Part shown: positions 1 to 64,000 of the stretch, piece by piece | How the letters are laid out: every line of letters starts with the position of its first letter | Position numbering within the stretch: the stretch's first letter is position 1 | Assembly: GCA_913050245.1 (NCBI GenBank) | Contig: CAJWZJ010000001.1 | Span: 118,617-182,616 of the forward strand | From: an uncultured bacterium | GTDB lineage: Bacteria > Desulfobacterota_D > UBA1144 | Direction: 5' to 3' | DNA length: 64,000 bases | Program-made: the position numbers and the translations under genes | Notes under the pieces: model-generated | What the model saw: the letters and a program-made list of their open reading frames with translations, nothing else | Database searches by the model: none | Told to the model about the DNA's origin: nothing

Positions 1-482
1 TTAAATAAAATTGAATTAATTTTATCGCTATAACCTGAGAATTGATCATTGAAAAGTGTTACAGTTTTGTCCAGCTTTGATATTAAAGTATTAAAATCTG
101 AGGACTGAGCAGAAATAATTATTCCCCCATCAGCTAAAATTTTAGAATTAACTGTTCCAAAAGTTAAACCTACATATGAAGAACCAAGTAAACTTGTCAT
201 ATTGATTGAGGCAATTGAATCTTCTTTAATTATTATATCTTTATTTATTGATAGCTGAACTTCAACATTCTGACCTGATAATGATATTTTATTTACCTTT
301 CCCACATTCACACCAGACAACTTAACCTGGCTACCTGAACGTAATTCTCCAACTGATTGAAAATAAGTATAGTAGAGCTTATCTTTTTTTAATAATGAAA
401 CTCCAGATACAACTTCGAAAAGAACGAGCAATATAAGAAGTCCTAATATAAAAAATATTCCCATTTGTATATTTTTATTCAT
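1..482 (-). CDS. mlaD: Mce/MlaD-family substrate-binding protein, N-terminal part (gene continues past the window start)
   Basis: Minus-strand ORF starts at an ATG about 23 nt downstream of the mlaF stop. It encodes an N-terminal TM anchor (MKNIQMGIFFILGLLILLVLF) followed by an Mce-domain-like segment (GELRSGSQVKLSGVNVGKV). It is the last gene of the mlaE-mlaF operon. Confidence 0.6.
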   Translation of the reverse strand, partial: MNKNIQMGIFFILGLLILLVLFEVVSGVSLLKKDKLYYTYFQSVGELRSGSQVKLSGVNVGKVNKISLSGQNVEVQLSINKDIIIKEDSIASINMTSLLGSSYVGLTFGTVNSKILADGGIIISAQSSDFNTLISKLDKTVTLFNDQFSGYSDKINSILF

Positions 483-505
483 ATATAACATTATACATAA
501 ATTAA

Positions 506-1216
506 TTAAGCTATAGGATCTAACAATGGATGATTAGTTTCCTTTATCATTTCAGGGTTATTAGATATTTTAATTACACCTTCATCAAGAATTGAAATTG
601 TATCAGCAATCGCAAAAGCAAATCCAATATCATGGGTTACAACCAGTTGAGTTATATTTGTAGTATCTTTTAAATCATTTATTATTTTGGCAATTATTCT
701 TGTATTTATTTGATCTAATTCTGCTGTTGGCTCATCATAAAGAAGTATCTCTGGCTCAATCATTAAAGACCTTGCAATTGCTACTCTTTTCCTCATTCCA
801 CCACTTAAGTCAGAAGGAATTTTACTCGCTGAATCTTCAACACCCAAGTCACTCAAAATTTTATAAGCTTTTTTTAATCTGTTCTCTTTTGAATCAATAT
901 TATTCTCATCCAAATATAAGGTTATGTTATCTATAACGCTCAAAGAGTTTAGTAAAGCAGAAAACTGAAAAACATATGATATTTTTAAGTTATCTATGCT
1001 TTTCGCATCATCCAATTTTTTATTGTTAATTAGGATTTGGCCTGCGTCAGGAGTCATAAGGCCCATTAACATTTTTAATAATACTGACTTGCCCATACCT
1101 GACTTGCCTAATATGACATGAACCTCGTTTAATTTAAAATTGTGGCTAAGATTATCTAAAACTACTTTGCCGCTAAATGACTTTGATACATTATTAAAAT
1201 TAATATTATTTTCCAT
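506..1216 (-). CDS. mlaF: ABC transporter ATP-binding protein, MlaF-like
   Basis: Walker A GKSGMGKS, ABC signature LSGGMRKRVAIARS and Walker B ILLYDEPTAELD are present. Length is 236 aa, immediately downstream of the permease. Confidence 0.85.
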   Translation of the reverse strand: MENNINFNNVSKSFSGKVVLDNLSHNFKLNEVHVILGKSGMGKSVLLKMLMGLMTPDAGQILINNKKLDDAKSIDNLKISYVFQFSALLNSLSVIDNITLYLDENNIDSKENRLKKAYKILSDLGVEDSASKIPSDLSGGMRKRVAIARSLMIEPEILLYDEPTAELDQINTRIIAKIINDLKDTTNITQLVVTHDIGFAFAIADTISILDEGVIKISNNPEMIKETNHPLLDPIA

Positions 1217-1984
1217 TTAAAGTAATCCTACCAATATTAGAAATCTGGTCAAAATATAATCGAGTATTAATATTGCTATAAAAGATGCAACCACAGATTT
1301 AGTTACAGAAGTTCCAATCTCTCTAGGCCCACCCTCAGTTGTTAATCCAACCAAGCAGGAAGTTATTGATATAGTAATTGAGAAGAAAATTGATTTAATT
1401 AGTCCAGATGCAATATCAGAAAAAGTTACTACTTGACTTAAATCATTATAAAAAGCTGTGAATGATACGGATATTGTTTGATTTAAATTTGATACAATAG
1501 ATCCCCCTAACCATCCAATTAGATCCATATAAATAACTAAGAATGGCAAAGCGATTAAACATGCAACAAATCTCGGTAAAACCAAATATTTTACTGGATC
1601 TATGTCCATTGTTTTTAATGCAGAAATTTCTTCATAGACACTCATAGTAGATATTTCTGCGGTTATAGATGAACCAACTCTTCCTGCCATCAAAATTGCT
1701 GCCATTACAGGTGCTAGCTCTGTACACAAGGAAACGCCGACTATGCCACCTATTCTATCCTGAATACCATATTCAGATAGTTGTATTCCAGTTTGTAATG
1801 CCAAGACAGCACCAATGGATAATGAAATTAAAGCAGCAACAGGTAATGTTCTATTGCCCATATCAAATAGTTGAGAGAAAATTTTGTCTAAGGAAGAAGA
1901 AAAAAATTTTAATGAACAAATAGCTGCCCAGAAAAGACTTAGAAACTGTCCTACTCCATTAAAAAAATTATAAATTCCATTCAT
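1217..1984 (-). CDS. mlaE: ABC transporter permease, MlaE-like
   Basis: 255-aa polytopic membrane protein with MlaE/Ttg2B-like topology. Its start overlaps the upstream ORF by 4 nt and its stop abuts the mlaF start. Confidence 0.8.
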   Translation of the reverse strand: MNGIYNFFNGVGQFLSLFWAAICSLKFFSSSLDKIFSQLFDMGNRTLPVAALISLSIGAVLALQTGIQLSEYGIQDRIGGIVGVSLCTELAPVMAAILMAGRVGSSITAEISTMSVYEEISALKTMDIDPVKYLVLPRFVACLIALPFLVIYMDLIGWLGGSIVSNLNQTISVSFTAFYNDLSQVVTFSDIASGLIKSIFFSITISITSCLVGLTTEGGPREIGTSVTKSVVASFIAILILDYILTRFLILVGLL

Positions 1985-3231
1985 AAGCTTATAGGAATAT
2001 ATAATATTCGAATTTCTGCATCCTCACCAGTCTTATAACCTAAGAATCCTCCTAAAATTTTAAATTCATTATGTTTATCAGTAGATTCATTTGATATTAT
2101 TGGAATTAGTAAATTTATACTAAACGATGTTTCTTTTATATCTTCGTCTACCTCATACTTAATAAAATTAAACAATAATGAGGTGCTGGATTTTGAATTC
2201 TCTTTTTTAATCCTGACTACTGACCAGAGGGGTGACCAGATTTCTCTTATTTTAGTATTTTTAGAAAAGAAGCTTTCTATAGGTGCAAAAATTCTAAAAT
2301 CATAACCGTCTCTATCTGTATCAATTGAGTATATAGGCCAAAGACTTGAAAATTCTTTATTAACTTCATTATCAGATAGGCTATAAAAAGTATCCTGTTT
2401 ATATAAGAAAAACAGGAGGCTTTTTGTTTCAAAATATTCTGATGCTAATATTTCACTTTTATGTCTATACAAAGGCCAAAGAATAAATCCTTTCTCTACA
2501 TGTTTAGATTTGGAATATGAATATAAGGGAAAAAATCTTTTACTTTTAATATTAGATCCGCTTTTATATTGAATTAGTGGCCAAGGCATATTATAAGTTT
2601 TTTGGTCTCTTATTTTATCTTCATAAACATTAAAAAAGGGCCAGAGAAAAGTTGTTGAACTATGAACATCAGATTCTGCATTTAAATATATTGGCCAATA
2701 ATTATTTTCTTCTAAATTAATACCAGTTGTATTATCTTTTTTAAACATGAAGAAGGGCCACAGAAAGAATTTAGACTGTTTAACAGTCACTAGCGTATCA
2801 GGATCAACTTTTTTTGTATAACCATATAAAGGCCAAAATTTAAATCCATCTGAATATTTTCCTTTAGTTGCAGAAAAAAATGGCCAAAGAAAATGAGTAT
2901 TATATGAATTTTTTTTATATGTTTGCATGTATATAGGAAACGCAAAATAACTAATTTTCTCTTTTGCATATTTATCTTTAATTGTTCCAAAAAGTGGAAA
3001 TAATGAAAAATAGTTATTATCTTCTTCTCCACCCCATGCAACATCTAAGATAGGGAAAATTTCAAAAGTTTTCTCATTCGAATTATCATAGCTTGTATAA
3101 TTGCTATATTTAATTAATCTAAAGAGCGCATTAAATTGTATTTGTTGGCTATCTTCAGAATAGCCTATAAGCGGATAAATAATGTCTAATGATTTGAATT
3201 TTAACTCATAATTGGACTCATAATAGAACAA
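1981..3231 (-). CDS. Repeat protein with about 16 aromatic-Trp-Pro hairpin repeats (FLWPFF/FKFWPLY/YWPIY/ILWPLY...). It is the first gene of the Mla operon and is probably exported. The start codon is uncertain (TTG in the track); the frame is open upstream to 3381.
   Basis: Motifs of the type [FLY]-x-[WF]-P-[LIF]-[YF] recur with alternating spacers of about 11 and about 17 residues. The upstream in-frame extension encodes LYLARIIFILLILITNKSFS-EEK, which looks like a Sec signal peptide, but no ATG is present. Confidence 0.6.
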   Translation of the reverse strand: MFYYESNYELKFKSLDIIYPLIGYSEDSQQIQFNALFRLIKYSNYTSYDNSNEKTFEIFPILDVAWGGEEDNNYFSLFPLFGTIKDKYAKEKISYFAFPIYMQTYKKNSYNTHFLWPFFSATKGKYSDGFKFWPLYGYTKKVDPDTLVTVKQSKFFLWPFFMFKKDNTTGINLEENNYWPIYLNAESDVHSSTTFLWPFFNVYEDKIRDQKTYNMPWPLIQYKSGSNIKSKRFFPLYSYSKSKHVEKGFILWPLYRHKSEILASEYFETKSLLFFLYKQDTFYSLSDNEVNKEFSSLWPIYSIDTDRDGYDFRIFAPIESFFSKNTKIREIWSPLWSVVRIKKENSKSSTSLLFNFIKYEVDEDIKETSFSINLLIPIISNESTDKHNEFKILGGFLGYKTGEDAEIRILYIPISL

Positions 3232-3356
3232 GGGTCTAAAAGCATATGTTTTTGATTCTTCATTTCTTTCATACTTTACGAAAGGTCCAAAAAAAGTTTT
3301 TTCTTCTGAAAAACTTTTATTAGTAATTAAAATTAATAATATAAATATTATGCGTG

Positions 3357-4430
3357 CTAAGTATAAGATCTCATCACCCTTTTACTTATTCCACACACAA
3401 TATCATACGGAATCGTATTGATAGTTGATGCCAACATTGAAGCAGATTGTAAATTATCATCAAAAATAACTATTTTTTGCCCCACTCTAATATTTTTGAT
3501 GTTTGTAATATCTATCATCGTCAAATCCATACATACTCTACCTAAAATCTTACATTTCTTTCCTTTGCAATATACATAACCTTTATTCGATAATGCCCTA
3601 GGTAAACCATCAGCATATCCTATTGGAATAACTCCTATGACCATCTTCTTTTTGGATACAAAAGTTCTACCATAACTTACACTATCACCTTTTTTTAATA
3701 CGCGAATTTTAATAATTTTTGATTCAAGTGTCATAGCTGGTTTAAGTTTTCTTTCACTAGAAAGACCGTATAAAAAAAGTCCCGGTCTTACAGTATTAAA
3801 AATTTGGCTATCATAATTCAATATTCCTGAACTATTTGATGCATGAATAAATTTTATATTAAAACCTTTTTCCTTAAAGGATTTAACTACTGATTCAAAG
3901 CATTTTATTTGTTTTTTGGTAAATGAAGAATTTTTTTTATCTGCTTCTGCAAGGTGGGTATATATACCTTCAATTATTAAATTTTTATTATTAGAAATTT
4001 TTTTAATAGCTTTATCTACTTCATCAATTGAAATACCTAATCTATTCATTCCCGTATCAACTTTTAGATGAAACTTTATTTTTTTTAAATCTAAAGAAGC
4101 TAAAAAGCTGATTTGATCATAATCGTAAACCGTAAACATTATATTCAGTTTAATAGCCTTTATAATTTCATCATCATCAATAGATCCAAGAATAAGAATT
4201 TTTTTTCTTATTTTATTATTTTTTAATTCTAGTGCTTCATCCAAATTAGCAACCCCAAGATAAGACACTTCCTTTCTTTCAAGAAATTTTGATATTTCGA
4301 TTGCTCCATGTCCATATGCATTTGCCTTAACTATTGCAATGATATTCTTATCTTTTGCGTAATTGTTAATTAGAAGTGAATAATTGTTTATAAGACTAGA
4401 GGTTTTAATTTTGGCTGTAGTAGCACCCAT
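3357..4430 (-). CDS. alr: Alanine racemase
   Basis: The PLP-binding motif AIVKANAYGHG is present. The 357-aa product has typical Alr architecture. Confidence 0.85.
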   Translation of the reverse strand: MGATTAKIKTSSLINNYSLLINNYAKDKNIIAIVKANAYGHGAIEISKFLERKEVSYLGVANLDEALELKNNKIRKKILILGSIDDDEIIKAIKLNIMFTVYDYDQISFLASLDLKKIKFHLKVDTGMNRLGISIDEVDKAIKKISNNKNLIIEGIYTHLAEADKKNSSFTKKQIKCFESVVKSFKEKGFNIKFIHASNSSGILNYDSQIFNTVRPGLFLYGLSSERKLKPAMTLESKIIKIRVLKKGDSVSYGRTFVSKKKMVIGVIPIGYADGLPRALSNKGYVYCKGKKCKILGRVCMDLTMIDITNIKNIRVGQKIVIFDDNLQSASMLASTINTIPYDIVCGISKRVMRSYT

Positions 4431-4488
4431 TTTGATAATCTAACACAGATAAATACAATTCTCTATTTAACAAAACTTATATCAAATT

Positions 4489-5679
4489 ATGATATATTTC
4501 TTATATCCTATGTATCTCACAAAACACGAGCTAAAATCAACTTTAGTTGTTAGTGGAATATTTTCCTTAAGACTACTTGGCCTTTTTGTTCTGCTGCCAA
4601 TTTTTAGCATATATGCCTCAGAATATAATAATTCATCATCATTTTTAGCTGGTATAGCTATAGGTTCATATTCATTATCACAAGCAATAATGCAAGTTCC
4701 AATGGGATATCTTAGTGATAAATTTGGTAGAAAAAAAATTGTTCTTTTTGGATTAGCCTTATTTGTAGTTGGAAGTGCAATCTGCTTTTATGCAATTGAT
4801 ATTACTATTTTAATAATTGGGAGAATAATTCAAGGCTTAGGGGCAATAAGTTCTGTAGGGATTGCAACTCTCTCAGAAAATACTTCTGAGGAAAGAAGAG
4901 CTAGCGCTTTTACAATAATGGGGATTTCGGTTGGTTTTGCTTTTGTTGTCGGGTTCATAGCTGGGCCATTTATCTCGACACTTTATTCATTCAAGTCTTT
5001 ATTTTTACTACTTCTTGTTTTAGGTGTAATAGCTATAATCATTACTATACTTTATTACCCAATTGATAAAAATACCAAAAACCAAGATTTCTCATTAAAA
5101 CTATCCTACAATCATAGCCTCCTACAGGTATACATGGGTTCATTTTTCCTATCTTTAATACTAAGCATTATGTTATATATATACCCACTTATTTGGAAGA
5201 ATCTTGGTGCTAATCCTGATGAGCTATTTTTAATATATCTAAAAATATTTTTACCGTCTGTAATACTTATATATCCATCAGTTAGATTTTTTGAAAAGAT
5301 AAAAAAGATTGGCCTAGTTATTTATAGTGGCTGGGCTTTTCTTATTATAGGATTTCTTTTTTACATAATTTTTTCTCAAAATGTAATTTCTCTTTATGTA
5401 CTGGGAATCTTATTCTTCTTTGGAGTTTCTGTATTTAACTCTATACTTCCAAGCCTTCTATCTTTTAATGTATCCAGCAAGCTTAGAGCAACTGGTAATG
5501 GTCCTTTCTACATTATGAATTTTCTTGGTCACGCTGTAGGTGCAATTTTAGCAGGGACAATTTATATGAAATCAGAATATTTTGGTTTAGATAAAAATAT
5601 GATCTTGAGCATCTTTAGCCTTGCTATTGTAATACTTTGGATTAGAGTGGGTCTACCAAAATATGAGGCTAAAAGTTAA
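4489..5679 (+). CDS. MFS transporter
   Basis: 396-aa protein with about 12 TM helices. It carries the MFS signature-like loop GYLSDKFGRKK. Confidence 0.7.
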   Translation: MIYFLYPMYLTKHELKSTLVVSGIFSLRLLGLFVLLPIFSIYASEYNNSSSFLAGIAIGSYSLSQAIMQVPMGYLSDKFGRKKIVLFGLALFVVGSAICFYAIDITILIIGRIIQGLGAISSVGIATLSENTSEERRASAFTIMGISVGFAFVVGFIAGPFISTLYSFKSLFLLLLVLGVIAIIITILYYPIDKNTKNQDFSLKLSYNHSLLQVYMGSFFLSLILSIMLYIYPLIWKNLGANPDELFLIYLKIFLPSVILIYPSVRFFEKIKKIGLVIYSGWAFLIIGFLFYIIFSQNVISLYVLGILFFFGVSVFNSILPSLLSFNVSSKLRATGNGPFYIMNFLGHAVGAILAGTIYMKSEYFGLDKNMILSIFSLAIVILWIRVGLPKYEAKS

Positions 5680-6505
5680 TATTATTAAGTCTTTTTACTC
5701 GTGCTTTTATAGGTGGATGAGAACTAAATAGTTTACCTATACCACCTGCAAGTGGACTTATAATATACATATGGCTTGTAGCAGGACTTGGCTCATCCTT
5801 AAGCTTGTGAGATTTATAAAATTCTGAAATTTTTGTTAAGGCAGAAGCAAGAGCTTGTGGCTTTTTAGTAATCTGAGCTGCTGTGTAATCAGCTTTGTAT
5901 TCACGAGTTCTAGAGATAGCCATTTGTATAACAAGTGCAATTAAGGGTGCCAAAATAGCAACTAACAAATGACCTATTGCACTACCTGACTCTCTGTTCC
6001 CACGAAATGCACCAAAGATTAAACCCCATTTCAACATACTAGCTATCATACTTATTGCACCTGCAAAAGTTGCGGCTATAGAGGCAATTAAAATATCATT
6101 ATTTTCTATATGGGCAATTTCATGAGCAAGAACTCCTTCAAGTTCATCTGCACTTAGAGTTTCAACTAGTGAGGTAGAGACAGCAACCACAGAATTGTCA
6201 AAATTTCTGCCAGTGGCAAATGCGTTTGGCTCTTCAGATTCATAAATATAAAGTTTTGGTCCATTTATTTTTGCTTGAGATAAAAGATTGCTAAAAGATT
6301 GGAAAATTTGGGATGACTTATCTACTTTCTTAGCTTTGTGAATTTTTAATACAATCTTATCTGAATACCAATATGATACAAAGTTCATTACCAAAGCAAA
6401 AACGAAAGCAATCATCATTCCAGACTGGCCACCAATCATTTTACCAATAAGAATAAAAAAAACTGTCATTATGCTTAGTAGAAAAAAAGTTTTAATAGTA
6501 TTCAT
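5669..6505 (-). CDS. htpX: Zinc metalloprotease HtpX (M48 family)
   Basis: HEIAHIENND contains the HExxH motif. The product is 278 aa with N-terminal TM helices. Confidence 0.8.
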   Translation of the reverse strand: MNTIKTFFLLSIMTVFFILIGKMIGGQSGMMIAFVFALVMNFVSYWYSDKIVLKIHKAKKVDKSSQIFQSFSNLLSQAKINGPKLYIYESEEPNAFATGRNFDNSVVAVSTSLVETLSADELEGVLAHEIAHIENNDILIASIAATFAGAISMIASMLKWGLIFGAFRGNRESGSAIGHLLVAILAPLIALVIQMAISRTREYKADYTAAQITKKPQALASALTKISEFYKSHKLKDEPSPATSHMYIISPLAGGIGKLFSSHPPIKARVKRLNNINF

Positions 6506-6507
6506 AT

Positions 6508-6990
6508 TTAACCTCCACAGGATGATAGATTATTTTTAAAGATATATTTTTGATGATATTCTTCTGCAATGTAATAATCTGATACATCCGAAATACTTGT
6601 GACGATAGAATTATTGAACTTAGATTTATTTAGACTATTTATTACATCAGTAGCAATTTCTTTTTCATTATCTGAATTAGTAAAAATTGCAGATCTATAT
6701 TGAGTACCAACATCGGGGCCTTGCCTATTAAGTGAAGTTGGATCATGAATTGAAAAGAAAAAAAGGCATAAATCTTTAAAAGAAATAATACTAGAATCAT
6801 AGTGGACTTGCACAACCTCGGCATGACCTGTCATTCCTGAACATACATCAAAATAGGTAGGGTTCTTAAATTTTCCACCCATATATCCTACTGAAGTCTC
6901 TTTAACACCATCAAGTTGCATGAAATTATTCTCAACGCCCCAAAAACAGCCAGCACCAAATGTTGCAATTGAAAGGTCATTAACATCCAT
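6508..6990 (-). CDS. msrA: Peptide methionine sulfoxide reductase A
   Basis: The catalytic motif GAGCFWGVE is near the N-terminus. Length is 160 aa. Confidence 0.9.
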   Translation of the reverse strand: MDVNDLSIATFGAGCFWGVENNFMQLDGVKETSVGYMGGKFKNPTYFDVCSGMTGHAEVVQVHYDSSIISFKDLCLFFFSIHDPTSLNRQGPDVGTQYRSAIFTNSDNEKEIATDVINSLNKSKFNNSIVTSISDVSDYYIAEEYHQKYIFKNNLSSCGG

Positions 6991-7007
6991 ATTAAAATTA
7001 TAACTGC

Positions 7008-9143
7008 TTATAATATTTTTGTTAGGTTGATAGTCTTACCCCAAATTAAATCTATATTTTTTATAATCTTATCCTTATCATTAGTGAAAATATTATAAGA
7101 CTCAATCCTATCAGCACATTCTTTTGCTTCTTTTAAAATATGTATATCACGCTTAATATTTCCTAAATTCAGATTCCATACGTTCCCAGATTGTTCACTT
7201 CCAGCTCCATAAAAAGCACCAGGTCCTCGCAATGCTAAATCTTTTTCTGATAATTCAAACCCATCATTAATTTGGGTAAAAACTTTTATTCTTTCCATAG
7301 AATTATCGTTTATTTTACTATCATTTATCAAAAAGCAATATGAGCTATGCCTTCCTCTTCCTATTCTACCTCTTAGTTGGTGTAGTTGAGATAAGCCAAA
7401 TCTTTCAGGATTAAATATGGTCATTATATTTGCATTGGGTATGTCAAGACCAACTTCTATGACAGTGGTAGAAATTATAAAATTTAATTTACCTGCCCTA
7501 AGTTCACTCATTATATGTTCTTTTTTAGATGTGTCCAAATCTCCATGCAAAATATCGTATTTATATTTCTTTAAATTTGTTTTTTGGAGAATATCCTTTA
7601 ACAAATAAACATTTACTAGATTTTCAAAATCCTCATTTTCTGAAGAATTTATTAATGGGCAGAGAAAAAAAGCTTGCCTGCCTTGAGATAATTGATCATC
7701 AATAAAATCTATTAACTTATCAAACTGTGCTTTATCTACAATTTTTGTTTCAATATTTTGTTTTTTATGTTCAATTCTATCTATAGTAGAAACATCATAG
7801 TCTGACAATAATATTGAAGATAGTGTTCTAGGGATTGGTGTTGCTGTCATGATTAAAACATCAGAATCTTCACCTTTTTCCATCATTAATTTCCTTTGCT
7901 CTACTCCGAATCTATGTTGTTCATCAATGACAATTAGACCTAAATTTTTATATATTACATTAGGTTGAAATAAAGAATGTGTTCCAACAATAAATTTTGC
8001 TTGTCCAGATTTAATCAATTTTAATGCATTATTTTTTTCTGCTACCGATAAAGAGGACTTTAGTAATACTAATTCTTCATTTGGTACAAAATCTTTGAGA
8101 TATAAATAGTGCTGATCAGCTAAAATTTCTGTTGGTGCTACTATACAAGATTGAAAATTGTTATCACTGCTGACCGCCATTGAGAGTAAAGCAATGATTG
8201 TTTTACCACTACCCACATCACCTTGAAGCAATCTGTTCATTTGTTCATCTTGACTCATATCTTTTAATATTTCATTTAGCACTTTATTTTGTGAATTGGT
8301 AAGTTGAAAAGGTAGCTTATCTAATATTTCAGAATATAAAGAATTATTTTCTAGAATATGTTTCTTGCTCTTTTTTATAACATTCTCTTCCGATGCTATT
8401 TTCATACCAAGACATATCAATAAAAATTCATAAAATATCATTGATCTATGAGCAATTGAATTGTTTACAGAATTTGCTGATTCAAGGTCCACTATTTCCG
8501 ATGATTTTGATGGTTTATGAATATATCTTATTGAATCTGATATTTTCATTAAGTTAAAATCATTTAGGATGTCATTAGAAAATATTTCTAATTCATCAAA
8601 ATCTATTTTTTTTAAAACATCTGTTAATATTTTTTTTAATCTATTTTGAGTTAATCCTTTTGTTAATTTATAAACTGGTGAAATATTAGCAAAATTTACT
8701 AAATCATCATCATTGTTAGAAATAAAATATTGATCTGGACTAGGATTAAAAATTTGAAATATTTTGGCACTTTTAGTTTTATTTGTTTTACCGGATAAGA
8801 TAACAAAATTATCAATTTTAAAATTTTCTTTTAAATATTTATAAATCGGATTAAACCAAGTTATTTTAAAATTACCTGTTCCATCATTAATTATAACTTC
8901 ATAAATCTTTCTCCTAGCTTTAATAAGACCTGAAGAAATTATCTTGCCTTTAATAGTTATTTCTTCGCCTTCAACCAATTCATCAATATTCTTTAAATAT
9001 CTATAATCATTATATTTTCGCGGAAAATAAAAAAGTAAATCTGAAAGATCTATAATTCCTGCATTTTTTAAAATATTTTCTATTTTAGGACCAACACCTT
9101 TTAATGATGAAATCTTTGAATTTATATTTAATTTATTACTCAT
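7008..9143 (-). CDS. recG: ATP-dependent DNA helicase RecG
   Basis: Walker A GDVGSGKT, the DEQH box VIDEQHRFGV and a C-terminal helicase domain are present. Length is 711 aa. Confidence 0.9.
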   Translation of the reverse strand: MSNKLNINSKISSLKGVGPKIENILKNAGIIDLSDLLFYFPRKYNDYRYLKNIDELVEGEEITIKGKIISSGLIKARRKIYEVIINDGTGNFKITWFNPIYKYLKENFKIDNFVILSGKTNKTKSAKIFQIFNPSPDQYFISNNDDDLVNFANISPVYKLTKGLTQNRLKKILTDVLKKIDFDELEIFSNDILNDFNLMKISDSIRYIHKPSKSSEIVDLESANSVNNSIAHRSMIFYEFLLICLGMKIASEENVIKKSKKHILENNSLYSEILDKLPFQLTNSQNKVLNEILKDMSQDEQMNRLLQGDVGSGKTIIALLSMAVSSDNNFQSCIVAPTEILADQHYLYLKDFVPNEELVLLKSSLSVAEKNNALKLIKSGQAKFIVGTHSLFQPNVIYKNLGLIVIDEQHRFGVEQRKLMMEKGEDSDVLIMTATPIPRTLSSILLSDYDVSTIDRIEHKKQNIETKIVDKAQFDKLIDFIDDQLSQGRQAFFLCPLINSSENEDFENLVNVYLLKDILQKTNLKKYKYDILHGDLDTSKKEHIMSELRAGKLNFIISTTVIEVGLDIPNANIMTIFNPERFGLSQLHQLRGRIGRGRHSSYCFLINDSKINDNSMERIKVFTQINDGFELSEKDLALRGPGAFYGAGSEQSGNVWNLNLGNIKRDIHILKEAKECADRIESYNIFTNDKDKIIKNIDLIWGKTINLTKIL

Positions 9144-10446
9144 TCTCAGGTGAATAACCTATATTTGTATAATAAAAACCAAACTGCTTAAGCTTCTCAT
9201 GGTTATATAGATTCCTGCCATCAAATATTATATGTCTTTTCATTCTTTTTTTCATATTTGCAAAATCTGGTTGTCTATAAATACTCCATTCGGTATTTAT
9301 TACCAAACAGTCCGCATCGTCAAGAGCATCAAAATTATTCTCAAAATATTCAACCTTATCATTAAATATTTCTTTAAAGTTTTCCATAGATGCTGGATCA
9401 TTAACACTAATTTGAGCACCGTGCTGAAGGAGCTTATTGATAATATCTACTGATGGTGCTTCTCTTAAATCATCGGTATTAGGCTTAAATGATAAACCCC
9501 AAACAGCAAATTTTAAACCCTTCAAATCTTTAAAATAATTTTGTATTTTATCAAAAAATTTATTTCTTTGATTCATATTAACTTTATCAACCGAACTACA
9601 TAAGTCCATTTCAATCCCATTTTGCCTACCTACATCAATAATGGCCTTTATATCTTTTGGGAAGCAAGAACCGCCATATCCTAACCCAGGATATAAAAAC
9701 TCTTTCCCAATCCTTTTATCCTGTGACATTATTTTTCTTACACTTCCAATATCCGCCCCAACTTTTTCACAAAGATTGGCCATTTCATTCATAAAAGATA
9801 TTCTTGTAGCCAACATTGAATTTGATGCATATTTAGACACCTCTGAAGATTTAATATCAACAAAAATTAATCTATCCTCTTTACGTAAGAAAGGTTCATA
9901 TAAATCTCTAAGCATTTGTTCTGATTTTTGAGTTTCAACTCCTACAACGATTCTATCAGGAAACATAAAATCATTTACAGCAGATCCTTCCTTTAAAAAT
10001 TCTGGATTTGATGCTACATCAAACTCAACATCTGTAATTGCAGAAATAATATCTTTAATTAAATGAGTAGTTCCAACTGGAACAGTACTCTTTGTAACTA
10101 TTACTTTATAATCTTCAATATATTTTGCTAACTCTTTAGCAGCATTTTTTATATAAGTTAAATCTGCAGAACCATCATCTTTAGGTGGAGTTGAAACAGC
10201 AAGAAAGATAATATTTGAACCTTCAATGGCATCTTTATAATTTGTTGTAAATTTGAGTCGCTTAGCATTATAGTTTCTCAATACTATATTCTCTAATCCA
10301 GGTTCATAGATTCCTACCTTTCCTTCTTTTAAAGAATTTATTTTACTTTCATCAATATCTAGACAAGTTACATTATTACCACTATCGGATAGACATGATC
10401 CTGTAACAAGTCCAACATATCCAGTTCCTATAACACATATATTCAT
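9136..10446 (-). CDS. ugd: UDP-glucose 6-dehydrogenase
   Basis: Rossmann motif ICVIGTGYVG and catalytic GGSCFPKD are present. The track start at 10464 is TTG; the ATG at 10446 gives the canonical N-terminus MNICVIGTGYVG. Confidence 0.85.
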   Translation of the reverse strand: MNICVIGTGYVGLVTGSCLSDSGNNVTCLDIDESKINSLKEGKVGIYEPGLENIVLRNYNAKRLKFTTNYKDAIEGSNIIFLAVSTPPKDDGSADLTYIKNAAKELAKYIEDYKVIVTKSTVPVGTTHLIKDIISAITDVEFDVASNPEFLKEGSAVNDFMFPDRIVVGVETQKSEQMLRDLYEPFLRKEDRLIFVDIKSSEVSKYASNSMLATRISFMNEMANLCEKVGADIGSVRKIMSQDKRIGKEFLYPGLGYGGSCFPKDIKAIIDVGRQNGIEMDLCSSVDKVNMNQRNKFFDKIQNYFKDLKGLKFAVWGLSFKPNTDDLREAPSVDIINKLLQHGAQISVNDPASMENFKEIFNDKVEYFENNFDALDDADCLVINTEWSIYRQPDFANMKKRMKRHIIFDGRNLYNHEKLKQFGFYYTNIGYSPENE

Positions 10447-10464
10447 ATGATAGATATTATGCAA

Positions 10465-11079
10465 TTAGTTGATGAAATTACAAAAATTTTTAAAACTGCA
10501 GAGATGGCATTTTGGTTTTTTGGCTTTACAAATTGATTTACCAAAAAAATTAAATAAATTAGAAAAATTTGTATGATTTTTCTTGGGAATATTATTAGAA
10601 ATAATATATTCAATTAATTTATTGTTTTGATTTTGATTTATAAATCCTATTCTGTTTAAAACTCTGGTCATATGAGTATCGACCATTATGAAGTTATTTT
10701 TTTTAATTAATGTTAGAAATTTTTTTGAAGATTTATCACCCATGCCAGGAATTTTAATTAAGCTACTATAATCCTCAGGTATATTTGAATTATAATTTTT
10801 ACAAATAAACTTCGAGGCACTAATTAATCTTTGAGTTTTTTGTTTGAAAAAACCAATGTCATGTATCAGATTTTGCAAATCACTTTCATGTGCTTTGCTG
10901 AGAGAAGATAAATTAGGAAAATTATCAACTACCCTATCTCCAATTTTATTAGCACTAAAGCCTGAAGCTCGTGATGAAAGTATAAGCTTAACTAGGAGCT
11001 CAAATTTACTTTTAAACAAGAAATCTTCTTTATAAATAAGAGATGAATTTAACTCATCATAAAAATAGGTTAAGTCCAC
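10465..11079 (-). CDS. nth: Endonuclease III (HhH-GPD DNA glycosylase)
   Basis: HhH-GPD region IPGMGDKSSKKF...VDTHMTRV and the [4Fe-4S] cluster loop C-x6-C-x2-C-x5-C (CKAKKPKCHLCSFKNFC) are present. The gene uses a GTG start. Confidence 0.8.
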   Translation of the reverse strand: MDLTYFYDELNSSLIYKEDFLFKSKFELLVKLILSSRASGFSANKIGDRVVDNFPNLSSLSKAHESDLQNLIHDIGFFKQKTQRLISASKFICKNYNSNIPEDYSSLIKIPGMGDKSSKKFLTLIKKNNFIMVDTHMTRVLNRIGFINQNQNNKLIEYIISNNIPKKNHTNFSNLFNFFGKSICKAKKPKCHLCSFKNFCNFIN

Positions 11080-11087
11080 TTTAAGAC

Positions 11088-11351
11088 TTAACCTTTTCTT
11101 TCTGCTGGACTTAAATCATCATATGTGACACTTGAAGCTTTTTCAATGAAAGATGCCCATTTATCAGGCAATTCATCTTCATGAGAAATAGCATTTACCG
11201 GGCACGGGTCAACACATGCACCACAGTCAATACACTCTTCAGGGTTGATAACCAGTTGATCATCAATTTCATAAATACAATCAACAGGACAAGCTTCAAC
11301 ACAAGATTTATCTTTTACGTCTACACATGGTTCAGCTATAACATATGGCAT
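11088..11351 (-). CDS. fdxA: Ferredoxin (FdxA-like, 7Fe type)
   Basis: Motifs CxxxxxxCxxxCP and CxxCxxCxxxCP are present in 87 aa. A strong AGGAGG RBS lies upstream. Confidence 0.8.
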   Translation of the reverse strand: MPYVIAEPCVDVKDKSCVEACPVDCIYEIDDQLVINPEECIDCGACVDPCPVNAISHEDELPDKWASFIEKASSVTYDDLSPAERKG

Positions 11352-11447
11352 AATAACAACCTCCTCACCTTATAAATCAGATTTTAACTAATCAAAAATC
11401 AATATCAACATCTGGACATAAGGGGTCTAGGAAGTCTTAATATAGAA

Positions 11448-11756
11448 CTATTCTATGTCTGAAACTTCTTCTTTCTTTTCAATTGACCTAACTTTTTCTT
11501 CAATAATTGTTTTTTTATCATACTTTAAATATAAAAAACCTAGGGCTAAACTTGTTACAAAAAAAATAATTCCTAGCCATATTGTTAATTTTCTCAAGAA
11601 AGATGATGAATCGGCTCCAAAAACTGATTCAGATGATCCACCAAACATTGAACCTAGATCATCAGTTTTTGATGGTTGAAATAAAACTGAAAGAACAAGC
11701 AGAACTGATACCCCTGCATGAAAAATAATTAAGCTTTCTTTTAATGTTTCAATCAT
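11448..11756 (-). CDS. secG: Preprotein translocase subunit SecG
   Basis: Two TM helices flank a glycine-rich loop (GSMFGGSSESVFG). The track start at 11768 is TTG; the ATG (MIETLK) is at 11756. Confidence 0.75.
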   Translation of the reverse strand: MIETLKESLIIFHAGVSVLLVLSVLFQPSKTDDLGSMFGGSSESVFGADSSSFLRKLTIWLGIIFFVTSLALGFLYLKYDKKTIIEEKVRSIEKKEEVSDIE

Positions 11757-12516
11757 TCGAGTTTCCAACCTTTAATACAATATCACAAAATTTATCACAA
11801 TCTAGGCTAGCATTTCCAACCAATACTCCATCAACATTATTAAGAGTCATGATAGAAGAAATATTTGCATTATTAACACTGCCACCATAAACAATTCTAG
11901 GAAGAATTTTTGAATCTGGGTACATCAATTTTAATTGATCAAAAATAAAATCATGAACTTCGTTTATGTCAGAAATCTCGGCTGCTTTACCTGAACCGAT
12001 AACCCAAACAGGTTCATACCCAATAACTATCTGATTTAGAAAATTTGCACTCACATCTCTCAACGCCCTTTTAAGCTGATCACCGATCTTATTGAAAGTT
12101 TTTCCTTGCCTTCTCTCTTCATATGACTCTCCAACACAACAAATTATATTAAGATCATTATTACAACTTAATAAGATTTTTTTATTTATCATTTCATTTG
12201 TCTCAAGAATATGTTGTCTCCTCTCCGAATGTCCTATCATCACCCATTTGCATCCTACATCTTTTAACATTTGTGGTGAAATCTCTCCTGTATAAGGGCC
12301 ATTATTTTCATAAAATACATTTTGTGAAGATAGCTGGATATGTGAACCTTCTAAAAATTTACTTATTTCATATAAATAAACTCCTGGTGGTGCTATAACA
12401 ATATCCAAGTTGTTAAAAAATAAATTAGCTTTTTGAATATCATTTATTAATCGCAAACTAGATTTAATATCAAGATTCATTTTCCAGTTTGCAAAGACTA
12501 ACTTTCTATTTTCCAT
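11749..12516 (-). CDS. tpiA: Triosephosphate isomerase
   Basis: Motifs ANWKMN, IGHSERR and IGYEPVWVIGSGK are present. Confidence 0.9.
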   Translation of the reverse strand: MENRKLVFANWKMNLDIKSSLRLINDIQKANLFFNNLDIVIAPPGVYLYEISKFLEGSHIQLSSQNVFYENNGPYTGEISPQMLKDVGCKWVMIGHSERRQHILETNEMINKKILLSCNNDLNIICCVGESYEERRQGKTFNKIGDQLKRALRDVSANFLNQIVIGYEPVWVIGSGKAAEISDINEVHDFIFDQLKLMYPDSKILPRIVYGGSVNNANISSIMTLNNVDGVLVGNASLDCDKFCDIVLKVGNSND

Positions 12517-12537
12517 ATTAACATTAAACCATAAAAT

Positions 12538-13695
12538 CTATTTATTGTATTTCTTTAAATATTTTGAAAGCAAATTCATTCCTTCTTTAACCTCTTCATA
12601 GCTTGAAGCATATGAAATTCTTACAAATTTTTTATACCTTTTACCAAAATCAATTCCTGGAGCTAAAGCTAATCCAACCTTGTTTAATATTTCTTTACAT
12701 AAATTAAGTGAGTTATTTGTATATTTACTCATATCGCAAAATATATAGAATGCTGAATCTGGTTCATATTCAAATTTTATTTCTATATCTTTTAATTTTT
12801 TTAAAACAAAATTTCTATTCTTTTTATACTTATTAATAAGTTTTTTTTTCTCGTTTACTGATATATCAAAAGTGCTTAATGCTGCATGCTGAGATATTGT
12901 TGGCGCACAAATGAACATATTCTGCTGTAATTTTTGCGCATATCTTACCATCTTTACAGGTAATACTATGTATCCTAATCTCCAACCAGTCATTGAATAT
13001 AATTTAGAGAAGCCATTTACTACTATTGGCTTGTTTGGATTATGCTTTAGAATTGATGTTACTTGATAATCAATGCTCAATCCTTGATATATCTCGTCAC
13101 TAATTATTTGAATTTTAAGTTTACAGAGTTTTTTTAGTACTTCTTCTGACTGGGATACTCCAGTTGGATTAGCAGGTGTGTTTACTATCAAAGCCTTTGT
13201 TTTTGTAGTTAAACTTTTTTTTAGTTCATCAATATCAATCTGATAATTATCTTTCTCATAAGTATTAAAAATTTTTATTTTTCTACCAAGAATTTTGAGT
13301 ATCTGCGGATAGCAAGGATAATGTGGACTAATTATTATTATTTCATCATTCTTCTTAGTTGCAGTCAATATAGACAATAGGATTGCAGCAGAGCTTCCAG
13401 TAGTTAGAAGTATCCTATCAGGATCAATATTTATTTTAAATTTCTTCTTATAATCTTTTGAAATTCTAGTCCTCAGTTCTAATATTCCAAGACTATTAGT
13501 ATATTTATATTTCTTACTTGATATGGCTTTATTTGCAGATAGTAGAATTTTACTATCAACTTCTTCAGTTGGTTCACCTATTTCTAAGTGAATAATTTTT
13601 TTACCTTTTCTCTCTATTTTTTGTGCCTCTTCTAGTATTTCCATCACATAAAATGGGCTTATTGGGGTATTATTTATATAACTCATTAAATACAT
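12538..13695 (-). CDS. Class I/II PLP-dependent aminotransferase (AspC-like)
   Basis: The PLP-lysine region FSKLYSMTGWRLGY is present. The track start at 13830 is TTG and crosses the rpmB promoter and start; the ATG at 13695 or 13686 (MYLMSYINN) is more plausible. Confidence 0.75.
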   Translation of the reverse strand: MYLMSYINNTPISPFYVMEILEEAQKIERKGKKIIHLEIGEPTEEVDSKILLSANKAISSKKYKYTNSLGILELRTRISKDYKKKFKINIDPDRILLTTGSSAAILLSILTATKKNDEIIIISPHYPCYPQILKILGRKIKIFNTYEKDNYQIDIDELKKSLTTKTKALIVNTPANPTGVSQSEEVLKKLCKLKIQIISDEIYQGLSIDYQVTSILKHNPNKPIVVNGFSKLYSMTGWRLGYIVLPVKMVRYAQKLQQNMFICAPTISQHAALSTFDISVNEKKKLINKYKKNRNFVLKKLKDIEIKFEYEPDSAFYIFCDMSKYTNNSLNLCKEILNKVGLALAPGIDFGKRYKKFVRISYASSYEEVKEGMNLLSKYLKKYNK

Positions 13696-13783
13696 TTTAT
13701 TTAAATTAAAATAAAAAGATATAAAAAAAATTGTTTTGATTAAATAATATAGGTAGTATAAGTACTTTAAATTGGAGTAAGAA

Positions 13784-14074
13784 ATGTCAAAAATATGTTT
13801 TTTAACAGGTAAAAGATTCATGACAGGCAATAATGTTAGTCATGCTAATAATAAAACAAAAAGAAAATTCAATGTTAATTTACACGCTGTAACTTTAAAT
13901 AGTGATGCATTAAAAGAAAAATTCAAAGTTAAAATTGCATCTAGTACAATGAGGACTGTAAATAAGTATGGTGGATTTGATCGCTTTTTACTCGATTCAG
14001 ATAATTCAAAATTATCAGCTGAAGCAATTAAGATAAAAAATAAAATATCTAAGAAACTTAGTCCAAACCGCTAG
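13784..14074 (+). CDS. rpmB: 50S ribosomal protein L28
   Basis: 96-aa basic protein with the L28 N-terminus MSKICFLTGK and motif RKFNVNL. A GGAG RBS lies upstream. Confidence 0.85.
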   Translation: MSKICFLTGKRFMTGNNVSHANNKTKRKFNVNLHAVTLNSDALKEKFKVKIASSTMRTVNKYGGFDRFLLDSDNSKLSAEAIKIKNKISKKLSPNR

Positions 14075-14075
14075 T

Positions 14076-14582
14076 TTATTTGCTTTTAAATTCTTTATCA
14101 ATCTTTTTGAAAAAAATATCTTTTCTTATTTTAGGTAATCTATCAGGAAACAAAATTCCATCTAAATGATCCAATTCATGTTGATAAACTATGGATTGCA
14201 TGTCATTAAACTCTTCGCTTTTTTCGGCTCCTTCTAAGTCTGTATAAGAAACAAATATATTATTCTTTCTTTTAATATAATCATAATGACCAGGAATACT
14301 TAAACATCCCTCTTTAGATTCAACCTCTTTATCTTCTTCTATTATTTCAGGATTTATAAAGACTAATATGTTGTCATTATTATCATTAGAAAAATCTTTG
14401 GTTATAAACAATCTTTGATTTATTCCTACCTGTGGAGCTGCCAAACCTATACCTTTATTTTGATTCATTATTTCTTCCATCTTATGAATCAAGCTCAATA
14501 TTGAGTCATTAATACTCTCTACGTTGGTAGATTTTTTCCTCAAAACCCTATCAGGGTAAATTTTTAATGAAATTTTAGTCAT
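14076..14582 (-). CDS. def: Peptide deformylase
   Basis: Motifs GIGLAAPQVG, EGCLSIPG and HELDHLDG are present. Confidence 0.9.
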   Translation of the reverse strand: MTKISLKIYPDRVLRKKSTNVESINDSILSLIHKMEEIMNQNKGIGLAAPQVGINQRLFITKDFSNDNNDNILVFINPEIIEEDKEVESKEGCLSIPGHYDYIKRKNNIFVSYTDLEGAEKSEEFNDMQSIVYQHELDHLDGILFPDRLPKIRKDIFFKKIDKEFKSK

Positions 14583-14862
14583 TTTCTAAATTATTCAATT
14601 TATATAATAGTTCTTTGCTAGGCCTAAACAATGGAAGAATTTTTTCAGGCACATTTACACTTTCGCCTGTTTTAGGGTTTCTACCCAAATATGATTTATA
14701 TTCTTTTTTAAAAAAACTTCCAAATCCTCTTATTTCAACCCTATCATTCATAGATATAGCTTTAGACATTGATTCAATTAATGTTGAAACTACAGCCTGA
14801 GAAACTTCAACTTCTAGTTTGAATATATTAAGAATTTTGTCTTCAATTTCAGATTTAAGCAT
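14575..14862 (-). CDS. HU/IHF-family DNA-binding protein
   Basis: 95-aa protein with the arm motif RGFGSF...GRNPKTGE. Confidence 0.8.
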   Translation of the reverse strand: MLKSEIEDKILNIFKLEVEVSQAVVSTLIESMSKAISMNDRVEIRGFGSFFKKEYKSYLGRNPKTGESVNVPEKILPLFRPSKELLYKLNNLEND

Positions 14863-14915
14863 AGATTATTTTTAATTTTATAATTAAATATGTCAAGAAA
14901 ATAGTTGTATTATAT

Positions 14916-14987
14916 TGCCCTCGCCGGGAATCGAACCCAGAACTAGGGATTAGGAATCCCTTGTTATATCCGTTTAACTACGAGGAC
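14916..14987 (-). tRNA. tRNA-Arg (anticodon CCT)
   Basis: Hand-folded cloverleaf. The acceptor stem GTCCTCG pairs with CGAGGGC, the anticodon stem AGGGA/TCCCT encloses loop TTCCTAA, and a T-arm GGTTCGATTCC is present. No encoded CCA. Coordinates are +/-2. Confidence 0.7.
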
Positions 14988-15025
14988 AAATTTAACATTC
15001 AAAGAATTTAGTATAAATTAATATT

Positions 15026-15319
15026 ATGGCAATAAATCATACACCATTCTTTGTTGAAATTTTTAATAAATTTACAAAACAGTTCACCAAGGAACTTTTG
15101 GTTGATGCTGAATCTTATGATAATGCTATCCAAAAGACGATATCGATCGCAGGAATTGATCCATTAAATTTTGATATAAAGGCTCAAGAAGCAAGTATTG
15201 AGCAAGCAACTGGTTGGTTAGAAGAAAAGTTCCCTTCTGGAGAATTCAAGCATGTGGTTTTGGATGAAGAGAATGGAGTTTATGAACTAATTTATAATCC
15301 AATGGGGAATATATATTAA
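15026..15319 (+). CDS. Hypothetical small acidic protein (97 aa)
   Basis: Only the ORF and its codon usage support this call. Its stop overlaps the rpmJ stop. Confidence 0.35.
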
Positions 15320-15465
15320 AGCTTGTTTCGTTTTTTTTTGTAACCTTGTCTAACTTTGAATCTTGGATCAGATTTGCAAATAACGTATATTCTGCCTCTT
15401 CTTTTAACAACTTGGCAGTCTGGGTGTCTATGTTTCATAGAACCAATAGAACTTACAACTTTCAT
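15316..15465 (-). CDS. rpmJ: 50S ribosomal protein L36 (not in the ORF track, 49 aa)
   Basis: Translation gives [49 protein letters not shown]. This matches the alphaproteobacterial zinc-less L36 form (DCQ.VKRRG...NPRFKA.QG). Coordinates are +/-1. Confidence 0.75.
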
Positions 15466-15509
15466 AGGTCTTTATTTAAACTCATTTAATATTTGATGTC
15501 AAATATTTT

Positions 15510-17459
15510 TTAAATTTCTTCTATTTTATTCTCGTCATTAATTGATAGAGTTAAGGCTAATTCATGAAAATTATTAAGATTCGCTTTATGTCCTACACTG
15601 ATATATTTTATTTTAAATTTATTAAGTAATTCATATGCGTTCTTCTCGTTATTCTCATCTAATGCACTTGTAGATTCATCAAGTATCACAAATTTAGGCT
15701 TATTTAAAAGTATTCTAACAAAGCCAAGTCTTTGCTGTTCTCCAACAGAAAGTAATCTTGACCAATCTTTAACAGAATCAAGTCCATGGTCTTTAATTAG
15801 ATGTTCTAATGACAAGCTATTTAAGGCTTCGGTTATCTCTTGAATTGAGAATTCACCTTTAGATTTAGGGTAACAAATTTGTTCTTCTAATGTCCCTAGA
15901 TTCATATAAGGCTTTTGTGGGAGGAACATAATATTTGTATAATCAGGTTTAAAAACTTTACCTTTACCAAAAGTCCACAAACCGGCAATTGACCTCAATA
16001 GAGAGCTTTTACCAACACCACTCTGACCTCTAATCAATAAATTTTTATCTTTCAAGTCAAAATTCAAATTACTGATCAAGTATTTATCTGTTCCAGGAGT
16101 CTTGATAAATAAATTTTTGACAGAAATATTATTTGATGTTTCGTACTGAATTGATTCATCAGACTTGTTACTGATCAATGGAACTTCATTAAGGGATTTA
16201 TCAAAGTTTCCTAATCTAAATATACTAGCTGAAAAAGAAGAGATTTTTTCAATTTGATTAGTCACAATTGATAAGGCACCAAAAACTTGAAAAAATGCAA
16301 TCCATGCTTGAGTTATAGTTCCAAAATCAATCTCATTAGCAAAATAAAGTGGTGCAACTAATATATAGACTGGGAATCTCATCAGGTTTGAATACATAAA
16401 CTGAAATAGATCTATTATTGATTGCCAAATTATTAATAAATCAAAATTCTTCAATGCTTTATAAAAAATTTGAATAACATTCTTTTTTTCTTTCCTTTCA
16501 CCCCTATAGAAAGCAATTGATTCCGAATTATCTCTAACATGAACCATGCTATATCTAAAGTCAGCTTCTAGTCTAAGCTGATCATAATATATTCTTATCA
16601 TTCTTTTACCAGTTATTATGGCTATCCAAGTTCCAATAAATACATAAATAATTAAGCCTAAAGTTAGAGTCTTTGATATAGACCAAAGTATTGCGCTAAA
16701 TGAAACTACAGTTAAAACTGCATATAAAGTATCTATTAGAAAATCTAAAGTAACTGATGTAAAATGTTTTATATCTTCTGATATTCTTTGATCGGGGTTA
16801 TCAATATCCGCCATACCAGAATTAGAATCAAGTAAGTAATAGCATCTTTGATTGAAATATCTTGATATAAAGTTATCAGTTAGCCATTCTCTCCAATATC
16901 TTCCAAACTTAAGCCTTGTAAATCTATAAGAAGCAATCACTGGTACTGCGAAAAGAACAACTATTCCATATACCCAGAGAAATTCCCAAAAAACTTTTTC
17001 TTCCCTTGTATTAAGAGAAGTATCTATAAACCTAAAAATATAACTAAGAGCTACATTAAGACCAGTAACGGAGAAAAGCAATAAAAGTATAATAAATAGC
17101 AAAATCCAAGGTCTTAACTTGTCCTTAAGATTTTTTGAATTTATAAAAAAGAAATAGCTACTAGTTAATAAAATTGTAACTGATATATATATCAATTCCT
17201 TCTTTTTGAGGCTTTCAACATATGTTTTAAAGTTTGGAGCTAAATCATTTATAAAGCTTGGGAATAATATCTCAGTAATAAATCCCAAAAAAATTAAGAA
17301 AAAATGGCTAATCGAAATAACTGCCAGAATAGAGAGTATTACTAGTGAGAGTAGAATCCACCTAGAGTTTTTAATTTGAGTAGGAAAAAAGTATGGCTGA
17401 GCTGTATTAATAAATCTCTCTAAAAGCTCTTTGTTAAAATTAAATTTTTGATTACTCAT
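15510..17459 (-). CDS. Fused ABC transporter permease/ATPase, SbmA/BacA-YddA-like
   Basis: An N-terminal six-helix TM domain is followed by an ABC ATPase with Walker A GQSGVGKSS, signature LSVGEQQRLGF and Walker B VILDESTSALD. Confidence 0.75.
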   Translation of the reverse strand: MSNQKFNFNKELLERFINTAQPYFFPTQIKNSRWILLSLVILSILAVISISHFFLIFLGFITEILFPSFINDLAPNFKTYVESLKKKELIYISVTILLTSSYFFFINSKNLKDKLRPWILLFIILLLLFSVTGLNVALSYIFRFIDTSLNTREEKVFWEFLWVYGIVVLFAVPVIASYRFTRLKFGRYWREWLTDNFISRYFNQRCYYLLDSNSGMADIDNPDQRISEDIKHFTSVTLDFLIDTLYAVLTVVSFSAILWSISKTLTLGLIIYVFIGTWIAIITGKRMIRIYYDQLRLEADFRYSMVHVRDNSESIAFYRGERKEKKNVIQIFYKALKNFDLLIIWQSIIDLFQFMYSNLMRFPVYILVAPLYFANEIDFGTITQAWIAFFQVFGALSIVTNQIEKISSFSASIFRLGNFDKSLNEVPLISNKSDESIQYETSNNISVKNLFIKTPGTDKYLISNLNFDLKDKNLLIRGQSGVGKSSLLRSIAGLWTFGKGKVFKPDYTNIMFLPQKPYMNLGTLEEQICYPKSKGEFSIQEITEALNSLSLEHLIKDHGLDSVKDWSRLLSVGEQQRLGFVRILLNKPKFVILDESTSALDENNEKNAYELLNKFKIKYISVGHKANLNNFHELALTLSINDENKIEEI

Positions 17460-17486
17460 ATACCGATAGATTATCTATTAAATATT

Positions 17487-18296
17487 TTATTTAAACAACT
17501 TTGTATTAAAGATTGAAAAAATTATCAACGCTATTAATACCATTGATAATGTTAATAATTGGGCAACATTTAGAAATCCAGTATTTAAAACTGTATTAGG
17601 TACTTTTATAAATTCAATGAAAAATCTCGATACAGAAATATAAGATATTATTATTAATGATAGCCTCCCAGGTCTATCTATTGAATTACTTTTATGGATA
17701 AGCCTTACAATAAAGAAAATAATTATATAGAGAAACGCTTCTATTAATTGCGCGGGATATCTCGGAACTAAATCATAATATGGGAATACAAAACAAAAAA
17801 ATCTTTCACATTCAATACCAACAATTTCGGAATTAAAGAAATTCCCTATTCTTATAAGAGCCATTAAAACTAAGGAATAGTAGAATGTATAATCTAAAAT
17901 TCTCAGTTTATCTTTTTTAGTAAAAGTTTGATTATCAAAATAAAAAAGTGCAAAAATAAACCCGAATATACCACCGTGGCTTGATAAACCTTGATAACCT
18001 TTAAATGAAAATTCTTCTAAACTTATTGGAAGCAAAATCTCAAGAACGTTGTCAGAATAATAGCTAAATTCATAAAATAAACAATGAAATATCCTTGAAA
18101 AAATAAGGGTTGAAATGACCATTTTGATTAACAAGCTTTCTAGCTTAATCTTTCTTTCTGAAAATAATTTAGAAACATTAATGAAGACAAATAATAATCC
18201 TAAGGCAAATAAAAGTGAATAGTATCTAAATTGAAATATTTCTGAATAAAAAATAAAAGGTGAAAAATCCCAGTAATAATAATTAGTAGTATACAT
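17487..18296 (-). CDS. lgt: Prolipoprotein diacylglyceryl transferase
   Basis: Polytopic membrane protein with Lgt-like motifs RYPAQLIEAFLY (the HP.QLYE box) and IRIGNFFNSEIVG (GRxGNFxNxE). Confidence 0.7.
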   Translation of the reverse strand: MYTTNYYYWDFSPFIFYSEIFQFRYYSLLFALGLLFVFINVSKLFSERKIKLESLLIKMVISTLIFSRIFHCLFYEFSYYSDNVLEILLPISLEEFSFKGYQGLSSHGGIFGFIFALFYFDNQTFTKKDKLRILDYTFYYSLVLMALIRIGNFFNSEIVGIECERFFCFVFPYYDLVPRYPAQLIEAFLYIIIFFIVRLIHKSNSIDRPGRLSLIIISYISVSRFFIEFIKVPNTVLNTGFLNVAQLLTLSMVLIALIIFSIFNTKLFK

Positions 18297-18298
18297 AT

Positions 18299-18808
18299 TT
18301 AAAGATTCTCTTTTAATTCAACTTGGAATCTTTTTTCTTCCATTTGCTGCCTTTTTCTTATTTCTTGACCAATATCATAATTCTTTTGATCTTTTATTGT
18401 TTCAACTATGAGCTCAGGCACAACAACGGGTATGCCCTCTTTATCTATAGCAACAAAGCAGAAATATGCTCTGGAGCAAACTATCTTGTCCTCAGTATAT
18501 TCTTCTTTGGTAACTTTAGTCTTTACTATTAAAGACTTTGTGCCAGTCCAAATAACTCTTGAGGTAATCTCAATTATATCGCCTTTATTAATTGGCTTAT
18601 AGAATTGCATGTCTTCTATGGAAGCTGTGACAGCCTTAGTCCCTGTATATCTCCTAGCACATATCCCCCCAACCATATCCATTAATTCAATTAATCTTCC
18701 GCCATACATAGTTCCAAAATCATTAGTATCATTTGGGAATACCATTAAGCTAGACCTAGCCTCTGAACTCTTTCTTTTAAGTCTATCAATATTTTTATTC
18801 TTTATCAT
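18299..18808 (-). CDS. Acyl-CoA thioesterase (hotdog fold, YciA-like)
   Basis: The N-terminal motif MVFPNDTNDFGTMYGGRLIELMD is typical of the BFIT/YciA family. Length is 169 aa. Confidence 0.75.
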   Translation of the reverse strand: MIKNKNIDRLKRKSSEARSSLMVFPNDTNDFGTMYGGRLIELMDMVGGICARRYTGTKAVTASIEDMQFYKPINKGDIIEITSRVIWTGTKSLIVKTKVTKEEYTEDKIVCSRAYFCFVAIDKEGIPVVVPELIVETIKDQKNYDIGQEIRKRQQMEEKRFQVELKENL

Positions 18809-18872
18809 TTTTTAATATTACCTTTTTTTACATAAAATTTTTTAATTTTAGATTAACAATTATAATAAATAT

Positions 18873-19718
18873 ATGAAAAAATTCACATCTACAAAAGAAT
18901 ATGTAACAACTCCTGATTTAGAGCTTGCAGTTAACTCTTCAGTCACACTCGAAAAACCCTTGTTGGTTAAAGGTGAGCCTGGTACAGGTAAAACCTTGCT
19001 AGCTGAAGAAATTGCAAAGTCATTAGATACAGAGATTATCAAATGGCATATTAAATCAACAACAAAAGCACAGCAAGGTCTTTATGAGTATGATGCTATT
19101 ACAAGACTAAGGGATTCTCAATTAGGTGATTCCAGAGTTAAAGATATTTCAAACTATATTGTAAAAGGAAAGTTGTGGGAGGCTTTCACAGCAAATAAAA
19201 AGGTTGTGCTTTTAATTGATGAAATAGATAAAGCAGATATTGAGTTTCCTAATGATCTTCTTCAAGAGTTAGACAGAATGGAATTTTATGTTTATGAAAC
19301 AAAAGAAAATATAGTTGCAAAGAATAGACCAATTGTAGTCATCACAAGCAATAATGAAAAAGAATTACCAGATGCTTTTTTAAGGAGATGTATTTTCCAT
19401 TATATTAATTTTCCTGATAAAAAGACAATGGAAGAAATAGTAAATGTTCATTTTCCTAAAATTAAAAAGAAACTCCTATCAGAGGCATTAAATATTTTCT
19501 TTGATCTTAGAGAAGTTCCTAATTTAAAGAAATACCCTTCTACATCTGAGCTAATTGATTGGATTAAATTATTACTATCAGACGATATACCTAGGGATAT
19601 TTTATTAGAAAGAGATCAAACAAAAGCAATTCCTCCTTTACATGGTGCTTTATTAAAAAATGAGCAAGATGTTCAAATGCTTGAAAGACTTAGATTTATG
19701 TTAAGAAGAGAAAATTAA
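18873..19718 (+). CDS. MoxR-family AAA+ ATPase
   Basis: Walker A GEPGTGKT, Walker B LLIDEIDKA and sensor VITSNNE are present. Length is 281 aa. Confidence 0.85.
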   Translation: MKKFTSTKEYVTTPDLELAVNSSVTLEKPLLVKGEPGTGKTLLAEEIAKSLDTEIIKWHIKSTTKAQQGLYEYDAITRLRDSQLGDSRVKDISNYIVKGKLWEAFTANKKVVLLIDEIDKADIEFPNDLLQELDRMEFYVYETKENIVAKNRPIVVITSNNEKELPDAFLRRCIFHYINFPDKKTMEEIVNVHFPKIKKKLLSEALNIFFDLREVPNLKKYPSTSELIDWIKLLLSDDIPRDILLERDQTKAIPPLHGALLKNEQDVQMLERLRFMLRREN

Positions 19719-20893
19719 TGTTAATTGAATTTTTTAATACAATCAAAAAATCTGGTGTAAATGTATCACTAAAAGAACTTTTAGATCTAATTAAAGCTCT
19801 AGATTCTAACTTAATTAATAGATCCACTGAGGATTTTTACTATTTAAGTAGATCTATAATGGTTAAAGATGAAAAATACTATGATAAGTTTGATAAAGCT
19901 TTTGGTATTTTTTTTGAGGGTATTGAAAATCTTGATCTTGAATATTTAAAGAATGAAATACCTGAAGAATGGTTGAGAAAACAATTCGAAAAATCATTAA
20001 CAAAGGAGCAAAAAGATAAAATTAAGTCTTTAGGTGATCTTGAGGAATTAATGAAAAAATTTATGGAAACATTTAACGAGCAAAGGGAAAGACATCAGGG
20101 TGGCAATAAGTGGATTGGAACTGGTGGTACTTCTCCTTATGGTGCATATGGATCTAATCCGTTTGGCATACGGGTTGGACAAGATGGTAATAGAAACTAC
20201 TCAGCAGCAAAGGTTTGGGATGAAAGAAAATTTAGAAATCTTGATGATAATGTTGAAATAGGAACAAGAAATATTAAAGTAGCTTTAAGAAAACTTCGAA
20301 AATTTGCACGAGTTGAAGGTAATGAAGAATTAGACTTAGATCAAACCATAAAAAAAACAGCAAATAATGGTGGATTTATTGATATAAAAACAAGGCCTGA
20401 AAAGCAAAATCAAGTTAAGGTTTTGTTGTTCTTTGATATAGGTGGATCAATGGATCCACATATAGATTTATGTGAAGAATTGTTTTCCGCTGCAAGATAT
20501 GAATTTAAAAATTTGGAATTTTTTTATTTTCATAATTTTATTTATGAAGGTGTATGGAAGGATAATTCTAGAAGGAACGAGATAATAAACCTTTATGACA
20601 TAATAAATAAGTATTCGCAAGACTATAAAGTTATTATTGTTGGAGACGCATCGATGGGAATATATGAAGTAACTCATATTAATGGCTCAGTTGAACATTA
20701 CAATGAAAAGCCAGGAGAATTTTATTTTAATATTATGTTAAATCATTTTTCTAAGGTTGCTTGGTTAAATCCTATAGATTCAGATGAATGGGACTATTCA
20801 CAATCTATTGACTATATTAGATATTTAACTAAAAACAAAATGTTCCAACTTACAATCGATGGTATTAATAAGGCGGTAAAATTTTTAACTTAA
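19718..20893 (+). CDS. VWA-domain protein (CoxE-like partner of MoxR)
   Basis: Its start overlaps the MoxR stop (TAATG). A MIDAS-like motif LLFFDIGGSMD is present. Length is 391 aa. Confidence 0.7.
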   Translation: MLIEFFNTIKKSGVNVSLKELLDLIKALDSNLINRSTEDFYYLSRSIMVKDEKYYDKFDKAFGIFFEGIENLDLEYLKNEIPEEWLRKQFEKSLTKEQKDKIKSLGDLEELMKKFMETFNEQRERHQGGNKWIGTGGTSPYGAYGSNPFGIRVGQDGNRNYSAAKVWDERKFRNLDDNVEIGTRNIKVALRKLRKFARVEGNEELDLDQTIKKTANNGGFIDIKTRPEKQNQVKVLLFFDIGGSMDPHIDLCEELFSAARYEFKNLEFFYFHNFIYEGVWKDNSRRNEIINLYDIINKYSQDYKVIIVGDASMGIYEVTHINGSVEHYNEKPGEFYFNIMLNHFSKVAWLNPIDSDEWDYSQSIDYIRYLTKNKMFQLTIDGINKAVKFLT

Positions 20894-21264
20894 ACTTCCC
20901 TAGCTAATCTTATGAATAAATAAACAGATATAAATCCTAAAGCTATATTTAGTGATAGATAATTAAAAGCTTTAATGAAATCTTTTTGATGGATCATGTT
21001 TGCAAATTCAAAACTTAATGCTGAGAAAGTAGTCAAAGATCCTAGATATCCTATAACAAAAAAGTCTTTTAGATTTGGTTTTAAATCTAGTTGAGTAGAA
21101 ACAAAATAAAAAAAGCCTAAAAGAATTGAACCAATAACATTAACAACTAATGTAGATAAATAAGGTTTATCAGGAATTTCAATTGAAATAATATTATTAG
21201 TTATGAATCTCGTAATTGCCCCTAACGCTCCTCCTAGGGCAACTAAAACATAAGATAAAACCAT
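20890..21264 (-). CDS. crcB: Fluoride ion channel CrcB
   Basis: 124 aa with 4 TM helices. Motifs GGALGAITRF and GYLGSLTTFS are present. Confidence 0.85.
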   Translation of the reverse strand: MVLSYVLVALGGALGAITRFITNNIISIEIPDKPYLSTLVVNVIGSILLGFFYFVSTQLDLKPNLKDFFVIGYLGSLTTFSALSFEFANMIHQKDFIKAFNYLSLNIALGFISVYLFIRLAREV

Positions 21265-21301
21265 ATAGAAACATACATTAAAAAAAAATAATCGTAAAAT
21301 A

Positions 21302-22216
21302 TTAGTTCATCAAAGTAACGGATATATCATTTATGCTGGTTATATTTTTCTCAATATCATTAATGTATTTAACTGTAAACTCGTAGAAACTTTTAAAACT
21401 GAGCTTATCATTCTTGGGCTCTGATGATTCAGCTTTATAAGAAATATGATTTAAATATAAAAAAATAATGACAATAAAAAGTTTTTCATTAATATCAATT
21501 TCTTTAATAATTTTTTTAAAATAAGTTAATTTTTTTTTATTAATAATTTTGCATATTTTTATCCAATAATCTTGCTTTAACTTGTTATCTGAAATTGAAT
21601 CTGACTCTCTAAAATAAATCTTAAGGCTATTCGCAAATTCTTTATAAAAATTAAAAAAAATAGTATCATTGAAAATGTTATATTCTAAGTTTAACTTACC
21701 TTCTTTATAAACATGCATTAAACCGTCGGGATAAGGCCAAAAACCATTTTTCTCGAATTTTTTTAAAGCTATTTTTGAGATGATTTTCAGATAATGTTTG
21801 ACTTTATTTTTTTGATCATCATTAAATTGATTTGTAAAAATCATCAATCTCCAATAAAGTATGGCTTTTGATATAAGGTCTGCTTCTACTGATAACTTAT
21901 CAGTATCACTAATTTCCCAATCCTCTAGGGCATAAAATAAATATCGTGGTTCTTTGATTTGAAGGAAGTCTATCAATGAAGGAACTCGTTTAGTAAATGG
22001 ATTAGCTAAATTATCTGGATGTGTTGAAGTCTCCTTGCCCCACTTGTAAGACTTTCTTCCTTTAATCGATGTTAAGGGTTGAATCCTCCATCCTAAATTA
22101 AATGAACTTTTTTGATACTTAGCGTTGGTTCCATATCTTTTTGCATGTTCTTTTTTGTGGTATTTTTCAAGCTCTTCTTTCATCACAGAGCCATTATATA
22201 ATCTAAATACGGTCAT
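21302..22216 (-). CDS. Uncharacterized protein, member A of a locally expanded paralogous family
   Basis: Shares with B, C, D, E, F and G the core NPF...LIDFLQIKEPRYLFYALEDWE...ILYWRLMIF...DDQKNK. The C-terminal part contains FWPYPDGLMHVY, which is also in B. Confidence 0.7.
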   Translation of the reverse strand: MTVFRLYNGSVMKEELEKYHKKEHAKRYGTNAKYQKSSFNLGWRIQPLTSIKGRKSYKWGKETSTHPDNLANPFTKRVPSLIDFLQIKEPRYLFYALEDWEISDTDKLSVEADLISKAILYWRLMIFTNQFNDDQKNKVKHYLKIISKIALKKFEKNGFWPYPDGLMHVYKEGKLNLEYNIFNDTIFFNFYKEFANSLKIYFRESDSISDNKLKQDYWIKICKIINKKKLTYFKKIIKEIDINEKLFIVIIFLYLNHISYKAESSEPKNDKLSFKSFYEFTVKYINDIEKNITSINDISVTLMN

Positions 22217-22217
22217 A

Positions 22218-23150
22218 TTAGATACTAGTTACTACTATCTCCTGTTTATCAAATAAATTAGGAGACTTGTCCTTTAGAGCTTTAATCTCTTTAAAAATGG
22301 AATATATCAATTTCCAATCTGAGACTAAACCTTTTTTTGGCTCTTTCTTATGTGGAGACATATTATTGTGAAGCCACGATAGATATGAGGCTGCTACAAG
22401 ATCTGTATTTTGATAATTAAATGCAGTTTTAAAATGAACCTTATCAGGAAGATCTTTTTTATCAAATATTACTTGAAAAGTTCTTGTCCAAAACTCTTCT
22501 TTTTTAATTAAACTTGATTCATTCAATATCTCTCTTTCATATTTCATCAATTTATCTCTGAGTTGAATAAAATGATTAAAAAATATAAATGGCTGTTCAG
22601 GATTATAAGTTATATGAGATGAAAATTTATTTCTATTTTTGTAACTTTTATCTTTTTTATCAGAATATACATGAACTAGGCCATCACTATAGGGCCAAAA
22701 CTCTTTTCTAGGCATACTATCGTTAATTATTTTACTGGCGGTTTTCAGATAAAATTCAATCATTTTTCTTTCTTGATCCGATACTGAACCTGTAAAAAGC
22801 CTTAGTCTCCAATGCAATAGTGCTCTACAGGCTAGCTCCTCTTCAACTGGCGAGTTGTTCTTAGAAAAGTCCCAATCTTCTAACATATAAAAGAAAAATC
22901 TAGTTTCTTTTGTTTCAACAAAATCTACGAATGAAGGAACTTTACACGTTAATGGATTAGCTACATTTGATGGGAATACATCCTTACTTAAGCCCCATTT
23001 ATATCTCTTTCTACCTTCTAAATTGGTTCTAGGTTGAAAAAAAAGTCTTTGTTGTGCATATTCACCTTTTTTTCTTTTGATTTTTTTGGCATTTTTATCG
23101 AGTTCTTTCTTTTGCTCCTGTGAAGCAATTACAATTCCCATTATAGTCAT
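22218..23150 (-). CDS. Uncharacterized protein, member B of the paralogous family (tandem to A)
   Basis: GRKRYKWG...ANPL...FVDFVETKETRFFFYMLEDWD...LLHWRLRLF...FWPYSDGLVHVY aligns collinearly with A. The two are about 35-40% identical by eye and lie 1 nt apart. Confidence 0.7.
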   Translation of the reverse strand: MTIMGIVIASQEQKKELDKNAKKIKRKKGEYAQQRLFFQPRTNLEGRKRYKWGLSKDVFPSNVANPLTCKVPSFVDFVETKETRFFFYMLEDWDFSKNNSPVEEELACRALLHWRLRLFTGSVSDQERKMIEFYLKTASKIINDSMPRKEFWPYSDGLVHVYSDKKDKSYKNRNKFSSHITYNPEQPFIFFNHFIQLRDKLMKYEREILNESSLIKKEEFWTRTFQVIFDKKDLPDKVHFKTAFNYQNTDLVAASYLSWLHNNMSPHKKEPKKGLVSDWKLIYSIFKEIKALKDKSPNLFDKQEIVVTSI

Positions 23151-23186
23151 AAAATAATTTTAACATTAATCATTAAGGATAATTAG

Positions 23187-23570
23187 TTAAATCTTCTTAA
23201 AAGATAAAGAAGCAGAATTTATACAATATCTTAATTTAGTAGGTTCAGGCCCATCTGTGAATACATGTCCTAAGTGAGATCCGCAGCTTTTACATGAAAC
23301 CTCAACTCTTACCATCATATGAGAAGTATCTTCTTTAAAATCTAGAAGATTTTTATCAATACAATCAAAGAAGCTTGGCCAACCTGTACCGGAATCAAAT
23401 TTTGACTTAGAACTGAAAAGCTCATCATTACAACAAATGCACTTATATGTTCCGTCGAGTTTACAATCATGTAAATCTCCAGAAAATGGAGCTTCAGTGC
23501 CTGCCTCTTGGGTAACATGATACTGCATAGGAGTTAGCTTCTTTTTAAGATCATCTTTATTTTGCATCAT
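23187..23570 (-). CDS. msrB: Peptide methionine sulfoxide reductase B
   Basis: Two CxxC zinc knuckles and the catalytic region GTGWPSF...RYCINSASL are present. Length is 127 aa. Confidence 0.9.
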   Translation of the reverse strand: MMQNKDDLKKKLTPMQYHVTQEAGTEAPFSGDLHDCKLDGTYKCICCNDELFSSKSKFDSGTGWPSFFDCIDKNLLDFKEDTSHMMVRVEVSCKSCGSHLGHVFTDGPEPTKLRYCINSASLSFKKI

Positions 23571-23928
23571 TTATCTCCAAGTAATTATCTAAAAAAGATA
23601 TTATATCTTTAGACTCATACATCCATTCAGTCTTATCGGATACAATTTTTAGACATGGAACTTGTAATTTACCACCTCCCTTTATCAATTCTTGAGCATA
23701 ATCGGTATTTCTTCTAGCATCTTTGGTAGTTATAGAGATATTATTTTTTTTCATGTATCGCCTCACTCTCACACAGAAAGGACAAGCTTTAAATTCATAA
23801 ATCTCCATGTTTTTAACTTTTTCTTGTATATGTTTTATTTTATCAGAACTGAAATTTTTTGGTTTTGGTGAGGTAAGCCAATCCAAAAATAAAATAATTC
23901 TACCAAGAATAAACCTAATTATATTCAT
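23557..23928 (-). CDS. Glutaredoxin-like thioredoxin-fold protein with an N-terminal membrane anchor
   Basis: An N-terminal TM segment (IIRFILGRIILFLDWL) is followed by a CPFC active site and the glutaredoxin-like motif GGKLQVPCLKI. It overlaps msrB by 14 nt. Confidence 0.7.
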   Translation of the reverse strand: MNIIRFILGRIILFLDWLTSPKPKNFSSDKIKHIQEKVKNMEIYEFKACPFCVRVRRYMKKNNISITTKDARRNTDYAQELIKGGGKLQVPCLKIVSDKTEWMYESKDIISFLDNYLEINDAK

Positions 23929-23931
23929 AAT

Positions 23932-24342
23932 TTAATCACCTGGCGCCGATCCAAGTGCAGTACCTACGCTATTTAAAAGAGATCGGGCTATTTTTGATTT
24001 CTCATCATCTTGAAGAACCATATTTCTCCAATGACTAATAACATCTGAGAATATATTTTCAGTTAAAGGGTTACAGATATCATAAGATACTTCAGAATTC
24101 CATGTTTCAAGAGCTAGCAGAAAATACCCTGGCAGCTTCTTGTTAAAAAATTTGGCTAAATATGGATTCTTCCTTGCAAAATCCTGCCATTCTTTTATTT
24201 CCATTGTTCTAATGTTTTCTGGAAACATATCATCCCTATCGAAATATTCATATCTTTTCATATAAGTTTCGGCATCATTCTCATTAATCATTGTCCTACC
24301 AATGACTGAAACTGTTGATCCACCTGTACATTCTCGACTCAT
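23932..24342 (-). CDS. Uncharacterized protein, short member C of the paralogous family (core domain only, possible remnant)
   Basis: NPYLAKFF...GYFLLALETWNSEV...VISHWRNMVLQDDEKSKI aligns to the core of A and B. At 136 aa it lacks the C-terminal part. Confidence 0.55.
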   Translation of the reverse strand: MSRECTGGSTVSVIGRTMINENDAETYMKRYEYFDRDDMFPENIRTMEIKEWQDFARKNPYLAKFFNKKLPGYFLLALETWNSEVSYDICNPLTENIFSDVISHWRNMVLQDDEKSKIARSLLNSVGTALGSAPGD

Positions 24343-24456
24343 AATATTTATAATGTATTATAACTATTGTTATGATACAAGATACTATATTTTATTATTT
24401 TTCCATTACCTGTATTATAATGATCATATTAATTATATATCTCATTAAAAAATAAT

Positions 24457-24873
24457 ATGTGGAAGTGCAAACATACTTGGAAAAAATCATCAATTAATAC
24501 ATTGTGGTGCTTACTTGGGTGTTCAATAGGGGATCTTGGAACAATTTTCTATTTTCAAAATGTAGTCCATAGCTTCAGTGCTTTATCGGTAATGCTAATG
24601 GCTATAATTGCGGGTTTATTAACAAGCATTGCATTAGAAACTTTTATTCTTTTAAAGGATTTTAATTTTAAAGATGCATTAAAGATAGCCTTAGGAATGA
24701 GTCTTATAAGCATGATTGGAATGGAAATAGCAATGAATTCAGTAGATTTTATTTTAAATGGTAAACCAGTTATTAATATTGAAACAATTGTTCCTGTATT
24801 GTTAGCAGGATTTATAGCACCTTTACCATATAATTATTGGAGGTTAAAGAAATACGGCATAGCATGCCATTAA
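24457..24873 (+). CDS. Small polytopic membrane protein (possibly DUF4396-like)
   Basis: 138 aa with 3-4 TM helices and an N-terminal Cys-rich segment WCLLGCSIGD. The family assignment is from memory only. Confidence 0.5.
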   Translation: MWKCKHTWKKSSINTLWCLLGCSIGDLGTIFYFQNVVHSFSALSVMLMAIIAGLLTSIALETFILLKDFNFKDALKIALGMSLISMIGMEIAMNSVDFILNGKPVINIETIVPVLLAGFIAPLPYNYWRLKKYGIACH

Positions 24874-25464
24874 CTAGGCACTTTTCATTTCACGGTATTT
24901 TCTTTCTTCTTCTGTAAAAGCTCCGTCGGCAACTGGAATAATAGATGGAATCAATGAACCACCTAATCTAAGAAAGCATCTTTCTAAAAATTTTTGTGCT
25001 TCACTTGCATTAAAAGCAGCTCTTTTAAATGTTAAATATGATCTCCAATAGTTAATTGAGGACCAGACTACAGTCGGGGGAGTTACTTTGTCTAATAATT
25101 CATTATAGGTTCCAATATGAGCCATTGATAATATTGTAATATCAATAATTTCATCACCTTCCATAGAACTAGGATCCCATGATTCTGGATCTTCTATGAC
25201 TCTACCCTGAAGAATTGATATATCATGCATTACAGCTTCTATTAACTTATTAGGGTCTTTGGTCTGAAGATATTCTTCAAGGCAATCATAAGCAACGAGT
25301 TTGAAAGGATTATGACTGTGATAGCCCTCACCCTTTTCGCTAGTCATTTGCACATTACCTTTCATCTGTGGTCTGAAAAGAGTTTTATCAAGCAAACCAT
25401 CCGGGAATATTGACTCAATAATTGATTCTTGTTCTTTTTTTTCTTTAAAATCTATACCTTGCAT
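24874..25464 (-). CDS. Uncharacterized protein, member D of the paralogous family
   Basis: SHNPFKLVAYDCLEEYLQTKDPNKLIEAVMHD...VVWSSINYWRSYLTF matches the core of A and B (NPF, [ED][FY]LQ.K[ED]P, YWR). Confidence 0.55.
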   Translation of the reverse strand: MQGIDFKEKKEQESIIESIFPDGLLDKTLFRPQMKGNVQMTSEKGEGYHSHNPFKLVAYDCLEEYLQTKDPNKLIEAVMHDISILQGRVIEDPESWDPSSMEGDEIIDITILSMAHIGTYNELLDKVTPPTVVWSSINYWRSYLTFKRAAFNASEAQKFLERCFLRLGGSLIPSIIPVADGAFTEEERKYREMKSA

Positions 25465-25614
25465 AGAGCATATTATTACTGGGATTTAATTTAAATCAAA
25501 CAAAATTAAAATTTTGATTATAATAATATGATGGATAAAAGGTTTTTCGGACTTCTTTTTTTAGGTGTTTTTTTGGTATTAATGTATTACCTTTTTAAAA
25601 TAGTTGATTTATAA

Positions 25615-25893
25615 CTAATTCTTTCCGTCCCAGAATTTTTTTATATCGGACCATAATTTTGCTCTGCCTTCTTTAGTTTTACACAGTTTTAATGAACTTA
25701 TAAGAATTCTATAATACATTCTTAATTTATACCTTCCATCGTTTGAAAAACTTAAATATATTGCATAAAGTATAAAAAAAGGTAATAAGATTGGTATGCC
25801 CATTGGCATTGCTAAAATAAATAGAAAAATTCTATTAATTATCTTTTTGAACTTAGCGTATATGCTCTTAAAGTTTGAATTCGAGTTGATCAT
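25615..25893 (-). CDS. Hypothetical small membrane protein (92 aa)
   Basis: Only the ORF and two predicted TM helices support it. It overlaps the 3' end of the DUF45 gene. Confidence 0.35.
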   Translation of the reverse strand: MINSNSNFKSIYAKFKKIINRIFLFILAMPMGIPILLPFFILYAIYLSFSNDGRYKLRMYYRILISSLKLCKTKEGRAKLWSDIKKFWDGKN

Positions 25894-26632
25894 TTGGATT
25901 TTTATCTTCTATATTTTCTTCTTGATTTTTATTAAATAGAGTTCCCATCTCATTTTTAAACATGGAGCAAATATGGTCATTTTTCTTTAACCAATTTTCA
26001 TACTTGATATAGTCAGGCATCATTCTCTCGACTTGAACCCAATAATCATCCGAATGATTATGATGGACTATATGTGCTAACTCATGAACTACCAAATATG
26101 ATATTACCTCATGGGGAATTAAAATAGCCCTCCAACTAAAATTCAAATTTCCATTACCTGAACAAGAACCCCATTGTGAATATGCATTTGTTATAATTAT
26201 CTTATTAAAATTAATATCATATAGTTTTGAGAATCTATTTGTAAGGTTTAAAATGTACTCTCGAGCACTGTCTTTATACCAATCAATAAAAACCTTGTTA
26301 GCTAATTTGATAAAAGCGCTAGATAGATAGAAAGTTCCATTCTCATATTTTAAAGGTATGGATTTATTATCGACAATTTTTAATGGTCTTTCTTTTCCTA
26401 GATAGAGGAAAGTTTCTCCTTCTTCATATCTTTTGTGTAAGTCGTTCAAATATTTAGCTTTAGTGATTTGCTGAGTTCTTAAAAGATAGAATTTCTTCTC
26501 GTCTATATACCTTTCAATTGACTCCATACTTTCATTCATTGGAGCTCTAACTATAATATGGCCTTCAACAGAAATTTGAATTTCTAAAGATTTTCTTTCA
26601 GATCTGATTATCTGATCAACTTTTACCGACAT
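25868..26632 (-). CDS. YgjP-like (DUF45) metal-dependent hydrolase
   Basis: The signature zincin motif HELAHIVHHNHSDDYW and the N-terminus RSERKSLEIQISVEGHIIVRAP are typical of the DUF45/YgjP family. Confidence 0.75.
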   Translation of the reverse strand: MSVKVDQIIRSERKSLEIQISVEGHIIVRAPMNESMESIERYIDEKKFYLLRTQQITKAKYLNDLHKRYEEGETFLYLGKERPLKIVDNKSIPLKYENGTFYLSSAFIKLANKVFIDWYKDSAREYILNLTNRFSKLYDINFNKIIITNAYSQWGSCSGNGNLNFSWRAILIPHEVISYLVVHELAHIVHHNHSDDYWVQVERMMPDYIKYENWLKKNDHICSMFKNEMGTLFNKNQEENIEDKNPNDQLEFKL

Positions 26633-26685
26633 TTTAGGCTACTATAACACAAAAAAAAATAAAAATTAACAATAATTTAAGATAT

Positions 26686-26997
26686 TTATGATAACAAGAT
26701 AAATATAACTGTGAGGAAAGAACCAAAAACAAGACCCACAAAAGTCGCTGCCAAAAGTTCTGTTTGGTCTTTTGATAATTTTGGGGGTTTAGGGAAAGAA
26801 TCAGTATCTAAAAATTCAAAAAGTCCTATGTGCGCAAATATAATTTTTGAAGGGATTGCAAAAGCCACACTGGCTATAATCATTTTTGCCCAAAGAGGCA
26901 ATGTTTCATAGAAAATAGGCTCATCTGCAGCTGCAGGAAGAGTTAAAATAAATATAAACAAAAATAAATAATTTAAAGATAATTTCATAGAACTCAT
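26686..26997 (-). CDS. Small exported/membrane protein (103 aa)
   Basis: A signal peptide (MSSMKLSLNYLFLFIFILTLPAAADEP) is followed by two hydrophobic helices. Confidence 0.45.
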   Translation of the reverse strand: MSSMKLSLNYLFLFIFILTLPAAADEPIFYETLPLWAKMIIASVAFAIPSKIIFAHIGLFEFLDTDSFPKPPKLSKDQTELLAATFVGLVFGSFLTVIFILLS

Positions 26998-27031
26998 TGA
27001 ATTATAATTCCAAATATAGGAAAATCAAATA

Positions 27032-27781
27032 ATGCCATCATGTTATTTGCAAGTATATGAAAAACTGACTAGCTCATCCAAAGATTATAAATATTGGAAA
27101 GAATATACATCCTTCTATGAAAGTTATTGGGGTGGTCCAACTTCACCCTATGGAATTTGGTTTGGAAACGAATATGAAACATTCGAAAATGCTTTGATTG
27201 ATCATATGAAGATACAAAAAAAAGAATTAAAACAATGTCTATTCATAAAAGAAAATGATTTTTATTATATATGCCCTTCAGATCCAAACAGAGATAATCA
27301 AAACTACTCATTTTTAGTAAATAATATTGTCCCTCTTCACTGGTTCCTACTCTTTGATCATAGCCAAAAAAAGGTATTTAAAACGCATTGGGGCTTTGGT
27401 GCAATACATTATACAAATACCGTCTCAAAATCATTAAATAAAATGAAAGAGTTTATTAATTTAAAAAAACAATTAAATAAAACAGATATAGAATTCAGGA
27501 ATAATTATTTAAAACTGATTGATGATTTTTTTGAGACTTGCTCATGGCTTGAGACTTTTGATAGCGAAGGGATATTAATTCTTAATTATGGAGATTTGCT
27601 GGCAAATTTTCCGCAGAACAGTTTAGATAAAGAAGACTCTGTAAAAATTATGGATGATATTAAAGAGATGATTGGGAAAGAATTGTTTAAGGACGCTTCA
27701 GATATTCTTAATTTTTTGATAGAAAGATGGACTAAAATAGAGTTTGCAAATCAAAAGAATGAAAGTAATTTAAGTAATTAA
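27032..27781 (+). CDS. Uncharacterized protein, probable divergent member E of the paralogous family
   Basis: FENALIDHMKIQKKE...PLHWFLLFDHSQKK resembles LIDFLQIKEPR...YWRLMIF...DDQKNK of member A. The match is weaker than for B, C and D. Confidence 0.5.
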   Translation: MPSCYLQVYEKLTSSSKDYKYWKEYTSFYESYWGGPTSPYGIWFGNEYETFENALIDHMKIQKKELKQCLFIKENDFYYICPSDPNRDNQNYSFLVNNIVPLHWFLLFDHSQKKVFKTHWGFGAIHYTNTVSKSLNKMKEFINLKKQLNKTDIEFRNNYLKLIDDFFETCSWLETFDSEGILILNYGDLLANFPQNSLDKEDSVKIMDDIKEMIGKELFKDASDILNFLIERWTKIEFANQKNESNLSN

Positions 27782-28476
27782 GATTTTTTTTCATTTACTT
27801 TCTTCTCTATCCATTTCATAGGTATTAACTTTGGTGGTATTAATAATTTATCTTTATCCTTAACAAAATCATTTTTATATTCAAGACTCCATTTATAGCT
27901 TAAAAAGTATTGTGTAATAGTTAATGTGAGATCTTTTAATTTTTTTATTTTAGACCACTCGTTAATCTTACTTTGCATGGGAATTATTTTTGCTTTCGAT
28001 GGATGAAATAGTGTTCTTAAAGCAAAATTTCTTTCTTGATCATTTGCAGGTTTTAAATCTTTTTTCATATCTGACAACATCTTATATATATACTTGTAAG
28101 TTCCTACAACATGTTCATTGCTAAACGGTAATTTTCTTTTTCTTTTTTTTGGTATGTTAGCAGCAAGTCCTTCAGCAAATTGTTGAATATTTAATTTGTC
28201 CTCGTCACTTGGGTATTTTGATTGCATTGTCCAAGCTATTATCTGATATCTAACGGTTGGGTGGTCTAAAACACATGGGTGTTCTTTTATCGCAAGGGCT
28301 AAGTGCAATGGCTTTTTAGTTAATTGAAAATCCCTAAAATATTTACAGAAGAAAAGCCAAGAAATTATTCCAGTCCTTCCTTCATGAACTTGTTCAATAA
28401 AGTTTTTTATTTCTCTGAAGAAGCTATTTGAAAGAATTTCAGAGACAATCCAAGGATCTTCTTTAATCTTAGGCAT
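27778..28476 (-). CDS. Uncharacterized protein, probable member F of the paralogous family
   Basis: IKNFIEQVHEGRTGIISWLFF...YQIIAWTMQSKYPSDEDKLNIQQF matches the core of A in order and spacing. Confidence 0.55.
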   Translation of the reverse strand: MPKIKEDPWIVSEILSNSFFREIKNFIEQVHEGRTGIISWLFFCKYFRDFQLTKKPLHLALAIKEHPCVLDHPTVRYQIIAWTMQSKYPSDEDKLNIQQFAEGLAANIPKKRKRKLPFSNEHVVGTYKYIYKMLSDMKKDLKPANDQERNFALRTLFHPSKAKIIPMQSKINEWSKIKKLKDLTLTITQYFLSYKWSLEYKNDFVKDKDKLLIPPKLIPMKWIEKKVNEKKS

Positions 28477-28507
28477 ATATAAATTCTAACATGAAAAATT
28501 TATAAAA

Positions 28508-29242
28508 TTATATGAGCTTCATTCTCATTGAAATAGATTGATAGGTTGTACGATATTTATTTGCTAATATATGCATAACAATCTTATCAATAGAATCAAC
28601 CTCATGGAATGCTCTTGAAGCAATTACGCCCGAATAAGGGGCTAATGATTTTTGATAAATCTGTGCAAAATTACATAGAGCTTCATCAATCAACAATGTA
28701 TTTATATGATCTGAGAGCATAATATTTCCTTTGTTACTTTTTTTTGGGGTATCTAAAAAAAATGGATAATATTTATTTAAAAATTTATGAATCTTGTTCT
28801 TTAGAGAGTTGAATTCAACTAACAGTTTTTTATCTGTAGGGAATTTTTCAGCATCAGGGCCATAGTAAACTAGCTTTGATAGTGAACCAGAAGAAGCTGC
28901 CTCAAATATTGCCTTTAACCAATTCCTAGCTGCAGACCACCTATCGAAATTCTTTTTTGAAGAAAGCATTGTGTGAGCAGATTCTAATTCATTTAAAACT
29001 GATTGAAGTAAGTTAATAACTATTTTTACTAGTGATTCACGCTCCAGAGTTAGCTCATCTTTCCAACCTTTTACATAATTTTCATCATATAAAATTCTGG
29101 GTTCTTCCTTAATTTGTTCAATAAGACTCTCTAGTAAGTCAGCTTCTTTAAGAATATCAGGGTAATACTTCTCCTTAAAGTATTCTACACTTACAGAAAT
29201 ATCATCAATGTTTGTTACTTTAGTAAGCAATTTATTTTTCAT
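28508..29242 (-). CDS. Uncharacterized protein, probable member G of the paralogous family
   Basis: LIEQIKEEPRILYDENYVKGW...DRWSAARNWLKAIF matches LIDFLQIKEPRYLFYALEDW...ILYWRLMIF of member A. Its start overlaps the fumarase-family stop by 4 nt. Confidence 0.55.
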   Translation of the reverse strand: MKNKLLTKVTNIDDISVSVEYFKEKYYPDILKEADLLESLIEQIKEEPRILYDENYVKGWKDELTLERESLVKIVINLLQSVLNELESAHTMLSSKKNFDRWSAARNWLKAIFEAASSGSLSKLVYYGPDAEKFPTDKKLLVEFNSLKNKIHKFLNKYYPFFLDTPKKSNKGNIMLSDHINTLLIDEALCNFAQIYQKSLAPYSGVIASRAFHEVDSIDKIVMHILANKYRTTYQSISMRMKLI

Positions 29243-30627
29243 AAACTTGGTTTCACCATTGTTTTTGGATCTAAAATCTTATCTGACTTAGACTTATCCA
29301 AAATCTTATCTTCATTAACAACCTGTCTGACAGTTTTACCATTTTTATATGCCTTCTTAGCAACATTAGCAGCATTATTATAACCAATAATAGGAGCTAA
29401 ACTTGTACACATTGCTAAACTATCTTCAATGTAACTTTCACATTTTTCTTTATCTACTTTTATATCTTTAATGCAATCTAAAGTGAAAGCTTTGACTGAT
29501 GATGATAAAATCTCAATTGATTCCATAATGTTGTGAGCCATCACAGGCATCATCACATTAAGCTGGAAATTTCCTGATTGGCCAGCGATTGTTATAGTGA
29601 GATCGTTTCCAATTACTTGTGCACAAACTTGAGTTAGAGACTCCGCTAATACTGGGTTAACCTTCCCGGGCATTATTGATGACCCAGGCTGTATTGATGG
29701 GAGAATGATTTCTCCAAATCCACATCTTGGACCACTTCCTAGCCATCTGATATCATTAGCTATCTTCATCAAAGATGTTGCACATGTTTTAAGCGAGCCA
29801 CTCAGATTAACTATTGAATCTTTTGAAGATTGAGCCTCAAAATGATCTTTAGCTTCATAAAATTTTATTCCAATTTTTTTTGATATTTCTCTTGATATAT
29901 TTGCTGCAAACTTTGGATGTGAGTTAATACCTGTACCAACAGCAGTTCCGCCCTGTGCTAAAAATTTTAAAGCGCTTGAAGATGATGAAATAAAATCAAT
30001 AGAATTTTGAACCATTTGAGAAAAACCACCAAATTCTTGGCCCAAAGTCATAGGAGTAGCATCTTGCAAATGAGTTCTTCCAATTTTGTATATTTTGGAA
30101 AAACTTTTTGATTTTTTGTCTAGCTCTTTTTTTAATAATTTTAGGCTTGGTATTAGATCTCTATTGGCTAATTTAAGGGCTGAAATATGCATAGCTGTTG
30201 GAATAACATCATTGCTTGATTGACATAAATTTACATGATCATTTGGATGAATTTTACTTTTACTTTTAGAATATCTATTAGCAAGAGATGAAATCACTTC
30301 ATTTGCATTCATATTTGTCGATGTTCCTGATCCAGTTTGAAAAATATCAACAACAAATTCATTATCATGCTTACTGTCAATAACTTCTTGAGCACCTTTC
30401 ATGATACTTTTAGATATATTTTTCGGAATTAATTTTAAATCACCGTTAACTTTAGCAGCACAAAATTTAATTACTCCTAAAGCCTCGATAAATGGCCTTT
30501 TGAATTTTAAATCACTTATTGGGAAATTTTTAATCGCTCTGGCTGTTTGAGCAGCATAAAGAGCATTCTTTGGTACTCTCATTTGACCCATTGAATCTGA
30601 TTCTAACCTGTAATCTTTCTTAGACAT
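29239..30627 (-). CDS. fumC: Class II fumarate hydratase / aspartate ammonia-lyase family enzyme (FumC-like)
   Basis: The signature GSSIMPGKVNP is present in a 462-aa product. The C-terminal region resembles FumC (KKAYKNGKT) but KVNPV is aspartase-like, so the subfamily is ambiguous. Confidence 0.8.
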   Translation of the reverse strand: MSKKDYRLESDSMGQMRVPKNALYAAQTARAIKNFPISDLKFKRPFIEALGVIKFCAAKVNGDLKLIPKNISKSIMKGAQEVIDSKHDNEFVVDIFQTGSGTSTNMNANEVISSLANRYSKSKSKIHPNDHVNLCQSSNDVIPTAMHISALKLANRDLIPSLKLLKKELDKKSKSFSKIYKIGRTHLQDATPMTLGQEFGGFSQMVQNSIDFISSSSSALKFLAQGGTAVGTGINSHPKFAANISREISKKIGIKFYEAKDHFEAQSSKDSIVNLSGSLKTCATSLMKIANDIRWLGSGPRCGFGEIILPSIQPGSSIMPGKVNPVLAESLTQVCAQVIGNDLTITIAGQSGNFQLNVMMPVMAHNIMESIEILSSSVKAFTLDCIKDIKVDKEKCESYIEDSLAMCTSLAPIIGYNNAANVAKKAYKNGKTVRQVVNEDKILDKSKSDKILDPKTMVKPSL

Positions 30628-30678
30628 AAGAACTCCTGGATGGTATTTATTTAATTTTAACTTAATTAAGTTGTTTTG

Positions 30679-30709
30679 ATAATTTATTTTTTCAATTAAA
30701 ATAAATTAT
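30679..30709. promoter_or_regulatory. Perfect 12-bp inverted repeat (ATAATTTATTTT-7 bp-AAAATAAATTAT) in the fumC/trxA divergent promoter region
   Basis: Read directly from the sequence. It contains GATAAT-like hexamers and sits 14 nt upstream of the trxA ATG. Confidence 0.3.
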
Positions 30710-30723
30710 ATAGGAGATATCAA

Positions 30724-31047
30724 ATGAGTAATGTTATAGAGAGTAATGATTCCAACTTCAAAACTGACGTTCTAGAATCTGAGGTACCAGTATTAGTAGA
30801 TTTTTGGGCTCCTTGGTGTGGTCCTTGCAAAGCCATTGCACCTGTATTGGAAGAAATATCTATTGAACAAAAAGATAAAATTAAAATAGTAAAAATAAAT
30901 GTTGATGAAAACCAAGAGCATGCTGCAAATTTTGGAATAAGAAGTATTCCTACGCTGTTAATTTTTAAAGGTGGAGAGCTAAAAAATCAAATTGTTGGGG
31001 CGCTACCTAAAAGTGAGATTGAAAAGATTATTTTGGATGAGATATAA
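30724..31047 (+). CDS. trxA: Thioredoxin
   Basis: Active site WAPWCGPCK is present. Length is 107 aa and an AGGAG RBS lies upstream. Confidence 0.95.
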
Positions 31048-31349
31048 TGGAAAAATTTATAATGCTAAGTAAATTAACTGATGAGGGAAGAAAAACTGTT
31101 AAAATGCGTCCTGAAAGAATCAAAGAAGTTAATGTTGAAATAGAAAAGATGGGTGCAAAAGTTCTTGAACAATATGCCGTACTTGGCGAATATGATTTTG
31201 TAAATATTCTTGAAGCCCCAGATAATGAAACAATATCGAGAGTATCGATTGAACTCGGTGCGAGAGGAACAATTCAGTTGGTTACCCTTGCTGCTATAAG
31301 TATTGAAGAATTAGCCGAAACTCTTCTTACCTCAAGCTCTATATACTAA
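31047..31349 (+). CDS. GYD-domain protein
   Basis: 100 aa with the LGEYDFV motif of the GYD family. Its start overlaps the trxA stop (ATAATGG). Confidence 0.6.
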   Translation: MEKFIMLSKLTDEGRKTVKMRPERIKEVNVEIEKMGAKVLEQYAVLGEYDFVNILEAPDNETISRVSIELGARGTIQLVTLAAISIEELAETLLTSSSIY

Positions 31350-32451
31350 TAATTTTTTCAGCTCTTTTTTTCCAGCTATGCTTTTTGGATTTTAGCAAAG
31401 CCTTTTTAGAAATCTCATCATACATCTTATTATCATAGAGTATTTTTTTTATAGCTTGCTTATAAGATAATAATGATTCAGCATTAACCAAAATTGAATC
31501 TATATTATTTTCTAATATTTCTTCTATAGATTTTATCTTTGATGCGACTATAGGCTTCCCAGATGCAAGATGTTCAAAAATTTTAATTGGAGATGAAAAT
31601 TTAGATGCATCTGTATTACCCTTAATTGTAAAATCATCATCATAGGGAATCAGCATTATATCTGAAATAGAATATATTTCGGGAATATATTTATGATTAA
31701 TAAAACCTAGAAAAAATATATTTTCTATATTATCTGGCATTAATCTTTTATATTCATCGACCTCATTATTGCTTCCACCTACTATCATAAACATAAACTC
31801 AGGCATATCTTTTGCTAAATCTATTATTTTTTCAATTCCCCTTCCTCTATATATATTTCCAATATAAGTAATTATTTTTTTATCATTATTAATATTATAT
31901 TTCTTTTTAATTGATAAAGTATCATGTTTAATTTTGAATTGTCTTAAATCGACGCCATTATGGCACACAAGATATTTTTCATTTCTATCTGAGTTTTTTA
32001 CAACCTCTTCTAAAGTACCTTGTGAATTAAAAGTTATTTTCAAGATATTTTTAGAGTTAATAAATCTTCTTATTGCTATCTTTGAAAAGAGATTTATGGG
32101 TGGATGGTGGATATCAATGATAATATTTTTAAAGAAAAACGATGCAATATAAGCGAAAGTTATATTCCTTGTTACTATAAAATCATAATTTGGATAAATA
32201 CTGAATATAGATAAAATACCATGTAAAAAATGTCTTAGGGATCCGGCCCTAAATCCGAACTTTCTTTTTATATTAAAATTTCTCTTTACAGAGTAATAAT
32301 CATAAAATTTATTAATCTCTTCTTTTTTTATAGGAAGAATTAAATCAACATCATGCCCATTGTCAGCAAAAGCTTCAACCATTTTAGCAACATGTATGCT
32401 GCTTGCTCCTGTTCCAAACAATTCTGGGCTACCTACATAAATAATCTTCAC
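31339..32451 (-). CDS. Glycosyltransferase family 4 (GT-B fold)
   Basis: 370 aa with the C-terminal GT4 nucleotide-binding region (EGFGLP-like FEHLASGKPIVASK). It uses a GTG start. Confidence 0.7.
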   Translation of the reverse strand: MKIIYVGSPELFGTGASSIHVAKMVEAFADNGHDVDLILPIKKEEINKFYDYYSVKRNFNIKRKFGFRAGSLRHFLHGILSIFSIYPNYDFIVTRNITFAYIASFFFKNIIIDIHHPPINLFSKIAIRRFINSKNILKITFNSQGTLEEVVKNSDRNEKYLVCHNGVDLRQFKIKHDTLSIKKKYNINNDKKIITYIGNIYRGRGIEKIIDLAKDMPEFMFMIVGGSNNEVDEYKRLMPDNIENIFFLGFINHKYIPEIYSISDIMLIPYDDDFTIKGNTDASKFSSPIKIFEHLASGKPIVASKIKSIEEILENNIDSILVNAESLLSYKQAIKKILYDNKMYDEISKKALLKSKKHSWKKRAEKIISI

Positions 32452-32512
32452 ATTAATATATTATTGATTAATTGATTAATAAACAATATTTAATTAAGAT
32501 TGAAATAAGACA

Positions 32513-33805
32513 ATGAAGTTAATAAAAGGTTTCAGAGATATCTTCCCATACTCAGATAATGTCATTGAAGATTCTGTTCTATGGAATTTCATAGAGAAAT
32601 CTATATCATCAAAATTAGAAAATTATAATTTTGAAAAAATAATTACTCCTATAATAGAAAATAAAACAACATTTAATACAGGTATTGGTAATGATACGGA
32701 TATTATATCAAAGGAAATGTATGAATTTCTATTATATAAAGACAGTCAAGTAACCAATGATATAATATATTGCCTTAGACCAGAGGGTACTGCCTCAACC
32801 GTCAGAAGTTATTTGGAAAATTCTCTTTTTAAAAGGCGAAAGATTAATAAACTTTATTACATGGGTCCAATGTTTAGGTACGAGAGATCACAAAAGGGTC
32901 GTTATAGGCAATTTTATCAAGTTGGTGCAGAAATATTAGGCAGTAAAGATATATTTTACGAATTTGAATTAATCTCACTTGGTGTTGATCTTATTAAAGA
33001 AACAGGAATAGACGATTTCGTAGTTGAAATAAATTCCATCGGAGACATAAATTCTCTTAATAAATTATCTGAAGAGGTAAGAAATTTTACTAATAAAAAC
33101 AAGGAGAAGATTCAAGATTCTGATTTTGAGATAATCAATAAAAATCCCCTAAGATTTTTAGATAAGGCAATTCATAAATACAATTTTGAGGATATACCTA
33201 AATCATCAGACTTTATATCTAGTGATTCAAAATTAAGGTTTGATGAAATCATCAACTTGCTAGACAAAAACAATATCAAGTTTAATATAAATCATCAACT
33301 TGTTAGAGGTTTAGACTATTACAATGATCTAGTCTTTGAGATTAAATCAGATTCTTTAGGTGCGCAAGATACAATTCTTGCTGGCGGAAGGTATGATAAG
33401 CTAGTATCCAAATTTGGTGGCCCCGAAACATTTTGTGTTGGTTTTGCTGCAGGGATTGAAAGGTTAATATTGCTTTCTAGTTCTGATGTCAGAAAAAAGG
33501 CATACGAAAGAATAGATTTTTATGTTGCATATCAAAAGCCTGATTTTAAAGAGTTTGCAAATGAAGTATGTTCGCGATTAAGAAAAATTGGTTTTAATGT
33601 TCTTATTGAGTATGAATTTAAAAATTTTGTTAAACAAATTAAATCAGCAGATAAAATGAATTCAAAAATGTTAATTACTATAGGTGAAGAAGAAATGAAT
33701 GCTAAGAGTATCAAGATTAAGGATATGTCATCAGGTAAAGAAGATATTATAAAAAATAAAAATATTGAAAAGGATATTAAAAATATTTCAAACAATGAAA
33801 AATAA
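32513..33805 (+). CDS. hisS: Histidine--tRNA ligase
   Basis: Class II motif FRYERSQKGRYRQFYQVG and the HisRS anticodon-binding domain are present. Length is 430 aa. Confidence 0.9.
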   Translation: MKLIKGFRDIFPYSDNVIEDSVLWNFIEKSISSKLENYNFEKIITPIIENKTTFNTGIGNDTDIISKEMYEFLLYKDSQVTNDIIYCLRPEGTASTVRSYLENSLFKRRKINKLYYMGPMFRYERSQKGRYRQFYQVGAEILGSKDIFYEFELISLGVDLIKETGIDDFVVEINSIGDINSLNKLSEEVRNFTNKNKEKIQDSDFEIINKNPLRFLDKAIHKYNFEDIPKSSDFISSDSKLRFDEIINLLDKNNIKFNINHQLVRGLDYYNDLVFEIKSDSLGAQDTILAGGRYDKLVSKFGGPETFCVGFAAGIERLILLSSSDVRKKAYERIDFYVAYQKPDFKEFANEVCSRLRKIGFNVLIEYEFKNFVKQIKSADKMNSKMLITIGEEEMNAKSIKIKDMSSGKEDIIKNKNIEKDIKNISNNEK

Positions 33806-35006
33806 AAAAATTTTTTATGGTTGGTTCATAATACTCGGAGCCTTTTTATTAATATATTTGGACGGTTTACTTTTGTACTCATTTGGAGTCCTTCTGCCTT
33901 CGATAGAAATAAAATATAATTTATCTAATACTTTCGTTGCATCTATATTCAGCGTGAGATGTCTGGTTTTTGCTTTTTCCATGATAATATTTGGAAAATT
34001 AACAGATAAATATAAACCTGAAAAAGTTATTTTTTTTGGTGGTATGATTTCTGCATTAGGAATGTTTTTTACCGCATATTCTGACAGCACTTTGGCATTA
34101 TTCTTAAATTATGGAGTCTTGACGGGTTTGGGTGATGGAGCTTTTTATGTTCCTGCGATTGTTATTGCGCAAAGGTGGTTTAATAAAAAAAGAGATTTTG
34201 CTGTGGGATTGGCTACTACAGGAGTTCCTATAAGTGGTTTGACAGTAAATCCGCTTTCTGCATTTATTTTAGAAAATAGCAATCTTGAGACTACACTAAT
34301 AATATTATCTGCAATAACCTTTATATTTCTTTTCGGAGCTTTTTTAATGAAAGAATCTCCTGAAGAACTAGGGCTAGAGCCTTATGGTGGTCCATTTTCA
34401 CAAGAAGAGAATGATGTAGAGAATAGTTGGACAAGCTCAGCAGCAATTAAAACACTTTCTTTCAATCTTCTATATATTCAACTAGTTCTTGGTATGCTGT
34501 CTTTCCTAATAGTTGTTACATTCCAATACGATTTAGCCCTAGATCGTGGCTTTGATATTCTAACCTCGTCCCTAGCACCCGCATCAATAGCGGCGGGTAG
34601 CTTCTTTGGGAGAATAGTAACGGGATATTTAAGTGATTATATTAGTAGAAATAAAATATTGTTTTCTGTTTTTATGGGCCAAGCCTTATCTATTTTTATA
34701 ATACTTAATACTAATTCCATAACAGGGTTCATTCTGTTTGGTATATGTTTTGGTTTTTGCTATGCAGGTTGGATTCCAATATTTCCAAGCAAATTAAAAG
34801 ATTTCTTTGGTAAAGCAAATTCAGGTGTTATTTACGGCATTTTTGGAACTGGTTTTTCAATATCTGCAATTTTTGGACCTCCATTAGGAGGATATCTTAT
34901 TGATAAATTTGGAACATATGATTATGGCTTATACTTTTGCATAATTGTCTGCTTAATTGCTGCATTTTTATCTTTAATAATTAATAAACCAATCAAAAAT
35001 AATTAG
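33795..35006 (+). CDS. MFS transporter (oxalate/formate antiporter-like)
   Basis: 12 TM helices. The ATG at 33795 (MKNKKIFYGWF) overlaps the hisS stop by 11 nt; the track start at 33765 is also possible. Confidence 0.65.
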   Translation: MKNKKIFYGWFIILGAFLLIYLDGLLLYSFGVLLPSIEIKYNLSNTFVASIFSVRCLVFAFSMIIFGKLTDKYKPEKVIFFGGMISALGMFFTAYSDSTLALFLNYGVLTGLGDGAFYVPAIVIAQRWFNKKRDFAVGLATTGVPISGLTVNPLSAFILENSNLETTLIILSAITFIFLFGAFLMKESPEELGLEPYGGPFSQEENDVENSWTSSAAIKTLSFNLLYIQLVLGMLSFLIVVTFQYDLALDRGFDILTSSLAPASIAAGSFFGRIVTGYLSDYISRNKILFSVFMGQALSIFIILNTNSITGFILFGICFGFCYAGWIPIFPSKLKDFFGKANSGVIYGIFGTGFSISAIFGPPLGGYLIDKFGTYDYGLYFCIIVCLIAAFLSLIINKPIKNN

Positions 35007-35021
35007 TATATAATTTTAACC

Positions 35022-37699
<2,678 letters not shown>

Positions 37700-37732
37700 T
37701 CAATTCTAACATGCTAATACATTAAATAAAGG

Positions 37733-38293
37733 CTAATCTTTCATTCTTGGAAGAGTGATACCAGTCTGTTTTTGATACTTTCCTTTTTTGTCAGCGTAAG
37801 TAACCTCGCACTGCTCATCTCCCTCAAAAAAAAGCACTTGGGCTATGCCTTCATTAGCATAAATTTTTGCTGGCAAAGGTGTGGTATTGGAAATTTCGAG
37901 TGTAACATGACCCTCCCATTCAGGTTCAAAAGGAGTGACATTTACTATTATTCCACATCTAGCATATGTTGACTTACCAAGACAAACAGTGATTACATTT
38001 TTTGGTATTCTAAAATATTCTACTGTTCTTGCTAAAGCAAATGAATTGGGAGGTATGATACATTCATCAGCCACAATAGTAACAAAAGATTTCTCGTTAA
38101 AATCCTTAGGATCTACAACTGTATTAAATACATCTGTAAAAACTTTGAATTCATCAGTAACACGAATATCATAACCATATGATGATACTCCATACGAAAT
38201 TGCACCTTTGGTTGTCTGTTCGTCAGTAAAAGGCTCAATCATTTTAAAATCATTTGCCATTTTCTTAATCCATTTGTCTGATTTAATTCCCAT
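37733..38293 (-). CDS. dcd: dCTP deaminase
   Basis: 186-aa dUTPase-fold protein with the motif [16 protein letters not shown]. Confidence 0.85.
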
Positions 38294-38302
38294 ATTAACT
38301 CC

Positions 38303-39292
38303 TTAGAATTGTTTTAAAAACTTTATATCATTTTGGTAAAAATATCTAATATCCGTAATACCTAACTTAATCATTGCTAGTCGCTCAATACCCATTCCAA
38401 AAGCAAATCCTGAATAATTTTTTGCATCATAGTTAACAAAATCAAAAACCTTGGGATTTACTAATCCACATCCTAAAACTTCCATCCATTTTTTTTCACC
38501 ATTTTTGTTCTCCCATTCTATATCAAGCTCAGCGCTAGGTTCAGTAAATGGGAAATAGCTTGGCCTGAATCTTATATTTATATCCTTTTGAAAAAAATCA
38601 TGGCAAAAATTATTAAGAATACTTTTCAGGTTTGCAAAACTGATATCCTTATCAACCAGTAGTCCTTCCACCTGATGAAACATAGGAGTATGAGTAACAT
38701 CACTATCACACCTATAAACCTTACCAGGGGAAATAATTTTTATTGGTGGCTGATTATTCTCCATAATTCTGATTTGCATTGGTGAAGTATGGGTTCTGAG
38801 CAATACATCATCTTCTAAATAAAAAGTATCCTGCATATCTCTTGCTGGATGATCTTTAGGAATATTTAGTGCTTCAAAATTATAGAAATTTGTCTCAATC
38901 TCTGGTCCTTCAACTGTTTGAAAGCCATATCCTTCAAATATATCTATTATTTCATCCAAAATCTGAGTCAGTGGATGTACTGAGCCAAACGAAGATGCTT
39001 TACCTGGTAAAGTTATATCTATTCTATCGCTATTCAATTTTTTATTTATTTCTTCATTTTCAATTTCATTCAATTTTTTATTTATAAGTAATTCAATCTG
39101 GCTTTTAATTCTGTTTATCTCTGTTCCTCTTATTTTCTTTTCTTCAATAGTTAAACTTTTCAACTCACTTGTTAGCTTCACTATAGGACCTTTTTTACCT
39201 AAAAATTTAGACTTTACATTCATAAGATCATTTTTATTCTTTACCTCGGTCAGTTCAATGTTTAGATCTTGAATTAAATTTTCACTAATCAT
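38303..39292 (-). CDS. pheS: Phenylalanine--tRNA ligase alpha subunit
   Basis: Class II motifs FRPSYFPFTEPS and GFAFGMGIERLAM are present. Confidence 0.9.
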   Translation of the reverse strand: MISENLIQDLNIELTEVKNKNDLMNVKSKFLGKKGPIVKLTSELKSLTIEEKKIRGTEINRIKSQIELLINKKLNEIENEEINKKLNSDRIDITLPGKASSFGSVHPLTQILDEIIDIFEGYGFQTVEGPEIETNFYNFEALNIPKDHPARDMQDTFYLEDDVLLRTHTSPMQIRIMENNQPPIKIISPGKVYRCDSDVTHTPMFHQVEGLLVDKDISFANLKSILNNFCHDFFQKDINIRFRPSYFPFTEPSAELDIEWENKNGEKKWMEVLGCGLVNPKVFDFVNYDAKNYSGFAFGMGIERLAMIKLGITDIRYFYQNDIKFLKQF

Positions 39293-40151
39293 TAGATATT
39301 CTCCTACCAGAGAATATATACATTAAAAAAGGCGCGAAGAAAATTGATGAATATGTTCCAACCATGACACCAATAATCATTATTAATGCAAAATCTTTAA
39401 TTATTGGTCCGCCAAAGAAATAGAGTGGAAACAAGACTATTAATACTGTAATTACTGTAAGAATAGTTCTAGAAAGAGTTTGAATAATACTAGTATTTAT
39501 AGTTTTGGTAAAAGTATCCTTAGAAATTTTTAAGTTCTCCCGAACGCGATCAAAGATTACAATTGTATCATTTACTGAATAGCCAATAACTGTTAGCAAG
39601 GCAGCAATAGTAGTTAGCGTAATCTCAATTTCAAGAAATAAAATAAAAAATATAGCTATAAGGAAATCATGAAATAAAGCACTTATTGCAGCCATAGCAA
39701 AACTAAAGTTAAATCTGATAAAAACATAAATAAGAATTGCCAATGAACCATATATTATAGACATTAATCCATTATTAACTAATTCTTTACCAACCTTAGG
39801 ACCTATAAAATCTATTTGATTTATTCTTGGTCCATTGTTTATATAAAATTGAGAAAAAATTTCATCCATACTTTTTTTTATATCAGTATTAGCATTTTCG
39901 TTATAAGGAAATTTAATTAAATAACTTTTATTATCATATAGCTGAACTGAAATTTTTGAATTATTAATTGTACTGACATGCTCGCGCAGCAAGTCGATAT
40001 CAACTTTTTGGTTAAATTCGATAATTAACTCTGTACCACCAGAAAACTCTAGTCCGTACTTTAAATCCTTAGAATTTAAATAATATATTGTTAATCCAAT
40101 AAATATTATTGAAAAAATGCATGCATACTTTGATATTTTAAAGATACTCAT
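39285..40151 (-). CDS. secF: Protein translocase subunit SecF
   Basis: 288 aa with a 6-TM SecF domain, overlapping the upstream secD gene context. Confidence 0.85.
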   Translation of the reverse strand: MSIFKISKYACIFSIIFIGLTIYYLNSKDLKYGLEFSGGTELIIEFNQKVDIDLLREHVSTINNSKISVQLYDNKSYLIKFPYNENANTDIKKSMDEIFSQFYINNGPRINQIDFIGPKVGKELVNNGLMSIIYGSLAILIYVFIRFNFSFAMAAISALFHDFLIAIFFILFLEIEITLTTIAALLTVIGYSVNDTIVIFDRVRENLKISKDTFTKTINTSIIQTLSRTILTVITVLIVLFPLYFFGGPIIKDFALIMIIGVMVGTYSSIFFAPFLMYIFSGRRISND

Positions 40152-40152
40152 T

Positions 40153-41715
40153 TCAAACCTTTATACCTTCTGCTTTTATTAGGGATTTTGTAATAACTCT
40201 TGTAAAAATAACATTAGAAAAAATTGTTGAAAAAATTCCAATTGATAGAGTCAATGCGAAACCTTTAATTGGACCATCGCCCAATAAAAACAAACAAAAA
40301 GCAGCAATTAAAGTTGTAATATTTGCATCTAATATTGTGGATAGAGATTTTTCAAAACCAACATCAATTGCAGCCACTTTCTCTTTCTGTTTAGCTATCT
40401 CCTCTTTTATTCTTTCATAAATTATTATATTTCCATCAACTGCCATTCCAAGAGTTAAAACTAAACCTGCAATACCAGGAAAAGTTAAAGTTACTCCAAA
40501 TAGCGATAATAACCCAAATATTGTAAATATATTAAAAACTAATGCTAAATCACATACTACTCCTAATTTTTTATAGTAAATAAACATGAAAATAAAAATT
40601 AAAACTGATGCAGCGGCCATAGAAATTTTACCTCTGTCTATAGATTCGCTTCCTAATGAAGGACCTATTGTTTTTTCCTGCATTATCTTAATTGGAACAG
40701 GAAGTGATCCCGATTTTAAAATAATTGCTAAGTCATTAGCCTCTTCAAAAGAATAATTTCCTGTTATTGAACCTCTTCCAAAAATTTGTTCTTGTACTGT
40801 AGGTGAAGATTTTACTTTTCCGTCTAATATAATTGCAATCTTATTACCTATATTATTTTTTGTTAAATTTGAAAAAATTTCTGTGCCTTTAGAGTCAAGC
40901 GAGAAAGCAATGTAAGGTCTATTTAATTGATCATATGCAACGTATGCATCATTAATAGATGTGCCAAAAAGTGGGGAGGACATCTTTGTTATAATAAATT
41001 TCTCATTAGTATTATCATTAAGTTTATATATTAGGAATTCTGAACCTATCTTATCCTTTCCAAACTTTGATAAAAGTAATTGTTTAGTTGATGATTCTTG
41101 AATTACGGGCTTAAATTCTAATAAGGCTGTTTTCGAAATAATATTTATTATTCTTGATCTTTGTGATTCACCAACACCAGGGATTTGAACTATAACTCTA
41201 TCTCCCGAGGCAATCTGGATACTAGATTCAATAACGCCAAATTGATCGATTCTATTATTTAAAATATCTTTCACTTGTTTGAGGAGGATTTCTTTTTTAT
41301 CAGCCAAATGCTCATTTGTTAAATTAATTTGCAGAGATAAATTTTCAATATTTTCGGTAATCAAATTTTTATCTAGTTCTTTTTTTGCGTCTTTCAAACT
41401 TTTTAAATCATAGAAAAATATTTTTATATTATTTGAAGATACTGCTGTATTTCTAATTAAAATATCTTGTGAAATAAGATTATCCTTTATCCTTCTTTCT
41501 TCTTCAGCCATTATTATTGGTAAAACTTTTTCTTCGTCAACTCCAAGAACAATAAAAATTCCTCCTTTTAGGTCGAGTCCAAGATTTAGCCTATTGTCTG
41601 GGAAAGCATATTTCCACCATGAGGGTAGATTATTATTAAAATTCGGATAAATAAATATTATTGATAATAAAAATACTAATAATGAAAGTGTTTTAAAAAG
41701 TTTTATTTTTTTCAT
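40153..41715 (-). CDS. secD: Protein translocase subunit SecD
   Basis: 520 aa with a large periplasmic domain and a C-terminal 6-TM bundle (LGMAVDGNIIIYERIKEE). Confidence 0.85.
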   Translation of the reverse strand: MKKIKLFKTLSLLVFLLSIIFIYPNFNNNLPSWWKYAFPDNRLNLGLDLKGGIFIVLGVDEEKVLPIIMAEEERRIKDNLISQDILIRNTAVSSNNIKIFFYDLKSLKDAKKELDKNLITENIENLSLQINLTNEHLADKKEILLKQVKDILNNRIDQFGVIESSIQIASGDRVIVQIPGVGESQRSRIINIISKTALLEFKPVIQESSTKQLLLSKFGKDKIGSEFLIYKLNDNTNEKFIITKMSSPLFGTSINDAYVAYDQLNRPYIAFSLDSKGTEIFSNLTKNNIGNKIAIILDGKVKSSPTVQEQIFGRGSITGNYSFEEANDLAIILKSGSLPVPIKIMQEKTIGPSLGSESIDRGKISMAAASVLIFIFMFIYYKKLGVVCDLALVFNIFTIFGLLSLFGVTLTFPGIAGLVLTLGMAVDGNIIIYERIKEEIAKQKEKVAAIDVGFEKSLSTILDANITTLIAAFCLFLLGDGPIKGFALTLSIGIFSTIFSNVIFTRVITKSLIKAEGIKV

Positions 41716-42077
41716 TTTGATTTATTTTCATCAATTAATAAAGAGTTTACAAACTCTCTTTTTATTTTTATCTGAACTCCTTTGGCTATTTCTAGGCTTA
41801 GTATATCGCCATCTTGAATATCAATTATTTTACCAATGATACCACCATTGGTTAAAACATTATCTGATCTCTTAAGATTATTTAACATAATATTACGTTG
41901 TTTTTGCTGCTTATTTTGAGGCCTTATAATTAAAAAATAAAATAAAATTATAATAAAACCAAAAGGTAAGAAAGGTCCTACAGATGATAAAAAAGAACTA
42001 TCTCCTCCTGGAGGGGGTGCACATGACACAAAAAAAATCAAAGAAAACAGTGTTAAAAGTTTAGATAAATTATTCAT
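41712..42077 (-). CDS. yajC: Preprotein translocase subunit YajC
   Basis: 121 aa with a single TM helix and the motif RPQNKQQKQ. It sits at the operon position upstream of secD. Confidence 0.75.
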   Translation of the reverse strand: MNNLSKLLTLFSLIFFVSCAPPPGGDSSFLSSVGPFLPFGFIIILFYFLIIRPQNKQQKQRNIMLNNLKRSDNVLTNGGIIGKIIDIQDGDILSLEIAKGVQIKIKREFVNSLLIDENKSK

Positions 42078-43176
42078 TTAAATACCTCTCTAAAAAAAAT
42101 TTTTTATATTCCATAAAAGTACCATTATCAATTGAAAATCTTATATTATCAATTAATTTATGATAAAAGTTCAAATTACACTCAGTCATTAGTTGTATTG
42201 CACTAATTTCACGACATGAATACAAGTGCTTTATATAGCCTATACTATAGTTTTTACATGTTTTACATTCACATTGAACATCTAGGGGTTCGTCCTTACT
42301 AGAATTTTCAGCATTTTTAATATTAATTTTTCCATTAAATGTGAATACTGTTCCATTTCTAGCATTACGAGTCGGGACGACACAATCAAAAATATCAACA
42401 CCTCTAGCAACTGATTCAAGAATATCCTCTGGTTTCCCTATACCCATAGAATATCTTGGCTTATCCTTAGGTAAGATTGAGTTAAGGTTTTCACAAATTT
42501 CATAAGTCTTATCTGGGCCTTCTCCGAGCCCTAAACCACCAATTGCATATCCATCGAAATCTAAATCAATCATATGATTTGCAGACATTTTTCTTAAATC
42601 ATTATGTATACCACCTTGAACGATCCCAAACATTAAGTTATTCGATTTTTTACTTTTTTTACATTTTTCTGCCCATTCTCTTGTCCTGTTAATTGACTCT
42701 AGCAAGATAGAATACTCTGAGTCAGGCTTGGGACAATCATCGAAAATCATACTAATGTCAGACCCTAAATCCTCTTGAATTTTAATTGATTTTTCAGGGG
42801 TTATCCTATTTAAAGATCCATCAATATGTGATTTGATTAGAACACCTTCAGGTTCAATTTTAACTAAAGACCCGAGGCTCCATATTTGAAAACCTCCACT
42901 ATCAGTCAAAATTCCTTTACTCCATCCACTAAATCTATGTAGGCTACCAAAAGAATTTTTTATGTAATCACTTCCAGGGCGGAGAAAAAGATGATAGGCG
43001 TTGCAAACAATAACCTCATATCCAATGAGATCTAAGGTTTTTATATCTATTGCTTTTGGGGTACCATTAGTACATACAGGCATAAAAAAAGGTGTTTTAA
43101 CTTTTATATTATTTAATTTTAACTCACCCGTCCTCGCACCGGACTTTGAGTCGCTATTAAAAATTTTAAAATTCAT
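42070..43176 (-). CDS. tgt: Queuine tRNA-ribosyltransferase
   Basis: Catalytic LTDSGGFQ and the zinc site CECKTCKNY...H are present. Confidence 0.9.
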   Translation of the reverse strand: MNFKIFNSDSKSGARTGELKLNNIKVKTPFFMPVCTNGTPKAIDIKTLDLIGYEVIVCNAYHLFLRPGSDYIKNSFGSLHRFSGWSKGILTDSGGFQIWSLGSLVKIEPEGVLIKSHIDGSLNRITPEKSIKIQEDLGSDISMIFDDCPKPDSEYSILLESINRTREWAEKCKKSKKSNNLMFGIVQGGIHNDLRKMSANHMIDLDFDGYAIGGLGLGEGPDKTYEICENLNSILPKDKPRYSMGIGKPEDILESVARGVDIFDCVVPTRNARNGTVFTFNGKINIKNAENSSKDEPLDVQCECKTCKNYSIGYIKHLYSCREISAIQLMTECNLNFYHKLIDNIRFSIDNGTFMEYKKFFLERYLNE

Positions 43177-43177
43177 A

Positions 43178-43960
43178 TCAATTTAGAAGGTCAATAACCG
43201 AATAGAATCCTTTCTTCTTATTTATAAGTTTTAATCCTAATTCTATTGCGCCTTTAGCAAAAACGGATCTGCTTAAAGCCTCATGTTTTATTGTAATATT
43301 TTCGGTATCACCATAGGATATCAATGTATGTTCACCTACTGTATTTCCTCCACGAATAGAACTTATACCAACCTCATGCTTTGAGCGCTTGGCATTTGCA
43401 GATTTGTTTCTATACTTCTCAATTGATGTTAATTTTTTATTTTTAAGATTTGCAATATTCTCAGCTATAAGCAGAGCTGTTCCGCTTGGAGAGTCAACTT
43501 TTTGTTTATGGTGTTTTTCAATTATTTCTAGATCAGTTGAATTAAAAAACTCAAAATTATCCTTAATTATTTTTAGCATGATATTTATACCTATGCTCAT
43601 ATTATAAGATTGAAGAATTGGAATTTTTTTTGAAATTGAAATTAATTGATTTATTTGATTTTTTGAGAAACCAGTAGTGCCAATGACTATTGGGGTTCTG
43701 AATTGAGATGCTATCTTGGCAAGGTTAATAGATGACTTTGGAGTTGAAAAGTCAATAATCAAATCTACACTGAATTTCCTTGGTAATTTTTGTATAGTAA
43801 TTTTTTTTCCAATTAAACTATTAATTTTTGGATGATTCGGATTTTCAATAGCATGTAAAACCTGTAAGTTGGTAAAATTTCTATCCAACTCATCAATAAT
43901 TGCTAATCCCATTCTACCTAAAGCACCATTTAAAAGTATTGTTTTTTTGTTTTTGCTCAT
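43178..43960 (-). CDS. dapB: 4-hydroxy-tetrahydrodipicolinate reductase
   Basis: N-terminal Rossmann motif GALGRMG and catalytic EIIEKHHKQKVDSPSGTA are present. Confidence 0.85.
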   Translation of the reverse strand: MSKNKKTILLNGALGRMGLAIIDELDRNFTNLQVLHAIENPNHPKINSLIGKKITIQKLPRKFSVDLIIDFSTPKSSINLAKIASQFRTPIVIGTTGFSKNQINQLISISKKIPILQSYNMSIGINIMLKIIKDNFEFFNSTDLEIIEKHHKQKVDSPSGTALLIAENIANLKNKKLTSIEKYRNKSANAKRSKHEVGISSIRGGNTVGEHTLISYGDTENITIKHEALSRSVFAKGAIELGLKLINKKKGFYSVIDLLN

Positions 43961-44014
43961 AAATAAAGGATAATACTCGTAATAAATATTATTTCAAAAT
44001 TTAGGATATATTAA

Positions 44015-44860
44015 ATGATCAAAAGCATGACTGGGTATTCAAATAAAACCTTAAATTTTCAGAATATTTCAATCTTAATTCAAATAAAATCTGAGAATAG
44101 TAAAAATATAGATATTTATTTAATAGATGAATCTAATAACTTATCACTTGGTGAAGACATAAGAAGAAAAATTGAAGCTGCTCTAAATCGTGGAAAAATT
44201 AAAGTTATATTAGAAATTGAATTTATAGATTCTTATAAACATATAGAAAAAATTAAAAATCAGATTAATAAATATTTAAAAATTATAGACTCTGATAAAA
44301 TAAATATGAATATCTCATACTCTGAAATTAACGAATTATTAAATATAGAAAAGATAAAAATTCTTAAAAGAAAAGATATAAGAGGAAAAATTATTGGTCT
44401 GCTAAATGAGTGCATTGTTGATTTAATTCAGAAGCAAACAGATGAAGGAAAAGTAATTATTAGATCAGTAAATTCTAAAATAACAAAAATTGAATCTATA
44501 AAAAATAATTTTCGTAGGAAATTTAGATTATATTCAAAGAAACTTGAAAAGAAATATATTAAAGAAATATCTCAAATAGGAGAATTTAGTAATCAAAAAA
44601 AAGATATTAGTCCAATGATTGAAAAAATCGATATAGAGGAGGAGATAGTTAGATTAGAATCGCATTTAAATGCAATTAAGAAAATTATAAAAAAAAATAA
44701 AGGAAATATAGGATTAACATTAGATTTCTATATGCAAGAAATTAATAGAGAAGCAAATACTCTATCTTCAAAGAGCAAGGATCCAAAATTATCAGAGGAT
44801 TCAATCAAGATAAAATCGTTAGTTAATCAAATTAGAGAACTATCTGCAAATTTGGCTTAG
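44015..44860 (+). CDS. YicC-family stress-induced protein
   Basis: The N-terminus MIKSMTGYS is typical of YicC_N, with a C-terminal DUF1732-like helical part. Confidence 0.65.
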   Translation: MIKSMTGYSNKTLNFQNISILIQIKSENSKNIDIYLIDESNNLSLGEDIRRKIEAALNRGKIKVILEIEFIDSYKHIEKIKNQINKYLKIIDSDKINMNISYSEINELLNIEKIKILKRKDIRGKIIGLLNECIVDLIQKQTDEGKVIIRSVNSKITKIESIKNNFRRKFRLYSKKLEKKYIKEISQIGEFSNQKKDISPMIEKIDIEEEIVRLESHLNAIKKIIKKNKGNIGLTLDFYMQEINREANTLSSKSKDPKLSEDSIKIKSLVNQIRELSANLA

Positions 44861-45586
44861 CTTTTTTAAATTAATTAAATATAAAACCCTTTTAAACTTT
44901 GGCTTTGAGTGATTATATTTATAGAAAAACTGTGATATTTTAAAATCATTATTAAATATTTTCTTTAATTGGTTATCTGATATTGCATTAAATTTTGGAC
45001 CTGCTAAATAAATAAATGAGATTTCTTCAATTTGATTTAATTTAATAAATCTTTTTATATAATTCAGTAAATTTTCATACTTTGTGATTGCCCTTCCTAG
45101 TAGGAGTATTTTTTTATTACTGGAGTCCTTAATAAGCAAGTCCTCTATCCTATCGTGTCTACAATTTATATTTATACCAAATTCTGCTTTTATCTGCTCT
45201 AAAAAATTTTTAAGAAAAAGTATTTTTTTATTGTTAGAATCAATAAAAAAGAATTCTGATTCAATAAAATTTTTATCGTCAGAGAATATCAAGAAAGGTA
45301 AAAGAGGAAAACCTGCTCCACATCCAAAATCAATAATCGTATTAAAATCTTTAAAATTAAATGAATCAATTTTTGAAGATATCTGGCACAATGGAAGGAT
45401 TGAGTCAATAAAATGCTTTTGTATTATATCCTCTGAAGTTGTTAAAGAAGTTAAATTATATTTTTTATTTTCATTTATTAAAGAATTATAAAATTTATAA
45501 AAAATTAAACTTTTATCCGAATCAAATTTTAAATTATTAAATTTAAAATTTGTATCTAATTGTTCAAAGAAGGTATCTTCATGCAT
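44840..45586 (-). CDS. rsmG: 16S rRNA (guanine527-N7)-methyltransferase RsmG/GidB
   Basis: The SAM-binding motif IIDFGCGAGFPLLPF and the N-terminal region NLTSLTTSEDIIQKHFIDS are present. Confidence 0.7.
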   Translation of the reverse strand: MHEDTFFEQLDTNFKFNNLKFDSDKSLIFYKFYNSLINENKKYNLTSLTTSEDIIQKHFIDSILPLCQISSKIDSFNFKDFNTIIDFGCGAGFPLLPFLIFSDDKNFIESEFFFIDSNNKKILFLKNFLEQIKAEFGININCRHDRIEDLLIKDSSNKKILLLGRAITKYENLLNYIKRFIKLNQIEEISFIYLAGPKFNAISDNQLKKIFNNDFKISQFFYKYNHSKPKFKRVLYLINLKKLSQICR

Positions 45587-46724
45587 CAGATCTTACCTCT
45601 TTAATAAGGATAATCATTGTGAATATTAGAATAAAAAGAGAGCATGTTTGAAATCCTCTAGCATATCCAAAATATTGAATAACATAGCCAAAAACAAAAG
45701 TCATTAAGTGAACACCTATTCCAAAAGTTGCATTTAATGCTCCAAATAATCGACCAGAGCTATTCTCATTACCGGGTTGAACAAGAAGAGAGGAAATAAA
45801 AGGATATATAAGTGCATATGTTGATGAAAAAATTACAGCGAAGATAATTACATGAGTGATATTTTCAGTAAAGGGTAAAAAGAATATTGATATCGAAAAA
45901 AAAGCTAACATGATTAAAACTTTTATAAATAATTTGTTGGTTGATATAAGATCAGATAGAAATAATCTAACTATAGTTACAATAACACTGTAGGTTGCAA
46001 AAAAAAGTCCTGCTTTCAAAGATTTATCTTTTAAAAATATGGCTATGAAATTCATAATTATTCCAAAGCCTGTTGATGAAAGAAAATTTGTTATTAGAAA
46101 TTTTTTCGAATCTGGATTATTAATAATATGAAAAAAATCTTTTAGCCTTACCTCAATTTCATTATTGGTATTAATATTTTTGGAATCTACATTAAATAAA
46201 ATTAAAATTGCTATTAAAGAAAATAATGAAGAAAATATAAAAAAGTAGAAATACCCCAGGTTAATTAATATAATTTCACCAAAATAAGGACCTATGAAGT
46301 AAGGGAATATGGTTGATGAATAGAAAATAGATAGTCCTTTTTTTCGATTATTGTCATCAAGATTATCTGATGCTAATGCTGAAGATGAATTAAAAAAAAT
46401 TGAGAAAGATAAACCCTGGAATATTCTTAAAAGAAATAAAGCATAAAAATTATCAATATAAATGAACAATAATGATGAAACAATCATTATAGCCAAAGCA
46501 ATTGTACCTAATATCTTCTTACCATACTTATCAATTAAAGTTGAAGTAATAGGAGTCAATAGAATTGATGAGATTCCAAATGAACCCATCAATATACCTA
46601 TTTCAGATTTATCAAAACCTAGATCATCTAAAAATAAAGGAAGTAAAAAAAAGGATGAAAAATTTATAAAAAAAAGACAATTGGCAGTTGTTGAAAATAA
46701 AAAATTTCTATTTAGATTAAACAT
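45579..46724 (-). CDS. MFS transporter
   Basis: 381 aa with 12 TM helices and the MFS loop IDKYGKK. Confidence 0.65.
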   Translation of the reverse strand: MFNLNRNFLFSTTANCLFFINFSSFFLLPLFLDDLGFDKSEIGILMGSFGISSILLTPITSTLIDKYGKKILGTIALAIMIVSSLLFIYIDNFYALFLLRIFQGLSFSIFFNSSSALASDNLDDNNRKKGLSIFYSSTIFPYFIGPYFGEIILINLGYFYFFIFSSLFSLIAILILFNVDSKNINTNNEIEVRLKDFFHIINNPDSKKFLITNFLSSTGFGIIMNFIAIFLKDKSLKAGLFFATYSVIVTIVRLFLSDLISTNKLFIKVLIMLAFFSISIFFLPFTENITHVIIFAVIFSSTYALIYPFISSLLVQPGNENSSGRLFGALNATFGIGVHLMTFVFGYVIQYFGYARGFQTCSLFILIFTMIILIKEVRSDA

Positions 46725-46754
46725 ATTAGATATTAATTAAGTTTAAACTAACTT

Positions 46755-46783
46755 TTGACAAAAAGGGTCATCATGATATATTC
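46755..46783 (+). promoter_or_regulatory. Sigma-70-like promoter (TTGACA-16 nt-TATATT) upstream of tRNA-Lys
   Basis: Read from the sequence. The spacing places the TSS about 10 nt before the mature tRNA 5' end. Confidence 0.4.
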
Positions 46784-46799
46784 AACCCATTAAAAGTTA

Positions 46800-46872
46800 G
46801 GGCCGTTAGCTCAGTTGGTAGAGCAACTCCCTTTTAAGGAGTGGGTCGCAGGTTCGAATCCTGCACGGCTCA
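46800..46872 (+). tRNA. tRNA-Lys (anticodon TTT)
   Basis: Hand-folded cloverleaf. Acceptor GGGCCGT pairs with ACGGCTC, D-arm is GCTCAGTTGGTAGAGC, the anticodon loop is CTTTTAA, and the T-arm is GGTTCGAATCC. Confidence 0.85.
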
Positions 46873-46879
46873 TTCTTAG

Positions 46880-46954
46880 GTCCCCATCGTCTAGTCTGGC
46901 CTAGGACGCCGGGTTTTCATCCCGGTAACAGGGGTTCGAATCCCCTTGGGGACG
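46880..46954 (+). tRNA. tRNA-Glu (anticodon TTC)
   Basis: Hand-folded cloverleaf. Acceptor GTCCCCA pairs with TGGGGAC, the anticodon stem CCGGG/CCCGG encloses loop TTTTCAT, and the T-arm is GGTTCGAATCC. Confidence 0.85.
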
Positions 46955-46976
46955 CTTTTATAAAGGAGGGCAAAAT

Positions 46977-47180
46977 ATGCCAAACGGAAAAATAAAATGG
47001 TTTAATGCAAAAAAAGGCTATGGCTTCATTGAACCTGAAGATGGGAGCAAGGACGTATTTGTTCACATCACCGCTCTCGAAGCTGCTGGAATTGACAACC
47101 TTAACGAAGGTGATTCAGTATCATTCGAAATAGTTAGCGAGAGAGGAAAAGAAAAAGCTAGTGACTTAAAAACTTTATAA
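46977..47180 (+). CDS. cspA: Cold-shock protein (CspA family)
   Basis: The RNP1/RNP2 motifs [12 protein letters not shown] and VFVHITAL are present. A strong AAGGAGGG RBS lies upstream. Confidence 0.9.
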
Positions 47181-47210
47181 AAATAAGTATTTTTCACAGA
47201 ATTTTCATTG

Positions 47211-47243
47211 ACTCAAGACCTTGTTGTAAACAAGGTCTTGAGT
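47211..47243. terminator. Perfect 15-bp stem / 3-nt loop hairpin between convergent cspA and the MerR-family gene (no U-tract on either strand)
   Basis: ACTCAAGACCTTGTT-GTA-AACAAGGTCTTGAGT was read directly from the sequence. Confidence 0.35.
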
Positions 47244-47420
47244 TCAACCTTGACAATATAAATTTAATTACTAAATTTGATGAATGTATAGAATTCTCAA
47301 GAACAAAAAATATAAAAAAATAACTAAGTATATTTCGTCTAAAAAGCTTGATACCGCCATAATGTTTTTAGAAAGAAAAGCATCTAAAAAGAACAAAAAA
47401 GCTAATAAAAGACACTAATA

Positions 47421-48365
47421 CTAAATTTTATTAAGAACAGTGTTTCTGATATCTTCTAAAGCATTAGGAAGGCTGAATAAATCATAGACCTGATGAGAAG
47501 AAATTTTAGTACATGTTTTTGAATACAGGCTTGATCTTTTTCCATTAACAATTATTTCAAAACTTGAACCTAACCCATTTCTAATTCTTTCAAGCTCTAA
47601 AGGGATTGTTGGATCATTTAGAGGAAATAATATGCTCATCATAACTGCAGAGCATTTTGAGCTGATTGCAGCCTCACAAATATCTTTAGAGGATAAATCA
47701 GTGCCTAAATAAACTGGATTCCAACCAGTTGAAACTGCAAGGCAGGCATTAACCAAGCAGCCTAGTTCAGCTTTTTGACCTTTGGGTGTGGCTACTAAAA
47801 CGAAGGGATTATTAGGATTATAATTCTTGAAGGATGAACGGTAATTTTCTAAATAATTTCTTATTACAGCATTTGCAAATCTTTCTTGTGATTTAGAAAT
47901 TTTATTATTCTTCCAAAGCCTCCCAACATGTTTAATGAATGGGACCATGAACTTATGAATAACGTATACTGCACCTAATTCTAAAGCAACATCATAAATA
48001 GCTTTTTCCATTTTTCTAAGATTATATTCATTTAAAGCTTCAATAGATATATCGAAATAAGGTCTGGCAGATGAAGTCAACTGTTCTAGCTCTGGATAAA
48101 CAACTGAATTATTTGTGGATTCTAACTCATTTACAAGATTTCTTAGCTCTTCGACTTTGTAAGAACCAATTTCTTGGAGGGTAAAACCAATTCTTTTTGC
48201 TTCAAGCATGAGTTGCAAAATTTCTAAGTCCTTATCTGTAAATCTTCTGCTGCCTCTTTCCGATCTTGAAATTTTTAAAATTTGATATCTTTCTTCCCAT
48301 TTTCTGATTTGGTCTGAGGTCAAACCAGTAATTTTACTAACTATTCTTATTGGATATTCTTTCAT
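47421..48365 (-). CDS. MerR-family transcriptional regulator with a C-terminal cobalamin-binding-like domain (CarH/LitR-like architecture)
   Basis: The N-terminal MerR HTH is IRIVSKITGLTSDQIRKWEE. The C-terminal Rossmann-like B12-binding segment is FVLVATPKGQKAELGCLVNA...VYLG, where the canonical E-x-H-x-x-G His is Ala. Confidence 0.7.
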   Translation of the reverse strand: MKEYPIRIVSKITGLTSDQIRKWEERYQILKISRSERGSRRFTDKDLEILQLMLEAKRIGFTLQEIGSYKVEELRNLVNELESTNNSVVYPELEQLTSSARPYFDISIEALNEYNLRKMEKAIYDVALELGAVYVIHKFMVPFIKHVGRLWKNNKISKSQERFANAVIRNYLENYRSSFKNYNPNNPFVLVATPKGQKAELGCLVNACLAVSTGWNPVYLGTDLSSKDICEAAISSKCSAVMMSILFPLNDPTIPLELERIRNGLGSSFEIIVNGKRSSLYSKTCTKISSHQVYDLFSLPNALEDIRNTVLNKI

Positions 48366-48398
48366 AATCTCTCTACCTATTTATTATATACACTAATC

Positions 48399-48422
48399 AT
48401 GTCATATATATGTCGAATGTCA
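48399..48422. promoter_or_regulatory. Three direct repeats ATGTCA / ATGTCG / ATGTCA between the MerR-family gene and the sigma-factor gene (candidate operator)
   Basis: Read from the sequence. They lie about 35 nt upstream of the regulator start and about 45 nt upstream of the sigma gene -35 element. Confidence 0.25.
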
Positions 48423-48466
48423 AGCATTATTTGTCTAACTAATATATATATTTTTTAAAAAAAAGC

Positions 48467-48495
48467 TGGACAAGTTTATAGACATTTGTTAATCT
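48467..48495 (+). promoter_or_regulatory. Sigma-70-like promoter (TGGACA-17 nt-TAATCT) for the sigma-factor gene
   Basis: Read from the sequence. A GAGGTG RBS lies 6 nt before the ATG. Confidence 0.35.
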
Positions 48496-48514
48496 AAAGA
48501 ATGTGAGGTGATTT

Positions 48515-49504
48515 ATGAAAAATATGAATGTGAATAAAAAGAATAATTTTCTTAATGCCAAAAACGGATACATGTTTAATGATAACTCAGGTCAAGAATT
48601 TGAGTCAGTAAAAGAATATTTCTCTAGGGCACTAGTTACTCCTTTACTTAGTGCTGTAGAGGAAAAAGAATTAGCTTCCAAAATTAAAAACTGCAAGGAA
48701 AAATTAACTACTCTAAAGAAGCAAAGTATAAAAAAAGGTCAGGAAGGAAAAATAAATTCTTTTATTAAGGTTTTTGAACAAAAGAAATCTCAACTTATTC
48801 AGGCATTCACAAAAGCCAATTTGAGATTAGTGGTTAGTATTGCGAAAAAATATAGTGGAAGAGGTTTACCACTTCTTGATCTCATTCAAGATGGAAATGT
48901 AGGGCTTATCAGAGCAGTTGAGAAATTTGATCATACTAAAGGTTTTAAATTTTCGACCTATGCTGCATGGTGGATTCATCAATCAATAACACGAAGTATA
49001 ATGGATCAATCTAGAACTATAAAAGTTCCTGTTTATATTCTTGAAAAATCAGCAAAAGTTTTTAAAGCTTTTAAATCACTTGAAGAGAAATTAAATAGAA
49101 AACCAGAATTTTATGAAATTGCTGAGATTGTAGATCTTCCAGAAGAAGCAGTAAAACAAATACTTGAATCTGGTAATGATACTTTCTCGTTGGATTCACC
49201 TATATCTAATGAAGAAAATGCAACCTTTGCCGATTTCTTAGAGGATGAAGCAGACAAGCCAGATGATCTAAGTGCTAAAATTGCTCTTTCACAATCTATT
49301 TCATCTGCTCTTACCCAACTTGATCAAAGAGAGAAAGAAATTATTGAAATGCGTTTCGGCTTCAATGGTTCTAATACATATACATTAGATCAGATCGGTA
49401 ATAAATATAATTTAACTAGGGAAAGAATTAGACAAATTGAGAAAAATGCCCTTAAAAAAATTCAAAGAATCGAAGGAGAAAAATTAAAAAGTTTTCTAAA
49501 CTAA
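48515..49504 (+). CDS. RNA polymerase sigma factor, sigma-70 group 1/2 type lacking region 1.1 (329 aa)
   Basis: Regions 2-4 match RpoD closely ([72 protein letters not shown]). It lacks the RpoH box, and its length is RpoS/SigA-like. Confidence 0.85.
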
Positions 49505-49666
49505 GGATATTGATATGACATTATTATATAATTCTGATATTAAAAAAATAAATTTAGGTATTTTAAACAAGCTAAAAAAGCCTATTAAAAGGAAGACATC
49601 TGTTTTGACTAATAGAAAAAAAATTAATACATCTACAAGAATTTTGTTAATGTATTAATATATTTT

Positions 49667-51058
49667 ATGCATTCTTTTAGCTTTCAGTCTCAATTTAAAA
49701 CTACCAAAGCTAAATTATTTGATTGGCATAAAAAAACTTTTGCTCTTGAAAGATTAACTCCCCCTTGGGAATCCATAAAAGTAAAAGAAAGAATTTACGA
49801 GGGAAATAATTTTATAGATGGTGGAAGAATCAGGCTTCAGCATGAATTAATTCCTTTGATAAAATTAAACTGGAATTTAATCCATAAAAATTATAGTGAA
49901 GGTAATCATTTTACTGATTATATGATAAAAGGCCCTTTTAAATATTGGGAACATCAACATATTTTTGAAGATTCTGGTGATAGTTGCTCCTTGATAGATG
50001 ATATCAAGTTTGATTTCTTTACATCAAATAAAATGATTGCAGAAAAGATTAAATATAAGCTTCATAAATCTTTTCATTATAGACACAAAATTTTAAAGAG
50101 AGATATCGAGGATGAAAATAGAAATCAATTTCATGAAAAGCTAGTTCTCATAACTGGGGGTGATGGTATGATAGGTTCACATCTCATACCTATGTTGAAT
50201 TCAATGGGATATGGGATAGTTCAATTAAAATTTTCAGATAATTTATGTGAAACCAAGCATCATGATTTTTATAAAATAAGCTGGAATCCTTATAAAGATC
50301 ACTTACCTATTTTACCAAAAGAAATATCAGAAAAAATTAAATTTGGTATAAATCTGTCAGGAGAAAATATTTTAGGGCTATATACTGAAAATAAAAAAAA
50401 TAAAATCAGAGAAAGTAGAATAATATCTACGAACTCTCTTAAGATTTTTTTGGAAAAGAACAATATCTCTTTAGAATCTATGATTCATGCTTCAGCGACA
50501 GGTTATTATGGAAATAATATGAACACTAATCTTGATGAGTCCACTCCTAAGGGTTCAGGGTTTTTGTCTGATACCACGGAAGAATGGGAGTATTATCAAA
50601 ATCATTTTAGTAGCTTATCAAATAGAGTTATTAATTTAAGAATTGGTGCAGTATTATCTATAAAAGGTGGTTTTTTGAAAAATATATATAGACCATATAT
50701 GTTTGGATTAGGAATTGGAATAGATTCAAACAATTATGTTAGTCACATATCAATCGAAGATTTAGTGAGGGCAATATGTTTTATAATGAAAAATGATAAA
50801 TTATCAGGTGTTATTAATGCAGTTTCACCTAATCCTATCAAAATGTCTGATATCTTCAATGATTTAAATAATGTATTAAAACCATTAATTAATTTTAAAA
50901 TTTCTGAAAGGTTGGTTGGAAAATTTATAGGTGAGATTGGAAAGAGTCTTGCTTTATCAAATCAAAACATCATACCAAAAAAGTTACTGAATAATAATTT
51001 TATTTTTTTAAACAATCTATTTATTAAGTCATTAAAAAATGAATTTGGTCAGGATTAA
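49667..51058 (+). CDS. Fusion protein: an N-terminal SRPBCC-like domain joined to a TIGR01777/YfcH-type NAD-dependent epimerase with a DUF1731 C-terminus
   Basis: The Rossmann motif LITGGDGMIGSHL lies at residue about 160. A roughly 150-aa domain with SRPBCC-like character precedes it. Length is 463 aa. Confidence 0.6.
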   Translation: MHSFSFQSQFKTTKAKLFDWHKKTFALERLTPPWESIKVKERIYEGNNFIDGGRIRLQHELIPLIKLNWNLIHKNYSEGNHFTDYMIKGPFKYWEHQHIFEDSGDSCSLIDDIKFDFFTSNKMIAEKIKYKLHKSFHYRHKILKRDIEDENRNQFHEKLVLITGGDGMIGSHLIPMLNSMGYGIVQLKFSDNLCETKHHDFYKISWNPYKDHLPILPKEISEKIKFGINLSGENILGLYTENKKNKIRESRIISTNSLKIFLEKNNISLESMIHASATGYYGNNMNTNLDESTPKGSGFLSDTTEEWEYYQNHFSSLSNRVINLRIGAVLSIKGGFLKNIYRPYMFGLGIGIDSNNYVSHISIEDLVRAICFIMKNDKLSGVINAVSPNPIKMSDIFNDLNNVLKPLINFKISERLVGKFIGEIGKSLALSNQNIIPKKLLNNNFIFLNNLFIKSLKNEFGQD

Positions 51059-51686
51059 TAATATGAAAATTGGATCAACAAGAAAGGACTATAAAATTAA
51101 GAAGAAAATAATAATAAAGGACAACAACCCAATTCTAACTTTTGATTATTGGTATAAAAAGGCATCAAAAACCGTATCTGAACCAAATGCTTTTTGTCTT
51201 TCGACTATTAGTGGCAATAATGCTGAATCAAGGATGATGCTTTTAAAAGATTATGGAAATAAATTTACTTTTTTTACTAATATTAAAAGTAGAAAGGGAA
51301 GTCAGATTCTGAAAACTAAAAAGTGTTCTATGAATTTTTGGTGGAAAGAAATACATCAACAAGTAAGAATTTCTGGAAATATTTCTAAATTGCAGAATAA
51401 ATTAACAATGGATTATTTTTATAGTAGGCCTAAGGAAAGTCAAATAGCTGCACTTATTTCTAATCAAAGCCGTGTTATTAAATCATATGACATTTTAATT
51501 AAAAGATATAAAAATTTTATTAAAGAATATAAGAACAAAGAAGTACCCTTCCCTAGCAATTGGGTAGGTTTTGAAATAAATCCTCTTAAATTTGAATTCT
51601 GGCAAGGTGGTGAATTTAGATTGCATCAGAGAGTAGAATTTATTAAAGTAGGTAAGAAATGGAAAAAGAATTTACTGGCACCCTAA
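51039..51686 (+). CDS. pdxH: Pyridoxamine 5'-phosphate oxidase
   Basis: The C-terminal signature WVGFEINPLKFEFWQGGEFRLHQR and the FMN-binding region are present. The alternative ATG at 51063 is possible. Confidence 0.85.
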   Translation: MNLVRINNMKIGSTRKDYKIKKKIIIKDNNPILTFDYWYKKASKTVSEPNAFCLSTISGNNAESRMMLLKDYGNKFTFFTNIKSRKGSQILKTKKCSMNFWWKEIHQQVRISGNISKLQNKLTMDYFYSRPKESQIAALISNQSRVIKSYDILIKRYKNFIKEYKNKEVPFPSNWVGFEINPLKFEFWQGGEFRLHQRVEFIKVGKKWKKNLLAP

Positions 51687-52105
51687 AAATCAAGCCAAGA
51701 TTCTATGTTGACAAAGAATGTAATTGGTTTCAAGACGGTAAGCCAATTACACATCAAAGAATATATAAATACAATTATGAAAATCTAAAATACAAAGATG
51801 GTCTTTTCTTTATTCAAGAAGGTAAATCAAGGGCTTACATATATTTTGAAGATAAACCATTCATTATAAAAAGTGTAACCTATATGCAAAGCAAAATTCT
51901 TATTACATTAAATGATTTCACCGAGGAAGTTTTAGATTTAGAGTCTCTATATTTTATGGAGAACATACCTTACTGTTTAGTAAAAAATAAAGAATTTGAA
52001 GCAAAATTTTCTAGGCCTGCTTTATATCAACTTTCGAGGGAAATCAAAGAGAATAATGGTAATTTTTTTCTTTTTGATAAGTCTATAGACTTTAGATATC
52101 CATAA
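51659..52105 (+). CDS. Hypothetical protein (148 aa)
   Basis: Only the ORF supports it. It overlaps pdxH by 28 nt and no motif was recognised. Confidence 0.4.
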   Translation: MEKEFTGTLKIKPRFYVDKECNWFQDGKPITHQRIYKYNYENLKYKDGLFFIQEGKSRAYIYFEDKPFIIKSVTYMQSKILITLNDFTEEVLDLESLYFMENIPYCLVKNKEFEAKFSRPALYQLSREIKENNGNFFLFDKSIDFRYP

Positions 52106-52191
52106 TTTTAAGAAAATGGGCTATATATAAATATAAAAATACTGGGAGATATATAGGCCAAACACTCCCTTCATGATATAATTTCAGCAAA

Positions 52192-53448
52192 ATGGTATAC
52201 ATAAGACTAATACAGATTCTAGTTTTTTTATCAATATTTGCAACTAGTTACCAAATCTCATCTGCTAGTGAGCTTGATTTAAATTTGGATACAGCAATAG
52301 AAATAGCAGATGCAAATAATTTTGAGTTGAAATATTATAAAAAAGAATTGGAATCAAAAGATTTTTTAAAAACACAATATGCTTCAGCATATTTGCCTCA
52401 AGTTGATATGACCCTTATCTATCCATTTGTAGGTAGATCATCTCAAATATCTTTTACACAAATACTTTATGATTTTGGAAAGCTAAACAAAAGAGTTGAA
52501 TCTGGTGGATACGCAATTAAAGCTTTTGAATATACAATTGCCTCGAAAAGAGATGAGATTATAAATAGAATTTCAGAAAATTTTTATGAAATTTTAAAAT
52601 TAGAAAATTCAATAAATAAAACATTAAAAGATATTGAAACAAATAAAGATATTTTAAAAAAGAATGAAGCTTTTATGGAGGCTGGTAGAGTTTCTACTAT
52701 TGATGTCACAGATGCAAACATAGATTTGAGTGAATCCGAACTTGAGTATATTGAACTCCAAGGCGAACTTCTAAAATATGAGGAAGATCTATTCAACTTA
52801 ATTGGGATTGAAAAGCCAAAAAAAGTTAAATATGAATCTTCACTTAAATACACAAGGCTTAATCTAAATGAAGATCAAGTTCTTGAAGCTAGATCTTTTA
52901 ATGATAATGAGGTGAAATCAATTGAAATGGCGATACTTTCACAAAAAGCTTTGATCAGTGCTTATAAAAGAGATTTCTTACCGACATTAATAGCAGGTGG
53001 AGCTTATCGATTTGAAGGTAAAGGGGTTGCCGAGGAAGATAAAGATAACGATTTTATAGTTGGTCTTGGCTTAAGATGGCAATTATTTGCAGGGGGTAAG
53101 ACAATGGGGCAGATAAGAGAGGCTAAGGCAAGAATTCAGGCTTTGGATGCCAAATTAGCATTTCAAAAAAGACAAATAAAATCTACCATAAAATATGGAT
53201 TGATTGATTTAGATACTGCTTATTATAAAATCGATGTTTATAAAAAGTCATTAAATTCTGCAAAACTCAATTATGACTTTGTAAAAACAAAATTTGAAAG
53301 TGGGGAGTCATCCCGTGTAGACTTAAAAGAGGCAGAAAGGCTCTTGGAAGAACAAAATTCTAATTATGAAAATGCAATTTATAGTTATTTGATAAAAATA
53401 GCAAGGTTTGAAAAAGTTGTAGGAGTAAAAATTAATGAAAAAAATTAA
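52192..53448 (+). CDS. TolC-family outer membrane efflux protein
   Basis: A signal peptide (MVYIRLIQILVFLSIFATSYQISSA) is followed by two TolC-type repeats. It is first in an efflux operon. Confidence 0.8.
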   Translation: MVYIRLIQILVFLSIFATSYQISSASELDLNLDTAIEIADANNFELKYYKKELESKDFLKTQYASAYLPQVDMTLIYPFVGRSSQISFTQILYDFGKLNKRVESGGYAIKAFEYTIASKRDEIINRISENFYEILKLENSINKTLKDIETNKDILKKNEAFMEAGRVSTIDVTDANIDLSESELEYIELQGELLKYEEDLFNLIGIEKPKKVKYESSLKYTRLNLNEDQVLEARSFNDNEVKSIEMAILSQKALISAYKRDFLPTLIAGGAYRFEGKGVAEEDKDNDFIVGLGLRWQLFAGGKTMGQIREAKARIQALDAKLAFQKRQIKSTIKYGLIDLDTAYYKIDVYKKSLNSAKLNYDFVKTKFESGESSRVDLKEAERLLEEQNSNYENAIYSYLIKIARFEKVVGVKINEKN

Positions 53449-54595
53449 ATTAAATATTATTCTTGCAATATTACTATCAATTTTCTTAGTTTTTAGAATA
53501 TCAACTAAGGAATCGACTCCTGATTTTAGATTTTCTACAACAGAGGTTGTAACTGGCGACATAATCGAGTCGGTAATGAGTTCTGGCAAAATAATACCCG
53601 GAGAAGAAATAAAAGTTTATTCAAGAGTTAATGGCGATATCTATAAAACATATGTCGAATATGGCGATATTGTAAAAAAAGGACAAATACTTATTGAATT
53701 AGATTCTTCAACTTATGAAAATGAATTATCCACTAAGTTAAAAAATTTAGAAATTCTTAATATTGAACTAACCCAAATGAAAAAAAAGGTTGATACTGAC
53801 ATTAAACTTTTAGAAGGTGGTTATATTGCAAAGATTGAGCTTGAAGAAAGTGAAAATGATTACAGAATTAAATCTATTGAAATCGATGAATTGCAAACTT
53901 CAATTGACTTACTAAATCAACAAATAAGCGATACTAAACTTACATCTCCGATTGATGGAAGAGTTGATTATCTTAATGAAGATTTAATTACTGAAGGAAA
54001 AATGTTTGTTAATAGCTGGGCTTATACAATATCTTCAGGTCATCGAGATCTTAATATAAGCCTTAGCATTGATGGAAGAGAGATTACTAAAGTAGATGTT
54101 GGTCAAAATGTTGAATTTTCTGTTGAGAATAGTGATAAAATAAAATTCCTAGGTGTAGTCAAAAAAATAGTGGAGCCAATTGGATTAAAACCTAATATTG
54201 ATAAAAGCCCAGTATTTTATGAGGTGATTGTAAAAATACTTGATACAAATTCATCTTTAAAAACTGGTCTCAGTGTTGATGCAACTATCAATATACAAGT
54301 AAAGAATAATATCAATAAAATTAAAAGATCTTGTCTAAGGTTTGTTCCACCAGAAGGAATTTTAATTAAAAAAGCTCCTAATAATACCCAAGGATCAGAT
54401 GTTATTTGGACATTAAATAACGATAATTCTTTATCTGCATACTCTGTAATTACAGGTATAAAAGATAGCGAATATGTGGAGATTATTGATAGGAAGAACT
54501 TACCAAAAGATTCAAAAATAATAACAAGTGTTGAAATTGTAAATAAGAATAAATCATCAAATGGCTTTTCCTTACCGCAGCCAAAGAGATATTAA
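53435..54595 (+). CDS. Efflux transporter periplasmic adaptor subunit (HlyD/MacA family)
   Basis: An N-terminal TM anchor is followed by a coiled-coil hairpin and beta-barrel domains. Its start overlaps the TolC-like stop. Confidence 0.8.
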   Translation: MKKIKLNIILAILLSIFLVFRISTKESTPDFRFSTTEVVTGDIIESVMSSGKIIPGEEIKVYSRVNGDIYKTYVEYGDIVKKGQILIELDSSTYENELSTKLKNLEILNIELTQMKKKVDTDIKLLEGGYIAKIELEESENDYRIKSIEIDELQTSIDLLNQQISDTKLTSPIDGRVDYLNEDLITEGKMFVNSWAYTISSGHRDLNISLSIDGREITKVDVGQNVEFSVENSDKIKFLGVVKKIVEPIGLKPNIDKSPVFYEVIVKILDTNSSLKTGLSVDATINIQVKNNINKIKRSCLRFVPPEGILIKKAPNNTQGSDVIWTLNNDNSLSAYSVITGIKDSEYVEIIDRKNLPKDSKIITSVEIVNKNKSSNGFSLPQPKRY

Positions 54596-54596
54596 T

Positions 54597-55274
54597 ATGT
54601 CAAATACCCCTTTGCTTGAACTTTCAGGTATTAATAAAATTTACAAAATGGGTCAAATTGATTTACAAGTTTTATATGATGTAAGCCTTCATATTTATAA
54701 TGGTGATTTTGTATCAATAGTTGGACCCTCAGGATCTGGAAAAACAACACTCCTTAACATAATTGCATGTTTGGATAGGCCGACAAGTGGTACGTATAAT
54801 TTTTTTGGTGAAGATGTAGGCCTTAAATCCAATGATGAAATGTCTGAAATTAGAAATTTAAGAATTGGATTTATATTTCAAAGCTTTAATTTAATACCTA
54901 GGCATACGGCTTTGGAAAATGTCATAATGCCCCTCCACTATTCTTCAAGGTTTAAAAATTCCAGTTTTAAAGATCTTGGACTTGAGTGTCTTGAGAAAGT
55001 TGGATTATCTGAGCGTGTTGGCCATTATCCTAATGAATTATCAGGTGGTCAACAGCAAAGAGTCGCTATTGCACGTGCTTTGGTTACTAATCCTGAAATA
55101 ATATTAGCTGATGAGCCAACGGGTAACTTAGACTCAAAAACCAGTGACGATATAATGGAACTTTTAAAAAATTTAAATAAATCTGGAAAAACTATTATTA
55201 CAATTACACATGATAATGAAGTAGCAGAACAAGCAAGTGAAATCATCAAAATAAAAGATGGAAGAGTGATTTAA
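54597..55274 (+). CDS. ABC transporter ATP-binding protein (MacB/LolD type)
   Basis: Walker A GPSGSGKTT, signature LSGGQQQRVAIARA and Walker B ILADEPTGNLD are present. The ATG at 54597 (MSNTPLLEL) was chosen over the track start at 54561. Confidence 0.85.
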   Translation: MSNTPLLELSGINKIYKMGQIDLQVLYDVSLHIYNGDFVSIVGPSGSGKTTLLNIIACLDRPTSGTYNFFGEDVGLKSNDEMSEIRNLRIGFIFQSFNLIPRHTALENVIMPLHYSSRFKNSSFKDLGLECLEKVGLSERVGHYPNELSGGQQQRVAIARALVTNPEIILADEPTGNLDSKTSDDIMELLKNLNKSGKTIITITHDNEVAEQASEIIKIKDGRVI

Positions 55275-56495
55275 TTGATACCTAATTATATATTATCCAA
55301 TATTAATGAAGCGAGAATTAATTTATTTAGAAATAAAACCAGAACTTTACTAACCTCTCTTGGGATAATAATAGGAATAACTTCAGTAATTATATTAATT
55401 GCAATTACCAATGGTGCTCGATCAGTTATAGAAACACAACTTACTAGTTTAGGAGCTAAAACAATCATGTTAAAACCTTTTGTAAGGACTGCTAGTGGTT
55501 TTAGTACTGGTCGGGGGCAAAATTTTAATGAGAATGAATTGAATTTAATTAAGAATCTTGACTCAGTTGACTATTTAGCACCAATTGTCAAAGCTTCTGA
55601 AGAAGTTAATTATAGATCTACTTCAAATATAATAGCACTAGTTGGTACAAACCCTGATTTTGCTGGTATAAATGATTGGAAAAATATAAGTGGTTCTTTT
55701 ATCACTGAAAATGATGTAAAAGATGCGACCAAGGTATGTGTTTTAGGATTAACCAATTCAAGAAGATTTTTTGGTGCTGAAGATCCGATTGGGAAAAAAA
55801 TTAGAATTAATGGAATACCTCATCTAGTCATAGGTGTATTAGAGCCAAAAGGCTTAACGCCAGGCGGTAGAGATCAAGATGATTTTATACTACTACCTTA
55901 TACATCTTTAAACAGGCTTTTATTTAGACCTGATATGAGCAATATAGTAACGGTCTTGATGTCTGCTAGAAGTTCTGAGGAATTGGAATATGCAAAATTT
56001 TCTATTATTAAGATTCTAAGAGAAACTAGAAACATAAATCCTGGAGAAGATAATTTTGATATTTCTTCATATGAAGGAGTAACAAAAAAAATTCTAGGTA
56101 CAACAAAAATTTTACGAATTTTACTGACCTCAATTGCCTCAATATCGTTAATAGTGGGTGGAATTGGTATAATGAATATAATGCTAGTCTCTGTATCTGA
56201 GAGGACTAAAGAAATTGGAATTAGAATTACTATTGGTGCAAAAAGTAGAGATATTGTTTTTCAATTTTTATGTGAGTCTGCACTATTATCTTTAATAGGT
56301 GGTATAGTTGGAGTTTTATTAGGCTTCATTATTAGTAAAATAGCATCTACAATTATAGGCTGGCCGGCAATTGTATCATTGTCCTCAGTTTTTGTAGCTT
56401 TTTTCTTTTCTGGAGGTATTGGAATATTTTTTGGGATATATCCAGCATTTAAAGCATCTAAACTAGATCCAATAATGGCAATTAGGAATGAATGA
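55275..56495 (+). CDS. ABC transporter permease (MacB/FtsX family)
   Basis: A MacB-like periplasmic domain is followed by a C-terminal FtsX 4-TM bundle. It uses a TTG start immediately after the ATPase stop. Confidence 0.8.
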   Translation: MIPNYILSNINEARINLFRNKTRTLLTSLGIIIGITSVIILIAITNGARSVIETQLTSLGAKTIMLKPFVRTASGFSTGRGQNFNENELNLIKNLDSVDYLAPIVKASEEVNYRSTSNIIALVGTNPDFAGINDWKNISGSFITENDVKDATKVCVLGLTNSRRFFGAEDPIGKKIRINGIPHLVIGVLEPKGLTPGGRDQDDFILLPYTSLNRLLFRPDMSNIVTVLMSARSSEELEYAKFSIIKILRETRNINPGEDNFDISSYEGVTKKILGTTKILRILLTSIASISLIVGGIGIMNIMLVSVSERTKEIGIRITIGAKSRDIVFQFLCESALLSLIGGIVGVLLGFIISKIASTIIGWPAIVSLSSVFVAFFFSGGIGIFFGIYPAFKASKLDPIMAIRNE

Positions 56496-56669
56496 ATGAT
56501 TTTTATAGGATTTAATTTTTTGATTAATAATTTTTTAAAAATACCATTATTTAGAGGTATACCCTTAATTATTTTTACTATTATTATATATCCCCTAAGT
56601 ATTATAGTCTTATATCTACTTAAAGTATTTGGTTTTTTAAGTCTTATAATATCAAGGACATTAAAATGA
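56496..56669 (+). CDS. Possible small hydrophobic protein (57 aa, not in the ORF track)
   Basis: An ATG 1 nt after the permease stop opens a frame encoding MIFIGFNFLINNFLKIPLFRGIPLIIFTIIIYPLSIIVLYLLKVFGFLSLIISRTLK. Its stop overlaps the uppS ATG (ATGA). Confidence 0.3.
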   Translation: MIFIGFNFLINNFLKIPLFRGIPLIIFTIIIYPLSIIVLYLLKVFGFLSLIISRTLK

Positions 56670-57352
56670 ACAATATACCTAAACATGTCGCTATCATAAT
56701 GGATGGAAATAGAAGATGGGCCGAGAAGAAAAATCTTAAAAAAATTGATGGCCATAAAATGGGAATTGAAACAGCAAAAGAAATTTCTATAGAGTCAAAT
56801 AATCTTGGTATTAAAGAAATAACTCTCTATGCTTTTTCATTTCAAAACTGGAACCGTCCTAAAGTTGAAATTGAATCTTTGTTTAATCTATTCTATGAAC
56901 TATTTGAAGATAAATCGAAATTTTTTTCACTTAATAGTTTTATTTTTAACCCAATAGGTAGGATTGACCTGCTTAATAATGTAATTAAGAAGAAATTGAT
57001 CAATTTAAAAAATGTTACACAGAATAATAAAAAACTAAAAATAAATGTTGCAATTAATTATGGTGGTATTGAAGAGATAATAGATACATTTAAAAATCTA
57101 GTAAATGCCAATATCAATTTAGAAGACCTGAATGAAGATACATTAAGACAATACTCTTATCTTCCTATTTCGCCAAGTCCAGAACTTATTATAAGAACAG
57201 GGGGGTATAACAGAATTTCAAATTTTTTAAACCTTCATAACTCGTATTCAGAAATTATTATTTCAAATAAATTATGGCCAGATTTTACTAAAGACGATTT
57301 CATTTCTATACTTAATGAATATCAATCAATTGAAAGAAATCATGGTAAATAA
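56666..57352 (+). CDS. uppS: Di-trans,poly-cis-undecaprenyl-diphosphate synthase
   Basis: HVAIIMDGNRRWA and the C-terminal RTGG motif are present. Confidence 0.9.
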   Translation: MNNIPKHVAIIMDGNRRWAEKKNLKKIDGHKMGIETAKEISIESNNLGIKEITLYAFSFQNWNRPKVEIESLFNLFYELFEDKSKFFSLNSFIFNPIGRIDLLNNVIKKKLINLKNVTQNNKKLKINVAINYGGIEEIIDTFKNLVNANINLEDLNEDTLRQYSYLPISPSPELIIRTGGYNRISNFLNLHNSYSEIIISNKLWPDFTKDDFISILNEYQSIERNHGK

Positions 57353-58487
57353 TAAAATATCAATTTTGGGTTCGACGGGGGAAATAGGTAAACAAACTCT
57401 GGAACTATTAAATAACAAGAAATATAGAATCTCATTACTGGCTTGTGATAAAAATATAAAAGTCCTTAAGAGTCAGGTCATCAAATTCAATCCAGATGCA
57501 GTCTATATAAATTCTGAAATTTGCAGAGATAAATTTAAAAAAATAAAATTTAAGAAGAAGTTTATAATATTAGAAGATTCTAAGGATCTTGCTAATTTTT
57601 GTTCTTCAAAAAAAAATAATATAGTACTAGCATGTACATCTGGCATAAATTCAATCAACAGCGTAATAGCTGGCTTAAAGAATGGTAAAAAAGTTTGTAT
57701 TGCCAGTAAGGAAATTTTTATGTTATTTGGCAAAGAGCTCATGAAAATTTCAAAGAAATATCAAAATCCTATCATACCAGTTGATAGTGAGCACTCGGGA
57801 ATATTCCAAAGTCTTAATAATAAAGATATAAAAAATGTTAAAAAAATATATATAACTGCTTCTGGTGGTCCTTTTTATGGGATGTCTCGAGATCAGCTAA
57901 AAAAAGTTTCAGTTAAAAAAGCTTTAAAACATCCTACGTGGAAAATGGGTAAAAAAATTACAATAGATTCGGCCACTCTCATGAATAAGGCTATAGAGAT
58001 AGTTGAAGCATCAATAATTTTTGGAATACCAAGTAAAGACATTCAACCGGTACTTGATCGAAGTAGTAAAATTCACTCTATCATCGAGTTTGATGACGGT
58101 AATTATATATTTTCAGCAAGTTCAAACAGTATGAAAATACCTATAAATTTTGCAATTAATTTTCCAAATAGGAATAAAATAAATATTAATAAAAACATGG
58201 ATATTTATAAAAAAATAAAAATTGAGAAAATTAACGAGAAAAATCATAAAGCATTTAGAATTTGCAGATTAGCAATAAGAAAAGGTGGCTCAACCCTTGC
58301 TGTTTTAAATGCCGCAAACAATGTTGCAGTGAATGCTTACTTAGAACAAAAAATTTCTTTTCTTGATATATTAAATATTGTTGAAAAAGTTGTAATTAAA
58401 CATAAACCAAAGAAAAAATATACTTTGAGTCAAATAATCAAAATTTATAAAGAAACTGAGGAATTAACTTTAAATCTTTGTAATTGA
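57342..58487 (+). CDS. dxr: 1-deoxy-D-xylulose 5-phosphate reductoisomerase
   Basis: ISILGSTGEIGKQTLE matches the GSTGSIG motif. The ATG at 57342 gives the canonical N-terminus; the track start at 57315 is also ATG. Confidence 0.85.
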   Translation: MVNNKISILGSTGEIGKQTLELLNNKKYRISLLACDKNIKVLKSQVIKFNPDAVYINSEICRDKFKKIKFKKKFIILEDSKDLANFCSSKKNNIVLACTSGINSINSVIAGLKNGKKVCIASKEIFMLFGKELMKISKKYQNPIIPVDSEHSGIFQSLNNKDIKNVKKIYITASGGPFYGMSRDQLKKVSVKKALKHPTWKMGKKITIDSATLMNKAIEIVEASIIFGIPSKDIQPVLDRSSKIHSIIEFDDGNYIFSASSNSMKIPINFAINFPNRNKININKNMDIYKKIKIEKINEKNHKAFRICRLAIRKGGSTLAVLNAANNVAVNAYLEQKISFLDILNIVEKVVIKHKPKKKYTLSQIIKIYKETEELTLNLCN

Positions 58488-58505
58488 ATATATATTATTA
58501 TTTCG

Positions 58506-59813
58506 ATGACTATAATTGTTTTTTTATTAATAATTAGTTTTTTGATTTTTATCCATGAACTTGGCCATCTTTTAGCAGCAAAATGGGCAAATGTAAAAGT
58601 TGAAAATTTTTCAATAGGTTTTGGTCCCAAAATATTTAGATTCAACTTAGGTGAAACCGAGTACTCCTTATCTCTATTGCCTCTTGGTGGATATGTAAAA
58701 ATGCAGGGGGAAAACATATTAGAAAAAGATAAGGATTTAAATACTGATCCTAGTAGAAGCTTTGACAATTTACCTATCTATAAAAAACAAATTATTCTAT
58801 TTGCAGGTCCATTAATGAATTTAATTGTACCTTTTTTTCTTTTTCCTTTAATTTTTATCAATGGAATCGATTCTCCAAAATATCTTGATGATAAGATGGT
58901 CATTGGTTCTATTAATACACAAGACGAAAGACTAAAACAAATAGAGCTTAATTCTGAGCTTGTATCCATTAATGATATAGAAATAAAAACTTGGGAAAAC
59001 TTTCTGGATATCAAAGATGAAAAATTAAATAGTATAATTCTAATAGAATATATTCATAACAATAAAATAAAAACTTATGAATTTGATAATGCTAAAAATT
59101 CAATAAATTTAAAAGCTGCATTCTCTCCCGCCCTATCTAATGAGCTTGGAGGAATAATGAAAAACTCTTTAGCGGAAATAAATGATTTTAGAAAAGGTGA
59201 CAGAATAATTAAAATCAATAATGTCGAAATCAATAAATGGAGTGACATTAAGCAAACTCTGCTAAGTTCTAAATCTGAAAAATTTGATTTTATGATTCAA
59301 AGGAATGATCAAATAATTAATAAGGAGTTAGTTTTCAAAGCTGATAAAGATAAAATTATAGGTATATCACCAAATATCATAACGGTTAAAAAAGAATTTT
59401 CATTAGAGGAAGTAATCAGTAACTCTTTTGATAAATCTATAATGAGTATTAAGTTAATATTTAATGGTATAACTGGCATATTTGCAAAATTATTTTCATC
59501 GGATTCAGATGTTTCTGAATTAAAGAAAAATCTTGCTGGTCCGATAGCCATCGCAAAATATTCAGGCGAGGCAGCGCAGAAAGGTTTTAACTCTGTTATT
59601 CAATTTATAATAATAATTAGTGTAAATCTTGGAATAATAAATCTTCTTCCAATACCATTATTAGATGGGGGTCATATAACAATTAATACTATAGAAGGAA
59701 TATTGAGAAGAAGAATCAATCCTAAAATTATAGGATTTTTAAATAAAGTTGGCTTTGCACTATTAATATCTCTTATGATTTTTGCAGTCTATAATGACAT
59801 TATAAACTTTTAG
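58506..59813 (+). CDS. rseP: RIP zinc metalloprotease RseP (site-2 protease)
   Basis: HELGHLLAAK contains HExxH in TM1, PDZ domains are present, and the C-terminal LDGG motif (LPIPLLDGGH) is present. Confidence 0.85.
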   Translation: MTIIVFLLIISFLIFIHELGHLLAAKWANVKVENFSIGFGPKIFRFNLGETEYSLSLLPLGGYVKMQGENILEKDKDLNTDPSRSFDNLPIYKKQIILFAGPLMNLIVPFFLFPLIFINGIDSPKYLDDKMVIGSINTQDERLKQIELNSELVSINDIEIKTWENFLDIKDEKLNSIILIEYIHNNKIKTYEFDNAKNSINLKAAFSPALSNELGGIMKNSLAEINDFRKGDRIIKINNVEINKWSDIKQTLLSSKSEKFDFMIQRNDQIINKELVFKADKDKIIGISPNIITVKKEFSLEEVISNSFDKSIMSIKLIFNGITGIFAKLFSSDSDVSELKKNLAGPIAIAKYSGEAAQKGFNSVIQFIIIISVNLGIINLLPIPLLDGGHITINTIEGILRRRINPKIIGFLNKVGFALLISLMIFAVYNDIINF

Positions 59814-60520
59814 GAAATAATTTTTTTTAAATCTTTAATGCTTTTATGAATGCAGGTTATTATTGGAATATCCCGCTCAGTATAAGCCCTAGCCTTTTGT
59901 GATCTCATCTCTTCGACAAGATCAAGAAAATCCTCAGGATAATCAGTTTCAAATGATACCATTTGCTCTTGATCATCAATACCAAATGAATATGAGGTAT
60001 TAATACTGACTGATGGATACTTATGGCCAGTACCAATATGCTCGGTCATCATTATTTGCCTTTGTTTTTTTGAAAGCAAATACCAATCAACTTTCTTAAC
60101 AAAGGGATATACGATTAGATATTTTTTCTTTTTGGGATTTATTTTAATTCTTGTACCTTCTTGATCTATATTTTTATTCTTACTAACATACTGAGAATGC
60201 TTAGTCATAGACAAAAAAGAATAGATAGTATTTAAATAGGGTCCAATTCCAGAATTTAACATTTCTATTGTCATGTCCTCAAAAATTTCAAGAGAATCTG
60301 AAACCCTCCAAAGCATTAAATCACATTCGGCTCTTACTCCTAAAGTAGAATATAAATTAAGAGTTAGTTTTTTATCATATTTTGTCAAAATAGTAGTTAA
60401 TTTTTGAGCTATATTTTTTCTTTTCAGAGAGCTCAATTGATACCAATCATTGGTTAACTTGTAAAAAGCGTAATTAATATATTGGCGTCCACTAGGCTCC
60501 CTACTCATACTATAATTCAT
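59810..60520 (-). CDS. Chlorite dismutase / HemQ-family protein
   Basis: The family core YPFVKKVDWYLLSKKQRQIMMTEHIGTGHKY...SFGIDDQEQMVSFETDYPEDFLDLVEEMR is present. The track start is GTG; the ATG is one codon in. Confidence 0.7.
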   Translation of the reverse strand: MNYSMSREPSGRQYINYAFYKLTNDWYQLSSLKRKNIAQKLTTILTKYDKKLTLNLYSTLGVRAECDLMLWRVSDSLEIFEDMTIEMLNSGIGPYLNTIYSFLSMTKHSQYVSKNKNIDQEGTRIKINPKKKKYLIVYPFVKKVDWYLLSKKQRQIMMTEHIGTGHKYPSVSINTSYSFGIDDQEQMVSFETDYPEDFLDLVEEMRSQKARAYTERDIPIITCIHKSIKDLKKIIS

Positions 60521-61229
60521 CACCAGGATTAAGAATTGTTACGCTTGAGTCACTTTCATTCTCTACAATTTCTTTAAATTCAGCTGGGTCGCCAGTAAGA
60601 ACAGGGAAAGTTCCATAATGAATTGGAATATAGCTTTTTGCCTTGATTAGCTTTGTAGCATAGGCTGCTTCCTTAACACCCATAGTAAAATGGTCACCAA
60701 TTGGAATCATGCATAAATCAGGCTTATGAATATCAGAGATAAGAGACATATCACCAAAAATTGAAGTATCTCCCGCATGATAAATAACGTATTTATTTTT
60801 AAAATTAATAACTAATCCTGATGCTAAGCCACCATATACAAGATGCTCTGAATCTGGATCACTTATACCAGAGCCATGTACAGCATTTACCATAGAGACA
60901 TCAAATTCTTCGAATTTCTGAGTACCGCCATGAGACATTGGTGAAATATTTTTTCCACCTTTCTTCTCAATCCACATACCTATTTCAAAATTTGATATTA
61001 CTATAGCTTCAGGATTCTTTTTCATAAGATTTAAGGTATCGCCAACATGATCAAAATGCCCATGAGTTATCAATATATAATCGACACTTCCAATTGATTC
61101 AATTGTCTCCTGAGTTGATGGGTTATCCTCTAGCCATGGGTCTATAATTATTTTCTTATTTGAATCAGTTAAGATCAAAAAAGTAGAGTGGCCGATATAT
61201 TTAACTTTAACATTTATATCTAAAGACAT
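60510..61229 (-). CDS. MBL-fold metal-dependent hydrolase
   Basis: The motif ILITHGHFDHVGD is present. An AGGAGGC RBS lies upstream and the gene overlaps the Cld-like gene by about 11 nt. Confidence 0.75.
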   Translation of the reverse strand: MSLDINVKVKYIGHSTFLILTDSNKKIIIDPWLEDNPSTQETIESIGSVDYILITHGHFDHVGDTLNLMKKNPEAIVISNFEIGMWIEKKGGKNISPMSHGGTQKFEEFDVSMVNAVHGSGISDPDSEHLVYGGLASGLVINFKNKYVIYHAGDTSIFGDMSLISDIHKPDLCMIPIGDHFTMGVKEAAYATKLIKAKSYIPIHYGTFPVLTGDPAEFKEIVENESDSSVTILNPGDEL

Positions 61230-61247
61230 TGAAGCCTCCTAAAATAG

Positions 61248-62567
<1,320 letters not shown>

Positions 62568-62636
62568 TAGTTTTTTCATTGTTTTAATCATTTTTTTAGT
62601 TAGATTACTGTAATAAATCATCTTAGGGAGGTATTT

Positions 62637-62846
62637 ATGAGAACTTTAGATGTGATAGTAGCAGTATTACTTGTAGTAGGTGGATTAAACTGGGGCTTGG
62701 TAGGTCTATTTGATTTTGACCTAGTAGCAACACTTTTTGGAAGTATGCCAGCAGTCCAAAATGCTGTTTACGTATTGGTTGGATTATCAGCGGTTTATCA
62801 AATTATTGGACTAAAAGGAATACAGTCCAGATGGCATGTTAGTTAA
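62637..62846 (+). CDS. DUF378-family small membrane protein
   Basis: 69 aa with two TM helices. The motif VVGGLNWGLVGLF and a GGGAGG RBS are present. Confidence 0.7.
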   Translation: MRTLDVIVAVLLVVGGLNWGLVGLFDFDLVATLFGSMPAVQNAVYVLVGLSAVYQIIGLKGIQSRWHVS

Positions 62847-63401
62847 TTAGATATTTATTATTTCTTTTTCTTTAACTTGCGTTTGCTCTGAAATTGAAGC
62901 AATAAATTTATCAGTCTGGTCTTGAATTTTCTTAAGACCAGACTTCTCTTCATCTTCATTAATTTCTTTATTTTTTAACATTTTTTTAACCTTATCGTTC
63001 AGATCTTTCCTTATATTTCTAACTGACACTTTAAAAGACTCGGATTGCTTATTTAAAAACTTAACCAACTCTGCTCTTCTTTCTTGAGTAAGTGGTGGAA
63101 CATTAATTATAATTGTTCCTTCATCATTGTTGGGATTGAAACCTAAGTCTGATTTTTGAATAGATTTAACAATTTCATCAGCTATAGATGCATCATAGGG
63201 TGTTAGCATGATAGTTGATGCCTCATTGGTATTTATGTTACAAAGCTGATTAAGAGGAGTTTGAGCTCCATAATAATCAACTTTAATATCATCAAATATT
63301 GATTTATTGACTGCGCCACCTCTTATCTTAGATATCTCTTTAACAAAAGAATCAAGTGCTTTTTGCATTTTTTCATTACATTCTTTAATAATTATATCCA
63401 T
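62847..63401 (-). CDS. frr: Ribosome recycling factor
   Basis: 184 aa with the RRF C-terminal helix motif VRNIRKDLNDKVKK. Confidence 0.9.
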   Translation of the reverse strand: MDIIIKECNEKMQKALDSFVKEISKIRGGAVNKSIFDDIKVDYYGAQTPLNQLCNINTNEASTIMLTPYDASIADEIVKSIQKSDLGFNPNNDEGTIIINVPPLTQERRAELVKFLNKQSESFKVSVRNIRKDLNDKVKKMLKNKEINEDEEKSGLKKIQDQTDKFIASISEQTQVKEKEIINI

Positions 63402-63405
63402 ATTA

Positions 63406-64000
<595 letters not shown>

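Follow-up and report, generated by a model that had tools for sequence, protein, structure and literature searches.

Orphan genes beside msrB, grx and fumC in a gene-dense segment of a streamlined marine Dadabacteria genome: probably several short transcription units

The window, a 64,000-nt stretch of DNA, belongs to the streamlined genome (29% GC) of a marine pelagic member of the Dadabacteria; in it, the genes A–G lie among msrB, a glutaredoxin gene (grx) and a fumarase-family gene (fumC). In the initial annotation they were taken as one paralog family, translationally coupled to these enzymes, and the question raised by the locus is whether this arrangement ties the family to methionine-sulfoxide repair and thiol redox chemistry. 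The explanation preferred here, and judged rather probable, is an ordinary, extremely gene-dense segment in which orphans are interleaved with housekeeping genes and which is divided into about seven short units, not organised as one redox operon. The adjacency of the family members other than C to msrB, grx or fumC would then result from genome compaction and inherited gene order.

Table 1. Genes and predicted upstream elements of the segment, by position in the window.
Feature	Position	Strand	Description
crcB fluoride channel	20890..21264	-	Pfam CRCB and NCBIfam matches; 37 nt after A
A	21302..22216	-	304 aa; follows B by 1 nt; paralog sharing 38% identity with it
B	22218..23150	-	310 aa, basic core family member; disordered basic tail, helical N-domain, 3-stranded sheet, helical C-domain
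Predicted extended −10 of B	23157..23165	-	TGT-TAAAAT; ends 6 nt before the ATG of B, within the 36-nt msrB–B spacer
MsrB	23187..23570	-	Pfam SelR 2.6e-50; TIGR00357 score 181.6, cutoff 113
Glutaredoxin-like protein (Grx)	23557..23928	-	active site C49-P-F-C52; Pfam PF00462 and NCBIfam Grx matches
C	23932..24342	-	136 aa, acidic; family N-domain alone; first cistron of C–grx–msrB
Conserved region upstream of C	24343..24387	-	TCTTG(A/T)ATCAT 11-nt block, 12-nt gap, TATAAT
DUF4396 membrane protein	24457..24873	+	Pfam PF14342, E 1e-28
D	24874..25464	-	196 aa, acidic orphan; marginal candidate relative of A/B/C N-domain
s92	25615..25893	-	92 aa, small, hydrophobic, poorly conserved; overlaps ygjP 3' end by 26 nt
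YgjP-like (DUF45) zincin-type hydrolase	25868..26632	-	Pfam PF01863, E 7e-47
m100	26686..26997	-	103 aa, orphan; hydrophobic segments at both termini on visual inspection
E	27032..27781	+	249 aa; 3' end overlaps F 3' end by 4 nt
F	27778..28476	-	232 aa, basic orphan; marginal candidate relative of A/B/C N-domain
Predicted extended −10 of F	28483..28491	-	TGT-TAGAAT; ends 6 nt before the ATG of F, within the 31-nt G–F spacer
G	28508..29242	-	244 aa, all-helical orphan; ATGA start overlaps fumC stop by 4 nt
fumC	29239..30627	-	fumarase/aspartase-family lyase; Pfam Lyase_1 and FumaraseC_C

The open reading frames and junctions described earlier (gaps of 3 nt for C/grx, 36 nt for msrB/B and 1 nt for B/A, overlaps of 14 nt for grx/msrB and 4 nt for fumC/G) were all recovered, and the enzyme identities hold in Pfam and NCBIfam: MsrB/SelR, a CPFC glutaredoxin, Lyase_1 with FumaraseC_C, thioredoxin, DUF4396 and a YgjP-like protein. 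The naming of fumC is slightly ambiguous: the top PDB matches are class II fumarases, but the NCBIfam fumC_II score (573.6) lies under its cutoff (664.75), while that for the aspartase subfamily NF008909 (559.4) lies over its own (510). The gene is leadered, with an AGGAG Shine-Dalgarno, and is divergent from trxA (Pfam Thioredoxin) across a 96-nt gap. With trxA, grx and msrB, three thiol-redox genes are found within ~8 kb, a modest degree of clustering and possibly a meaningful one. The membrane anchor claimed for Grx is not borne out, as the N-terminal segment contains two Arg and one Asp, and its hydrophobic/amphipathic motif IIRFILGRIILFLDW is conserved, also in homologs of other phyla. 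At the lower end, crcB closes the same-strand run; Rfam detected only tRNAs over the window, and no fluoride riboswitch for crcB.

The family is smaller than A–G. A and B (E 1e-43) together with C (blastp E 1e-5 against A; hhalign probability 95.7% against A/B) are a genuine paralog family, previously undescribed, with a common helical N-domain of ~100 aa carrying the motifs NP(L/F)T, (F/L)(V/I)DF(L/V)ETK, LE(D/T)W and (Y/H)WR. Membership of D and F is possible but would be very remote. In hhalign they score against the combined N-domain profile with E 0.0049 and 0.0065, respectively, and D also against C (E 0.003, motifs collinear); none of 120 column shuffles of its own alignment reached the score of either. 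Shuffled G and E alignments scored up to 26–28, above the D and F scores, and HMMER did not join D and F to the family. G and E themselves score at null level against the family, consistent with separate orphans unrelated to A/B/C. Of the claimed family, A, B and C stand, D and F are marginal (E ~0.005), and G and E drop out; the proposed co-transcription of the family with fumC keeps its fumC→G coupling but loses G as a family member. If D and F belong, a five-member paralog family lies within 9 kb of a paralog-poor genome, which is unusual and unexplained by compaction.

No known homolog of the orphans was found in Pfam, NCBIfam, PHROGs, PADLOC or a PDB sequence search, and no fold counterpart by Foldseek against PDB and BFVD. 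This includes B (AF2 pLDDT 69.6; nothing in PDB or BFVD), G (pLDDT 70; no match in Foldseek and PDB searches) and F (no match in Pfam and PDB); E orthologs carry a DUF8083 label in precomputed Pfam. Relatives of B amount to 21 clusters among 5.8 billion proteins and 28 matches among 1.84 billion representatives. The A–G proteins occur only in this clade (homologs of D and G being restricted to it), with the exception of a single divergent family member, P0048. The ORFs are nevertheless real genes under strong purifying selection (pN 0.04–0.25 against pS ~0.7 across genes). D is the most constrained gene of the block (pN 0.04–0.06), followed by G (0.06, against 0.11 for fumC) and F (0.07–0.14), all three being more constrained than fumC or msrB. 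The least constrained is A (0.23–0.26), an accessory copy: other clade members lack it, carry a truncated form or show it homogenised with B.

That A–G serve MsrB/Grx (and FumC) as accessory factors, substrates or chaperone-like partners and are expressed together with these enzymes from redox-repair operons is unlikely. The adjacency that speaks for it is invariant over the clade loci (16 GTDB and ~30 metagenome loci, all from Dadabacteria/Thermodesulfobacteriota MAGs, e.g. TMED58 and UBA1144): C–grx–msrB–B, extended in part by A, is present in every marine Dadabacteria locus covering that stretch, with C→grx and grx→msrB overlapping or nearly so, and the three thiol-redox genes lie within 8 kb. 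However, every clade locus shows the whole GT4…AAA block (~20 kb) in the same order, plainly unrelated flanking genes included. The median same-strand gap across the window is 1 nt (81% <=40 nt, 42% overlapping), overlap extends even to convergent genes, and the coding share is ~94%; for the marine Dadabacteria clade, a genome of 1.22 Mb with few paralogs and a coding density >96% has been described (PMC8115339). Because tight spacing is the norm of this genome, the tight junctions carry little information, and the operon structure does not by itself link the family to redox repair. Clade-restricted orphans (A, B, C, D, F, G, m100 and s92) are unusually concentrated in the block.

The msrB/grx synteny sought in relatives is found throughout the clade but not beyond it. 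At 46 loci with Grx orthologs from outside the clade (33–50% identity), neither msrB nor a family gene was found in the flanks inspected (up to 6 kb on each side), and P0048 is neighboured by PPIase and acyl-CoA enzymes, with no msrB or grx in its gene context. In addition, A is dispensable: several genomes with msrB and grx lack it or have it truncated; G lies outside the family; the opposite-strand DUF4396 gene stands between D and the C–grx–msrB unit; and no conserved Cys or unusual Met content was found in family members.

Promoter-like elements also argue against a single operon; the calls are consensus-level predictions in AT-rich DNA. The −10 element is the sole conserved block in the aligned msrB–B spacers, and likewise in the G–F spacers. 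For B, a strict match is found in 16 of 20 distinct clade spacers and the other four carry TGTTAAACT (39% of shuffles); for F, TGn-TAnnAT is found in 19 of 20 (34% of shuffles). D has a 150-nt gap upstream, a −10-like TAATAT ends 5 nt before its ATG and is found in 17 of 20 distinct sequences, and the ygjP element TGTGTTATAGT is found in all 17 distinct sequences, as a near variant in three of these. Since these conserved elements end 5–9 nt before the start codons, B, F, D and ygjP are predicted to be separate leaderless-type transcripts. Across the window, eight genes have a Shine-Dalgarno-like motif, 15 a −10 near the ATG, and none both, although the excess of −10 elements 4–9 nt before an ATG is marginal (15 against 10.6 expected, P ~0.07). 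m100, probably a membrane or secreted protein, is preceded by a canonical promoter, TTGATT-16-TATAAT, ending 3 nt before its ATG.

The spacer elements argue against translational coupling at msrB–B and G–F, as had been claimed for the whole arrangement, but real coupling is retained at fumC→G, where the tabulated clade loci range from −4 to +3 nt, and also at C→grx→msrB and at B→A. Co-translation of C with the grx–msrB pair is demonstrable from sequence: the C→grx distance in the clade loci tabulated lies between −4 and +9 nt. The msrB start is preceded by GGAG. The invariance of C→grx and fumC→G across the clade would also fit true functional partnership. The run would most likely comprise about seven short units, namely fumC–G, F, m100, ygjP–s92, D, C–grx–msrB and B–A–crcB, several of which would begin as leaderless-type mRNAs. 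Since no terminators were predicted above chance, the same-strand run may be transcribed through its whole length, a point in favour of the partner reading of A–G.

Among the unknown genes, C alone has a credible tie to the repair enzymes. MsrB has its catalytic C116 and zinc-binding CxxC pairs (C44/C47 and C93/C96), and T62 is found at the canonical resolving Cys position, within SG(T/S)GWPSF as in MsrB3 and 2K8D in PDB alignments. It is established that glutaredoxin can regenerate methionine sulfoxide reductases having a single catalytic Cys (PMC6162775). We infer that Grx may be the reductant for this MsrB, and a dedicated Grx partner is plausible because the canonical resolving Cys is lacking; an extra C70, conserved in the clade, could be an alternative resolving Cys. 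It is quite unlikely that C alone serves such a Grx–MsrB module as its dedicated non-catalytic subunit or adaptor, with A, B and perhaps D and F using the N-domain for unrelated partners. In favour of such a role for C are its N-domain-only structure, its position as first cistron close to grx, its acidity (pI 4.9, against 9.5 for Grx), the possible need of MsrB for Grx, and the unusual conservation of its upstream region. There, 15 of 15 distinct clade sequences carry the block, with near-invariant columns, and TATAAT (24357–24362) ends 14 nt before the ATG; a palindrome, TATAAT-NN-ATTATA, is embedded there and shows no enrichment across the window. However, the basis is adjacency within one collinear clade, and Grx orthologs elsewhere neighbour neither C nor msrB. 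Of the redox or protein-repair role first proposed for all members, a plausible role for C is what is left, with its action as a non-catalytic partner of the Grx–MsrB pair being speculative; for the remaining members the evidence does not discriminate.

That the ORFs are spurious or form a mobile, phage-derived or defence/toxin–immunity island is very improbable and largely refuted: tandem paralogs, variable A copy number with gene conversion, the lack of homologs and weak sub-threshold DrmE_C matches in 7 of 11 G orthologs would fit, but PHROGs and PADLOC gave no match, GC content equals that of the flanks, the location does not vary among the clade genomes, the borders show no integrase, repeats or tRNA, and purifying selection is strong, for D, G and F beyond that on fumC.

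The preferred reading, a gene-dense segment of short units, can be compared with several known systems. Genes with leaderless mRNAs whose −10 lies about 6–8 nt ahead of the start codon occur in Actinobacteria, Deinococcus and elsewhere. In the window, B, F, D and some further genes resemble these in carrying TGnTAnAAT-like elements 5–9 nt before the ATG without a Shine-Dalgarno, although here they are sequence predictions and their enrichment in this single window is marginal. The A/B/C N-domain is small, well conserved and lineage-restricted like Pfam DUF-type families but has no counterpart in Pfam, NCBIfam, PDB or BFVD at any threshold tried. With Thr at the canonical resolving-Cys position and an overlapping CPFC glutaredoxin gene, MsrB is like Grx-regenerated MsrBs without a resolving Cys, of which plant plastidial MSRB1 is an example (PMC6162775). 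Unlike in those, the pairing is suggested here by adjacency only, with clade-specific Cys70 as a possible alternative resolving Cys, and the Grx orthologs of other phyla are not beside msrB. The ~94% coding share, the clade-conserved order and the 0–4 nt gaps or overlaps between functionally unrelated genes are as in streamlined marine bacteria (SAR11-like architecture; marine Dadabacteria, Graham & Tully 2021, PMC8115339). In contrast to that picture, in which few or no duplications are reported, the block holds a real paralog family and many clade-restricted orphans.

The tight gene spacing of the block at 20,890–30,627 carries no information beyond the genomic background. The initial annotation had read this spacing, together with a family of seven putative paralogs (A–G), as a link between proteins of unknown function and the neighboring msrB, grx and fumC genes. 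Among the 48 same-strand neighbor pairs in the window, the median gap is 1 nt; gaps of at most 40 nt make up 81% and those of at most 5 nt 62%, and 42% of the pairs overlap. The packing is no looser around functionally unrelated genes, such as those for a 4HBT thioesterase, Lgt and an ABC transporter, and the convergent pairs VWA/crcB, D/DUF4396 and E/F also abut or overlap.

The description of the genes was sound. All the junction distances given are correct, and the named enzymes and domains are borne out by Pfam and NCBIfam: SelR/MsrB, glutaredoxin with its CPFC motif, Lyase_1 plus FumaraseC_C, thioredoxin, DUF4396 (101 bits) and YgjP-like (DUF45, 160.5 bits), the last two each over the Pfam gathering score. 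The HExxH motif in ygjP is HELAH, and GYD and CrcB domains are likewise matched in the neighborhood. The fumC gene probably encodes a TCA-cycle enzyme, although this label is not certain, since the NCBIfam cutoffs are split and PDB favors fumarase. Its product falls under the equivalog cutoff of TIGR00979 (573.6 vs 664.75) and over the cutoff of the aspartate ammonia-lyase (aspartase) subfamily NF008909 (559.4 vs 510), while its top PDB matches are class II fumarases (462 bits, vs 415 for aspartase). The GSSIMPGKVNP signature is present.

Features of the block and its flank. Here m100 and s92 are small orphan proteins. The pN ranges were measured, as part of pN/pS, against three relatives, with synonymous sites saturated (pS ~0.7). 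Element counts refer to spacers in the clade-wide alignment.
Feature	Coordinates	Strand	Length (aa)	pN	Near-ATG −10 site	Promoter-like element or remark
fumC	29239–30627	−	462	0.11–0.15		
G	28508–29242	−	244	0.06–0.08		
F	27778–28476	−	232	0.07–0.14	28483–28491	TG(T/G)-TAnnAT, ends 6–9 nt before ATG; 19/20; shuffles 34%
E	27032–27781	+		0.18–0.21		interrupts minus-strand run
m100	26686–26997	−	103		27001–27028	TTGATT-16-TATAAT, ends 3 nt before ATG; also found by generic scan
ygjP	25868–26632	−	254		26641–26649	TGTGTTATAGT; 17/17 counting a near variant in 3
s92	25615–25893	−	92			
D	24874–25464	−	196	0.04–0.06	25470–25475	TAATAT; 17/20
DUF4396	24457–24873	+				interrupts minus-strand run
upstream of C	24343–24387	−				near-invariant region
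C	23932–24342	−	136	0.10–0.12		invariant TATAAT 14 nt before ATG, conserved 11-nt block ahead; 15/15
grx	23557–23928	−	123	0.12–0.18		
msrB	23187–23570	−	127	0.10–0.16		
B	22218–23150	−	310	0.15–0.19	23157–23165	TG(T)TA(A/G)AAT, ends 5–7 nt before ATG; strict in 16/20 distinct spacers, 4 with TGTTAAACT; shuffles 39%
A	21302–22216	−	304	0.23–0.26		
crcB	20890–21264	−	124			
AAA/VWA pair	18873–20893	+				

The most economical reading of the block is as seven short predicted transcription units, many of which would start in leaderless fashion: fumC–G, F, m100, ygjP–s92, D, C–grx–msrB and B–A–crcB. Translational coupling, which had been proposed for family members along the run, holds for fumC→G (−4 nt), C→grx (+3 nt), grx→msrB (−14 nt) and B→A (+1 nt), junctions that are tight clade-wide where both genes occur, but not for msrB→B (36 nt) or G→F (31 nt). 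The latter two are predicted to be uncoupled because conserved TGn-TAnAAT-type elements without a Shine-Dalgarno (SD) motif lie 5–9 nt before the ATGs of B and F. D cannot share a unit with C, because DUF4396 intervenes on the opposite strand. A generic promoter and terminator scan was discarded as evidence, its counts being equal to those in shuffles; since terminator-like hairpins are at chance level, some read-through between units may occur.

In the clade-wide spacer alignment, −10 elements just upstream of several ATGs are kept while the remaining spacer diverges. No SD motif was found at B, F, D, ygjP, m100 or C; such motifs were found at fumC, trxA and msrB, and at grx an AGGTGA missed by the motif scan was read by eye. 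Across the window, 8 genes have an SD-like motif, 15 have a near-ATG −10 hexamer and none has both. The hexamers end 4–9 nt before the ATG in SD-less genes and are often TGn-extended, and their enrichment at this position is only marginal (15 vs 10.6 expected, P about 0.07). Further genes of this kind lie at 6990, 18808, 18873, 32451, 46724 and 49667; crcB has no such element, and GGAG is found there in several relatives. This pattern suggests that leaderless mRNAs may be widespread in marine Dadabacteria (hereafter the clade), and, if so, the near-ATG −10 elements would alter operon prediction in the phylum.

The region upstream of C, with the arrangement TCTTG(A/T)ATCAT, 12 nt, TATAATACATTATAAATATT-ATG, is near-invariant across the clade, with conservation far above that of other spacers. 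A TTGAAT within it was rejected as a −35 element because its spacer to the −10 is merely 12 nt. A 6-2-6 palindrome, TATAAT-NN-ATTATA, overlaps the −10 and is possibly an operator; an operator shared with other genes was rejected, as the palindrome occurs only at chance frequency in the window.

At the downstream end of the block, the fluoride channel gene crcB closes the B–A run and has a 4-nt overlap with the convergent VWA gene; it is missing from two of the compared loci (L019 and L047). A fluoride riboswitch, considered as the reason for this linkage, is found nowhere in the window. The pair directly downstream of and convergent with crcB encodes a VWA/CoxE-like protein and an AAA ATPase that weakly matches the MadB family of ATPases; the pair is highly conserved, at 74–95% identity across the clade.

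Marine Dadabacteria are cosmopolitan, uncultured, streamlined heterotrophs of the ocean. The pelagic genomes are ~1.22 Mb and >96% coding, with few or no duplications (PMC8115339), and the window is consistent with such a genome (29% GC, ~94% coding). All 16 of the 16 GTDB loci are marine MAGs, with the informative labels Candidatus Dadabacteria, Thermodesulfobacteriota and "Deltaproteobacteria TMED58", the rest being named 'bacterium' or inconsistently. Every clade locus that covers the neighborhood has the identical order GT4–(DUF3943, in some subclades)–GYD–trxA<>fumC–G–F–E–m100–ygjP–s92–D–DUF4396–C–grx–msrB–B–(A)–crcB–VWA–AAA, the entire 20 kb being collinear. Synteny in the clade is whole-neighborhood collinearity of close relatives, not specific retention. 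A metagenome scan recovered 46 loci outside the clade (GC 33–67%) in which this Grx has orthologs of 33–50% identity, the majority extending over its N-terminal region; within the flanks covered, at most 6 kb to either side, neither msrB nor a family gene lies near Grx in any of the 46. The divergent A/B/C homolog P0048 (locus L024) is neighbored by a PPIase, two genes of unknown function, an acyl-CoA dehydrogenase, an HpcH/HpaI-family gene and a methylmalonyl-CoA mutase, and no msrB or grx was found near it. Adjacency of the family to msrB and grx is not seen at either type of locus outside the clade. Gene proximity is nearly uninformative in such genomes, because they are tightly packed and collinear throughout.

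A, B and C are established as a paralog family by sequence comparison. A and B share 38% identity (blastp E 8e-43), C matches A with E 1e-5 (blastp) and the A/B profile with 95.7% probability (hhalign, E 9e-9), and an HMM of the N-domain, the ~100-aa helical region common to the three, recovers A, B and C with E values of 3e-51, 9e-56 and 1e-47. The family as first drawn, A to G, is therefore upheld for A, B and C, but not for G and E, which score 9.4 and 13.4 against the N-domain profile, at or under the shuffle mean of 14, and have no blastp or HMM link to A/B/C. G, the gene overlapping fumC, and E are orphans unrelated to this family. E orthologs carry PF26312 (DUF8083) in precomputed Pfam hits; the E protein of the window has no match in the local Pfam copy.

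D and F are candidate members. Against the combined N-domain profile they score 23.8 (E 0.0049) and 23.6 (E 0.0065), respectively, and their motifs are collinear with those of the family: FxP(Q/R)..KG, NP(F/L), (L/F)xx(Y/F)(L/V)(Q/E)TK.P, E.W, (Y/H/A)W and P(F/Y/V)..(D/E)(G/H). Column shuffling of its own alignment, 120 times for D and 120 times for F, never reached the score of either protein. However, shuffled G and E alignments score up to 26–28, so that the tail of the null overlaps the D and F scores. With HMMER, the N-domain matches D at only E 0.14 and does not match F.

The family is very narrowly distributed. B-like proteins form only 21 clusters among 5.8 billion proteins, and the A/B/C profile, when run exhaustively against 1.84 billion representatives, matched only 28 proteins: clade members and fragments, the chimeric-looking P0040, and P0048. 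The last (250 aa; L024:5873-6625; contig 34.7% GC) bridges C and B in sequence and is the only clearly divergent member found. A is absent from L001, L016, L018–L020, L037, L038, L041, L042 and L047–L049, and shortened to ~157 aa in L010, L011, L031, L032 and L034. In one subclade (L006:10001-11903, and also L004, L005, L015, L043, L054 and L091), the gene occupying the A position shares 80% protein identity with B, and 90% DNA identity over 779 nt, but keeps an A-type N-terminus. This combination indicates gene conversion.

The orphans are under strong constraint. Against the nearest relatives (L012/L008), pN is 0.04–0.08 for D, G and F and 0.10–0.13 for fumC, msrB and grx; D, G and F are at least as constrained as the neighboring enzymes. 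None of the three has homologs beyond the clade. Searches of A–G, m100 and s92 against Pfam, NCBIfam, PHROGs and PADLOC, including per-member alignment scans, gave nothing consistent, and profile searches of PDB sequences with the orphan families were empty or sub-threshold. In the AF2 model of B (pLDDT 69.6), the basic tail is disordered, and the N-domain (72–141) and C-domain are both helical, with a three-stranded sheet (151–182) between them; that of G (pLDDT 70.3) is all-helical. Foldseek gave no PDB match with E <1 for either model, and no BFVD match with E under about 0.9 for B. Recurring sub-threshold matches of G to DrmE_C and SERRATE_N were judged to be helical-composition noise, and an HTH seen by eye at the G C-terminus is without Pfam or Foldseek support.

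The coordinates in the initial annotation are accurate, but both supports of its redox proposal fall: close spacing and conserved gene order are what this genome shows by default, and the proposed A-to-G family holds only in part. The block instead consists of clade-restricted, strongly constrained orphans, including the A/B/C family, among the predicted short transcription units of a streamlined genome. As gene organization this is ordinary; the A/B/C orphan family is undescribed, and is a genuine paralog family in a type of genome said to lack duplications. D, G, F, B and C are candidates for lineage-specific functions, being clade-restricted, without relatives in sequence or fold, and constrained like core enzymes or more strongly. 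Guilt by association fails in streamlined genomes, and this concrete demonstration is a guard against over-annotation.

A role in redox repair is credible for C only, and even there it is rather unlikely. The one positive tie of a family member to this process is the co-translation of C with the grx–msrB pair; A, B, D, F and G have nothing but proximity in their favor. A more specific proposal, and a less probable one still, is that the N-domain of A, B and C (possibly also of D and F) is a protein-interaction module born in marine Dadabacteria. C would then act as an adaptor, co-translated and stoichiometric, for targeting or regulating an MsrB that has a single catalytic Cys and is recycled by Grx, and the larger paralogs would carry the module to other partners. 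If this were true, a lineage-specific family would have expanded in a genome otherwise shedding paralogs. Among these proteins, the pI is basic for A, B and F (9.4–9.7) and acidic for C and D (4.9). An apparent natural C–Grx fusion, P0033 (L104:3001-3336), was rejected because it comes from a frameshift-rich long-read assembly, with a 1-nt indel in a C-run; msrB and B are likewise broken there. The family proteins as Met- or Cys-rich substrates of Msr or Grx can be dismissed, as Met is not elevated, Cys richness was not seen, and no conserved Cys was seen in family members.

Grx itself matches PF00462 with 40 bits (cutoff 22.9) and has a conserved C49-P-F-C52. Its N-terminus had been described as a membrane anchor. 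Residues 2–20 are hydrophobic yet include R5, R10 and D16, with a mean Kyte-Doolittle value of ~1.3 by hand calculation, and the motif (I/V)RF(I/V)LG(R/K)II is conserved in homologs across phyla at 33–67% GC (L056-L103), none of which adjoins msrB. This conservation across phyla suggests a specific functional motif, unusual for a simple or generic anchor.

MsrB is well supported by PF01641 (169.7 bits) and TIGR00357 (181.6 bits vs a cutoff of 113), with the catalytic C116 in RYC(I/V)NS and the Zn CxxC pairs C44/C47 and C93/C96. Glutaredoxins or unusual thioredoxins are known to regenerate MSRs that have a single catalytic Cys (PMC6162775). As grx overlaps msrB, the CPFC Grx is a plausible dedicated reductant of this MsrB, with the adjacency of the two genes confined to the clade. 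An extra clade-conserved Cys, C70 (FDCI or YDCI), lies seven residues on from the canonical resolving position and might serve as an alternative resolving Cys. The resolving Cys of the 2-Cys type is missing, since in SGTGWPSF the Cys of CGWP is replaced by T62. In PDB alignments, this position is like that of human MsrB3 and the 2K8D enzyme, and unlike that of the 2-Cys MsrBs.

Follow-up and report, generated by a model that had tools for sequence, protein, structure and literature searches.

A CarH/LitR-lineage regulator without cobalamin-ligating histidines, paired with a group-2-type sigma factor in marine pelagic Dadabacteria: a candidate B12-independent switch

In a streamlined marine bacterium (Dadabacteria, marine pelagic clade), a MerR regulator of the CarH/LitR lineage is encoded divergently from a group-2-type paralog of sigma-70. 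Our preferred reading, held with moderate confidence, is that the regulator is a B12-independent derivative of CarH that would repress its own gene together with an operon of five genes headed by that for the sigma factor. The regulator (314 amino acids; 47421..48365, minus strand) and the sigma factor (329 amino acids; 48515..49504, plus strand) are separated by 149 bp, and both open reading frames and the gap were confirmed as initially annotated in the window (the whole 64-kb stretch of DNA analyzed here). The locus varies a light-switch layout that is already known and does not represent a new type of system. Homology, fold, motif loss, the conserved repeats and gene pairing, and the presence of another, more RpoD-like sigma were observed directly; binding to DNA, repression, the organization of the operon, and the kind of signal sensed are what we infer.

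The regulator and its altered B12 pocket

Two Pfam families match the regulator, MerR_1 (2e-14; residues 4 to 66) and B12-binding_2 (3.6e-5; residues 121 to 171), and its profile matches CarH (5c8d/3whp), 1y80, and MetH. The wHTH DNA-binding domain (MerR_1; residues 1 to 70; 48156..48365, minus strand) is followed by a linker, a four-helix bundle (residues about 101 to 180; 47826..48065, minus strand), placed by HMM alignment to TtCarH and by motif tables, and a Rossmann module (residues about 185 to 314; 47424..47813, minus strand) with a degenerate B12 motif. AF2 models were built with two MSAs, one mixed and one restricted to the clade (pLDDT of 92.7 and 84.9), and for both the best Foldseek match was TtCarH, with a TM of 0.82 to 0.86 and an rmsd of 2.5 to 3.4 Å for the B12 domain. 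The modeled Rossmann strands span residues 188 to 194, 216 to 224, 240 to 244, 270 to 274, and 291 to 293, and the C-terminal domain is predicted to have the Rossmann fold on which the initial annotation had made its reading depend. Pfam matches and predicted fold likewise bear out the MerR helix-turn-helix and C-terminal B12-binding-like domain that it had described. The recognition helix, IRKWEERY (residues 20 to 27), is unvarying across the marine clade and differs by one Arg-to-Glu replacement from RxWERRY, the recognition-helix motif of CarH and CarA (PMC9304148). Sequence profile, fold, recognition helix, and operator grammar all place the regulator in the CarH/LitR lineage; its NCBIfam CarH score is 76.6 bits versus a cut-off of 400.

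The CarH/LitR architecture proposed initially stands for lineage and fold but not for the cobalamin-ligating residues, which are absent from the B12-like domain. With motif definitions for the pocket taken from PMC9304148, the canonical B12 motif is D/ExHx2G-x41-SxT/V-x22-27-GG (PMC9304148, PMC8156234), its His being the lower axial ligand, and a further motif, Wx9EH, is crucial for photoreceptor activity (PMC9304148). The Rossmann motif of the regulator reads Q197-K-A199-E-L-G202, S244-I-L, and N274-G275 (QKAELG, SIL, and NG): A199 replaces the lower-axial His (TtCarH H177), GG has become NG, and SxT/V has become SxL. Where Wx9EH is expected there is Wx9ER (W151-x9-E161-R162), with Trp and Glu kept and His replaced by Arg, and K152 replaces the His adjoining the Trp (TtCarH H132), so that the three TtCarH histidines H177, H142, and H132 are all substituted. 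Wx9ER, QKAELG, and NG are common to the regulator and all ∼30 marine-clade orthologs. Wx9ER was found in every clade locus and in 16 of 16 close homologs and Wx9EH in nearly all others; essentially all of ∼70 relatives at ∼30% identity have Wx9EH, QxHxxG, and GG. Conversely, every member of the marine clade has H137 and H146, which are missing from the relatives in the motif tables.

Since dS was saturated even between 91%-identical orthologs, dN by domain was used instead of dN/dS. Values of dN among the regulator orthologs range from 0.04 to 0.10, and constraint on the four-helix bundle equals that on the DNA-binding domain, which points to strong purifying selection on the B12-type domain despite the loss of its histidines. 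With the lower-axial and photochemistry histidines gone and dN low, the canonical AdoCbl/light input appears unlikely here, and the light/B12 switch of the initial annotation does not fit substitutions that all orthologs share. A domain that is still strongly constrained after its histidines have been replaced suggests that the input is most likely B12 independent, with a constitutive oligomer that a partner protein or a different ligand would release.

The sigma factor and the downstream genes

The sigma factor matches Pfam Sigma70 r2, r3, and r4. Like group 2 sigmas (E. coli RpoS, cyanobacterial SigB-E, and actinobacterial SigB), it has regions 1.2, 2, 3, and 4 without the acidic region 1.1, and in its −10 and −35 recognition segments it agrees with the primary-like sigma of its lineage. 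Regions 2 to 4 had been described as nearly identical to RpoD, but they share 43% identity with E. coli RpoD and 41% with RpoS; RpoD and RpoS are the best models, with every NCBIfam RpoD/RpoS model under its own cut-off. In a neighbor-joining (NJ) tree, coarse for the orthology of Dadabacteria versus L021-type regulator-adjacent sigmas as an NJ-only tree with two or three references, the window sigma groups with the Dadabacteria primary-like sigma (100% bootstrap) and not with RpoS. Unlike the group 2 references, it thus sits in a lineage-specific clade with a primary-like sigma, and it reaches no NCBIfam cut-off.

That this could be the housekeeping sigma, an outcome left open by the initial annotation, was rejected on the evidence of a sister lineage, which also carries a primary-like sigma, as expected of a group 2 paralog. 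There, contig Ga0222719_10000001 (1.05 Mb) carries the orthologous pair at 222 to 226 kb (regulator 76% identical to that of the window) and, at 778 to 785 kb, a longer and more RpoD-like sigma, P0223, of 376 amino acids, with an acidic N terminus and located among housekeeping genes. P0223 scores 346 bits against PRK05658 (RpoD), versus 308 for the window sigma, and is 49.6% identical to E. coli RpoD, versus 43.2%. The secondary character proposed for the window sigma is thereby supported, and we infer for the window's own genome the second sigma seen in the sister lineage.

Ten nucleotides past the sigma stop codon begins a conserved open reading frame for a very basic protein of 47 amino acids (49515..49658, plus strand), which has no Pfam match and keeps its C terminus (INTSTRILLMY / IRRNTRNLLLF) in all marine-clade loci. 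It is one candidate partner of the regulator. Genes for a YfcH/TIGR01777-DUF1731 short-chain dehydrogenase/reductase (SDR) with a 150-amino-acid N-terminal extension (49667-51058), a PdxH-like PNP oxidase (51039-51686), and a protein of 148 amino acids (51659-52105) follow on the plus strand, with 8-nt gaps or overlaps across 49667..52105. This spacing suggests that a sigma-led five-gene operon extending to 52105 is probable. tblastn searches of the 64 kb for crtI, photolyase, fasciclin, an ECF sigma, and a further sigma gene were all negative, and the only Rfam elements in the 64 kb were three tRNAs, with no cobalamin riboswitch.

Repeats and promoters in the spacer and in relatives

Spacer conservation was assessed in 23 nonredundant orthologous spacers, whose background identity is 56%. 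Twenty-five of the 149 columns are invariant, 20 of them within four TnGACA motifs and 3 within the −10 element of the sigma promoter. That promoter (48467..48495, plus strand) was confirmed as initially proposed, with a −35 element, TGGACA, at 48467-72, a 17-bp spacer, and a −10 element, TAATCT, at 48490-95; both hexamers are near consensus, and the spacer is 17 bp in all orthologs. The initial annotation had missed that the promoter itself contains two TnGACA repeats, one being the −35 hexamer and the other an invariant TAGACA inside the spacer (48479..48484, plus strand). T48467, both sigma-side GACA sequences, and T48490, A48491, and T48495 are invariant in the 23 sequences. Directly upstream of the −35 element lies an A-tract (48457..48464, plus strand), an A-run being present in nearly all orthologs and A48459 and A48464 being invariant, which appears to resemble an UP element.

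The other two clade-invariant TnGACA motifs face the regulator gene on the minus strand. TCGACA (48411..48416) aligns with the regulator-promoter −35 element (TTGACA) of sister lineages, and TAGACA (48432..48437) lies 21 bp upstream of it. The triple repeat ATGTCA-N5-ATGTCG-N1-ATGTCA, previously highlighted as a likely binding site, is indeed present at 48399-48422 but was rejected as the operator, since two of its three copies are confined to the window's subclade and a single copy (48410-15) is conserved outside it. The extra copies, read on the minus strand as ATGACA (48400-05) and TTGACA (48418-23), lie in 48399..48423, and TTGACA-16-CATGAT is a candidate regulator promoter here.

There are consequently two candidate repeats per promoter, 12 bp apart on the sigma side (11 bp in sister lineages) and 21 bp apart on the regulator side, and they are direct repeats, not a dyad between the −35 and −10 elements. 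Two matches to GACA-N6-8-GACA were observed in the 64 kb (1.46 expected), both in the 149-bp gap and one facing each gene, a signal above chance. A search of the 64 kb for further operator copies found none, GACA-N6-8-GACA and GACA-N16-18-GACA being confined to the spacer, and the looser TnnACA-N5/6-TnnACA showed no excess over chance in the window, its other matches being intragenic. Two of the four invariant motifs are −35 hexamers, and promoter function alone therefore explains part of the conservation; the other two, GACA inside the spacer (48481-84) and TAGACA farther upstream (48432-37), are invariant without being promoter hexamers.

The regulator-sigma pair was present in every marine-clade locus with upstream sequence. 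Among 73 nonclade loci, a divergent RpoD/RpoS-like sigma was found in 14 and an ECF sigma in 9, and a sigma factor, whether ECF or RpoD/RpoS-like, would thus commonly be under a CarH-type regulator, in about a third of the relatives sampled. Pairing together with 11-bp repeats recurs in loci of Verrucomicrobiota, Acidobacteriota, Gemmatimonadota, and Ignavibacteria, the last of these including ECF-type partners. In the upstream regions of 72 nonclade homologs, TnnACA pairs on the same strand are most frequent at a spacing of 11 (97 pairs, against 1.1 expected), and smaller maxima occur at 22 and 33; these 11-bp repeats stand ahead of sigma or ECF-sigma genes. The family-wide peak agrees with the published CarH operator unit, an 11-bp direct repeat, nnnnTnnACAn (PMC9304148). 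Light-related genes (photolyase and crtI type) occur in the relatives' neighborhoods, and in 13 nonclade loci a YfcH-like gene is no more than 4 kb from a CarH-like regulator. In a literature search of incomplete coverage, no published case of CarH/LitR in a pair with a sigma other than the ECF type came up, nor any account of RpoD-like sigmas gated by CarH-type regulators as a widespread light response.

Proposed mechanism, alternatives, and significance

We propose that the regulator binds the TnGACA repeats at both divergent promoters. At the sigma promoter, the repeats extend over the −35 hexamer and the 17-bp spacer, so that bound regulator would block RNA polymerase; on the regulator side, binding would result in autoregulation. 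The transcript would carry the sigma gene, then probably those for the 47-amino-acid basic microprotein, YfcH-like SDR, PdxH-like oxidase, and 148-amino-acid protein, and derepression would turn these genes on and thereby provide a second primary-like sigma. Related lineages have the same module with an intact AdoCbl pocket, and there it presumably works as a light switch.

Some Rossmann domains bind B12 without any His ligand, as in base-off/His-off corrinoid proteins, and the loss of the histidines is therefore no proof that cobalamin binding has been lost; the clade-specific H137 and H146 could act as replacement ligands. The regulator might thus still be a cobalamin photoreceptor with a non-canonical hold on B12 (base-on, His-off, or with His137 or His146 as the axial ligand) and the locus a true light/B12 switch. 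The retained fold, the Trp and Glu of Wx9E, the standing of the bundle that caps the upper ligand as the best-conserved part of the protein, and the restriction of invariant H137 and H146 to the clade would all accord with this, as would the photolyase and crtI-type genes beside relatives' regulators and the existence of a photic-zone clade of marine pelagic Dadabacteria that carries proteorhodopsin (PMC8115339). Nevertheless, we consider it unlikely, given the replacement of H177, H142, and H132, the changes of GG to NG and SxT/V to SxL, the importance of Wx9EH for photoreceptor activity (PMC9304148), and a 64-kb window without a cobalamin riboswitch.

Activation of the sigma promoter, in the style of MerR or LitR and possibly as part of a dual role, is suggested by the regulator's membership in the MerR family and by Streptomyces LitR, which is reported to activate the litS promoter after illumination (PMC11519972), so that pure repression is not guaranteed here. 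The regulator promoter of L005-type orthologs can even be read as TTGACA-N19-TATAAT, with a long spacer. Classical MerR activators (MerR, CueR, and ZntR), however, act at a dyad in a 19- to 20-bp spacer, and the sigma promoter has direct repeats, near-consensus hexamers, an A-tract, and the optimal 17-bp spacer, which argues against MerR-type activation and leaves distortion of the promoter unneeded; the probability that we assign to an activator is accordingly small. Adjacency without regulation, with a constitutive or housekeeping sigma and conserved motifs that are mere promoter hexamers, is in our estimation highly improbable. Half of the invariant motifs do coincide with −35 elements, and synteny in a single lineage is weak evidence by itself, but GACA at 48481-84 and TAGACA at 48432-37 are not promoter hexamers, pairing and 11-bp repeats recur in four other groups, and a more RpoD-like sigma lies on the same contig in the sister lineage.

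The preferred reading, a B12-independent repressor, places the locus among several known systems. CarH proteins (Thermus thermophilus, Myxococcus xanthus, and Bacillus megaterium) are AdoCbl-dependent photoreceptor repressors, and the regulator shares with them a MerR wHTH with an RxWE(R/K)RY-type helix, the four-helix bundle and Rossmann module, the Trp and Glu of Wx9EH, and, as a candidate operator, direct TnnACA repeats spaced by roughly one turn of the helix across the −35 region. It departs from them in its Ala, Arg, and Lys in place of the lower-axial, Wx9EH, and Trp-adjoining histidines, in NG for GG, in having two repeats per promoter rather than three or four, and in its predicted target, a sigma-factor operon and not carotenoid genes. 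CarA of M. xanthus is also a CarH-derived repressor that has kept the B12-type fold and lost the need for B12, but it retains the classic B12 motif His and EH without the Trp and needs the antirepressor CarS (PMC9304148). The window regulator shows the reverse pattern, keeping the Trp and losing both histidines, and the two losses are phylogenetically independent.

Control of a sigma factor is not in itself the departure from carotenoid-operon control that had been claimed: AdoB12-LitR of Streptomyces acts at bidirectional litR/litS promoters, hence on a sigma factor, and is reported to activate litS in light (PMC11519972). As in LitR-LitS, a divergent regulator/sigma pair has promoter-like elements facing both ways, here in a 149-bp spacer, and as a candidate parallel the regulator would gate a sigma that drives further genes. 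Unlike LitS, the partner here is a four-region RpoD-like sigma and not an ECF (group 4) factor, and unlike LitR, the regulator has no B12 ligands. Class II LitR, represented by PplR1/PmlR2 of Pseudomonas, which work with a short LOV antirepressor, is unable to bind B12 and takes its signal from a partner protein, a plausible model here, but it keeps the four-helix bundle only, with no Rossmann module (PMC9758184), whereas a complete module is predicted in the window, where no LOV gene adjoins.

CarH/LitR proteins serve as the paradigm of B12-based light sensing and find wide use as optogenetic parts. Replacement of all three functional histidines in a constrained domain would open a second path to B12 independence, distinct from that of myxobacterial CarA, and the locus makes available naturally occurring CarH domains with and without the histidines, a pair in which the role of the fold beyond cobalamin ligation can be dissected. 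B12 is scarce in the marine pelagic habitat. More tentatively, and as a possibility rather than an expectation, we postulate that a CarH photoreceptor has become a non-cobalamin sensor (of a new ligand or partner) that gates a group-2 sigma and so acts as a genome-wide switch, and that CarH with an RpoD-like sigma is a widespread light-response design (Verrucomicrobiota, Acidobacteriota, Gemmatimonadota, and Dadabacteria). The Dadabacteria genome, of ∼1.2 Mb, is reported to be almost without paralogs (PMC8115339), and that it still retains a duplicate of a primary-like sigma, with a regulator of its own, argues that the switch matters ecologically. If the proposal is true, a CarH photoreceptor has been repurposed in a cosmopolitan, extremely streamlined ocean heterotroph.

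Gene pair and sigma paralogs

The window has a G+C content of 29%, and its nearest matches are ocean-metagenome MAGs (Tara and others) assigned to Candidatus Dadabacteria UBA1144, Deltaproteobacteria TMED58, and Thermodesulfobacteriota, which together represent the marine pelagic Dadabacteria. Genomes of this group are ∼1.2 Mb, >96% coding, and nearly paralog-free (PMC8115339). ORF coordinates and Pfam matches bear out the divergent arrangement described in the initial annotation: a minus-strand regulator gene (47421-48365; 314 aa; MerR_1, 2e-14; B12-binding_2, 3.6e-5) is separated by 149 bp from a plus-strand sigma factor gene (48515-49504; 329 aa; Sigma70 r2, r3, and r4). The repeats and the TGGACA-17-TAATCT promoter reported between them were found at exactly the positions proposed, and the layout of the locus is real and nonrandom. 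A cold-shock-domain gene (46977-47180, plus strand) adjoins the 3′ end of the regulator gene; it is single copy in the window and in the homologous locus L001 but tandemly duplicated in L002/L003 (6017-6555), against the reported scarcity of paralogs in the lineage.

The sigma factor contains regions 1.2, 2, 3, and 4 and has a short, nonacidic N terminus. Its regions 2 to 4 had been described as nearly identical to RpoD, which is an overstatement, as identity is 43% to Escherichia coli RpoD and 41% to RpoS. A second sigma factor of 376 to 377 aa (metagenomic proteins P0223, P0227, and P0237) is 60% identical to that of the window and scores higher against RpoD models (346 versus 308 bits for PRK05658). 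It shares 49.6% identity with E. coli RpoD, and its N-terminal segment is acidic, as is typical of region 1.1. Its gene lies between those for a GHMP kinase and a luciferase-like monooxygenase; the ATP synthase genes are close by, and no MerR gene adjoins it. The pair's sigma factor might have been the sole, housekeeping RpoD, but in a sister lineage the pair coexists with this second, more RpoD-like factor: the 1,045,770-bp contig Ga0222719_10000001 encodes P0223 at 778-785 kb and has an orthologous pair at 222-226 kb (regulator and sigma 76% and 73% identical to those of the window, respectively). The two paralogs have identical −10/−35 recognition segments (WWIHQxIx[11 protein letters not shown]), as would be expected of a group-2 factor. 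In a thinly sampled neighbor-joining tree, all Dadabacteria-type sigma factors form one clade with 100% support, and regulator-adjacent sigma factors of Verrucomicrobiota form another.

A CarH-lineage regulator lacking cobalamin ligands

A profile built from the regulator and 15 close homologs matches Thermus thermophilus CarH (TtCarH; 5c8d and 3whp), the cobalamin-binding protein 1y80, and MetH. The C-terminal domain is predicted to adopt a B12-type Rossmann fold, since two AlphaFold models, one built on a mixed alignment (pLDDT 92.7) and the other on an alignment of clade members only (pLDDT 84.9), each retrieved TtCarH as the first structure (TM 0.82 to 0.86 and rmsd 2.5 to 3.4 Å over ∼200 residues of the cobalamin-binding domain). 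The recognition helix, IRKWEERY, is close to the RxWERRY motif common to CarH and CarA (PMC9304148). Placement in the CarH lineage is well supported by comparison. In one metagenomic homolog (P0016), residues 180 to 235 are replaced by an unrelated Cys-rich segment matching PF05187, and this protein is probably an assembly chimera.

HMM alignment with TtCarH indicates that W151 (W131) and E161 (E141) are kept, while H132, H142, and the lower-axial H177 are replaced by K152, R162, and A199. The lower-axial His motif reads QKAELG rather than ERHEIG, and the remainder of the B12 motif has SIL for SxT/V and NG for GG. The replaced states are common to 16 of 16 close homologs (61 to 99% identity) and occur in every additional clade locus retrieved. 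An exhaustive HMM search gave 6711 relatives (E up to 1e-3); Wx9EH, QxHxxG, and GG are present in practically all of the top 150 cluster representatives and ∼70 loci at ∼30% identity, including the nearest nonmarine relatives near a sigma gene (L021, L023, and L031). Ligand loss is thus a derived trait confined to the marine clade, as all clade homologs are changed and relatives are practically all intact. For orthologs that are 91% identical, dS has reached saturation, with dN of 0.04 to 0.05 in the four-helix bundle, 0.03 to 0.06 in the DNA-binding domain, and 0.07 to 0.11 in the Rossmann domain; low dN against saturated dS rules out decay as the cause of the loss.

By published motif criteria (PMC9304148), the predicted protein falls short of a CarH photoreceptor in two defining respects, and the NCBIfam CarH model gives 76.6 bits against a cutoff of 400. 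Because the residues defining that function are missing, the light/B12 input originally proposed is not borne out for the marine clade, and their absence also weighs against the main rival reading, noncanonical cobalamin binding by the regulator, which we consider unlikely. The family has precedents for B12-independent members: CarA, in which the His is kept, the Trp is absent, and the antirepressor CarS is needed (PMC9304148), and class II LitR, in which the helix bundle alone is kept and a LOV protein releases it (PMC9758184). The regulator fits neither pattern.

The window also encodes a 649-aa ABC transporter (15510-17459, minus strand) with ABC_membrane_2 and SbmA_BacA domains, the architecture of the mycobacterial cobalamin importer Rv1819c; it could bear on B12 uptake by the organism.

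Putative operator, promoters, and probable operon

Across 23 nonredundant orthologous spacers (regulators 63 to 92% identical to that of the window), 25 of 149 columns are invariant (background identity, 56%); 20 fall in four TnGACA-type motifs and 3 in the sigma promoter −10 element, TAnnnT. On the sigma side, one motif, TGGACA (48467-72), forms the −35 hexamer, and the other, TAGACA (48479-84), lies within the 17-bp −35/−10 spacer, at a distance of 12 bp in the window and 11 bp in sister lineages. On the regulator side, TCGACA (48416-11) and TAGACA (48437-32) are 21 bp apart. The triple repeat noted initially contains one of these conserved motifs, but its two remaining copies are restricted to the subclade of the window. 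GACA-N6-8-GACA occurs twice in 64 kb, both times in the spacer, once facing each gene.

Upstream of 72 nonclade homologs, the spacing between TnnACA copies on one strand has a sharp maximum at 11 (97 pairs, where 1.1 would be expected) and harmonic maxima at 22 and 33, and the arrays face the neighboring sigma or ECF sigma gene. The 11-bp grammar is a family-wide property and matches the CarH operator of tandem 11-bp repeats, nnnnTnnACAn (PMC9304148). CarH-like genes of several phyla with intact B12 motifs (L012-L084; upstream 300 bp) have TnnACA tandems at exactly 11 bp.

The 17-bp spacer, near-consensus hexamers, and conserved upstream A-tract indicate that the predicted sigma promoter is strong and would have to be repressed, not activated in the MerR manner. 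Compared with L005/L096, its nearest relatives, the window has an ∼8-bp insertion within 48374-48398, in the stretch that separates the regulator start codon from the repeats, which alters the spacing of the candidate regulator promoter from TTGACA-N19-TATAAT in L005 to TTGACA-N16-CATGAT.

A 47-aa, very basic microprotein ORF (49515-49658, plus strand) with its own Shine-Dalgarno sequence starts 10 nt past the sigma stop. Highly basic homologs of 47 to 51 aa occur in L001 (3705-3857) and >30 other clade loci, with an N terminus of MTFHI or MTI.., a variable Lys/Arg-rich middle, and a C terminus (INTSTRILLMY/IRRNTRNLLLF) kept in every marine-clade locus; no Pfam match was obtained, and none was found in nonclade loci. 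The microprotein may act as a cofactor for either the sigma factor or the regulator. Eight nucleotides further, a YfcH/TIGR01777-DUF1731 SDR gene (49667-51058, plus strand) encodes an unannotated 150-residue N-terminal extension, and the cyanobacterial thylakoid protein ThyD ranks second among its NCBIfam matches. The next genes, one PdxH-like and one encoding 148 aa, overlap. The regulator probably controls 48515-52105 as one unit, because the genes are tightly spaced or overlapping and no convincing terminator was found between them.

Probable sigma gating in the wider family

Within 4 kb of 73 nonclade regulators from species-representative genomes, crtI-type oxidases were found at 25 loci, fasciclin proteins at 18, and photolyases at 10. 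YfcH/DUF1731 SDRs occurred at 13 (23 including clade loci), which suggests that they are a conserved, uncharacterized member of light regulons. A sigma gene adjoins the regulator in 23 of the 73, as a divergent, upstream four-region RpoD/RpoS-like factor in 14 and as an ECF sigma directly upstream in 9. These neighbors point to a light-response family with sigma gating among its common outputs. The characterized example is Streptomyces, where AdoB12-LitR controls bidirectional litR/litS promoters and sigma-LitS in turn drives crt transcription (PMC11519972); no description of the RpoD-like version was found in the literature searched, coverage of which was incomplete.

The regulator-to-sigma logic is well supported by these comparisons. 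On balance, we favor a B12-independent CarH derivative that would respond to a B12-independent signal and, through the TnGACA repeats, would repress both its own promoter and the operon headed by the group-2-type sigma factor. The locus would then be of a known kind, a CarH/LitR regulator gating a sigma factor, here as a His-less variant with an RpoD-like sigma.
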